NCBI GenBank assembly: GCA_038231455.1
Contig: JBBRLI010000028.1
Coordinates: forward strand, 1 to 39,472
Origin: Vulcanimicrobiales bacterium
GTDB lineage: Bacteria; Vulcanimicrobiota; Vulcanimicrobiia; Vulcanimicrobiales; Vulcanimicrobiaceae
Direction: 5' to 3'
DNA length: 39,472 nucleotides
The notes beneath the pieces were generated by a model, which was not told where the DNA came from, searched no databases, and saw nothing but the letters and a program-made list of their open reading frames with translations. A program made the translations under genes and the position numbers. Shown piece after piece: positions 1 to 39,472 of the stretch (the first letter of the stretch is position 1; each line of letters opens with the position of its first letter).

Positions 1-92
1 CGATCCATTTCATCGAGAAAAGCTGCTCGTCGCGTCGTCTTCGCATATCGATCGAAGTTCACGTTCGCGAAGGACGTTTGCTCGTTTGCCAT
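1..92 (-). CDS. IS5-family transposase, N-terminal fragment (partial)
   Basis: Manual translation from ATG 92: MANEQTSFANVNFDRYAKTTRRAAFLDEMD, resembling the IS5-group N-terminus (QxSF...KxTRRxxFLxEMD). Not in the ORF track. Confidence 0.8.
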   Translation of the reverse strand, partial: MANEQTSFANVNFDRYAKTTRRAAFLDEMD

Positions 93-136
93 CGTATCCC
101 ATTATAGCAAAAAACGTCGATTAAATCAGACTTGCC
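1..136 (-). mobile_element. IS5-family (IS5 group) element, left end; runs off the window start
   Basis: Minus strand reads CTAG (137-140, typical IS5-group target) then GGCAAGTCTGATTTAA (IR-like end), a TATAAT at 106-101 and a transposase start at 92. Confidence 0.8.
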
Positions 137-708
137 CTAGAGATGAATTCCGGGCCGTTGTCGCACCGAATTTGGCGAGGAGTTCCGCGCTCGCTAACGA
201 TGCGCGTCAATGCCTGTGCAACATCAGACCCCTTGAAGCCACTTGCGACGTCGAGCGCAAGACACTCACGACTAAAGTTATCGACTATAGTCAACAGACG
301 GATCTTGCGGCCGTCAGCAAGGTTATCTGCCATAAAATCCATCGACCACGTGTGGTTCAGGACGTCGGCGATCGGTCGGACTGATCGAACAACAGCCGAC
401 TTGCGCCGTCGCGGCGGTTTAAGCTGCATGGATAGGCCTTCTTCGGCATAGATGCGATACACGCGCTTGCGATTCACAATCCAGCCTTCGCGCCGCAGCA
501 AGATGTGAATTCTTGGATATCCATAGCGGACGCGGGTCGCCGCGATGTCGTTAATTCGGGCCCGCAGCGCGGGCACGTCGGTCTTCACCGATTTGTAGCG
601 CACACTTTTTCGATTGACGACCAGCACCCGACACGCGCGTCGTTCGCTGATCTTAAATGCCGCGAGCAAGAACGGTAACGCAACGCGCCGGCGCATCGGC
701 GCTACCAT
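121..708 (-). pseudogene. IS3-family transposase OrfB (integrase core), truncated
   Basis: Contains RYGYPRI, WSMDF, LTIVDNFSRE and IRCDNGPEF, then stops within the IS5 end. The third catalytic residue (E of DDE) is missing from this window. Confidence 0.88.
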
Positions 709-714
709 TTTTTT
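685..714 (-). other. -1 programmed frameshift signal of the left IS3
   Basis: A AAA AAA (714-708), followed 5 nt later by a GCGCCG-N6-CGGCGC hairpin (702-685). Confidence 0.75.
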
Positions 715-968
715 GAGATCACCTCTTGCAACATCGTCTTGTCAAGGCTAAGGTCGGCTACGAGTCTCTTGAGCTTCAAGTTCTCTTCGCGCAGTTGCCG
801 CAGCTCACGAATTTCCGCGGTACCCATCGAGCCAAACTTCTTCTTCCAGGCGTAGAACGTTGCTTCCGAAACGCCGAGCTTGCGGACGATTTCGGCGACC
901 GGCGTACCGGCTTCGGACTGCCGCAGACAGTGCGCGATCTGTTCATCGGAGAAGCGTGATTTCTTCAT
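702..968 (-). CDS. IS3-family transposase OrfA (HTH)
   Basis: 88 aa, MKKSRFSDEQI...GVSEATFYAWKKK...LREENLKLKRLVADLSLD. Ends in an A7 run overlapping the orfB start. Confidence 0.93.
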   Translation of the reverse strand: MKKSRFSDEQIAHCLRQSEAGTPVAEIVRKLGVSEATFYAWKKKFGSMGTAEIRELRQLREENLKLKRLVADLSLDKTMLQEVISKKW

Positions 969-1093
969 GGCGATCCCCTTTTAAAGGCAGAGATTCGCCG
1001 GAAAATCCTAGTTTACATTGGACTCAGAAAGCGGTTTACCGTCACCATCGACGCCCTTTCCCTCTTTAAATGTTGAATGCGTGATGAGAGACT

Positions 1094-1711
1094 TCATCGC
1101 ACAAGTAGATCTCGCGCTTCTATGTGGCCACGGCGTGAAGCCAACCTCAGCCAGCGATCGGCTCTGCCTCCATTCTTTCTTACTCCGTCCCCATTCAAAT
1201 AGCAAAGGCCGAGGTTATATTGAGCGCTCGTGATACCAGCTTCCGCCGCCACAGTGTACCAGTAGACCGAAAGGGCACGGTCAATATGCGTGCCGTGACC
1301 TTCGTGATAGCAATAGCCTAAATCAAGTGCCGCTTCGTCGCTGCCATTGCATGCTGCTTCATAGAAATGGTTAAACGCCGCAACTGCGTTTTTTCGAACC
1401 CCATGACCATCTCGATAGCACATTCCGATATTGTATTGGGCCATCGAATGGCCGGCAGCAGCAGCGATACGATACCATTTTACTGCCTTCTTCGGCTCGC
1501 GTGGACGTCCGCGCCCCCAATCGTAGCAAGTCGCCAAATAGAATGATGCTCGAATGTGCCCCGCACCGGCGGCGCGCTCCCACCAATTTGCTGCGCCGAC
1601 CCAATTCGATCGCACTCGTGCACGGCTGAATGCGAAACGATATCCAAGCCGAAATTGTGCATCGCTATCACCCAACTTAGCAAGCTTCTGCAGAAATGCG
1701 GTCGTCTCCAT
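1094..1711 (-). CDS. Sel1-like repeat protein
   Basis: 205 aa with about five repeats of the AQYNLGxCYxxGxGVxKxxxxAxxWYxxAA type. Confidence 0.9.
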   Translation of the reverse strand: METTAFLQKLAKLGDSDAQFRLGYRFAFSRARVRSNWVGAANWWERAAGAGHIRASFYLATCYDWGRGRPREPKKAVKWYRIAAAAGHSMAQYNIGMCYRDGHGVRKNAVAAFNHFYEAACNGSDEAALDLGYCYHEGHGTHIDRALSVYWYTVAAEAGITSAQYNLGLCYLNGDGVRKNGGRADRWLRLASRRGHIEARDLLVR

Positions 1712-1829
1712 CTCCTCGTATTTTCTAGTAGCTTTCGTGCAAATGTTAGATAAGCGGATTCTCTTTTATCCGTCCCTTTGGATGAACTTTTCCCATCATT
1801 CAAATCGATCGCGATCTATTCCACGCGAC

Positions 1830-4112
1830 TCATCGGTCCGAACACCGCAGCGCCGTCGAAAATCCATTCGTTTTGATCTCGAGTTTGATCGCACCGCACA
1901 TGTCGGTTCGGAAGACGCGCGTGTTTGTGCGTGAAAGACTCGCAAGCGTCGATTTTGCCGGATGACCGAAGAGATTGTGACGGCCCACGCTGATGAATGC
2001 GAATTTCGGATCGACAACGCTCAGGAATGCTGAGCTCGAGGCATAGGCAGAGCCATGATGTCCAACTTTGAGAACGTCTGCCTCAATGTCAGCATATTGC
2101 GCGACGAGTCTGCTTTCCGTTGGTTCACCGGCATCTCCCATGAACAGAAGGCGCGTTCTGCCGACATCGACGCGTGCAACGATCGAATTCTCATTCACAT
2201 CGTTTTTCCCCCCGGTCGCAAGCGTACACGGAGATAGAATCGCAACGTGAATCTCGTCGAGGGAAAGGCGATCGCCGCACCGCGCGATAACGATCGGAAC
2301 GTGTTTGCGTCGCGACTCCGAAACGCCGTCATTGTAAGCGCGCCCACCGTAGACTTGCCCGCTATCGAGAATCAACCCCACGGATAGCGTGCGCAGAATC
2401 GGTGCGAGGCCGCCTGCATGATCGCCGTGCGGATGCGTGAGGATGATCGCATCGAGTCGCGTTACGCCGAGGCGCAGGAGCGTCGGGACGACGATCCGTT
2501 CGCCGACGGCTTCGGCGGGTGAATTGCCATCCTCTGTGAGCCCACGCTCGAGGCGGCCACCGGTGTCGATGAGGATCGCGCGGCCGCTTGCGCTTTGCAC
2601 GAGGATCGCATCGCCTTGACCGACGTCGAGCATGGTGATCCGGGCCGATTGTTGCGGGAGTGTGCGTGGAGCGAAGATCACGCACACCATTCCGCATGCG
2701 ATTGCGATTGCGGCGCTACGTGGACACTTGTGCCAGAGAAGAAACGCTGCCAGTCCTACGAGTGCGAAGTCAGCAATTACAGCCGGCCACGGTGGCGGTG
2801 TAATGACGACGCGGGAACCTGGCAGTGCGGCGACGTGCGTTACGATCGCCACGATCGCACCGACGATCTGCGATTCGACCGGGGCGATTCCCTGTGCAAG
2901 CGGCTGGATTGGCGCGGCGAGGAGCACGCACCAACCACCGACCATCGCGATGCCGGTAAGCGGAACGACGAGGGCGTTCGCGAGCACGGCATAGGGAGCC
3001 AGTGTGAAGAAGGTAGCAAGCGTAAGCGGCAAGACGCCGATTTGCGTTGCGATCGTCAACGCGAGTGCTTCGGCGATCGGCCCGGGAACGAAAGGCGTGC
3101 GCGCGATCCCGTGCGAGATGTGTTCGGCGAAGAGGACGATCGCCGTGACGCACGAGAGCGAAAGCAGAAACGACGTGCTCCCGATATCGGGCGTTAGGAG
3201 AACCGCGATGACGATTGCGGCCGCTGCGATCGCGTTCCCCGTTGCAGCGCGTGCGCCGATGGCACGTCCCAGTAAGACGACCGAGATCATTGTTGCGGCA
3301 CGGATCGAAGGGAGATGGTCGCCTGAGAATGCGGCGTACGCCCACACGATTGCGACCGCAAGTAGACTGGTCGTAGCGCGCGGCACGCGCAGGAGACGGA
3401 GCGCGGCAAGGACGGTCGCCGCAACGATCCCTAAGTGCAAACCTGCGGTGACGAGGATGTGAACCGTTCCAGTTGCTTGAAAATCGTCGTGTAGATCGTG
3501 CGGAATCGTGCCTCGTTCGCCGTAGAGTGCGCCGGCGAGAATCGACGCGTTCGGCTCGGTGATTGCTTTGCGAAGATACGATGATGCCGCGGCTCGGAGG
3601 CGTGCCAGCACGAGCGGTACGCTCCACGGCGCGAAGCCGTCGCGCGCGACGAGACGCGCAACTTGAAGTTCGCCCGCATAGCCGCGGGCAGCCTCAAATG
3701 CACGCTGATCGATCTCGCCGGGATTGCGCGGGAGATCGAACGGCGCGAGTCGGCCGCCAAGCTCAAGGCGTTCGCCGATGGCGATCCGCTCGCGGAGGGT
3801 TGCGCGAACTGTCGTCCCGTCGGCAAGTGTTAAGGGAAACGTACAGACGTTTGGTGTGCAGCGGACGTCGCCACTTACATTACCGGAGTAGACGCCTATA
3901 CGGCTTTCGTGGTCGATGCTTCTTGGATGTCCGTGCAATGCGCCGAGCACGATTCCGGCCGCGAGCGCAATTGCAGCGCTGCTCAGCCGTTGTCGATGCA
4001 GAAGCCCGAGCGCGCTCGCAACGATCAGCGCGGCGAGAGCGACACCAGCGCGTTCACCGAGCACGCCTGCGACAAGCGCAAGCGCCGGGAGCACGAGCGG
4101 AAAGCGCGCCAT
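1830..4112 (-). CDS. comEC: DNA internalization competence protein ComEC/Rec2
   Basis: 760 aa: PRNPGE motif, competence domain (TGTVHILVTAGLH, PSIRAATM), metallo-beta-lactamase domain (LDVGQGD, THPHGDH, KVGHHGS). Confidence 0.95.
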   Translation of the reverse strand: MARFPLVLPALALVAGVLGERAGVALAALIVASALGLLHRQRLSSAAIALAAGIVLGALHGHPRSIDHESRIGVYSGNVSGDVRCTPNVCTFPLTLADGTTVRATLRERIAIGERLELGGRLAPFDLPRNPGEIDQRAFEAARGYAGELQVARLVARDGFAPWSVPLVLARLRAAASSYLRKAITEPNASILAGALYGERGTIPHDLHDDFQATGTVHILVTAGLHLGIVAATVLAALRLLRVPRATTSLLAVAIVWAYAAFSGDHLPSIRAATMISVVLLGRAIGARAATGNAIAAAAIVIAVLLTPDIGSTSFLLSLSCVTAIVLFAEHISHGIARTPFVPGPIAEALALTIATQIGVLPLTLATFFTLAPYAVLANALVVPLTGIAMVGGWCVLLAAPIQPLAQGIAPVESQIVGAIVAIVTHVAALPGSRVVITPPPWPAVIADFALVGLAAFLLWHKCPRSAAIAIACGMVCVIFAPRTLPQQSARITMLDVGQGDAILVQSASGRAILIDTGGRLERGLTEDGNSPAEAVGERIVVPTLLRLGVTRLDAIILTHPHGDHAGGLAPILRTLSVGLILDSGQVYGGRAYNDGVSESRRKHVPIVIARCGDRLSLDEIHVAILSPCTLATGGKNDVNENSIVARVDVGRTRLLFMGDAGEPTESRLVAQYADIEADVLKVGHHGSAYASSSAFLSVVDPKFAFISVGRHNLFGHPAKSTLASLSRTNTRVFRTDMCGAIKLEIKTNGFSTALRCSDR

Positions 4113-4173
4113 ACCCGTCTATCCCGCCGAGTCGCGCGATCGCAAGGCCCAAAAAAGTGAGCGCGGTCCTCTG

Positions 4174-5424
4174 CTATGTCGTGATGCGCTCTGCAATCGA
4201 TGCGAAGGCGTCTCGAAACGCTTCGGCCGACAATGTCGTATGCGCGGCGAGTCGCGAGAGTTTGGGTTCCACAAAGTCGCTGGGCTCTAAACGAATCATA
4301 TACGTACGCGCGACCTCGTAGCCTTCGGTCGTCACATCGACGCTTCGGATCCGCACGCGGCCCGTCTCGGGATCGCGCAGATCGGCGAGATTGACCGGCG
4401 TCACACGCCCGCCCGTGAGCGCGATGAGCGCACCGCTATCCCCGCGCAGCAAGTAACGCACCGCGCCGTAGCCGAGCGTTCGCGCGTATTCCACATCGAA
4501 CGGCACCGGTTTTGCGCAGCGCAGTTCGTACCCGATATCTTTGTTGACAACCGAAGTGTCGAGGCCAATTTCTTCGAGTCGCGTGCGGACCGCGTCGCGC
4601 AAAATGGCGCCAAGCGGTACGTCGGCGAGACGGACGTGACCGTAGGCATCGCGCGGGACGTTTTCCATCAGCGCGAAGTCTTCGTGATCGAGAATTTCGG
4701 CGATCCCCTCGGCGATGACCGCTACACCGTGATCGGCGCCTGAGGCGCGCCGCTTGACGATCGCGCCGACGATCGTATCTACGACATTCTTTAGGCGCGT
4801 TGTTTTGCCAAATTCTTCCGGAATGACGGCGAGCGTGGCGCCGGCCGCCTTGCACATCCCAAGCGCTAGCGCGCCGGATTTGCGGCCCATGCTTACGCAG
4901 AGATACCAGCGCGCAGTCGTGCGCGCATCCTCCATCAAACTCTCGACGATCCCGGTTCCGACGGCGCGCGCCGTTTCGAAGCCGAAGGTCGGAGCGTTTT
5001 CCGGCAGCGGCAAATCGTTGTCGATCGTTTTCGGTACGGTCGCAACGCCGATGCGGCCGCGCGTGAGTTCGGCGATGCGTGAGGCGCCGTAGGTGGTGTC
5101 ATCGCCGCCGATGCACACAAGATACCGCACGCCGAGAAGCGTGAGCGTGTGAATGCAGCGTTGCAGCGTTTCCTCATCGCGCGCCGGATTCGTGCGCGAC
5201 GTCCGCAAGATCGAACCGCCGGTGAAATGGATGCGTGAGACGTTCTCGATCGTGAGCTCTTCGATGTGCGATGTATCACCACGCGCGATGTGTCGATAGC
5301 CGTCGTAGAGGCCGATCACGCGCATCCCGTTATTGATGGCCTCGATCGTCGCCGAGGCGATTACCCCATTGATGCCGGGCGCCGGGCCACCGCCGACGAG
5401 GATTGCAAGCGTGTCACCATTCAT
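4174..5424 (-). CDS. pfp: Pyrophosphate-dependent 6-phosphofructokinase
   Basis: Start at ATG 5424 (MNGDTLAILVGGGPAPGIN), 416 aa. GGDD (PPi-type), PKTIDND and MGRKSG motifs. Confidence 0.88.
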   Translation of the reverse strand: MNGDTLAILVGGGPAPGINGVIASATIEAINNGMRVIGLYDGYRHIARGDTSHIEELTIENVSRIHFTGGSILRTSRTNPARDEETLQRCIHTLTLLGVRYLVCIGGDDTTYGASRIAELTRGRIGVATVPKTIDNDLPLPENAPTFGFETARAVGTGIVESLMEDARTTARWYLCVSMGRKSGALALGMCKAAGATLAVIPEEFGKTTRLKNVVDTIVGAIVKRRASGADHGVAVIAEGIAEILDHEDFALMENVPRDAYGHVRLADVPLGAILRDAVRTRLEEIGLDTSVVNKDIGYELRCAKPVPFDVEYARTLGYGAVRYLLRGDSGALIALTGGRVTPVNLADLRDPETGRVRIRSVDVTTEGYEVARTYMIRLEPSDFVEPKLSRLAAHTTLSAEAFRDAFASIAERITT

Positions 5425-5547
5425 GCTCGCGCCGTTCGCCTCCGGGCCACGCGATTCCAGTGTGATCTGCATAAAGCAAGCGGCCCACCCCAGGGTGCGC
5501 ATCGCTCGTTCCAGAACGAGGTCTTCCCCCATACGAGAGGTCATCGG

Positions 5548-6486
5548 TTGAGAATCGTGGTTACCGGCGGCGCCGGATTTATCGGATCGCATATCGTCGA
5601 TCAGTTCATTGGAGCGGGGCACGACGTGCTCGTGCTCGATAGCCTTTGGTCGCACGGCGGCGGTCGCCGCGAGAACGTACCGGAGAAGGCAAGCTTCGTG
5701 CATATGGATATCCGCGACGAAGGCATACAGCGCGTCTTTTCGGAGTTCAAACCCGAAGTCGTGTGCCACCATGCCGCGCAGCATAGCGTCGCAATCGGTA
5801 GCCGCGATCCGCAGTACGACGCCAACGTTAATGTCGTCGGTTTGCTTAACGTGCTCGAGGCCGCTGTCAAAGCGGGCACGCGCAAGTTTACGTTTGCGAG
5901 TTCGGGCGCCACGTTCGGCACCCCCGAGAAGTTGCCGATCGATGAGAAAACGCCGCAACGCCCCGAATCGCCATACGGCATCACCAAAATGGTCGCCGAA
6001 CACTACCTACGCTTCTTCAAGGCGGAACACGGGCTCGATTACACGGCGCTCCGATACGGCAACGTCTATGGCCCGCGTCAAGATCCCAACGGTGAAGCGG
6101 GTGTGATCGCGATATTCATTGGGAAATTCTTGACCAAGCAAGGCATTCGCATCGATTGGGACGGCGAACAGACGCGCGACTATATTTATGTCGGCGACGT
6201 CGCGGCGGCGAACCTCGCTGCACTGGACCACGGATCGGGCGAATGCTACGTGATCGGAACCGGCAAGAAGACCAGTGTCAATGACGTGTATAAGGCGCTG
6301 GTGGAGGTGACCGGCTTCGAGGCGCCGATCACGCACGCGGAAAAGCGCTCGGGCGATGTGCGCGACGCGCAGTTCGATCCCAAGCGCGCGATCGCCGAAC
6401 TCAAATGGAAACCGAAGGTCGCACTCGTTGATGGAATGCGAAAAACGGTCGACTACTTCCGCGAACGTGAAAAGGCGCCGGCGTAA
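5548..6486 (+). CDS. NAD-dependent epimerase/dehydratase (UDP-glucose 4-epimerase-like)
   Basis: TTG start after GAGAGG SD, 312 aa. TGGAGFIG, YGITK (YxxxK), RYGNVYGPRQDP. Confidence 0.9.
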   Translation: MRIVVTGGAGFIGSHIVDQFIGAGHDVLVLDSLWSHGGGRRENVPEKASFVHMDIRDEGIQRVFSEFKPEVVCHHAAQHSVAIGSRDPQYDANVNVVGLLNVLEAAVKAGTRKFTFASSGATFGTPEKLPIDEKTPQRPESPYGITKMVAEHYLRFFKAEHGLDYTALRYGNVYGPRQDPNGEAGVIAIFIGKFLTKQGIRIDWDGEQTRDYIYVGDVAAANLAALDHGSGECYVIGTGKKTSVNDVYKALVEVTGFEAPITHAEKRSGDVRDAQFDPKRAIAELKWKPKVALVDGMRKTVDYFREREKAPA

Positions 6487-6503
6487 GCCGGCGTCTTCGT
6501 TTT
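6472..6503. terminator. Hairpin between the convergent epimerase gene and leuS
   Basis: AAGGCGCCGGC-GTAA-GCCGGCGTCTT followed by CGTTTT. The epimerase stop codon lies in the loop. Confidence 0.65.
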
Positions 6504-8997
6504 AAACGACCAGGTTGAGCAGTTTGTCTTTGACGTAGATCCGCTTGCGGATCGGCTGGTCGCCGACGATCGCCTTGACGTTTGCATCGCTCATCGCAAG
6601 CGCAAATGCCGTCTCCTCATCGATTCCGGGCGGCGTCGCGACGCGGCCGCGGACTTTGCCGTTGACTTGCACGACAAATTCGATTGTCTGCACGGCAAGG
6701 GCGCTAGGATCGGCGTCGATCCAGCGCTCGAGATGCACCGAAGTTGTGTGACCGAGTGCTCGCCACAGTTCTTCAGCCAGATGCGGGGCGAACGGAGCAA
6801 GAACGATGGGCATGACGTGCACGGTGTAAAGCACGGCCGGATCGCTCACCATTGCGGGATCGCGCACGGCGGGGGTGAGCGCGTTGATCAGCTCGTCAAG
6901 TCGCGCGGTCGTCGCGTTGTAATGCAGGCGCCGCGTTTCAGTCTCCGATGCGCCCGACTGGAGCGCAATGTGGACGGCGCGAACGAGATTGCGCTGTGCG
7001 TCGCCGCGAATCTCGGGTAGCGACGTATATGAAACGGCGGCGGCCGCATCGCAAAGCGGCGCGCACGCGCGCCACACCTTCGAGATAAAGCGCGTTCGTC
7101 CGACGATACCTTCGTCGGTCCACTCGAGTGAGTCTTCGGGCGGCGCTGCTTTGAGCAGGAACAAGCGCATTGCATCGACGCCGTACTTCTCGACCGTTTC
7201 ATTGATGCCAACGACGTTGCCGCGACTCTTGCTCATCTTCTCGCCGTTGCGCAGCAGCGTGCCTTGATTGAAGAGCCGGGTAAAGGGCTCATCGCCTTTG
7301 CTGCCGTCCACCCAGCCGCGGTCGACCATAAACATGTAAAAGAAGCGCGCGTAGAGCAGATGCAGCACGGCGTGTTCGGCGCCGCCGATATACTGGTCGA
7401 CCGGCATCCATGCATCGGCCTTCTCTTTTGAAAACGGCGCGGATGCGTTCTGCGAATCGAGATATCGCACGTAGTACCACGATGAATCGACGAACGTATC
7501 CATCGTGTCGCTCTCGCGTTTTGCCGGACCGCCGCATTTCGGACAGGTCACATTAAGGAACGCCTCGTCGCGCGCGAGCGGCGAACCTTGACCCGTGATC
7601 GGAACGTTCGGCGGCAGAATCACCGGCAGTTGATCGTCCGGCACGGCGACCTCGCCGTCGGTCGGACAATAGATGATCGGGATCGGCGTGCCCCAGTAGC
7701 GCTGACGCGAGACGAGCCAATCGCGGAAGCGATAGTTGACGGTCTTACGGCCAAGGCCGCTCGCGGCGAGTTTCTCCGTGATCGCATCGCGCGCGCGCGC
7801 CGAGGTCATTCCGTTATAGTCACCCGAGGCGAGCAAAAAGCCGTCCTCGGTGAACGCGGCTTCGAGCGGCCGATCGGGCACGGCTTTATGTTCGGCAATC
7901 ACTTGCGAGATCGGCAGATGATGCTTCTTGGCAAAATCGAAATCGCGTTCGTCGTGCCCGGGCACGCCCATCACTGCCCCCGTGCCGTAATCGGCGAGGA
8001 CGTAGTTGGTCACCCAGATCGGAATGCGTTCGCGCGAGAGCGGATTGATCGCGTACGCGCCGGTGAACACGCCGGTCTTTTCCATCAAACTCGTACGTTC
8101 GAGTTCGCTCTTCGAACGAAGTGTCGCCGAAAACGTCTCGATGGTCGCGCGCTCGGCCGGATGCGCGGCGAGAATCTTCGCAACCGCCGGATGCTCGGCG
8201 GCAAGCGCGATGAACGTCACGCCGTACACCGTATCGACGCGCGTGGTGTAGACTTCGAGCGTCGCATCGACGTCGTCAACGGCGAATGCAAACGTCGTGC
8301 CTTCGCTGCGGCCGATCCAGTTGCGCTGCATCGCGCGGATGCGATCGGGCCAGCCCTCGAGCTTTTCGATTCCCGCCAGCAGGCGGTCCGCATAGTCGGT
8401 GATTTTGAAAAACCACTGCGAGAGATTGCGGCGCTCGACGACGCTATTGCAACGCCAGCAGCGGCCATCTTCGACTTGCTCGTTGGCGAGCACCGTCATA
8501 TCGGTCGGGCACCAGTTCACCGGCGCTTCGCGCTTGTACGCAAGTCCCGATTCGTACATGCGCAAGAAGAACCACTGGTTCCACTTGTAGTACGTTGCAT
8601 CGCACGTTGCAAATTCACGCGACCAATCGTACCCCGCACCCATCAGTCGGATTTGGCGACGCATGTTCGCGATATTCGATCGCGTCCACGTCTCGGGCGG
8701 GATGTTGCGCTGAATCGCCGCGTTCTCGGCGGGCAAGCCGAAGGCGTCCCAGCCCATCGGATGCATGACGTTGTAGCCGCGCATGCGCATCATGCGCGTG
8801 AGCACGTCGCCTAAGGTGTAGTTCTTTGCGTGGCCGACGTGCAGATCGCCCGAAGGGTACGGCAGCATCTCGAGGACGTAGTATTTCGGGCGCGGGTCAT
8901 CGTCCGGCGCCCGATAGAGGCCTTCGGCCTCCCATTTCTCTTGCCAGTGTTTTTCGATGGATTGGTATTCGTAGATGGCGTGTCGGTCCTCGAGCAT
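6502..8997 (-). CDS. leuS: Leucine--tRNA ligase
   Basis: 831 aa from ATG 8997. MLPYPSGDLHVGH (HIGH), GWDAFGLPAEN, YGTGAVM editing domain, KMSKS. Confidence 0.98.
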   Translation of the reverse strand: MLEDRHAIYEYQSIEKHWQEKWEAEGLYRAPDDDPRPKYYVLEMLPYPSGDLHVGHAKNYTLGDVLTRMMRMRGYNVMHPMGWDAFGLPAENAAIQRNIPPETWTRSNIANMRRQIRLMGAGYDWSREFATCDATYYKWNQWFFLRMYESGLAYKREAPVNWCPTDMTVLANEQVEDGRCWRCNSVVERRNLSQWFFKITDYADRLLAGIEKLEGWPDRIRAMQRNWIGRSEGTTFAFAVDDVDATLEVYTTRVDTVYGVTFIALAAEHPAVAKILAAHPAERATIETFSATLRSKSELERTSLMEKTGVFTGAYAINPLSRERIPIWVTNYVLADYGTGAVMGVPGHDERDFDFAKKHHLPISQVIAEHKAVPDRPLEAAFTEDGFLLASGDYNGMTSARARDAITEKLAASGLGRKTVNYRFRDWLVSRQRYWGTPIPIIYCPTDGEVAVPDDQLPVILPPNVPITGQGSPLARDEAFLNVTCPKCGGPAKRESDTMDTFVDSSWYYVRYLDSQNASAPFSKEKADAWMPVDQYIGGAEHAVLHLLYARFFYMFMVDRGWVDGSKGDEPFTRLFNQGTLLRNGEKMSKSRGNVVGINETVEKYGVDAMRLFLLKAAPPEDSLEWTDEGIVGRTRFISKVWRACAPLCDAAAAVSYTSLPEIRGDAQRNLVRAVHIALQSGASETETRRLHYNATTARLDELINALTPAVRDPAMVSDPAVLYTVHVMPIVLAPFAPHLAEELWRALGHTTSVHLERWIDADPSALAVQTIEFVVQVNGKVRGRVATPPGIDEETAFALAMSDANVKAIVGDQPIRKRIYVKDKLLNLVV

Positions 8998-9138
8998 CGG
9001 CCTACGGTTCGCTCCGATTTCCGCTGTGCCTCGCTTGCCCCGGGCAATCGGCGCATTTGGCCTGCTGAGCGCCCGATCCGGGTCGCAGATTGACCGGTAC
9101 AAGCTTTCCTTTTGCCGCTTGCGCGTGATTGGGCTCGT

Positions 9139-9768
9139 GTGAAAACCATCGGTCTGATCGTCGCGCTGATCGCCGCAATTGCAGCGCTTATCTTCCGGCC
9201 GCGTGCGCCTGAAGCAACGTTTGTTGCGGCCGCGCCGTCAATGCAACATCGCGGGCACGTCCGGAGCCCTCACAGCCCGGTTCCGCTTGATGTCTACGTT
9301 GCGGGGGCTGTGGCCAAGCCGGGCGTCTACGCGATCGCCGCAAACGCGCGCGTCATCGATGCGTTGCGACTCGCCGGCGGACCGCGCAGCGATGCCGATT
9401 TTGATTCGATCAATCTTGCCGCACACGTCTCCGATGGGGAGAAAATCGCCGTCGAAACGCGCGAACAACGCCTGGCGCGCGAAGCCAAGGCGGCACCGCG
9501 GGCGCGCAAGACCGCGCTGCCAAAAGTATCGCGCACGACCCGCGCGTCGTCAAAACACTTCCTGCCGATGACGGGGTCCATCGACCTCAATGCCGCAAGC
9601 GTTGACGAACTCGCGGCGCTGCCAGGCGTCGGCTCGGCGCTAGCGCGCCGTATCGCGGACTTTCGCGATCTCAACGGGCCGTTCGATTCGATCGACGATC
9701 TCGCCGATATCGACGGCATCACCACGCGCACGATCGATTCGATCGCGCCGTATGTCGTCGTGCGATAA
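9139..9768 (+). CDS. comEA: Competence protein ComEA (TM anchor, SLBB, HhH)
   Basis: N-terminal TM, VYVAGAVAKPGVY...RVIDAL, INLA...DGEKI, C-terminal DLNAASVDELAALPGVG helix-hairpin-helix. GTG 9139 preferred over TTG 9112. Confidence 0.9.
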   Translation: MKTIGLIVALIAAIAALIFRPRAPEATFVAAAPSMQHRGHVRSPHSPVPLDVYVAGAVAKPGVYAIAANARVIDALRLAGGPRSDADFDSINLAAHVSDGEKIAVETREQRLAREAKAAPRARKTALPKVSRTTRASSKHFLPMTGSIDLNAASVDELAALPGVGSALARRIADFRDLNGPFDSIDDLADIDGITTRTIDSIAPYVVVR

Positions 9769-9798
9769 AAGAAAACGAACGGCATTGCTGCCGTCCGT
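9767..9798 (-). terminator. Rho-independent terminator of the minus-strand operon
   Basis: Minus strand ACGGACGGCA-GCAA-TGCCGTTCGT followed by TTTCTTTT. Confidence 0.75.
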
Positions 9799-9820
9799 CT
9801 CATCAGGTCTTGGTGGCTGA

Positions 9821-10801
9821 TTACCAGCCGCCGCCGCCGTCTCCGCCGCCGCCGCCGGAGTCTCCGCCGCCGGAGTCACCCCAGCCGCCACCGCCACCGC
9901 CGTAGTCGCCGGAGCTGGAGTTGCCGGAGTCCATTTGACCGGCGTCGTTTTGGAAGCCCGAGTTATCGTAGCCGCCGCTGCCGTCTCCGCCCATCCCGGC
10001 CTCGCCGCCGCCGAAGCCGCGATCGCGATTGCCGAAAAGTTCGTTGCCGATGAACGCGCCGCCGAGGCCACCGAGGAGTCCGCTGAAGAAGCCGCCTCCG
10101 CCGCCGCCCATGCCGCCGCCGCCGTAGTTATAGCCGCCGGGGCCGTATCCCGGAGGTCCGCCCATCGGGCCGCCGCCGTATCCCGGCGGGACCATGCGCG
10201 GCCCGGCAATCGCGCGGAAGATCGCGCGAACGATGAGGAACCCGACCACGAGAAGAGCGATTAGCCAAAGCCAGCCCAATTGAAAACCTCCCGTCGATGC
10301 GGCGTTGGTCGCCGGTGTCGACTGATACGCCTGCACGTTCCGAACCGGTCGTGCATGGCCGCGGTAAGTATCGATGACGAGGTTCGTGCCGGTGATCACG
10401 CCTTGATCGAAGTTGCCCGAGCGCAGGTAGCCCTGCATGGCATCTTTGATGTCTTTAACGGTTCCCGCCGGGAAGAAACGCCGCCCGACGCGGTCGGCGT
10501 AAACGCCATCTTTTTGCTCCGCTTTTGCGAAGAACAACATCACGCCATTGACTTGATTCTGTGCGAACTGTTTTTCCGCGACAGCAAGAATGGGTTGCCC
10601 ATCGAGCGAGGGCACCGTGACGATCACGACTTCTTTGCCATACTGGCGGTGGAAATCGTCGATCGAACGATTGAGGGATTCGACGGTCGCCGGCTTGAGC
10701 AGCGAGGCACCGTCTTGGACGTACGTGTCGCGCGCCGCGGCGGGAAGCAAGCTTCCGGCGAGGGCGACGACGAGCGCGGCGGTGGCCGCGAAGAGCTTCA
10801 T
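9821..10801 (-). CDS. TPM-domain (YgcG-like) membrane protein with Gly-rich tail
   Basis: ATG 10801 after GGAGG, 326 aa. Signal peptide, YVQDGASLL...EVVIVTVPSLDG TPM domain, TM helix, Gly-rich C-terminus ending GGGW. Confidence 0.85.
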   Translation of the reverse strand: MKLFAATAALVVALAGSLLPAAARDTYVQDGASLLKPATVESLNRSIDDFHRQYGKEVVIVTVPSLDGQPILAVAEKQFAQNQVNGVMLFFAKAEQKDGVYADRVGRRFFPAGTVKDIKDAMQGYLRSGNFDQGVITGTNLVIDTYRGHARPVRNVQAYQSTPATNAASTGGFQLGWLWLIALLVVGFLIVRAIFRAIAGPRMVPPGYGGGPMGGPPGYGPGGYNYGGGGMGGGGGGFFSGLLGGLGGAFIGNELFGNRDRGFGGGEAGMGGDGSGGYDNSGFQNDAGQMDSGNSSSGDYGGGGGGWGDSGGGDSGGGGGDGGGGW

Positions 10802-10866
10802 GGTGATGGTTGTTCCTCCGGTCCTTGATACTTCACGCGAGGGCGGGAAGTTTCCGGGGAGGGGCT

Positions 10867-10998
10867 TTACTTCAGAATCAGGACCACGCCAAGCGAAGTG
10901 ATCACGAAAAACACCAGCAAAATCCAGACGCCGATCTTGAGCGCGACATTGCGGCGCGAGCGCTTGGCGCGCGGTTCGTAGTCTTGATCGCGCATCAT
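10867..10998 (-). CDS. Small single-pass membrane protein (43 aa)
   Basis: MMRDQDYEPRAKRSRRNVALKIGVWILLVFFVITSLGVVLILK. ATGA overlap with the rsfS stop; fills the rsfS-TPM gap. Confidence 0.75.
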   Translation of the reverse strand: MMRDQDYEPRAKRSRRNVALKIGVWILLVFFVITSLGVVLILK

Positions 10999-11336
10999 GC
11001 TTCGCTCGCGCGCGGCTCGGGGATGGCACCCCACAGGCGTTCGAGGTTGTAGAACGCGCGCTGTTCGGGCGTGAAGACGTGAACGATCACGTTGCCAAGA
11101 TCGATCAGGATCCAGCCGCCGTCGGAATAGCCCTCGGTGCGGGCGACATGAAAGCCGTTCTCGCGGGCCTTCTCGGTGATGCCGTCGGCGATGGAACGCG
11201 TCTGGATCTTCGAGCGGCCCGTCGCGATGACGAACGAATCGGCAACGATCGTGCGCCCCGCTAAATCCAGGACGACGACGTCTTCGGCTTTCTTGTCGTC
11301 TGCGGCGTCGCGGACGATGTCTAGGAGGTCAGGCAG
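10995..11336 (-). CDS. rsfS: Ribosome silencing factor RsfS (probable CTG start)
   Basis: DDKKAEDVVVLDL...DSFVIATG...EG...WILIDLGNVIVHVF...RAFYNLERLW. 113 aa from CTG 11336, with GGGAG SD upstream. Confidence 0.93.
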   Translation of the reverse strand: MPDLLDIVRDAADDKKAEDVVVLDLAGRTIVADSFVIATGRSKIQTRSIADGITEKARENGFHVARTEGYSDGGWILIDLGNVIVHVFTPEQRAFYNLERLWGAIPEPRASEA

Positions 11337-11928
11337 GGGTCTTCTCCCGGTCGATCGGCGGTACCGCGAAGGTCGCGGCGGCGGCGAGGGTTTGAGGGGC
11401 GATCGCAAGCTTGCGGTCGCGTAAGTAGACGATGGTGGACTGGAGCACGACGTGCATCGCGCCGGCGAGATCGCGCCGGGCAAGCTCGGCGTAGGCCGCG
11501 CGCTCGGGATACTCGCGTCCGGGTTCGAGGGCATCGGCCAAGTAGACGATGATGTCGAGCGGCGTCATCGCGGCTGCCGCTACGGTATGGTTGCGGATGG
11601 CTCGAAGAATCGCCTCGTCCTTCACGCCGAATTGGCCTGAGGCAAGCTCTGCCCCAAGGCGCGCATGGAGCACCACCGGGCTAGCACGCTCGAAGTCGTC
11701 GATCGCTAGTCCGCGCTCGCCGCACTCAGCGAGTAAGCGATCGCTTGGATAGAGGCGAGCGAGGTCGTGGTAGAGGCCGGCAAGCCGCGCGGGCAGCGGA
11801 TCGAGGCCATGTGCGTGCGCTAGGGACGCCGCGAATCGCGCGACGCGCAGAACGTGCGCGTAACGATGATCCTGCGCCAGGTGCGCGCGGACGGATCGTG
11901 CCGCCCGGACGAACGCGATGCCGGTCAG
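11329..11928 (-). CDS. yqeK: HD-domain Ap4A hydrolase YqeK (probable CTG start)
   Basis: Frame extends upstream of the track ORF: RYAHVLRVA...AGLYHDLAR...LHARLGA...NHT...YLADALEPGR. 199 aa from CTG 11928; adjacent to rsfS. Confidence 0.88.
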   Translation of the reverse strand: MTGIAFVRAARSVRAHLAQDHRYAHVLRVARFAASLAHAHGLDPLPARLAGLYHDLARLYPSDRLLAECGERGLAIDDFERASPVVLHARLGAELASGQFGVKDEAILRAIRNHTVAAAAMTPLDIIVYLADALEPGREYPERAAYAELARRDLAGAMHVVLQSTIVYLRDRKLAIAPQTLAAAATFAVPPIDREKTPA

Positions 11929-12773
11929 TTTGGCACGACCTCGCGATAAACGGTCGCCGCGATCGGACGTTCGCCGAGCATCGCACGCTTGAACGCATCC
12001 TCGCGCAGCGCCACCGTTCCGCGCGCATCGGATGCCGGATCGGCGCTTGGAATTGCAACGTCGACGCTGCGTACGATCCCGCGATCGTCGAGTTTCAAGC
12101 GCGCGACGAACCGGCGTTTGTCATCGCCGGTGTACGACTTGAGTTTGGTGCGGCGGATGGTCGGTGCGACATATGCGAATTGTTTGGTAAGCGGGTCGTC
12201 GGCAATCAGGCCGAGTGCGACGAGCGTCCCACGAGCGCCGAAAACCGAGCGTTCGAGCACGTGAGATTTCGGATTGAAGAAGAGCACGCATTCGAGCGTC
12301 GGCGCCAAGCGCAGTGCACGCGTGCTGCGGCCGCCGTAATCGAGAACCGATGCAAACGTGACGTCGGTCTGTTGATCGGTGAGTGTGCCGAAGTCGAGCT
12401 TCTTCGGGCGTCCGTCGAGGTCGATCGTGGCAGCCGGAGCAAGCGCCCCGATCGGCGCAAGGTCGATTGCTTGGACGCGCGCGTCGTCGTTCACACTGAG
12501 TTTGAGCGTGCCAATCGCCGTCATCCACATGAAGATGTGCCCGCGATCCGTCGAATCAACGGCCGTCGGCGGACCACCCATTTGCTTTGCAACCTCGGCT
12601 GCGGGCGAACCAAGTGCGATGCCGTAAAAACTCTCTGCGGCAGATGCAACTTGCGGAAGAATCGCGGTGCCAAGTGCGAGGACGAGGGCGGTTAGCGTGC
12701 GTTTCGTGCGAGTGCTTCTTTCAGGACGCGCAGGCGGCTCGCGTAGAGTTCGCCTTTGAGATTGCCCGCCCAC
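11925..12773 (-). CDS. Exported protein with degenerate TonB C-terminal-like domain
   Basis: Signal peptide KRTLTALVLALG...VASA. C-terminus LKLDDRGIVRSVDV..S....D......AFKRA..GERPI resembles TonB_C. Start uncertain (GTG 12773 or about 12707). Confidence 0.6.
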   Translation of the reverse strand: MGGQSQRRTLREPPARPERSTRTKRTLTALVLALGTAILPQVASAAESFYGIALGSPAAEVAKQMGGPPTAVDSTDRGHIFMWMTAIGTLKLSVNDDARVQAIDLAPIGALAPAATIDLDGRPKKLDFGTLTDQQTDVTFASVLDYGGRSTRALRLAPTLECVLFFNPKSHVLERSVFGARGTLVALGLIADDPLTKQFAYVAPTIRRTKLKSYTGDDKRRFVARLKLDDRGIVRSVDVAIPSADPASDARGTVALREDAFKRAMLGERPIAATVYREVVPN

Positions 12774-13240
12774 ATGACGAGTGCGTTTTCATTATTGTCG
12801 CTGTAATAGCCGCGCCGCGTCGAAACGATCGTGAAGCCGTATTTGCGATAGAGTTTTTGCGCGACGTCGTTTGACTCGCGCACTTCGAGCGTGATCCACG
12901 ATGCCCCGCGCGCGATCGCTTGATCGAGCAAGAAGATCAGCATCTCTTCGCCGCGCTTTTGCCCGCGCAAATCCGGATGCACGGCGATCGTCGTGATGTG
13001 CGAATCTTCGAGGATCACCCAGATGCCGCCGTACGCGACAATTTTATTGTCGAGTCGGCCGACGAAGTAGTGCGCGAGTTTATTGTCGTTGATTTCGTTT
13101 GCAAAAGCGTTTGCCGGCCACGAGGAGCTAAAGGAAAGCGCCTCGATTTTGAGCACCGCCGGAATGTCGGCGGCGACCATCGGGACGATGACCAGGCGTC
13201 CGGGCTGCGCGGAACCCGGCGGTTCGAGTTCGGCTTTCAT
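12692..13240 (-). CDS. rimI: Ribosomal protein S18 alanine N-acetyltransferase
   Basis: HITTIAVHPDLRGQKRG, LEVRESN, LYRKYGF, RRGYYSDNNENALVM. Follows tsaB with an ATGA overlap. Confidence 0.93.
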   Translation of the reverse strand: MKAELEPPGSAQPGRLVIVPMVAADIPAVLKIEALSFSSSWPANAFANEINDNKLAHYFVGRLDNKIVAYGGIWVILEDSHITTIAVHPDLRGQKRGEEMLIFLLDQAIARGASWITLEVRESNDVAQKLYRKYGFTIVSTRRGYYSDNNENALVMWAGNLKGELYASRLRVLKEALARNAR

Positions 13241-13887
13241 CGCGTAACGGCGGGAACCGTGACCGCCGGAAGTTCGCCGTAATCCGGGCGTAGGGCGTGG
13301 ACGGATGCCGCCGGCTCGCGCAGGCGTGCAAGTTCGGCGATCGCGACGGCCGGAATATCGGCCCGTGACGGGAGCAGACGCACAGTGATCCCGCGTTCGG
13401 CGATTGCGTCGCGCACGTCCTCCGTCATGCCCGCAAGCGCGAGGCTTCCTTGAATATTTTCAAGCAATTCGTCGAGGACGTCCGCCGTGCGTCCGCACGC
13501 AATCGCTTCGCGGCCACTCGTACGCAAACGCGCGCAGATGATCCCGGTGCGTCCCGAGACGACGCTAAGAACCGGGAGCGGCGCGACATCGGGTGTGAGC
13601 GTATCGTACGATGAAACGCCGACGAGCGGTAACCCCGCTCCGAACGCGAGCGACTTCGCATAGGCCACGGCAATACGCAAACCGGTGAAGCCGCCCGGCC
13701 CGATGCCCACGGCGATGCGATCGCATTCGTCGAGCCCCAGACCCGCTTCATCGAGCACCGCTTTGATGCGCGCGATCCCCGCTTCGAGCGCGTTGTTGCC
13801 AACCGCGCGATCGGCGATGCGGCGATCGTCATCGACGAAGGCAACGGAAAAACCGCCGATCGCGCCGTCGAGCGCGAGGACGCGCAC
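13237..13887 (-). CDS. tsaB: t6A biosynthesis protein TsaB
   Basis: MRVLALD, IAVGIGPGGFTGLRIAVAYAKSLA, C-terminal LRPDY. Confidence 0.92.
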   Translation of the reverse strand: MRVLALDGAIGGFSVAFVDDDRRIADRAVGNNALEAGIARIKAVLDEAGLGLDECDRIAVGIGPGGFTGLRIAVAYAKSLAFGAGLPLVGVSSYDTLTPDVAPLPVLSVVSGRTGIICARLRTSGREAIACGRTADVLDELLENIQGSLALAGMTEDVRDAIAERGITVRLLPSRADIPAVAIAELARLREPAASVHALRPDYGELPAVTVPAVTR

Positions 13888-14294
13888 TAGGTTGCGCTCA
13901 CGATCCGCGGCTCATCGCCGCTGCCCGCGATGCGCACGCTACGGGCGCCGGCCGGAATGAGGTCGGGTAGGCGTTCGGGCCATTCAACTAACGTGATCGC
14001 GTCCGCTGTAAAGGCCTCTTCCAGCCCCAGCTCCGTGCGTTCGGCCGGGTCGTCGATGCGATAGAGGTCGAGGTGATTGACGATCGTCTCCGTGCCGTAG
14101 CGGTGCCAAAACGTAAATGTGGGGCTCGTCGCAAGGTCGCTGCCGCAGATCTCTTGCACGATTCCACGAATGAACGTGGTTTTTCCGGCACCCAGTCCCC
14201 CATGGAACGTGACGACGTCGCCCGGCCGCAAGCTTCGTGCGAAGCGCTGCCCGGCAGCAAGTGTCGCCCCGGGGCTACCGAGCTTTTCGTGCAT
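13887..14294 (-). CDS. tsaE: t6A biosynthesis ATPase TsaE
   Basis: 135 aa from ATG 14294. GGLGAGKTT, SPTF, HLDLYRI, VEWPE. Confidence 0.94.
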   Translation of the reverse strand: MHEKLGSPGATLAAGQRFARSLRPGDVVTFHGGLGAGKTTFIRGIVQEICGSDLATSPTFTFWHRYGTETIVNHLDLYRIDDPAERTELGLEEAFTADAITLVEWPERLPDLIPAGARSVRIAGSGDEPRIVSAT

Positions 14295-14337
14295 GCTGCA
14301 AAATGATACGTTAGACGAGAGCGAGAACCTAGGGCAT

Positions 14338-14565
14338 GTGTCGATTCGCGTCAACGACGTTATCGTCGGGATCATAACCGGTGCGATCTGTTCGGTCTTC
14401 GCAGCGGGGTTCGAAGCCTTTGTCATGTCGATCCGTATTTTTTCGTTCGGCCATATCGGCGGTTCGTTCGGGTCGAAGTTTTTGGTCGTGTTGATCCTTG
14501 GAGCGATCGCCGGTGCCGTGATCGGTTGGCTGGTCGGCTCGGTCGTGAAACCGCGGGCCTCGTGA
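14338..14565 (+). CDS. Small two-TM hypothetical protein
   Basis: 75 aa from GTG 14338. Two Gly-rich hydrophobic helices; GTGA overlap with the next ORF. Confidence 0.65.
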   Translation: MSIRVNDVIVGIITGAICSVFAAGFEAFVMSIRIFSFGHIGGSFGSKFLVVLILGAIAGAVIGWLVGSVVKPRAS

Positions 14566-14894
14566 ATATGAACGGGACCGAACGGTCGCTCGAACATCTT
14601 CAGGCCATCGACGCCGCGTACCACGGCGACCTCGAAGCCGTGCGCGCTCGTGCCGCCGAGGCACACACGGCGATTGCCGAGGGCGGCATGCATCTGAGCG
14701 ACCTGGCCGCGCCCGCCGTTGCAGAGCGCGCAATGGATTCGTACCGGGCTCCCGCCGATGAGTGGTCGGTCGACGATTTGCCGCTCGGCAATTTCCCCGA
14801 AGATTCGCCGCCGCCGGCGGCGACTGCAGCCCAGCCGATCGAGGCCAACGCGTTCGTCACCGACGACGACGGAATTCCGATCTGGCAAGACTAG
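14562..14894 (+). CDS. Acidic hypothetical protein
   Basis: 110 aa, coupled to the upstream stop; fills the gap before gyrA. Ends TDDDGIPIWQD. Confidence 0.65.
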   Translation: MNMNGTERSLEHLQAIDAAYHGDLEAVRARAAEAHTAIAEGGMHLSDLAAPAVAERAMDSYRAPADEWSVDDLPLGNFPEDSPPPAATAAQPIEANAFVTDDDGIPIWQD

Positions 14895-14936
14895 CTGAGC
14901 GCAGCCTAAGCTGCACTCGAACTCCCAGGAAACGAC

Positions 14937-17468
14937 ATGAATAACGACATCATCTCCACCATCAACGTCGAAGACGAGATGCGGGAGAGCTACCTCTCGT
15001 ATGCGATGAGCGTCATCGCGGGCCGTGCGCTGCCCGATATCCGCGATGGTCTCAAACCCGTCCAACGTCGCATCCTCTACGCGATGCGCGAGATGGGCAT
15101 GACGCCGGACAAGCAGCATCGCAAATGCGCCGGTGTCGTGGGCGAAGTGCTCAAGAGTTACCATCCGCACGGCGATAGTTCCGTGTACGACGCGCTCGTG
15201 CGTATGGCGCAAGATTTCACGCTGCGTTATCCCCTCATCGATGGCCACGGAAATTTCGGTTCGATCGACGGCGACCGTGCGGCAGCGTACCGATATACGG
15301 AAGCGCGTCTCGCGCGCGCCGCGCTCGACACGCTTGTCGACATCGAAAAAGAAACCGTTCCGTTCGTCCCCAACTTCGATAATCAAGGCGAAGAGCCGAC
15401 GGTATTGCCGGGCAAACTACCGCAGCTGCTGATCAACGGTTCCTCCGGCATCGCCGTCGGTATGGCAACGAACATCCCGCCGCACAACCTCGGCGAAGTC
15501 GTCGACGCGATCGTTGCGTTCCTCGATAACGAAGAGATCACCGACGACGAACTTGCCGACATCGTGCACGGGCCGGACTTCCCGACCTACGGTACCGTGA
15601 TGGGCAAAGAAGCGATCCGCACGGCATATCTGACGGGCCGCGGTTCGGTCACGGTGCGCGGCAAAGCCGAAATCATCGAGGAAAAAGGCCGCTTCAAGAT
15701 CGTCATCACCGAAGTGCCGTTCCAGGTGACGAAGTCTCGCATCGTTGAGGCGATCGCTGAGGCGCACGCCGAGAAACGGATCGGCGGGATCGTGCGGCTC
15801 GACGATGAGTCGAACCGCCACGGCATGAAAGTCGTCGTCGAACTCAATCGCACGGCGACGCCGAACGTGGTGCTCAACCAGCTCTACAAACATACCCCGC
15901 TGCAGACGAGCTTCGGTTTCAACATGCTCGCGCTCATCCCGACGAACTTCGTTGCGGTCGATCGCAACGCAACGGCAGAAGCCATTCGCGACTCCGTGAG
16001 CGGCGCGCTCGAACCGCACGTCGTCAGCCTCAAAGATCTGCTCATGTATTTCATCGCGCACCGTCGCACGGTCGTCGTGCGGCGCGCATATTACGAGCGC
16101 CGTAAGGCGGCGGAACGCCTGCATATCCTCGAAGGCTTCCGAATCGCCCTCGACAACATCGATGAAGTCATCGCGCTCATCCGTTCGAGCGATACGACGG
16201 ATGAAGCCAAAGGCAAACTGACCGCGCGCTTCGGCCTTAGCGATATTCAGGCAAATGCCATCGTCGACATGCGTCTGCGCACGCTCGTCGGCCTCGAACG
16301 CAAGAAGATCGAGGACGAGTACAACTCGCTCGTTGCGCTCATTCAAGAGATCGACTTGCTGCTCTCGGAGACGAGTCGGCAGTACGCGGTTATCAAAACC
16401 GAATCGCTCGATCTGAAGAAGCGCTTAGGCGACGAACGCCGTACGCTCATCGTGCCGGCCGAAAACGAATTCGCGATCGAAGACTTCATCGCCGATACCG
16501 ACGTCGTCGTCACCTCAACCGTAGGCGGCTACATCAAGCGCGTCTCGGTCGATACGTTCCGCGCGCAAAACCGCGGCGGACGCGGCGTCACCGGCATCGC
16601 GAACCTCAAAAAAGAAGACGTCGTTCAGAACTTCTTCATCGCGACGACGCACCAGCACATCTTGTTCTTCACGAACAAGGGCCGCGCGTATCGCCTGCGC
16701 GCATACGAAATTCCGGATACCACGCGTCAGGCGCGCGGGACGGCGCTCGTCAACTTGCTCACGCTTCCGCCGGGCGAGATCGTCACCGCCGTCTTCCCCG
16801 TGACGACGTTCGAGGGCGAGAACTATCTTGTCATGGTCACCAAACGCGGCGTCATCAAGAAAACGCTCCTTGGCGGCTTCTCGAACCTTCGCAAGAGCGG
16901 CCTCAACGCAATCGATCTCAATGAGAACGACGAGTTGCTCGCCGTCGACCTCTCCGATGGCACGCGCGATATCATCATGGCAACGCACGACGGTATGGCC
17001 GTGCACTTCAACGAGAAAGACGTGCGTCCGATGGGGCGCAATGCCCGCGGCGTCCGTGCGATCTCACTTGCCGAAGGCGACTCGGTCGTCGCGATGGACG
17101 TTGTCGAAGACGACCGCCGCGAAGTCCTCATCGTCACCTCGCACGCGTACGGCAAACGCACGCCGATCGAGGATTATCGCCACACCCAGCGCGGCGGTAA
17201 AGGCGTCAAGGCGTTCGCAAAAGAGAAAGAAATCGGCCACGTGGTCGACCAGATTCTCGTGCGTCCGGACGACGAACTGATGATGATCACGAGCGGCAAT
17301 CAAGTCATCCGCATCCCGGTCGACCAGATCCGCCGCGCGGGCCGCTCCACCAAGGGCGTCAAGCTGCAGCGTCTCGCCGACGGCGACGAAGTGATCGCGA
17401 TTGCCAACCTCGGTCAGCAATCGAAAGAAATCGCCGAAATCACCGGCGAGCCACCGCCGACTCCGTAG
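14937..17468 (+). CDS. gyrA: DNA gyrase subunit A
   Basis: 843 aa. [23 protein letters not shown] active site, GyrA-box QNRGGRG, beta-pinwheel repeats. Confidence 0.97.
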
Positions 17469-17484
17469 CCTCGTCGCTCGTCGT

Positions 17485-17520
17485 GAGAAAAAGCCGCACC
17501 GGAAATGGCGGCTTTTTCTC
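17485..17520. terminator. Bidirectional intrinsic terminator (gyrA / fic)
   Basis: Perfect 13-bp inverted repeat GAGAAAAAGCCGC-N10-GCGGCTTTTTCTC with A and T tracts. Confidence 0.88.
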
Positions 17521-17584
17521 TGTTCGGCGTCGCCAAGGACGTGGTTGCTTTCGAATGCGCCAACTGCGTGAATAGCAGAAATGG

Positions 17585-18853
17585 CTATTTCTTCATTGGA
17601 CGCTGTTTTGGCCGAGCGGGTACCTCACGTACCGGCTTTGCGACACGCGTGTCGGCCTTCGGACTTGCGAGTCGACGTTCGAGTTCGGTGAACGCGTCAA
17701 AAATTTCGCGAGCTTCAAATCGTCTGTTTCGCCGCGCGCTGTTCGTAGCGGTGAGGATTTCGGATTCGACAAGCCGTTCGATCGCGCCGTTCGCGGTCGC
17801 GAAGGTTTTGCCAAGAACGCGCGCCGCATCTTCGACCCTCAAAATTGGGAGCGAGGGCAGATGCGCGAGGAGTTGACGAGCGCCGGAATCGGAACGTGAC
17901 GACAACTTGCTTTTCCATGCGGCTTGTAGCGATTGTATCGTTCGTTCGAACGATACGGCATCATCGACGGCGCGTCTTGTCGCGACACTAAAGACGGCAA
18001 TCCAATGGTTTAGAGCGGGAATCGCATGCGCGATCGGTCCGTTGACGCGTGTCGCGTCGAGCGCGTTGATGTAGGTCTTTGCTTGAGTTGCGAGCGCAAG
18101 CGAAATCGGCGGGGTGGTTCGCGTTGCAAGTCCACGCCGGCGGAGGACGACGTAGATCAGAGCGCGGCCTGTGCGGCCGTTCCCATCGACGAACGGATGG
18201 ATCGTTTCAAATTGCGCGTGCGCGATTGCCGCCTGTGCCAGCGCGGGCAAATTATCGTTGTTGCAAAACGCACAGAGATCGTTTAAGAGAGCGCGTACGC
18301 ACTCTGGTGGAGGGGGCACGAACGCCGCTCCGATTGGATTGAATTCGTTTCCACCGATCCAGTTCTGCTCGGTTCGCAGCTGCCCGGCGAACTGCGGATG
18401 CTGCGATCCGGCAAGCAGTCGGCGATGGATCTCGATGATCCGTTCGATCGTGAGATCATCGGCGGGATCTTCTAATGCGAAGGCCATCGCGTCGATGTTT
18501 GCTAGCACTTCTCGGGCAGTTGGATCGCTTACCGATTGGTCGGCCATGTAACGAAGCAGGCGCTGCGGCGACAACCGTAAGCCTTCGATGTGTGAAGAAG
18601 CGACGGACTCGGCTCGGAGCAGCAAACGCGCAAGGCCCTCCGTCTCCGTAAGGGTCGCCGCGGTCGCGTCGAGCTTCGCAATCGCCCGTTCGGCGTCGGC
18701 TACATCCGCTGCCACGTCGCCATCAAGCGTTAGTTTGAGTTTGGAGAGTGGGTCCGGGACATAGGCGTCGTACGATCCGCCCTCACGGTATCCGCGCGGC
18801 ATGTCGATTCCGCCAATCGACGTCTCCCAAAAGCGCCGTACCATGCTTCCCAC
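17585..18853 (-). CDS. Fic family protein, class II-like, with probable C-terminal HTH
   Basis: 422 aa. Catalytic HPFVDGNGRTGR and N-terminal inhibitory motif SSHIEG. Confidence 0.93.
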   Translation of the reverse strand: MGSMVRRFWETSIGGIDMPRGYREGGSYDAYVPDPLSKLKLTLDGDVAADVADAERAIAKLDATAATLTETEGLARLLLRAESVASSHIEGLRLSPQRLLRYMADQSVSDPTAREVLANIDAMAFALEDPADDLTIERIIEIHRRLLAGSQHPQFAGQLRTEQNWIGGNEFNPIGAAFVPPPPECVRALLNDLCAFCNNDNLPALAQAAIAHAQFETIHPFVDGNGRTGRALIYVVLRRRGLATRTTPPISLALATQAKTYINALDATRVNGPIAHAIPALNHWIAVFSVATRRAVDDAVSFERTIQSLQAAWKSKLSSRSDSGARQLLAHLPSLPILRVEDAARVLGKTFATANGAIERLVESEILTATNSARRNRRFEAREIFDAFTELERRLASPKADTRVAKPVREVPARPKQRPMKK

Positions 18854-18871
18854 CAGATGTATCCGTCTTTC

Positions 18872-18903
18872 TTATTATAACTTATACAACTAAGTCATAA
18901 TAA
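18872..18903. promoter_or_regulatory. AT-rich palindrome overlapping the putative fic -10 box
   Basis: TTATTATAACTTA-TACAAC-TAAGTCATAATAA (12 of 13 positions complementary). Minus-strand TATAAT at 18879-18874. Confidence 0.65.
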
Positions 18904-18915
18904 AGGCAACTGTTA

Positions 18916-19674
18916 TTACGGCTTCTGGACCACCGGTTCGACGAAATCGCCTCGACCGACAGCCGCAGCCCCGGGAGCCGTCAGGTTGAGGAATGCCTGA
19001 ACTTGCTTGCCGTTGGTTTGGGTGATGACGACGATAACTGCGGGTGAGAGTATGCCGCCTTTGGGATCCGCAAAAATACGGAGTTGGCCTCCGACTTCGG
19101 CGTTCATGTCCGGTACGTCGATGTAGATAAACGGCCCGTCCATCCGCGCGACGCGCGAAAAGAGCCGAAGTGTCAGCGGATGACTGGAAAGCTGCTGGCC
19201 GACTTTGCTCCAGGTGACGGACGTATCGGGCTCGTTGTCGCCTTCGTTGGTGATGCGGTAAAGTTCGCTCATAAGCGGGATGCGTTCGTCGGTCGATTGC
19301 GTGCCGGTGATGCAGTTGCTCACCGTGATGTGCGCCTCGCCGTAGTCGCGTAAGGCGTCTCCCGTTTTCTTGGGCAGTCGTGCGAAGGTTGCGTCGATGC
19401 GGTAAGCAGCGCCGGCCGCCTTGCACGCTTCGGTCGTGGTCGGCGCCGTGGCAACGACCGTTTTTTCGGCGCCCACGTATTCGTCGATGAGATGCGCCCA
19501 GAAGTCGGGGGCGATCGCGCCGGTAGCGCCCTCGGCGACGCTCGTATACACGATGGCGGTGATCGGCGCCCGACGGGCGGCCCCGGCCGGTGAGGCCAGG
19601 GCAAGCGCCAGGACCCCCGAAACTAGCCCGATCCGCGCCGGGTTCCAGAAGTTGGAGGTTATTGAAAACCACAT
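18916..19674 (-). CDS. Exported hypothetical protein
   Basis: Signal peptide GLVSGVLALALASPAGA, two Cys, beta-rich C-terminus. 252 aa from ATG 19674 (start uncertain). Confidence 0.7.
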   Translation of the reverse strand: MWFSITSNFWNPARIGLVSGVLALALASPAGAARRAPITAIVYTSVAEGATGAIAPDFWAHLIDEYVGAEKTVVATAPTTTEACKAAGAAYRIDATFARLPKKTGDALRDYGEAHITVSNCITGTQSTDERIPLMSELYRITNEGDNEPDTSVTWSKVGQQLSSHPLTLRLFSRVARMDGPFIYIDVPDMNAEVGGQLRIFADPKGGILSPAVIVVITQTNGKQVQAFLNLTAPGAAAVGRGDFVEPVVQKP

Positions 19675-20010
19675 ATGAGCGCTCTCCCTGATGTCTCTGA
19701 ACATTCATTCAAAGCCGATGTCCTCGGCCACGACCAGCCGGTGCTGGTCGATTTCTGGGCCCCTTGGTGCGGACCGTGCAAAATGCTCGCTCCCGTCGTT
19801 GAGAAAGTTGCCGGCCAACTCGCCGGTAAGATGAAATTCGTCAAACTCAACACCGACGAGGCGCCCTCACTTGCGGGCCAGTACCAAGTATCCGGCATTC
19901 CTTGCCTGATTCTCTTCAAAGACGGCCAAGCGGTCGACCGTATCGTCGGGTTTGTGAATGAATCGACGATCACGTCGATGCTCAGCAAGCACCTGACGGC
20001 CGCCGCGTAG
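19675..20010 (+). CDS. trxA: Thioredoxin
   Basis: 111 aa. VLVDFWAPWCGPCK; cis-Pro loop GIP. Confidence 0.96.
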   Translation: MSALPDVSEHSFKADVLGHDQPVLVDFWAPWCGPCKMLAPVVEKVAGQLAGKMKFVKLNTDEAPSLAGQYQVSGIPCLILFKDGQAVDRIVGFVNESTITSMLSKHLTAAA

Positions 20011-20017
20011 GGCGCGA

Positions 20018-21382
20018 CTGCACAACAACCTCCGCACCGTCCCAGCCGTCCATCGGCTGACGAGTGACCCCCGGGTCGGCGCGTTTGCCGATCTCCTGGG
20101 ATCCGGAATCACGAAGCGCGCGATCGATGCAACACTCGACCGCGCGCGTTCGCGTGTTCGGGCGGATGGCGGCGATGCGCCGACCCTCGATGCGCTCGTT
20201 GCTGAGGTTGTCGCCCGGCTTACCGACGAAGAATCGCACGGTCTTTTACCGGTCCTCAATGGAACCGGTATTTTGTTGCACACCAATTTGGGCCGCGCGC
20301 CGCTTGCGCCCGCGGCGCTCGATGCGATGCACGCCGTCGCCGGCGGATACTCGAATCTGGAATTCGATTTGGAGTCGGGAGAGCGCGGCTCGCGCTACGC
20401 CCGCACGAGCGCACTTTTACGCGAGACCACCGGAGCCGAGGACAGTATCGTTGTGAACAACTGTGCTGCGGCGATCTTGTTGATCCTCGATACGTTCGCG
20501 AAAGATCGCGAAGTGATCGTCTCGCGTAACCAGCTCATCGAAATCGGCGGCGGTTTCCGGCTGCCCGAAGTGCTGCGCCGCAGCGGCGCGACGCTCGTCG
20601 AAGTCGGCGCGACCAACAAAGTGTACATTGCGGATTTCGCGCGTGCGCTTACCGCACGCACGGCGATTCTCATGCGCAGCCATACGTCGAACTATCGCAT
20701 CGAAGGCTTTACGGCTGATGTTGTGCCCGCGGAGCTTGCCGCACTCGGCAAACGTGCCGGTGTGCCGACCGTGGAAGACCTTGGCAGCGGAACGCTCGTC
20801 GATCTGCGTGCGTACGGTCTGCCATACGAACGCACGGTGCGTGAAGTCGTTGCCGATGGGATCGATCTGGTTGCGTTCTCGGGCGATAAGTTGCTCGGCG
20901 GACCGCAGTCGGGGATCATCGTTGGGAAGACGGCGCTCATCAAACGTTTGCGCGGCAATCCGCTACTGCGAGCTCTGCGGGTCGATAAAGCAACGCTCGC
21001 TGCGCTTGCGGCGACGCTGCGTCTCGCGCTCACGCCCGAAACGATGGTGGAGATCCCGTTCTACCGCATGCTCACAACCTCGCTCGGCACGCTGCGAGCC
21101 CGCGGTGATGTGCTCTGCGAGCGCCTCGCCAAAAGCGCGATCGTCGCGCGCGTTGTCGAGAGTAGTGGCTACACCGGCGGCGGCGCTCTACCACTGACCA
21201 CGTTGCCATCGATCGCCCTCGCGCTTCCGAAGCGCGATCCCAACGCCTACGCGCAGCGCTTGCGGGCGCAGCGGCCGCCGCTGATCGGGCGCGTCGACGG
21301 CGATCGGGTGCTCTTGGATTTGCGCACGTTGCCGCCCGAACGCGACGGCGATGTCGCAACGCTCATCGAACACGTTCGCTAA
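20018..21382 (+). CDS. selA: L-seryl-tRNA(Sec) selenium transferase (probable CTG start)
   Basis: N-terminal LRTVPAVHRL, VLNGTGILLHTNLGRAPL, YSNLEFDL, EIGGGFR, PLP motif FSGDKLLGGPQ. 454 aa from CTG 20018. Confidence 0.95.
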   Translation: MHNNLRTVPAVHRLTSDPRVGAFADLLGSGITKRAIDATLDRARSRVRADGGDAPTLDALVAEVVARLTDEESHGLLPVLNGTGILLHTNLGRAPLAPAALDAMHAVAGGYSNLEFDLESGERGSRYARTSALLRETTGAEDSIVVNNCAAAILLILDTFAKDREVIVSRNQLIEIGGGFRLPEVLRRSGATLVEVGATNKVYIADFARALTARTAILMRSHTSNYRIEGFTADVVPAELAALGKRAGVPTVEDLGSGTLVDLRAYGLPYERTVREVVADGIDLVAFSGDKLLGGPQSGIIVGKTALIKRLRGNPLLRALRVDKATLAALAATLRLALTPETMVEIPFYRMLTTSLGTLRARGDVLCERLAKSAIVARVVESSGYTGGGALPLTTLPSIALALPKRDPNAYAQRLRAQRPPLIGRVDGDRVLLDLRTLPPERDGDVATLIEHVR

Positions 21383-21383
21383 G

Positions 21384-23240
21384 ATGCACATCATCGGTAC
21401 CGCGGGTCACGTCGACCACGGCAAGTCTTCGCTCGTACGCGCCCTCACGGGTACCGATCCGGACCGCTGGATCGAGGAACAACTGCGCGGTATGACCCTT
21501 GACCTCGGGTTCGCGCATTTGCGCTTCCCCGACGGCGTCGATGCAGGGATCGTCGACGTCCCCGGACACGAACGGTTTCTGCACAACATGCTGGCGGGAG
21601 CTGCGGGAATGGAACTTTTGCTGCTCGTGGTCGCGGCGAACGAAGGTCCGCGTCCGCAAACGCTCGAGCATCTCGCCATCCTCGATTACCTCAACGTCAA
21701 GCGCGCGATCATCGTGCTCACCAAGAGCGATCTCGTCGATAAAGAAGAGCTCGCATTCGTCGAAGAACTCGTGCGCGAACAAACGCGTGGAACGCTCGCG
21801 GCCGACGCGCGCGCAATCGGCGTCTCGGTGCTCACGGGCGCCGGACTCGACGACCTACGCGCGGCGATTCACGATGCACTCGTCGAGCTGCCGCGGCGCG
21901 CGCCAGATGCGCCCGCGTTCTTGCCGATCGATCGCGTCTTCGCGCTTGCCGGACACGGGACGATCGTTACGGGGACACTCATGCAGGGCAAGATCGCCGT
22001 CGGCGATGCGCTCACGCTTCAGCCCAGCGGGAAAAACGTACGCGTACGCAGCCTGCAAGTCTTCGGCGAAAAGCGTGAGTCGATCGATGGCGGCGCGCGC
22101 GTTGCAGCAAATATTCCTGGCGTCGATGTTGCCGATATCGTGCGCGGCGACGTACTCGCGGCGCCCGAATTCGCCGCAAGCGACCGCTTCCGCGTGCGCT
22201 TCTCCCCCCGCGCCGATGCGCTCGCCGCGCTGCGTCGCCGTCAGCCCGTGCGCGCCTATATCGGCTCGGCCGAGCTGCTCGGAACGCTCGTCTTCGATGC
22301 CGTGCCGACCGCGACCGATGCGGTCGATGCGCAACTGTTCTTGCGTCGCCCGACAATTGCGTTTCCCGGTGAGACGTACGTCGTGCGGCGTCTCTCACCC
22401 AAAGACTTGCTTGGCGGGGGGACGCTCGAACTCGGCGACGCTCCCCTTGCGGAATCGGCGCACGATGATGCTCCCGACATCGCGGCCGTGGCGCGCGCGC
22501 TGCGCGAAACGCAACTGGTCGCACGCCCAATCAAAGAAATCGCTGCCGTCGCAAACCTGCGCGAAGATCGCGTCGAAGAGATCCTTACCGAACTGATCGC
22601 CGAACGCCGCGCCCGCAAATTGACGAAACCCGTCGCCTACATCGACGGTGCGACGACGGACGTGCTCGTCGCGCGTGTTCTCGACGCGCTGGTGCTCAAG
22701 CATGCTGCCGAACCGTGGAGCCTCGGGCTCACCTCGCTTGCACTCGCACGCCAATTGAGCGTCGATGAGTCGCTGCTCGTGCGCATTCTTGCAAGCTACG
22801 TTGAAGATGCGCAACTCGCGTATCGCGCCGGTTACTATGCAACGCTCGCGTTCAGCCCGCGTCTCTCCGAAGAGCAGCGTGCATTTTTCGACCGCTATGT
22901 CGTCCTCGATCCGACGCAGCCGTTTTTGCCGGGCTCGCTCGACGCGCTCGTAACTGAAGTGAAGCGCACGAAACTCCCCGGAGTTTCGCAAGCGCTCGAT
23001 ACGCTCGTCGCAACCGGTGCCCTCGTCAAGGTCGGCGATGCGGTGTACCGCGGCACGCAGGTGGCCGACGTGCGAGGTCAGCTCGAAGCGTTTTTACGCA
23101 AAGAGAAGCAAATCACGATGGCGCAGTTCCGCGACATCGTCGGCACGTCGCGCAAATATGCGGTTCCACTGCTCGAATGGTTCGACGCTACGGGTGTTAC
23201 GGTGCGCTCGGGCGATCTGCGCATGTTACGCTCGCGCTAG
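21384..23240 (+). CDS. selB: Selenocysteine-specific elongation factor
   Basis: 618 aa from ATG 21384. [30 protein letters not shown]-terminal winged helix [13 protein letters not shown]. Confidence 0.97.
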
Positions 23241-23250
23241 TCGCGCGAGT

Positions 23251-24114
23251 TTAGTGCTTTTCTGTTCGGAGCGACGTCGCGTTCGCGTAGGAGCGGCGGC
23301 GGGCGCGTTTTGCTTGCGCGATTGTCGCACTGTCCACGTTCCGTAAGAACGCCGACTCCGTCGATTCCAAGAGCGGAACGTTCGGCCGGTTGTCGAGCGT
23401 CGGGACGATCGAACGGGAGATTTGCGCGAACGTCGATTTCCCACCGAGATCGACGGAAAGCAGCGGTCCACTCGCTGCCCAGCGCGGTCCGAGCGCATGT
23501 TCCATCACGGCATCGATTTCCGCTGCCGTTACGACGCCCGACTCAACGAGGGAGAGCGCTTCGCGCAAGATCGCGAACTGCAAGCGATTGACGATGAAGC
23601 CGGTCACCGGCTCGCGCAACCGAATTGGCTGCATTGCGATGCGGCGCAACCACGCTTCAACGACTTCACTTGCAATCGGATCGACGCGCGTCGGCAAGAT
23701 CAGTTCGGCAAGCGAGACGATCGTCACCGGATGTACGAAGTGCGCCACGATTAGGCGTCCTGGATGCTTCATTCCGACACCGAGTTCGTCAGGCGGAAAC
23801 GACGATGTTCCCGAGGCAATCGGCACGTGGTCGGGGATCACGGCTTCGAGTTCGGCGAAGAGTGCGCGCTTGAGCCCGAGGTCTTCGGGGATTGCCTCGC
23901 AGACGATCTCCGCGTTGCGCAGCATCGAGATGTCCGTGACGATGCGAATCCGCTGCACGTACATCACATCGTCATGTTCTTCGGCGGCAGCGTTGAGTGC
24001 CAACCGCGCGCGCCCGGTATGCCGCGCAACCAGCGTGACCGTGCAGCCGTGCGCAGCGCAGCGCAGCGCAAGTCGCGTTCCCATGATTCCGGCACCGACG
24101 ATCGCGACGCGCAT
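23251..24114 (-). CDS. 3-hydroxyacyl-CoA dehydrogenase family protein (L-gulonate/carnitine dehydrogenase-like)
   Basis: 287 aa from ATG 24114. GAGIMG, EAIPEDLGLK, SGTSS, HFVHP, GFIVNRLQ, GPRW..SGP. Confidence 0.85.
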   Translation of the reverse strand: MRVAIVGAGIMGTRLALRCAAHGCTVTLVARHTGRARLALNAAAEEHDDVMYVQRIRIVTDISMLRNAEIVCEAIPEDLGLKRALFAELEAVIPDHVPIASGTSSFPPDELGVGMKHPGRLIVAHFVHPVTIVSLAELILPTRVDPIASEVVEAWLRRIAMQPIRLREPVTGFIVNRLQFAILREALSLVESGVVTAAEIDAVMEHALGPRWAASGPLLSVDLGGKSTFAQISRSIVPTLDNRPNVPLLESTESAFLRNVDSATIAQAKRARRRSYANATSLRTEKH

Positions 24115-25454
24115 CAGACGCCCACCGCTGCACGAAAAAACGCATCTTGTTCGCGCCGGAGTTTCCACACTAACGCGGATTCGTCGATTGCGACATCGTC
24201 TTCTCGGATCGGATGGTCGATCCCGACATCGCGTGTGAGCCTGCAACCGTTGGCAAGTCCCATCGGTACGAGCCGTTCCGCGCGCGCGCGCTCCGCGCTC
24301 ACGATCGTTCCGTAGACGGCATAGCCGCCCTCGCCGTCGATGATGTCGCCCGCGTGCATCGGTGCGCGCGTCGCGCACACGACCTCGGCTTGCGGACCGT
24401 AACTCGGCGCGCCGGTGGCCTCCCCGCGGCAGGCAATGCTGGCAATCGACACACCGACTTCGAGACCAATAAGGTGATACGGGCGCCACATCGCTGCATA
24501 GCGGCCGCTCGGGTCGGTCGGAAGACCGTATTCATCGAAGCACCGCACGCTGTACGGTTCGTCGGACGTAAAGACAACATATACGCCCCAGCGTAAGTGA
24601 TTTTCCACAAAATGTCCGTCAGGATCCATACAACTTACGACATCGGCGATGCCGTTGGCCCCGGCGAAGTACGCGGCAAGTTTGTCAGAGGGAACCGCCG
24701 CAAACGAAAGTCCGTCTTCGGGCACGCGTAGCCCCGTCGCGTTGGCGACGGCGACCATTTCGATTGCCGACTTGGTCCCATCCAGAAACGAGTTGAACAT
24801 CTTGGGATTGAAACCGCCGGTGGCGATCTGGTCGGGCGTAAAGCCGTAGTAGTCAAAGGCCGTCTGCGGCGTGCTGCGGCGATATTTGGAAAGATACTTG
24901 GTGCCTTTGCCCGCTGCGACGACGCGAAAGCCGCACGTGCGCGCCCAGTCGACGAGTTCGCAGATGATCGCCGGCTGATCGCCATACGCCATGCTGTAGA
25001 TCACGCCGCGTCGACGCGCGAGTTCGTGCAGATACGGACCTACGACGACGTCGGCTTCGACCGTCACCATGATCACGTGATGGCCGGCGTCGATCGCCGC
25101 GAACGCGTGCCGCGCGCCGGCTTCTTCATGTCCGGTTGCTTCGATCACAAGATCGACCTCGCACTGAGCGGCGAGCGTGCCGAAATCGACGAGAGCGGTT
25201 TTTCCACTGCGAATCGTATCGTTTGCGGAACCGAGATCCGAGACCAGCTCGAAACGCTCCGCCGGCCATCCACATCGTAACGCCGCGCCCCAAGCTCGCT
25301 CGACATCGAGATCCGCGAGCACCGCGAGTTGCACGCCGCGCATCAAACGCAGTTGCGAGAGAATCATCGTGCCGAATTTTCCGGCACCGATCAGCGCGAC
25401 ACGAACCGGTGTTCCATCGGCGTCGCGTTTGGCAAGCAGCGCGGCTAGGTTCAC
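24114..25454 (-). CDS. NAD(P)-dependent oxidoreductase with C-terminal SAF domain (COG4091-like)
   Basis: GTG 25454 after GAGGA, 446 aa. GAGKFG, VEADVVVGP, GDQP, GKGTKY, SFLDGTKS, RPYHLIGLE, DGEGGY. Confidence 0.88.
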   Translation of the reverse strand: MNLAALLAKRDADGTPVRVALIGAGKFGTMILSQLRLMRGVQLAVLADLDVERAWGAALRCGWPAERFELVSDLGSANDTIRSGKTALVDFGTLAAQCEVDLVIEATGHEEAGARHAFAAIDAGHHVIMVTVEADVVVGPYLHELARRRGVIYSMAYGDQPAIICELVDWARTCGFRVVAAGKGTKYLSKYRRSTPQTAFDYYGFTPDQIATGGFNPKMFNSFLDGTKSAIEMVAVANATGLRVPEDGLSFAAVPSDKLAAYFAGANGIADVVSCMDPDGHFVENHLRWGVYVVFTSDEPYSVRCFDEYGLPTDPSGRYAAMWRPYHLIGLEVGVSIASIACRGEATGAPSYGPQAEVVCATRAPMHAGDIIDGEGGYAVYGTIVSAERARAERLVPMGLANGCRLTRDVGIDHPIREDDVAIDESALVWKLRREQDAFFRAAVGV

Positions 25455-25521
25455 AGTCGTCCTCTGCGGCATTGGGGGACCACATCAATTGGCCACCCTC
25501 CGCCGGACGCCTATCGCCGTC

Positions 25522-26679
25522 CTACGTAATTGTGAAACCCGAAATGGTGCCGACCGTCCCGTCGGTGTAGGTAATGGTTCCGTTACCGAACGCATCGATC
25601 GTGAAGTTCCCAACGGTTGTCCCGTCGCGCGCGATCGTCCCGGTGTATCCTTGTGCCGTCGGTGTTATTGTCGTCGTGAGATGGGTCGTCGCATCGGTGG
25701 TCGTGAGCGTTCCTGTCACGCTCGATCCGGTGAAGGTCAGGGTTTCGGCAATCGTTCCGGCCGAAATCGTCGTTCCGCCTGTCAGCGTCGGCGGCGGTGT
25801 CGAATTCAGCGCGATAGAGCCGGGCGCACCGTAGAGGAGACGATAGCTTCCGGTGGCGCCGATCGTCGTCGTCGTGGCGGTCGTCGTGACGGTTTGCGTG
25901 AGCGCCGTGATTTCGCCGATTTCGGTCGCGCCGCCGGCGGGTGTGAAGATAGCCGCTTGGGTGCACGGGCCGCTGACGCTCGCGCCGCTCAGTGCGAGCG
26001 TGCATGCATAGGAAACGCTCTCGTACGGCGGGCTGCTCGCACTGGGTGCGATGGACTCGGTGATCGCCTCCGTGACGCCCGTGGGGGTGGCTGCGCGCAA
26101 CGAACCGGTAATGTGGCTCGTGTCGGCAACGGTGCCGTTCCGATTGTAGAACGTCGCGGCTGCATCGAGGGTGACGCCGAGGGGTTGTGACTGATATGTG
26201 AGTCGATCGATCACGTCGCTTGCGACTTGCGTGCAAGCGGAATCGTAGTAAATTTTGGCCTCGGTCGTCTCTCCGGTTGGCGACTGCGCCAGGACGTCGA
26301 GCGTTTGGAAGTTCGTACAGGAGAGCGATTTGCTGGTGCGCCCCGCAAATAATGACGCGGCGTGACGATTGAAGGAGAGCAACGCGGGCCCGGTTCCCGA
26401 TGCGAAAGCGTGGTCGATCACGCCGATGGCGAGCACCGATGTAGCTGACTGCGCGGAGGCCCGCTGCACGGTTGGAGCCACCGCGCTCGTCGTCGGCACG
26501 GGGACGGGCGGCCCGGTCGGCGCGGGTGTCGGCGTCGCAGTGGGAACGGGCGCGGGGGTCGATGCGCCTCCGCCACCGGATGAGGAACCGGCACCACTGG
26601 CACTGCCAGCGCCACCGCCGCCACAGGCGGCAAACGCGAGTGTCGATGCGAGAACGAGCAGCGTGCGAATGAACCTCAC
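25522..26679 (-). CDS. Thr-rich lipoprotein, hypothetical
   Basis: GTG 26679 after GGAGA, 385 aa. Lipobox FAAC, Gly/Ser and Pro-Thr linker, beta-rich body with four further Cys. Confidence 0.8.
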   Translation of the reverse strand: MRFIRTLLVLASTLAFAACGGGGAGSASGAGSSSGGGGASTPAPVPTATPTPAPTGPPVPVPTTSAVAPTVQRASAQSATSVLAIGVIDHAFASGTGPALLSFNRHAASLFAGRTSKSLSCTNFQTLDVLAQSPTGETTEAKIYYDSACTQVASDVIDRLTYQSQPLGVTLDAAATFYNRNGTVADTSHITGSLRAATPTGVTEAITESIAPSASSPPYESVSYACTLALSGASVSGPCTQAAIFTPAGGATEIGEITALTQTVTTTATTTTIGATGSYRLLYGAPGSIALNSTPPPTLTGGTTISAGTIAETLTFTGSSVTGTLTTTDATTHLTTTITPTAQGYTGTIARDGTTVGNFTIDAFGNGTITYTDGTVGTISGFTIT

Positions 26680-26778
26680 AGGTTCTCCATCGGCGCGAAA
26701 CCGCGATCTCGCTATCGTCAAGCGCAAACTCGCTCTCTTGGGCGAGGGCAGCTGCGCTTTCGTGCGAACGCATGGGCG

Positions 26779-28080
26779 ATGTTCGGTTGCAGCGAGCACT
26801 GGCTCAACAAACGCTTTTCCCACGCGAAGACCGAGTTTCTGCTCGGTTCAAAGATGCGCGGCGAACTTGTAACGCACGACGCACTCGATGCATCGGCATT
26901 CACACTCGGTTACGAGAACTGGCGCGACGCGCGTGCGCTAGCGGCGCGACGCGGTGAGGACCACCACCAACTTGCCGATGCAACCTCGCCTGCGGGATCG
27001 GGTGCCGGCAGCGCGGGTGGCAATCCGCTCGGCGGTTCGGCTGGCGGCGGCGGAGCGCCGCCTCGCGGCGACGACCCGTATCCGTGGAATACGACGACCA
27101 ATCGCGTTCCGCTCGGACGCACGTGGACGATCCCCTCGACGGCCGAGACGGTCGAACTTGGACAGTTCGATCCCAAGCGTGCGCCGATCGTCACGATCGA
27201 ATCCGGGGATGTCTTGCAATACGTCGACACCTGGACGCACTTTTTGGGCGCGCTTCAACCCGGCGTTTCGATCGAAGCGCTCGCCGAGATGCGCAAGAAA
27301 AACCCCGGCCGCGGCGTGCACAGCATCATCGGACCGATCGCCGTGCGCGGTGCGAAACCCGGCGATCTGCTCGAAGTGCGTTTTCTCGATCTCCGGACGA
27401 TCGACTTCGGTGCGAATTTTCACAATGCCGGCGAACTCCGCACCGGTGCCCTTCCGGATGAATTCCACGACGGCCACGTGCACTATTTCGATCTACACGG
27501 GGGTGCGGGCTACGTGGAGTTCGCGCCGCACATCAAACTCGAGATGCGCCCGTTTCAGGGGACCTTCGGCGTCGCGGCGGCGGGCGATGCGGCGATCAGT
27601 TCGGTCGCGCCGCACCAGCATGCCGGCAATATCGATGTGAAGGAAATGATCGCGGGAACAACGCTGTTTATCCCCGTCTTCCACGACGGCGCACTGATCT
27701 TCACCGGCGATTCCCACGCTCTGCAGGGCGACGGCGAAGTGAATATCACCGCGATCGAAACCGCAATGGAAGAAGTGCTCTGCCAGGTGATCCTTCATCC
27801 GCGCGCCGGCTATTCGTGGCCGATGATCGAGACGAAAACGCACTGGTTGATGCTCGGCATGGATCCGAATCTCAACGATGCGCTGCGCATCGCACTTCGC
27901 AACACGATCGACTTTCTCTCGGCAAAAGCCGCGCTCACGCGCGATCAGGCCTACTCCCTTGCGAGTATTGGCGTCGACTTCCGCGTCTCGCAGATGGTCG
28001 ATGTCAATAATGGCATTCACGCGATGATCCCCAAATCGATCTTCGCGCCGGATTTTCTGGCGACGATGGCGATCGTCTAA
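26779..28080 (+). CDS. Acetamidase/formamidase family protein
   Basis: GPIAVRGAKPGD, PFQGTFGVA, GNIDVKE, GDSHALQGDGE, QAYSLAS, SQMVD. Long N-terminal extension. Confidence 0.9.
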   Translation: MFGCSEHWLNKRFSHAKTEFLLGSKMRGELVTHDALDASAFTLGYENWRDARALAARRGEDHHQLADATSPAGSGAGSAGGNPLGGSAGGGGAPPRGDDPYPWNTTTNRVPLGRTWTIPSTAETVELGQFDPKRAPIVTIESGDVLQYVDTWTHFLGALQPGVSIEALAEMRKKNPGRGVHSIIGPIAVRGAKPGDLLEVRFLDLRTIDFGANFHNAGELRTGALPDEFHDGHVHYFDLHGGAGYVEFAPHIKLEMRPFQGTFGVAAAGDAAISSVAPHQHAGNIDVKEMIAGTTLFIPVFHDGALIFTGDSHALQGDGEVNITAIETAMEEVLCQVILHPRAGYSWPMIETKTHWLMLGMDPNLNDALRIALRNTIDFLSAKAALTRDQAYSLASIGVDFRVSQMVDVNNGIHAMIPKSIFAPDFLATMAIV

Positions 28081-28091
28081 GGCACGGCTCG

Positions 28092-28973
28092 ATGATCGCG
28101 ACGCACCGCGTCGACGCGGCGCTCGGAACGTGGACGCATACCGAATACACGCCTGCGTGCGATGATGCGCTCGCGGTGGTTCTCGAAGGCATCTGGCTGT
28201 TCACCGGCCGGACCACGCACGCGCGCGAGACGATTTTTCCGGATGGAACCGTCGAACTCGTGTTCCAGCTCGAAGGTGCATATCGTCCGATCACGGACGG
28301 TCCGGGCGAGCAATTTCCCGTGCTTTCAATTGGTGGACTACTCACGCGAGCGGCAACGATCGAAGGTCCAGGTACGCCGGTCCGCGTCCTTGGGATTCGT
28401 TTGCGTCCGACGGGTGCGTTTCGGTTGTTGAATTGCTCGCTACACGCGCTTTGCGATCGGTCCGTCGATCTTCACGATGTGATAGGTCGCGCCGCCGCCG
28501 AACTCGGTGATCGCTGCACGATGGCGACAAGCGATCTTACCTGCATTGAGGCGGCTGTGACTTGGATTCGAAGCCGGCTAGCCCGAGCTCCCGAACTCGC
28601 CCACGGCCTCGAACGCGCGCTCGCAGAAATCCAAGCGGGCGGCGGTGACGTCACGATCGCCGCACTCGACGCGCTTGGCGATGCATCGCGCGCGCGACTT
28701 ACGGCCGCCTTTCGGGACTGCGTCGGCGTGACGCCCAAACGATTCGCGCGAATTGTACGCTTCCGTCGTGCGCTCGTGCTGCTGACGGGTTCGCCGCTGC
28801 CGCTCACCGAGATCGCCGCTCTCGTCGGCTACTACGATCAAGCGCACATGAACGCCGAGTTTCGCTCCCACGCAGGACTGACACCGCGCGCCCTAGCGCG
28901 TGCCGAGCACTATCCGAACAGTCAGAGCCTCGCGGTGCAAAATTTCCAAGACTCGGCCGATGCGTTTGGCTAA
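28092..28973 (+). CDS. AraC family transcriptional regulator (DUF6597-like N-terminus)
   Basis: FPDGTVEL, GIRLRP, VGVTPKRFARIVRF, GYYDQAHMNAEF...GLTP. Confidence 0.92.
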   Translation: MIATHRVDAALGTWTHTEYTPACDDALAVVLEGIWLFTGRTTHARETIFPDGTVELVFQLEGAYRPITDGPGEQFPVLSIGGLLTRAATIEGPGTPVRVLGIRLRPTGAFRLLNCSLHALCDRSVDLHDVIGRAAAELGDRCTMATSDLTCIEAAVTWIRSRLARAPELAHGLERALAEIQAGGGDVTIAALDALGDASRARLTAAFRDCVGVTPKRFARIVRFRRALVLLTGSPLPLTEIAALVGYYDQAHMNAEFRSHAGLTPRALARAEHYPNSQSLAVQNFQDSADAFG

Positions 28974-28982
28974 GATAGTCCC

Positions 28983-29396
28983 ATGAGTAACTCAGAACCT
29001 CAAACGACCCAAGTGCTCTATCCGGCCCTGCGCTACGACGACGCACACGCTGCAATCGACTGGCTCTGTCGCGCCTTTGGGTTCGTGCGCCAAGTCGTGC
29101 ATGAAGGGCCGGACAACACCGTCGCGCACGCGCAGCTCCTGCTCGCGGGAGGGGTTGTGATGCTTGGCAGCATGCGTGAAGGTGGGGAGTACCCGGTAAA
29201 AACGCCGCGCATCCTTGGTGGATTGACGGGGTCGATCTACGTGTATGTCCCGGACCCCGATTCGCACTGCGCGATTGCACGCGCTGCCGGCGCACGGATC
29301 GTCATCGATCCCTCGGATACCGAGTACGGATCTCGCGAGTACTCTGCGTACGACTGCGAAGACTACTGGTGGACGTTCGGGACGTACCATCCGTAG
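28983..29396 (+). CDS. VOC/glyoxalase-bleomycin resistance family protein
   Basis: PALRYDDAHAAIDWLCRAFGF, HAQL, YGSREYSAYDCEDYWWTFGTY. Confidence 0.92.
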   Translation: MSNSEPQTTQVLYPALRYDDAHAAIDWLCRAFGFVRQVVHEGPDNTVAHAQLLLAGGVVMLGSMREGGEYPVKTPRILGGLTGSIYVYVPDPDSHCAIARAAGARIVIDPSDTEYGSREYSAYDCEDYWWTFGTYHP

Positions 29397-29402
29397 GTGC
29401 GG

Positions 29403-30206
29403 TTACTTACCGTTCCAATGCATCAACCGACGGTCGAGCACCATGAAGATCATGTTGAGTGCGTAGCCGAGGAAGCCAGCGACGAGGATCGACGCGTACA
29501 TGTCGGTGACGTGCAATATCTGCTCGCCCTCGATGATGCGGTGACCGAGACCTTGATCGCTGCCGATAAACATTTCTGCGACGACGACGATCACGAGCGC
29601 CGTGCTGATGCCGTTACGCAGGCCGACGAACGTTTGTGGCAGACTCTCGAAAATGAGCACGTCGCGGAAGATCTGGAACGCGTTCGCGCCCATGACTTTT
29701 GCAGCACGAATACGAGCACGACGTGCGTTCATCACGCCGTAGGCGCTGTTGAACATCACGATGAGGAAGACGGAAAAGGCGGCAATCGCAATCTTGTTGA
29801 TGTCGGTGATGCCAAAAAAGAGAATAAAGAGCGGGATGAGCGCGCTTGCGGGCGTCGAGCGGAAGAAGTCAATGAGGAATTCGACGCTTCGGTAGAGCCG
29901 CTGGCTACTGCCGAACGCAACACCGATCGGTACGCCGAGAATCGACCCGATCGCAAACGAAAGCAGCGTGCGTGTGAGCGTTACCCCCGCATCGGCTGCG
30001 AGCGTTCCGTGGAAGAGCGCGTCGAAGAGATAGCCGATTGTTGCAAAGGGCGTGGGTAGGAGCACGGCTCGAACGACATGCGATGCACAGACGGCCTGCC
30101 AGAGCAGAAAGAATGCGATTGGGCCTGCAAGCGGCAAGAGCCCCACTGCCGAAAATTTTGGGATACGTAGATGTTTGCGCGTTGAGGATACCGAGATTGC
30201 GCTCAT
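29403..30206 (-). CDS. ABC transporter permease, NitT/TauT family
   Basis: LPTP, DFFRSTPASALIPL, AAKVMGA loop, VVAEM, GLGHRI. Confidence 0.92.
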   Translation of the reverse strand: MSAISVSSTRKHLRIPKFSAVGLLPLAGPIAFFLLWQAVCASHVVRAVLLPTPFATIGYLFDALFHGTLAADAGVTLTRTLLSFAIGSILGVPIGVAFGSSQRLYRSVEFLIDFFRSTPASALIPLFILFFGITDINKIAIAAFSVFLIVMFNSAYGVMNARRARIRAAKVMGANAFQIFRDVLIFESLPQTFVGLRNGISTALVIVVVAEMFIGSDQGLGHRIIEGEQILHVTDMYASILVAGFLGYALNMIFMVLDRRLMHWNGK

Positions 30207-30994
30207 CGTGCCATCTCCGCGCGGAAGAGTTCCAGCGCGTGCTGCTTGACCGAAATGAAGTGCGGGTCGCTCATGATCTCCGTCGAGCGGGGACGGGAAG
30301 TCTCGAATTCGATGAACTCCACGACGCGCGTCGGGCGGCGGCTCAGCAGCAAGATGCGATCGGCAAGATACACGGCCTCTTCGAGGTCGTGCGAGACCAG
30401 CACCGTCGTGAGGCCCGTCTCCAAGAACACCGTTTGGAGTTTATCGCGAATATAGAGCGTCATCTCGTAGTCGAGCGCGGAAAACGGTTCGTCGAGTAAG
30501 AGCACTTCGGGATCGGCAACGAGTGCGCGCAAGATCGCTACGAGTTGCTGCTGACCGCCGGAGAGTTCGTAGGTGCGACGTTTGAGATCGAGCGTGATCT
30601 CGAACTTCGCGAGCAACGCATCGACGCGTTCGCGCTGCTGCGCTTTGGGTACGCCGCGTACTTTTAGCGGGTACTCGATATTCTCGAGCGCATTCCACCA
30701 TGGGAAGAGCGAGTCGCGGTAGTTCTGAAAGACGTAGCCGATGTTTGCCGAGCGGAAGTCGCGGCCGCCGATCTCGATGCGGCCGCTCTCGAAGGGCACG
30801 ATCCCGCTCATCATATTAATGAGCGTCGATTTGCCGCAGCCGTTCGGGCCGAAGATCGTGGTGAACTTGCCGCGCGGCAAGTCGAGATCGAACGATCCAT
30901 ACACGACCTGGCCGCCGAACGATTTCGCAAGACCGCGCACGGCAATATAAGCCGCATCGTTGAGGACGCTTGCCATCGCGGGTTCCGCGATCAT
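30203..30994 (-). CDS. ABC transporter ATP-binding protein, NitT/TauT family
   Basis: GPNGCGKST, LSGGQQQ, LLLDEPFSALD, VSHDLEEA. Confidence 0.95.
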   Translation of the reverse strand: MIAEPAMASVLNDAAYIAVRGLAKSFGGQVVYGSFDLDLPRGKFTTIFGPNGCGKSTLINMMSGIVPFESGRIEIGGRDFRSANIGYVFQNYRDSLFPWWNALENIEYPLKVRGVPKAQQRERVDALLAKFEITLDLKRRTYELSGGQQQLVAILRALVADPEVLLLDEPFSALDYEMTLYIRDKLQTVFLETGLTTVLVSHDLEEAVYLADRILLLSRRPTRVVEFIEFETSRPRSTEIMSDPHFISVKQHALELFRAEMAR

Positions 30995-31959
30995 GCTTTG
31001 TAGAGCATCGAGGCGACGGAAAGTTTACGCGTGAAGACTTTCTCCTCGAGAAAGAGGTCGTAGTTTTTTTGGAAGTACGCGATATCCGAGGGCTTGAACT
31101 CATCGAAGATCGTGTAGGAGATCGGGGGAATCGCTTCAGCGAGTTTGACGTCGTACGTCGTGTAATCGGTGAACGCGGTGCGCGCGGTGTTGATGTCCTT
31201 GCGCACGAGTTCGAAACCTTTTCTCATTCCGGCGATGTATTTCTTGACCGCGGCGGGGTTCTTCCCGATGAAGTCTGTCGTTAGCACGGCCGCTCCGCCG
31301 TACCACGGCGCATTGGCGTCGCCGAGCATGTATTTCGAACGAACGCCGGACTCCAGGACTTCGACGGTCCCATTGAGACGACCGACGGTCCCGTTCGGCT
31401 CGTAGGTGTAGGCAGCGTCGATCTGACCCGACGCGATTGCTGCGACGTGTTGCCCCGGTGAGAGTTGCACCGGTATGACGTCGACGCCGTTCTTCTCGAG
31501 GATAATTTTCGCTTCGATCATCGCTTGCGGGCCGACGCCTGTTGCAATTTTCTTGCCTTTGAGGTCCGATATTTTCTTGTACGGCGAACCTTTGGCTACG
31601 ATGATCTCATCGAGAATCGATTTCGCACTGCTGAGATTGGCACCGAGGATTTTTAAGAAGTTGGGTTGAGCGATTTCCGCGAGTGCAAGTTGGGTGGAAC
31701 CGGTACCCGTTGCGGTCGCGTCGATGCGACCGGCCAGGAGCGCTTCAGTCACTTTGACTTGGTCGGCGAATTTCACCAGTTGAACATCGACGCCGGCGGC
31801 TTCGAAAAATTTCATCTTTTCCGCAACGAAGAACGGGAGCGCCGCGGCGACCGGCCAGTAGCCGACCAAAATTTTCGTCGGAGCATCAGCTGCAATTGCG
31901 GGACCGGCGACGCTGAGCGTGCCGGCAACCATGCCGGAAACAAAAGAAGAACGCTTCAA
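30991..31959 (-). CDS. ABC transporter substrate-binding protein (SsuA/NMT1-like)
   Basis: TTG 31959 after GAGGA, 322 aa. Signal peptide, LPFFVA...FF..AG.DV, DLKGKKI, GQIDAAYTYEP. Confidence 0.9.
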   Translation of the reverse strand: MKRSSFVSGMVAGTLSVAGPAIAADAPTKILVGYWPVAAALPFFVAEKMKFFEAAGVDVQLVKFADQVKVTEALLAGRIDATATGTGSTQLALAEIAQPNFLKILGANLSSAKSILDEIIVAKGSPYKKISDLKGKKIATGVGPQAMIEAKIILEKNGVDVIPVQLSPGQHVAAIASGQIDAAYTYEPNGTVGRLNGTVEVLESGVRSKYMLGDANAPWYGGAAVLTTDFIGKNPAAVKKYIAGMRKGFELVRKDINTARTAFTDYTTYDVKLAEAIPPISYTIFDEFKPSDIAYFQKNYDLFLEEKVFTRKLSVASMLYKA

Positions 31960-32073
31960 AAGGAATCCTCTGCGCACGCGGGACCGCAGAACGCGATCCC
32001 AGGTCTTCGACTCTACGCGATTGCTGCGGTCCGGTCACGGGACAATTGTCGAACCGCGCCGCTCCCCAGACGA

Positions 32074-33192
32074 CTAGTGTCGGAGTGCGATGAGCCCAAG
32101 GACCGCTTCGAACGCGATCAGCGCGATGACGACGATTTCGAGGATCTCGCTGCGCGTGTGCTGGGCACGATCCTGGAAGACACGATACATTTCTGCGACC
32201 GATCGAAGTTTGGCGTCGATCTGACGTTGCCAATCGGCGAGGCCGAGTCGTCCCGCGACGCCGCGGTAGAGACGCGCATAGTAGGCATCGCCAATGATTT
32301 TCAGCGCGTTTGCGGTACGGTCCGTCAGTTCGTGCACGTCGACGAGCAAATAGCGCAATTGCGCGGCGGATTGATTCGACTGACGTCCGCGGAAGCGACC
32401 TACGGGCTTCCCGGGTTCGAGCCGGTAGATGGCATCGAGTTCGTCATCGAGTCGTGTATCGTAGGTGCGAAACTCGACTAACTGCGAATTCGCAAACTCG
32501 AGAATGTCCATCACGGCTTCCGCGCCCTCGCTCCGTTCGTAAATGAACGCCGCATCCCACTGCACGGCGATGAAATCATCCTCGAAATAGGAAAAGCTCA
32601 CGCGAAGTGCTTCCGTGACTTCTGCTGCGACGATCGGGCGTTCTTCGAAGAGCAAGAGTCCGGCGACGGCATCGCGACATGGGCCTGCCAAATGTTCGGC
32701 GGAGACGGGCTCGGTAAACGCGTCGACCTCGAGCACGAAATAATCTTCGAGGAGCGATGAATGTGGTTCATCGAGCGCGGGTTTGATTTCGGCAAGCACG
32801 TCCTCGAGCGCCGCGCGCGCCTGGGCTTCGAGTGCGGGGTCGCGACGCAAACGGCGCGTGAGCGAACTGAATTCATTCCACGATCCGCTAAATGGAACGC
32901 TGATGCGAATCGCCACGACCCCGAAGTCGTAAATCTTCGCACGGACGGTTGCAAAGGGTTCTTCGAGGTCGGTTAGGCGGACGATGAGCGGCGGCACCGG
33001 ATACTGGATGAACTCCGATGAGGCTTCGCGCCGCAACTGCAGCGGCGCGCGCTCGACACCCTCGCCACGCACCGAGCGCAGGCGCGCAAGATCGATCGTG
33101 TCGGCAACGTCAAACACGAAGAATGCGCGAAACGCACCTTTGGCGATGGCCGGGAGCGCGCGTGCGGATTCCATCGCAGGCAAGTTCGACAT
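32074..33192 (-). CDS. RMD1/DUF155-like protein with C-terminal TM helix
   Basis: IYDFGVV, YYARLY...LGL..W...ID.KL, SEILEIVVIALIAFE. Start 33192 or 33174. Confidence 0.7.
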   Translation of the reverse strand: MSNLPAMESARALPAIAKGAFRAFFVFDVADTIDLARLRSVRGEGVERAPLQLRREASSEFIQYPVPPLIVRLTDLEEPFATVRAKIYDFGVVAIRISVPFSGSWNEFSSLTRRLRRDPALEAQARAALEDVLAEIKPALDEPHSSLLEDYFVLEVDAFTEPVSAEHLAGPCRDAVAGLLLFEERPIVAAEVTEALRVSFSYFEDDFIAVQWDAAFIYERSEGAEAVMDILEFANSQLVEFRTYDTRLDDELDAIYRLEPGKPVGRFRGRQSNQSAAQLRYLLVDVHELTDRTANALKIIGDAYYARLYRGVAGRLGLADWQRQIDAKLRSVAEMYRVFQDRAQHTRSEILEIVVIALIAFEAVLGLIALRH

Positions 33193-33212
33193 CGGCGTCC
33201 GAAGTGCTGGGC

Positions 33213-33968
33213 GTGAGGCTAAAAGAAAAAATCGCCGCCGGTCAGCCGGTCTTAGGGCTCTCGATCATGTTCGATGCTCCGGCGTTGGTCGAAATCGCAG
33301 GAGCCATGGGCTTCGATTGGGTGCTCTTGGACTGCGAACACGGCGCACTCTCCGTCGACCGGCTCGAACCGCTGATCGCGGCAGCCGATGCCTACGGCGT
33401 CGCGGCGATCGTGCGGCCGCCGGATAATTCGCCGGAGACGCTGCTACGCGCGCTCGATCGCGGCGCGGCCGGACTGCAATGCCCGCACGTGAATAATGCC
33501 GACGATGCGCGTGCGATCGTGCGCGCGGCAAAGTTCCATCCGCTCGGCCAACGCGGGCTTGCCGTCGGTACGCGCGCGTCGCGATACGGGACGATGGCGA
33601 GCGTCGATGCGTATACAAAATCCGCGAATCGCGACACGCTTATTTGCGTACAGATCGAACACCAGGACGCGCTTGCGCATATCGAGGCGATCGCAGCAGT
33701 CGACGGCGTCGACGTCATGTTTGTCGGCGCGATGGATCTCTCGCAGTCGATGGGCCTGCCGGGACAAACCGACTCCGCGGAGGTGCAACACGCGGTGGAC
33801 GATGCGCTCGCGCGCATCAAAGCGAGCGGTCGCGGCGCCGGAACAGCGGGCAAACCCGAAGCGGCAAAGCGACGTTTACTCGAGCAAGGCGTGCTGTACT
33901 ACTACACGCATGTCACATCGCTACTCGGTTCGGCGGCAGCGCCGTATCTCGCGCTACGCCGGAGGTAA
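33213..33968 (+). CDS. HpcH/HpaI class II aldolase family protein
   Basis: GFDWVLLDCEHG, IVRP, LDRGAAG, KFHPLGQRG, QIE, FVGAMDLS. 251 aa from GTG 33213. Confidence 0.92.
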   Translation: MRLKEKIAAGQPVLGLSIMFDAPALVEIAGAMGFDWVLLDCEHGALSVDRLEPLIAAADAYGVAAIVRPPDNSPETLLRALDRGAAGLQCPHVNNADDARAIVRAAKFHPLGQRGLAVGTRASRYGTMASVDAYTKSANRDTLICVQIEHQDALAHIEAIAAVDGVDVMFVGAMDLSQSMGLPGQTDSAEVQHAVDDALARIKASGRGAGTAGKPEAAKRRLLEQGVLYYYTHVTSLLGSAAAPYLALRRR

Positions 33969-35366
33969 GTCGGCGGCGCGCCCGACGCCGGTTCCGCGCC
34001 GGAGGAGATAGACGGGAATCGACGCGAGTAGAATCGCGATTCCAACAAGTGACCCGGTCGGATTGGTGATGAGCGTTTGCACGAGTACCCACGCGCCAAC
34101 GAATACGAAAACGGCAGGGACGATCGGATAGGCCGTCACGCGATAAGGGCGCGGCGTTTCGGGCTCTTTGCGCCGCAGAACGAAAACGCCGATAACGGAG
34201 GCGATAACGAAGATGAACGTATTGAAGATCAGGTAATCGCTCAGCGCATCGAAACCCGCGAAGAGTAAGAGCGTCATCGCAACGCCGCTCGTTGCGAGAA
34301 CCGCGCGGATCGGGACGGCACTTCGCGACACGCGCGCAAGCGGCGCAAACAAGACGCCGTCGCGTGCGAGCGCATAGGTGACGCGCGACTCACCGAAAAT
34401 GACGATGTGGAGCGTGGCCGCACTCGAGAAAAAGAAAATCGCTGCTGCAATACTACCGATCGCAGGCCCGAAAAGCGACTGCGCGACCGCAACGCCGAGT
34501 GACGCGGTCGCCGGAAGCGCGAGGATCGCATGGTCGCCAAGGACGCGCACGAAAGCTGCATTTGCCGCTACGTACAGGATGAGGACGAGGCTGACGCCGC
34601 CGATGAGCGCACGCGGAAGCGCCAGCTGCGGGCGTTTGACTTCGCCGGCTACGTAAATTACGGATTGCCAGCCGTTGAATGCGTAGAGCGCTGCAAGGAC
34701 GGCCGCTGCAAATCCGGGAGCCCCGCCGCGAACGCTCGCGAGCACACCGCCGCAGAGTGTCGCTGCAGCGGGCACCGGGTGACTCGCGCCAAGTAAAAAG
34801 CCGCCAAGCGTTATCCCCGCAAGAACCAAGACTTTCATCGTTGCGAAGAGCGAGGCGATGCCGCCGTTGACCGCGGTCGGTAGACAGTTGATCAGGGTGA
34901 CGATCGCGATGAAAAGAAAACCGCCGATCTGCACGCCGCCGAACGTTAGATGGAGTCCGGCAATATCGAGGTGTGTCGTCCACGTATCGAGCAAACCGCC
35001 GCTCAGGCGATTGAAGAAGATCGCCGCACCCGCGCCGAGCGCGCCGATCGCCGCGGGCGCGATGACGAAGAGAATCATCCACCCGAAAGCAAACGCGGCC
35101 CACGGCCCGTAAGCGCGGCGCAGGAAGGCATAGATGCCGCCGGATTCCGGGATCATCGCAGCGAGTTCCGCAAGCGCCAGCGCGCCGCAGAGCGTCAAAA
35201 TACCGGCAACCGCCCACGCGAGCAATTCGCCGGAACCGAATCCGACCTCGCACATCATGGCCCGGCCTTTGAGAAAGACGCCTTGCCCAATCATATTGCT
35301 CACGACGAGCGATGCCGCAGCAAAAATGCCGAGTGTTGGAAGCAGCGTACGCGGCCGAGCCTTCAT
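33954..35366 (-). CDS. APC family amino acid permease
   Basis: MIGQGVF, AELAAMIPESGGIY, YAFNGW...AGEVKRP, RPYRVTAYP; many TM helices. Confidence 0.93.
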   Translation of the reverse strand: MKARPRTLLPTLGIFAAASLVVSNMIGQGVFLKGRAMMCEVGFGSGELLAWAVAGILTLCGALALAELAAMIPESGGIYAFLRRAYGPWAAFAFGWMILFVIAPAAIGALGAGAAIFFNRLSGGLLDTWTTHLDIAGLHLTFGGVQIGGFLFIAIVTLINCLPTAVNGGIASLFATMKVLVLAGITLGGFLLGASHPVPAAATLCGGVLASVRGGAPGFAAAVLAALYAFNGWQSVIYVAGEVKRPQLALPRALIGGVSLVLILYVAANAAFVRVLGDHAILALPATASLGVAVAQSLFGPAIGSIAAAIFFFSSAATLHIVIFGESRVTYALARDGVLFAPLARVSRSAVPIRAVLATSGVAMTLLLFAGFDALSDYLIFNTFIFVIASVIGVFVLRRKEPETPRPYRVTAYPIVPAVFVFVGAWVLVQTLITNPTGSLVGIAILLASIPVYLLRRGTGVGRAADLPPA

Positions 35367-35432
35367 CGCCGGGGGCTTGCCCGGTCTGGTCGAAATTCTC
35401 CTATCCCTCGGGCTACCGACGCAACCGCGTCG

Positions 35433-35459
35433 CTAGCACTCTCGGTTATAGAGTGCGAA
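35433..35459 (+). promoter_or_regulatory. CIRCE element (HrcA operator) upstream of clpB
   Basis: CTAGCACTC-N9-GAGTGCGAA versus consensus TTAGCACTC-N9-GAGTGCTAA; ends 1 nt before the ATG. Confidence 0.88.
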
Positions 35460-35460
35460 T

Positions 35461-38088
35461 ATGAACGTCGAACGTATGACTCAGCGCGTGCAAGAAGCGC
35501 TAAACACCGCTTACACCCGTGCCTTGACCGAGCGCAACACACAGACGACGCCCGAACACGTTCTCGCGGCGATCCTCGAGCAGCCCGAGGGCGTCGCGGT
35601 ACCCGTGATCCAGAAGGCCGGCAAAGATCCGCTCGCCGTGGCCAAGGCGACCGATGAGGCGATCGGCCGCCTCCCGCGCTATTCCGGCTCGGCTGAGAGC
35701 GCGCAGGTTACCGTGTCGCCCGGCCTCACGCGACTGCTCGCCGCTTCGGAGACGGAAGCAAAGAATCTCGGCGATGAGTACGTCTCGGTCGAGCATTTGC
35801 TCTTGGCGATGTCGGCCGACGCGAGCACCGCGGTCGGCGGCATTTTTCGCGCCGTTGGGCTCACGCGCGACACACTTCTCTCAGCGCTTAAATCGGTGCG
35901 CGGCAATCAGCGCGTGACGACGCAGAATCCCGAAGGCACGTATCAGTCGCTCGAACGGTACGGGCGCGATCTCACCAAGGCCGCCTCGCAAGGCAAACTC
36001 GACCCGGTCATCGGCCGCGATGAAGAGATCCGCCGCGTCGTGCAAGTGCTCTCGCGCCGCACGAAAAACAATCCGGTCCTCATCGGCGAACCCGGCGTCG
36101 GAAAAACGGCGATCGTCGAAGGTCTCGCGCAGCGCATCGTGCGCGGCGACGTTCCCGAAGGTCTGAAAAATAAAGTCATCATCTCGCTCGATATGGGCGC
36201 GCTCATCGCGGGTGCCAAATATCGCGGCGAATTCGAAGAGCGACTGAAATCCGTGCTCAAAGAAGTTCAGGGTTCGAACGGAGCCGTACTGCTCTTCGTC
36301 GACGAGTTGCACACCGTCGTTGGCGCAGGCAAAGCCGAAGGCTCGATGGATGCGGGCAACCTGCTCAAACCGTTGCTCGCGCGCGGCGAACTCCACATGA
36401 TCGGCGCGACGACGCTCGATGAATACCGCAAGTACATCGAAAAAGACGCCGCCCTCGAACGACGCTTCCAGCCGGTGCTCGTCGATCAACCTTCAGTCGA
36501 AGACGCGATTTCGATTCTGCGCGGTTTGCGCGAACGCTACGAAGTGCACCATGGCGTGCGTATTAAAGACGCGGCGCTAGTTGCAGCCGCCGTGCTTTCG
36601 AATCGCTATATCGCCGATCGCTTCTTACCCGACAAAGCCATCGACCTTGTCGATGAAGCTGCCGCAAAATTGCGCACGGAAATCGACTCGATGCCGACCG
36701 AACTCGATGAGGCAACGCGCCGCATCATGCAACTCGAGATCGAACGCGAAGCGCTGCGCAAGGAGAGCGACGCCCAGTCACGCGCGCGGCTAGAAAAACT
36801 TGACGGCGAGATCGCTGAGTTACGTGAGACATCAGACGGGCTGAAGACGCGCTGGCAAAACGAGAAAGACGCCGTCCAGCGTCTGCGCGAACTGCGCGAA
36901 CAGATCGAAACGACGAGGACGGAGGTCGAACGCGCCTCGCAAGCCGCCGACTATGCGAAGGCAAGCGAACTCAAGTACGGACGGCTGAGTGAACTCGAAC
37001 GCCAACTCACGGCCGAAGAGTCGGCGATCAGTGCGCCGGGCCGCTTGACCAAAGAAGAAGTCGATGAAGAAGATATCGCCGGCATCGTGAGCCGCTGGAC
37101 AGGCGTGCCGGTGACCAAACTTCTCGAAGGCGAGATTCACAAACTCTTGCACCTCGATGAGGAGCTGCACAAGCGCGTCATCGGTCAGGACGAAGCCGTC
37201 ACGGCGGTCGCCGAGGCGATCGTGCGCGCACGCTCGGGACTCTCCGATCCGAACCGGCCGCTGGGGTCATTCATCTTCCTCGGACCGACCGGGGTCGGTA
37301 AAACCGAACTCGCACGGGCGCTGGCGGGATTTCTCTTCGATGACGAACGCGCGATGATCCGCATCGACATGTCGGAGTTCCAGGAAAAGCACACCGTCGC
37401 GCGTCTGCTCGGCGCACCTCCAGGATATGTCGGATTCGATGAGGGCGGACAACTCACCGAAGCCGTGCGTCGGCGTCCGTTCTCGGTGATCTTATTCGAT
37501 GAAATCGAAAAGGCGCACCCCGACGTCTTCAACGTGTTCTTGCAGATTCTCGATGACGGACGCCTCACCGACGGTCAGGGCCGCACGATCGATTTCAAAA
37601 ACACGATCGTCATCATGACCTCGAATATTGGTAGCCACCGCATCCTCGACTATCAGCCCGGCGCCGATAACGCGGCGGAATTTGCCGTGATGCGCGCGAC
37701 CGTGCTCGACGAACTTCGCCAGCACTTCCGTCCCGAGTTCCTCAATCGAGTCGATGAGATCGTCGTCTTCCACGCCCTCACCGAAGACCAACTGAAGAAG
37801 ATCGTCGATATCCAAGCGGGACGGCTGCGCGGACGACTCGCCGACCGGCGCATCACGCTCGAACTCAGCGATGAGGCGAAGACGCATCTCGTCAAATCCG
37901 GTTACGAAGCCGCCTACGGCGCACGCCCGCTCAAACGAGCGATTCAACGCGAAGTGGAAACGCCGCTTGGCCGCAAGATCCTCGCCGGCGACGTGCGCGA
38001 CGGAGACACGGTTTACGTAGATTTCGACGAACTACGCGGCGAGCTTACATTCTCGACCACCGGATTTCAAGTACCGATACTCCGGTAG
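35461..38088 (+). CDS. clpB: ATP-dependent chaperone ClpB
   Basis: 875 aa. Two AAA+ modules ([16 protein letters not shown]), long coiled-coil middle domain, GARPLKRAI. Confidence 0.97.
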
Positions 38089-38234
38089 ACAAAATGGTGT
38101 AACCCATTCGAGAAAATCAGATTTGGCACTATTTGACTAAGGCGAAAGAAAAGCTGCGAGAACCCTCTGTGTCAACATGAGTGGAGTCCGGGCGCAGCCG
38201 GATAATTCTTTGAGGGCGACCAAGGTTGTTGTCG

Positions 38235-38612
38235 ATGAATTCCGATTCCGAGGTCCGCTCGCAGCGGACACGTCGAACGTTCACGATCGCGCAGCGTGAG
38301 GCGATTCTTGCCGAATACGACGCATGCGAGACGGCGTCCGATCGTGCCGGCGTTATCCGCCGACATGCGATCTATAGCTCTCATCTTGCGAACTGGCGCA
38401 AGCAACTCGTAAAAGTCGAGCCGCCCAAGAAACGCGGTCGGCCCCCAAATCCGCTTACGTCCGAAGTACAAAAACTCCGCGACCAAGTCGCACGCTTAGA
38501 GCGACGAGCGGCGAAGGCGGAAAATATTGTTGATGCGTTGGGAAAAGCGCACGCGCTCTTGCAGATGATCGCAAGCGGGAGCGCGACGGACGACGAGCGG
38601 TCGAAGAAATAG
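38235..38612 (+). CDS. IS3-family transposase OrfA
   Basis: RRTFTIAQREAILAEYDAC...IYSSHLANWRKQ...KKRGRPP and a coiled coil. Confidence 0.88.
   Translation: MNSDSEVRSQRTRRTFTIAQREAILAEYDACETASDRAGVIRRHAIYSSHLANWRKQLVKVEPPKKRGRPPNPLTSEVQKLRDQVARLERRAAKAENIVDALGKAHALLQMIASGSATDDERSKK
38540..38585 (+). other. -1 programmed frameshift signal of the right IS3
   Basis: G GGA AAA (38540-38546) in the orfA frame, then a CGCGCTC...GAGCGCG stem (38552-38585). The -1 frame is open into orfB. Confidence 0.7.
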
Positions 38613-39472
38613 TGACAAAGCTTTCTGCCCGCGTTGGGATGCGCGGAGCTTGCGCCTTGATTGGCATCGCGCGAGTAACGATGCAACGCCGTCTCAAACC
38701 GCGGCTACGCGTCATTGCAAAGCGCAAGTCACGATCGGAGCGCGCGCTCAGCGAGGCAGAGCGCGCAGCGATTCTCGAGGTCGCGCATACCGCGCGTTTT
38801 TCGGACTTCAGCGTTCGTGAAATCTATGCGACATTGCTTGATGAAGGAACGTATGTCGGTTCGATCTCGACAATGTACCGCGTCCTTCGCGATGCGGGAG
38901 AAACCCGCGAACGACGGCGCTTGGCGACGCATCCGGCGGCGATCAAACCCGAACTTGCGGCAACGGCTCCTAACCAAGTTTGGTCGTGGGATATCACCAA
39001 ACTTCTGGGGCCGCAGAAATGGACGTACTACCACCTCTACGTCGTTCTCGACGTCTACAGCCGGTATGTTGTCGGCTGGCGTCTCGAAGCACGCGAAAGC
39101 GCAACATTGGCGACTGAACTCTTTACGGAGACGATCGCCAAAGAAGATGTCGACCCGAAGTTCTTGACCGTCCACAGCGACGGTGGCACCTCGATGACGT
39201 CAAAGTCGCTGACGCAACTTTTCGCCGATCTCGGCGTCGTGAAGAGTCGTTCGCGGCCACACGTCTCGAACGACAATCCGTTCATCGAGTCGCATTACAA
39301 AACGTTGAAATACTGCCCGACCTATCCCGGTAATTTCGCCAACATCGAACAAGCTCGCGCATACTGCCGTCGCTTCTTCGCGTGGTACAACGCCGAACAC
39401 CGCCACTCCGGAATCGCTTTGCTAACGCCCGAAGACGTTCACCGCGGACGCGTCAAAGAGCGCACAGACGCC
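38612..39472 (+). CDS. IS3-family transposase OrfB (DDE integrase core), partial
   Basis: Manual translation: IYATLLDEG, PELAATAPNQVWSWDITKL, LDVYSRYVVGW, HSDGG, SRPHVSNDNPFIES, WYNAEHRHSG. Open to the window end, so absent from the track. Confidence 0.92.
   Translation, partial: MTKLSARVGMRGACALIGIARVTMQRRLKPRLRVIAKRKSRSERALSEAERAAILEVAHTARFSDFSVREIYATLLDEGTYVGSISTMYRVLRDAGETRERRRLATHPAAIKPELAATAPNQVWSWDITKLLGPQKWTYYHLYVVLDVYSRYVVGWRLEARESATLATELFTETIAKEDVDPKFLTVHSDGGTSMTSKSLTQLFADLGVVKSRSRPHVSNDNPFIESHYKTLKYCPTYPGNFANIEQARAYCRRFFAWYNAEHRHSGIALLTPEDVHRGRVKERTDA

Follow-up and report, generated by a model that had tools for sequence, protein, structure and literature searches.

Three recognisable genes in the window (the whole stretch of 39,472 nucleotides analysed here), yqeK, rsfS and selA, are quite probably intact and functional genes that start at a near-cognate codon, and they appear to be part of a lineage-wide pattern. 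The start codon is most likely CTG for rsfS and selA; for yqeK it would be CTG or, less likely, an ATC three codons further on. The argument is built on sequence, profile coverage and comparative conservation, and from these we infer initiation at near-cognate codons, methionine as the first residue and a dependence on IF3. The features under discussion are as follows.

10995..11336, minus strand: rsfS, ribosome silencing factor; 113 codons from CTG; TIGR00090 match
11334..11336, minus strand: proposed rsfS CTG start, 5 nt before the yqeK stop (11331-11329); 8-nt overlap with the yqeK end
11344..11348, minus strand: GGGAG Shine-Dalgarno motif, 7 nt upstream of the rsfS CTG
11329..11928, minus strand: yqeK, HD-domain bis(5'-nucleosyl)-tetraphosphatase; 199 codons from CTG; TIGR00488 match
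11926..11928, minus strand: proposed yqeK CTG start, in a CTGA overlap with the upstream stop TGA (11927-11925)
11917..11919, minus strand: ATC, alternative near-cognate yqeK start, 3 codons downstream of the CTG
11939..11942, minus strand: GAGG, Shine-Dalgarno-like, 10 nt ahead of the yqeK CTG, a rather long spacing within the usual range
11925..12707, minus strand: gene for a secreted hypothetical protein upstream of yqeK, the fourth gene without a plausible canonical start
19675..20010, plus strand: trxA, thioredoxin, the gene upstream of selA; ATG start, TAG stop at 20008-20010; Pfam Thioredoxin E 2.2e-31
20018..20020, plus strand: proposed selA CTG start, 7 nt after the trxA stop and 7 codons after an in-frame stop
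20018..21382, plus strand: selA, L-seryl-tRNA(Sec) selenium transferase; 454 codons from CTG; TIGR00474 match
21351..23240, plus strand: selB, which follows selA

Three genes with CTG at the family N-terminus

The preliminary description had placed a CTG at the family N-terminus of yqeK, rsfS and selA, with no usable ATG, GTG or TTG, and within 8 nt of the upstream stop; both points, and the positions it gave for the CTGs, were confirmed. Read from the CTG, each product matched its NCBIfam profile over the full length and well above the curated cut-off: RsfS with 118.8 bits against 56.9 (TIGR00090, E 9e-35, residues 6-102 on profile positions 3-99 of 99), YqeK with 148.6 against 70.15 (TIGR00488, E 1.6e-43, residues 18-182 on positions 5-169 of 173) and SelA with 520.7 against 267.9 (TIGR00474, E 3.2e-156, residues 5-449 on positions 1-452 of 455). 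The profiles thus start 4-14 residues after each CTG. CTG accounts for only about 1.9% of the in-frame codons of the genome, so that chance would not be expected to place it in this way three times. Coding onsets were also estimated from a change point in codon usage, with start codons left out of account, and fell 0-2 codons from each of the three CTGs.

Canonical codons are poorly placed in all three frames. After the in-frame stop at 12121-12123, the yqeK frame has its first ATG, GTG or TTG at GTG 11676, which is 84 codons past the CTG and beyond most of the HD-domain match (residues 22-136). In selA the first canonical codon is TTG 20273, 85 codons past the CTG, and of the codons from the in-frame stop to the conserved LRxxPAVH motif, none but the CTG differs from ATG by a single base. 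The rsfS frame holds upstream an ATG and two TTGs (66, 49 and 24 codons before the CTG, respectively), all within yqeK, and its next downstream canonical codon lies 77 codons past the start of the profile match. When ribosome-binding context was defined as a Shine-Dalgarno motif at 4-11 nt or a stop-start coupling, it was found at all three sites: GGGAG for rsfS, GAGG and the CTGA overlap for yqeK, and for selA only a weak AGGG motif together with the 7-nt distance from the stop. The genome that bears selA also has a tRNA-Sec gene.

The gene at 11925..12707 possibly starts at ACG 12707-12705. Its coding-score loss was at least 6, the coding-onset estimate (k=27) fell exactly on the ACG, and the product read from there begins as a typical signal peptide; profile searches with this product gave no family match.

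Start sites in related genomes

An alignment of orthologs had been proposed as a check, and it bore out the three sites: the start sites hold ATG, GTG, TTG, CTG or ATA in yqeK, ATG or GTG in selA, and mostly CTG or ATC in rsfS. Near-cognate codons of the studied genome stand where orthologues have ATG, GTG or TTG in rsfS, selA, truB and, in two registers (CTG or ATC), yqeK. For selA, the CTG aligns with ATG or GTG of sister-family genomes. The yqeK junction of 19 same-family genomes, the studied one (G000) included, reads CTGA in 5, ATGA in 5, GTGA in 5, ATAA in 1 and TTGA in 1, and is unclear in 2, while it is GTGA in 5/5 sister-family genomes; start and upstream stop share four bases in 16-17 of the 19 and in all 5 of the sister family. 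At the yqeK start, one relative (G014) has GTG ACC GGC where G000 has CTG ACC GGC. The exact yqeK start codon is nevertheless uncertain, because protein alignment pairs the ATC at 11919 with the ATG or GTG of most relatives; this ATC has no Shine-Dalgarno motif at a usable distance.

The rsfS site behaved differently. Within the same family the start is CTG in 16/19 genomes, and ATC, GTG and TTG occur once each. Among 64 Eremiobacterota-type loci, drawn from genome contigs of many studies, 28 have CTG and 27 have ATC with a Shine-Dalgarno motif 6-9 nt before it (55/64 together), the GGGAG of our rsfS being replaced by GGAGG or AGGAG in relatives. By contrast, 16 Bacillota outgroup loci have ATG in 12, TTG in 2, ATT in 1 and none of these in 1. 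Two base changes separate CTG from ATC, with either ATG or CTC as the step in between, and ATG is almost never kept.

Weak starts were also found at other genes. The infC start is ATA in 17, ATC in 5 and ATT in 7 relatives, so that the suggested inspection of infC turned up a near-cognate AUH start in 29/29, mostly preceded, on visual inspection, by a motif of the GGAG or AGGA type. In pth, the stretch from the in-frame stop to the GLGN motif lacks any canonical codon in 17/30 relatives. The truB start column of 18 same-family genomes contains ATG (10), GTG (3), TTG (1), ATC (2) and ATT (2). We therefore see two kinds of site: at yqeK, selA and truB the start codon drifts among ATG, GTG, TTG, CTG and AUH between genomes, whereas rsfS, pth and infC have retained a weak codon as such.

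Assembly errors and canonical starts

That the CTGs are sequencing or assembly errors for ATG or GTG deserved attention, as the genome is metagenome-assembled in 106 contigs and our check rested on Logan contigs, not raw reads. This reading is effectively refuted and its remaining probability is minute. An independent genome of the same genus (G001) carries CTG at all three sites, which would not be the case with an assembly error; the rsfS site is CTG or ATC in loci that come from many studies; a contig of the source sample shows 0 differences across 10900-16550; and unrelated ice/glacier metagenome contigs cover 11175-11358 and 19892-20157 with no CTG change among the matches listed. It is also very improbable that the genes begin at canonical codons, either downstream, which would shorten the proteins, or, in the case of rsfS, further upstream at ATG 11534 or at one of the TTGs inside yqeK. 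Such upstream codons do exist in the rsfS frame, and public gene calls of relatives often take them. However, relatives show no conservation of the translated frame ahead of the rsfS CTG, some of them (L005, L006) have an in-frame stop 0-5 codons ahead of the start column, and the Shine-Dalgarno motif lies 6-9 nt before the CTG or ATC in the 55 loci. A downstream start would cost YqeK its first 84 residues including most of the HD-domain match, SelA 85 residues, and RsfS all but about 30 residues.

Frequency of probable near-cognate starts in the genome

With a custom gene caller, 3019 genes were scored, and 93 of them lost at least 6 nats of coding score when a canonical start was forced. The profile-anchored check was limited to these genes; an NCBIfam match anchored at the N-terminus was present for 40 of the 93, and in 25 of the 40 the family N-terminus lay upstream of every in-frame canonical codon, which gives at least 25/3019 scored genes. 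Seven further genes have canonical codons far upstream only. A few of the 25 are on weak matches, such as Hsp15 with E 2.6e-8. The codons used are CTG, ATC, ATT and ATA, and the AT-H types are at least as frequent as CTG.

As a high-GC control we used 800 kb of S. meliloti pSymB, a single replicon with 62.9% GC and 622 genes. It gave 0/622 strict cases, 1 ambiguous case and 2 frameshifted ORFs of IS elements. The genome-wide scan for profile matches upstream of canonical starts, suggested in the preliminary description, separated the two (25/3019 against 0/622, Fisher p=0.015), but significance is lost (p=0.11) if the one ambiguous control gene is counted. The coding-score proxy alone barely discriminates, with a loss of at least 8 in 58/3019 genes of the studied genome and 6/622 of the control. 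In a codon "rescue" test, CTG and ATT stood no more than about 1.7-1.9 times above the typical codon. Shine-Dalgarno enrichment before CTG was null, GGAG or GAGG preceding 4.4% of the CTGs near coding onsets, mid-range among codons; the power of this test is low, as such a motif precedes no more than about a quarter of the confident canonical starts in the studied genome.

Strict cases were present in pieces of other genomes as well: 3/328 genes in G005 (NikB, PurU and UptA), 1/222 in G026, 1/106 in G024 and 1/146 in the sister family. NikB of G005 has CTG with a Shine-Dalgarno motif, as in G000, and fmt of G005 likely has a CTG start. The preliminary description had supposed that the lineage routinely starts at CTG. 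Recurrence of CTG at homologous sites of class-level relatives supports this; it has to be widened, as ATC, ATT and ATA are used too. In this class of Eremiobacterota, about 1% of the genes or more may start at CTG, ATC, ATT or ATA.

Possible origins of the weak starts

In the mechanism that we propose, the ordinary initiator tRNA would read the near-cognate codon as formyl-methionine. The weak codon could be aided by a Shine-Dalgarno motif at rsfS and, weakly, at yqeK, and by an upstream stop on the start or a few bases from it (the CTGA of yqeK, the overlap at rsfS, the 7 nt at selA), since a terminating ribosome would then already be at the site. The initiator tRNA has a CAU anticodon, a C1-A72 mismatch and three G-C pairs in the anticodon stem, and IF3 can be aligned from end to end with IF3 chains of solved structure, so that both look ordinary. 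Given an ordinary IF3 and the classical self-limiting AUH start of infC, the products would be made at a low level that rises when IF3 is scarce, and a link of the near-cognate starts to IF3 seems reasonable.

We considered whether the weak starts are a mere by-product of termination-reinitiation, in which ribosomes restart at whatever codon lies beside the stop and start quality is little needed. Besides the three genes, whose starts are all within 8 nt of an upstream stop, this is suggested by the four-base overlaps CTGA (hisB, as in yqeK) and ATAG (mutY and one urtB-like gene), by the CTG of pth 3 nt after a TAG and the ATT of dapB 1 nt after a TAA, and by 19/27 near-cognate starts lying -31 to +10 nt from a same-strand upstream stop. 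However, 474/916 confident canonical starts do so too (odds ratio 2.2, Fisher p=0.077). The re-initiation tie drawn in the preliminary description agrees with the position of the three genes, and the genome-wide preference is only a trend. Starts of NikB, MreB, RmlC and InfC are remote from upstream stops and stand behind GGAGG, AGGAG or AGGA, and a strong Shine-Dalgarno motif is kept at the rsfS start in nearly all relatives; we regard the by-product explanation as unlikely. Neutral drift, with relaxed start-codon selection in a slow-growing lineage and no regulatory meaning, is a somewhat more serious candidate, though still a doubtful one. It would fit the start columns of yqeK, selA and truB, which range freely over ATG, GTG, TTG, CTG, ATC, ATT and ATA between genera, and the weak Shine-Dalgarno use genome-wide. 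It does not fit rsfS, pth and infC, whose weak codon class has been kept from the family to the class level, nor the switching of rsfS between CTG and ATC, in which ATG, the step in between, is not retained; these two points would argue for selection over drift.

One speculative and rather improbable extension of intact genes with near-cognate starts is an "IF3 regulon" of Eremiobacteria, in which guard genes of the translation apparatus would share near-cognate starts that IF3 discriminates against. Its tentative members would be infC, rsfS and pth and, in the studied genome, also rsmA/ksgA, truB, rlmD, an Hsp15-like gene and selA. In this genome 8 of about 32 near-cognate genes are translation-related, a post hoc count without a measured baseline. 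Additions to the proposed set are fmt in G005 and truA in G026. If such a regulon existed, a scarcity of IF3 relative to ribosomes would cause the silencing factor, peptidyl-tRNA hydrolase and modifiers of rRNA and tRNA to be made together with IF3.

Consequences for annotation

The source is an uncultured soil/ice bacterium, and its phylum is known almost only from metagenome bins. Standard gene finders accept only ATG, GTG and TTG. Among 112 placeable public RsfS predictions of relatives, 77 were extended upstream, 23 were truncated and only 12 began at the start column; these scattered N-termini mean that the systematic mis-annotation foreseen earlier is real. Wrong N-termini would affect about 1% or more of the genes in the phylum, including pth, rsfS, selA, truB, mreB and priA, and would distort protein families, signal-peptide calls and structure predictions.

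Routine near-cognate initiation with IF3 and initiator tRNA of ordinary appearance would make the lineage a natural system for asking how much start-codon stringency a cell needs, and whether weak starts, as in infC, give several genes a common point of control. With its conserved weak start, rsfS offers a concrete, testable hypothesis.

Comparison with known systems

Deinococcus is said to have a conserved CTG start in rpsL and a conserved ATC start in dnaA, reportedly found through N-terminal proteomics by Baudet and colleagues in 2010. There, as here, near-cognate starts of housekeeping genes are conserved in a bacterial lineage. However, the studied genome has GTG in rpsL and ATG in dnaA, other genes are affected, and our evidence is sequence-based rather than proteomic.

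The gene for IF3, infC, starts at AUU, AUA or AUC and is autoregulated by IF3, and E. coli pcnB starts at AUU. Our cases resemble the infC type in that a near-cognate codon stands behind a Shine-Dalgarno motif and is conserved as weak, as it is in the lineage's own infC (29/29). They differ in that at least 25 other genes, including rsfS and pth, are involved, that CUG is used besides AUH, and that a dependence on IF3 is predicted for them. We found no published report of near-cognate starts of rsfS and pth. A preprint names infC and pcnB as the sole cases in E. coli where a non-canonical start has been confirmed, and puts initiation from AUA, AUC, AUU and CUG at 1-2% of that from AUG (Hecht et al., 10.1101/063800).

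Coupling of termination and re-initiation is described at ATGA and TGATG overlaps in the available text of Huber et al. 2019 (PMC6728339) and of a review (PMC12548453). These texts name ATGA and TGATG only, and that of PMC6728339 has no mention of CTGA, GTGA, TTGA or "non-canonical", whereas the overlapping start here would be CTG or ATA. The four-base overlap of yqeK, together with the many other near-cognate starts on or beside a stop, is nevertheless like this coupling. What we describe is known biology, near-cognate starts of the infC type, at an unusual frequency in an undescribed lineage.

Start sites of yqeK, rsfS and selA

The G000 genome comprises 3.71 Mb in 106 contigs, contig C28 being the window, and among named genomes its closest relatives are bins of Eremiobacterota/Vulcanimicrobiota, including Ca. 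Velthaea, Ca. Lustribacter and Baltobacteraceae. On the minus strand of the window, the order of transcription is rimI, a secreted hypothetical protein, yqeK and rsfS, and the plus strand carries trxA, selA and selB. The preliminary description had yqeK, rsfS and selA begin at CTG, and the three codons were found at its positions:

11928–11926, minus strand: CTG of yqeK, sharing bases with the upstream stop codon as CTGA
11336–11334, minus strand: CTG of rsfS, with GGGAG 7 nt upstream and an 8-nt overlap with the end of yqeK
20018, plus strand: CTG of selA, 7 nt past the trxA stop and 7 codons past an in-frame stop

The first canonical codon (ATG, GTG or TTG) in the yqeK frame is GTG 11676, 84 codons past the CTG, and the earliest in the selA frame is TTG 20273. 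For rsfS, in-frame canonical codons lie either 24–66 codons upstream, inside yqeK, or 77 codons past the start of the profile match. NCBIfam full-length models begin 4–14 residues past the CTG of each gene, and a change-point estimate of codon usage, which is blind to start codons, placed the coding onset 0–2 codons from each of the three CTGs. The sequence, the family models and the onset estimate confirm the original observation, and we consider it quite probable that the three genes begin at the proposed near-cognate codons.

Two neighboring arrangements were also seen. selA and selB share 32 nt (21351–21382), the ATG of selB being located 32 nt ahead of the selA stop. The gene of the secreted hypothetical protein upstream of yqeK (11925–12707, minus strand) likewise has no plausible canonical start; its coding onset falls on ACG 12707–12705, with the first base of the rimI stop 13 nt further downstream (region 12690–12710), and the product read from this ACG has a predicted textbook signal peptide. 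In G001, a genome of the same genus, the ACG is kept and a CTG is also present, sharing bases with the rimI stop as CTGA; G000 has CTA there. Judged from these sequences, the secreted protein may start at ACG.

Start codons in related genomes

The 30 relatives whose loci were taken comprise 18 same-family genomes, 5 sister-family genomes and 7 from the same class; the counts include the unpublished genomes G009 and G030, and no conclusion rests on either. The yqeK junction was compared in same-family and sister-family loci, class-level loci being not alignable there, and every readable genome showed a four-base stop-start overlap. In the 19 same-family genomes including G000 this overlap was CTGA in 5, ATAA in 1, ATGA in 5, GTGA in 5, TTGA in 1 and unclear in 2, and it was GTGA in 5/5 of the sister family. 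The yqeK start reads GTG ACC GGC in the relative G014 and CTG ACC GGC in G000. The start is certainly non-canonical, and it is probably, rather than certainly, the CTG, because in the protein alignment the ATG or GTG of most other relatives falls opposite ATC at 11919 of G000. In the relative G006, yqeK (L030, G006:C3:421651-425040) gave two matches with one internal TGA and is split by an in-frame TGA or a frame change; either a broken gene or a misassembly may account for this.

For selA, the CTG of G000 and G001 aligned with the ATG or GTG of the sister family. In the relative G016, a CTG two codons past an in-frame stop occupies the column where ATG stands in most relatives, and selA of G014 and G007 is likewise without a canonical codon near the start. 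Assembly errors could in principle have produced the three CTGs, and this explanation was rejected because G001 has CTG at all three sites. The sites are also homologous to the real starts of relatives. In addition, contigs of unrelated ice and glacier metagenomes span the rsfS and selA starts, and the CTGs were unchanged among the differences listed.

The clearest case was rsfS. Its start column in the 19 same-family genomes held CTG in 16 and ATC, GTG and TTG in one each, with GGAGG or AGGAG 6–9 nt upstream of the start; in the sister family the start is an ATG located three codons further upstream. We surveyed the best 80 loci from a species-representative genome collection, of which 64 were Eremiobacterota-type and 16 Bacillota. 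CTG with a Shine-Dalgarno motif was found in 28 of the former and ATC with such a motif in 27 (other or unclear, 9), and the Bacillota loci had ATG in 12, TTG in 2, ATT in 1 and none in 1. CTG and ATC differ by two bases, so a path of single changes between them runs through either ATG or CTC. Because ATG is almost never kept at this position in the Eremiobacterota-type loci, the rsfS start looks like one under selection for a weak codon, as at infC.

The infC start was ATA (17), ATT (7) or ATC (5) in 29/29 relatives, with a GGAG- or AGGA-type motif, read by eye, ahead of most of them. Among the pth loci of the relatives (L274–L303), 17/30 lacked canonical codons from the in-frame stop to the GLGN motif and 6 more had only a GTG directly before this motif; ATC, CTG or ATA stood where the family begins. 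These alignments mark peptidyl-tRNA hydrolase as a gene with a putatively conserved weak start. In G000, pth (C7:111429-112046, L165) has a CTG 3 nt past the in-frame TAG of the preceding gene. The truB column in 18 same-family genomes held ATG in 10, GTG in 3, TTG in 1, ATC in 2 and ATT in 2, and an in-frame stop lay 3–6 codons upstream in 3/4 of the ATC/ATT cases. The comparison of start columns thus separates genes whose starts vary between strong and weak codons (yqeK, selA, truB) from genes that keep a weak codon (rsfS, pth, infC).

Such starts were predicted to cause systematic mis-annotation, and public records agree with this. We collected 120 RsfS predictions from relatives, and of the 112 that could be placed, 77 begin 1–70 residues ahead of the start column, 23 begin 1–8 residues after it and just 12 coincide with it. 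An exact look-up of the products that a gene finder would give (yqeK from GTG 11676, rsfS from ATG 11534) found neither in the protein collection.

Genome-wide count of probable non-canonical starts

With a home-built gene caller (codon log-odds and greedy overlap removal), 3517 genes were called in G000 at a coding density of 91%. For each of the 3019 scored genes we calculated the loss, that is, the coding score forfeited when the start is forced onto the best ATG, GTG or TTG. The loss was ≥6 nats in 93 genes, 4 of them within 10995–21382 of the window. An NCBIfam scan of all 93 gave a match anchored at profile positions 1–13 in 40, and in 25 of these the open frame has no canonical codon before the match begins, the first one being 7–134 codons further on.

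Genes of G000 with an anchored family match and no suitable canonical start
Strict, translation-related: rsmA, truB, Hsp15-like gene, pth, selA
Strict, cell envelope and shape: mreB, murJ, diglucosyl-diacylglycerol synthase
Strict, DNA metabolism: mutY, priA, recG, parA
Strict, transport: nikB, sugar ABC ATPase, EmrB-like pump, two urtB-like genes
Strict, metabolism: TIGR00282 phosphoesterase, prephenate dehydrogenase, glycerate kinase, phytoene desaturase, rmlC, merA/lpd-like gene
Strict, other: sensor kinase, yqeK
Canonical codons far upstream only (7 genes): rsfS, hisB, dapB, infC, SsuA-like gene, trhA, rlmD

Non-canonical starts are thus likely in at least 25–32 of the 3019 genes (0.8–1.1%), a lower bound because only genes with an anchored match and a loss of ≥6 were assessed. 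The likely start codon is CTG in ~9–12 genes, ATC in ~7, ATT in ~5 and ATA in 3; a few genes lack any NTG or ATH codon, and ACG is close by in prephenate dehydrogenase. When 58 other sense codons were tried as rescuing starts of the high-loss genes, CTG and ATT came near the top but at just ~1.7–1.9 times the typical codon, the resolution of this test being too coarse. CTG, ATC and ATT were also 2–4-fold enriched at the onset estimate of genes without a nearby canonical codon, which is only suggestive because the estimator favors positive-scoring codons. The suspected habit of CTG initiation is real and lineage-wide, but it is not one of CTG alone, as ATC, ATT and ATA are used too.

The same pipeline was applied to 800 kb of Sinorhizobium meliloti pSymB (62.9% GC, 622 scored genes); C. 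necator pHG1 (50 kb), whose many integrases and transposases made it unsuitable as a control, was left out. Twelve pSymB genes had a high loss and none needed a non-canonical start; two were IS-element frameshift ORFs, and one case was ambiguous, a gene resembling sugar dehydratases/epimerases whose best match is LegB and which has a GTG 29 codons upstream. The difference between 25/3019 and 0/622 gave p=0.015 by Fisher's test and p=0.11 with the ambiguous gene counted, so an excess in G000 over this one control replicon is likely but not firmly established. The coding-score proxy alone did not separate the genomes cleanly, a second control piece having 5/280 genes with a loss of ≥8. Strict cases recurred at similar rates in pieces of relatives' genomes.

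Strict cases in genome pieces of relatives
G005, 328 genes: nikB (CTG with a Shine-Dalgarno motif, as in G000), purU, uptA
G026, 222 genes: truA
G024, 106 genes: urtB-like gene
Sister-family pieces, 146 genes: ABC ATPase

In G005, fmt likely has a CTG start as well, and a prfB match was set aside as the known programmed frameshift. The nikB/oppB-type permease has its CTG 7–8 nt behind GGAGG in G000 (C1:407331-408362, L147) and in G005 (L231:1418-2509); this Shine-Dalgarno-led start, far from any upstream stop and outside the translation apparatus, is thus conserved between two genera.

Initiation machinery and stop-start coupling

Three tRNA-Met(CAU) genes were found in G000, one of them a normal initiator with a CAU anticodon, the C1-A72 mismatch and three G-C pairs in the anticodon stem; no special initiator, for example with a CAG anticodon, was found among the tRNA genes. 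IF3 could be aligned to solved IF3 chains in both of its domains (E 1e-51), and the DYG and FRGRE stretches, which hold known fidelity residues, are conserved. The protein (C7:133400-134269, L166) also extends past its C-terminal domain by a tail of ~70 residues, since matches to the family and to PDB entries end ~70 residues short of the stop, and match lengths suggest that the tail varies among relatives. The tRNA genes and IF3 of G000 gave no sign that the code is altered or that a special tRNA is used. The starts are read most economically as ordinary near-cognate initiation with fMet-tRNA, in which either a Shine-Dalgarno motif or a ribosome that terminates at the site would aid the weak codon. 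The conserved infC arrangement points to a putative dependence on IF3.

Shine-Dalgarno use in G000 is weak: GGAG or GAGG lies 4–10 nt upstream in 174 of 789 confident canonical starts, and 195 have a motif when AGGA is included. A genome-wide search for Shine-Dalgarno enrichment before CTGs near coding onsets was null, with low power because the motif occurs in just those 195/789. NikB, MreB, RmlC and InfC start behind such a motif, far from any stop. Several starts lie in contexts resembling re-initiation: yqeK and hisB overlap the upstream stop as CTGA, mutY and one urtB-like gene do so as ATAG, and dapB has ATT 1 nt past TAA. A same-strand upstream stop lay within −31 to +10 nt of 19/27 near-cognate starts (70%) versus 474/916 confident canonical ones (52%; p=0.077). 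Re-initiation, as originally proposed, fits many cases (yqeK, hisB, mutY, pth, dapB), but its specificity for weak starts is not significant. Since about half of the confident canonical starts are near an upstream stop, coupling may be the main way of gene initiation in G000.

A common control sensed through IF3, exerted at the shared weak starts of infC, rsfS, pth and several rRNA/tRNA modifiers, seems rather unlikely; translation-related genes make up 8 of the ~32 near-cognate genes, a post hoc count without a measured baseline.

Comparison with known systems

A search of the literature for start-codon use in Eremiobacterota and for surveys of non-canonical start codons turned up no paper on this subject in the lineage. 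Deinococcus reportedly starts rpsL at CTG and dnaA at ATC; these precedents do not carry over, as rpsL starts at GTG and dnaA at ATG in G000, which excludes non-canonical starts of that type. The passages of 10.1101/063800 on which we draw give 99.95% ATG/GTG/TTG among annotated starts in model bacterial replicons, infC and pcnB as the sole confirmed exceptions in E. coli, and initiation from AUA, AUC, AUU and CUG at 1–2% of that from AUG. The near-cognate start known from infC probably works by the same mechanism as the starts in this lineage. Known stop-start coupling also has the same overlap architecture, described only as ATGA/TGATG in the relevant parts of PMC6728339 and PMC12548453, with CTG or ATA replacing ATG here. 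The proposed mechanism is thus known and ordinary, and it is the frequency and the set of genes that are unusual.
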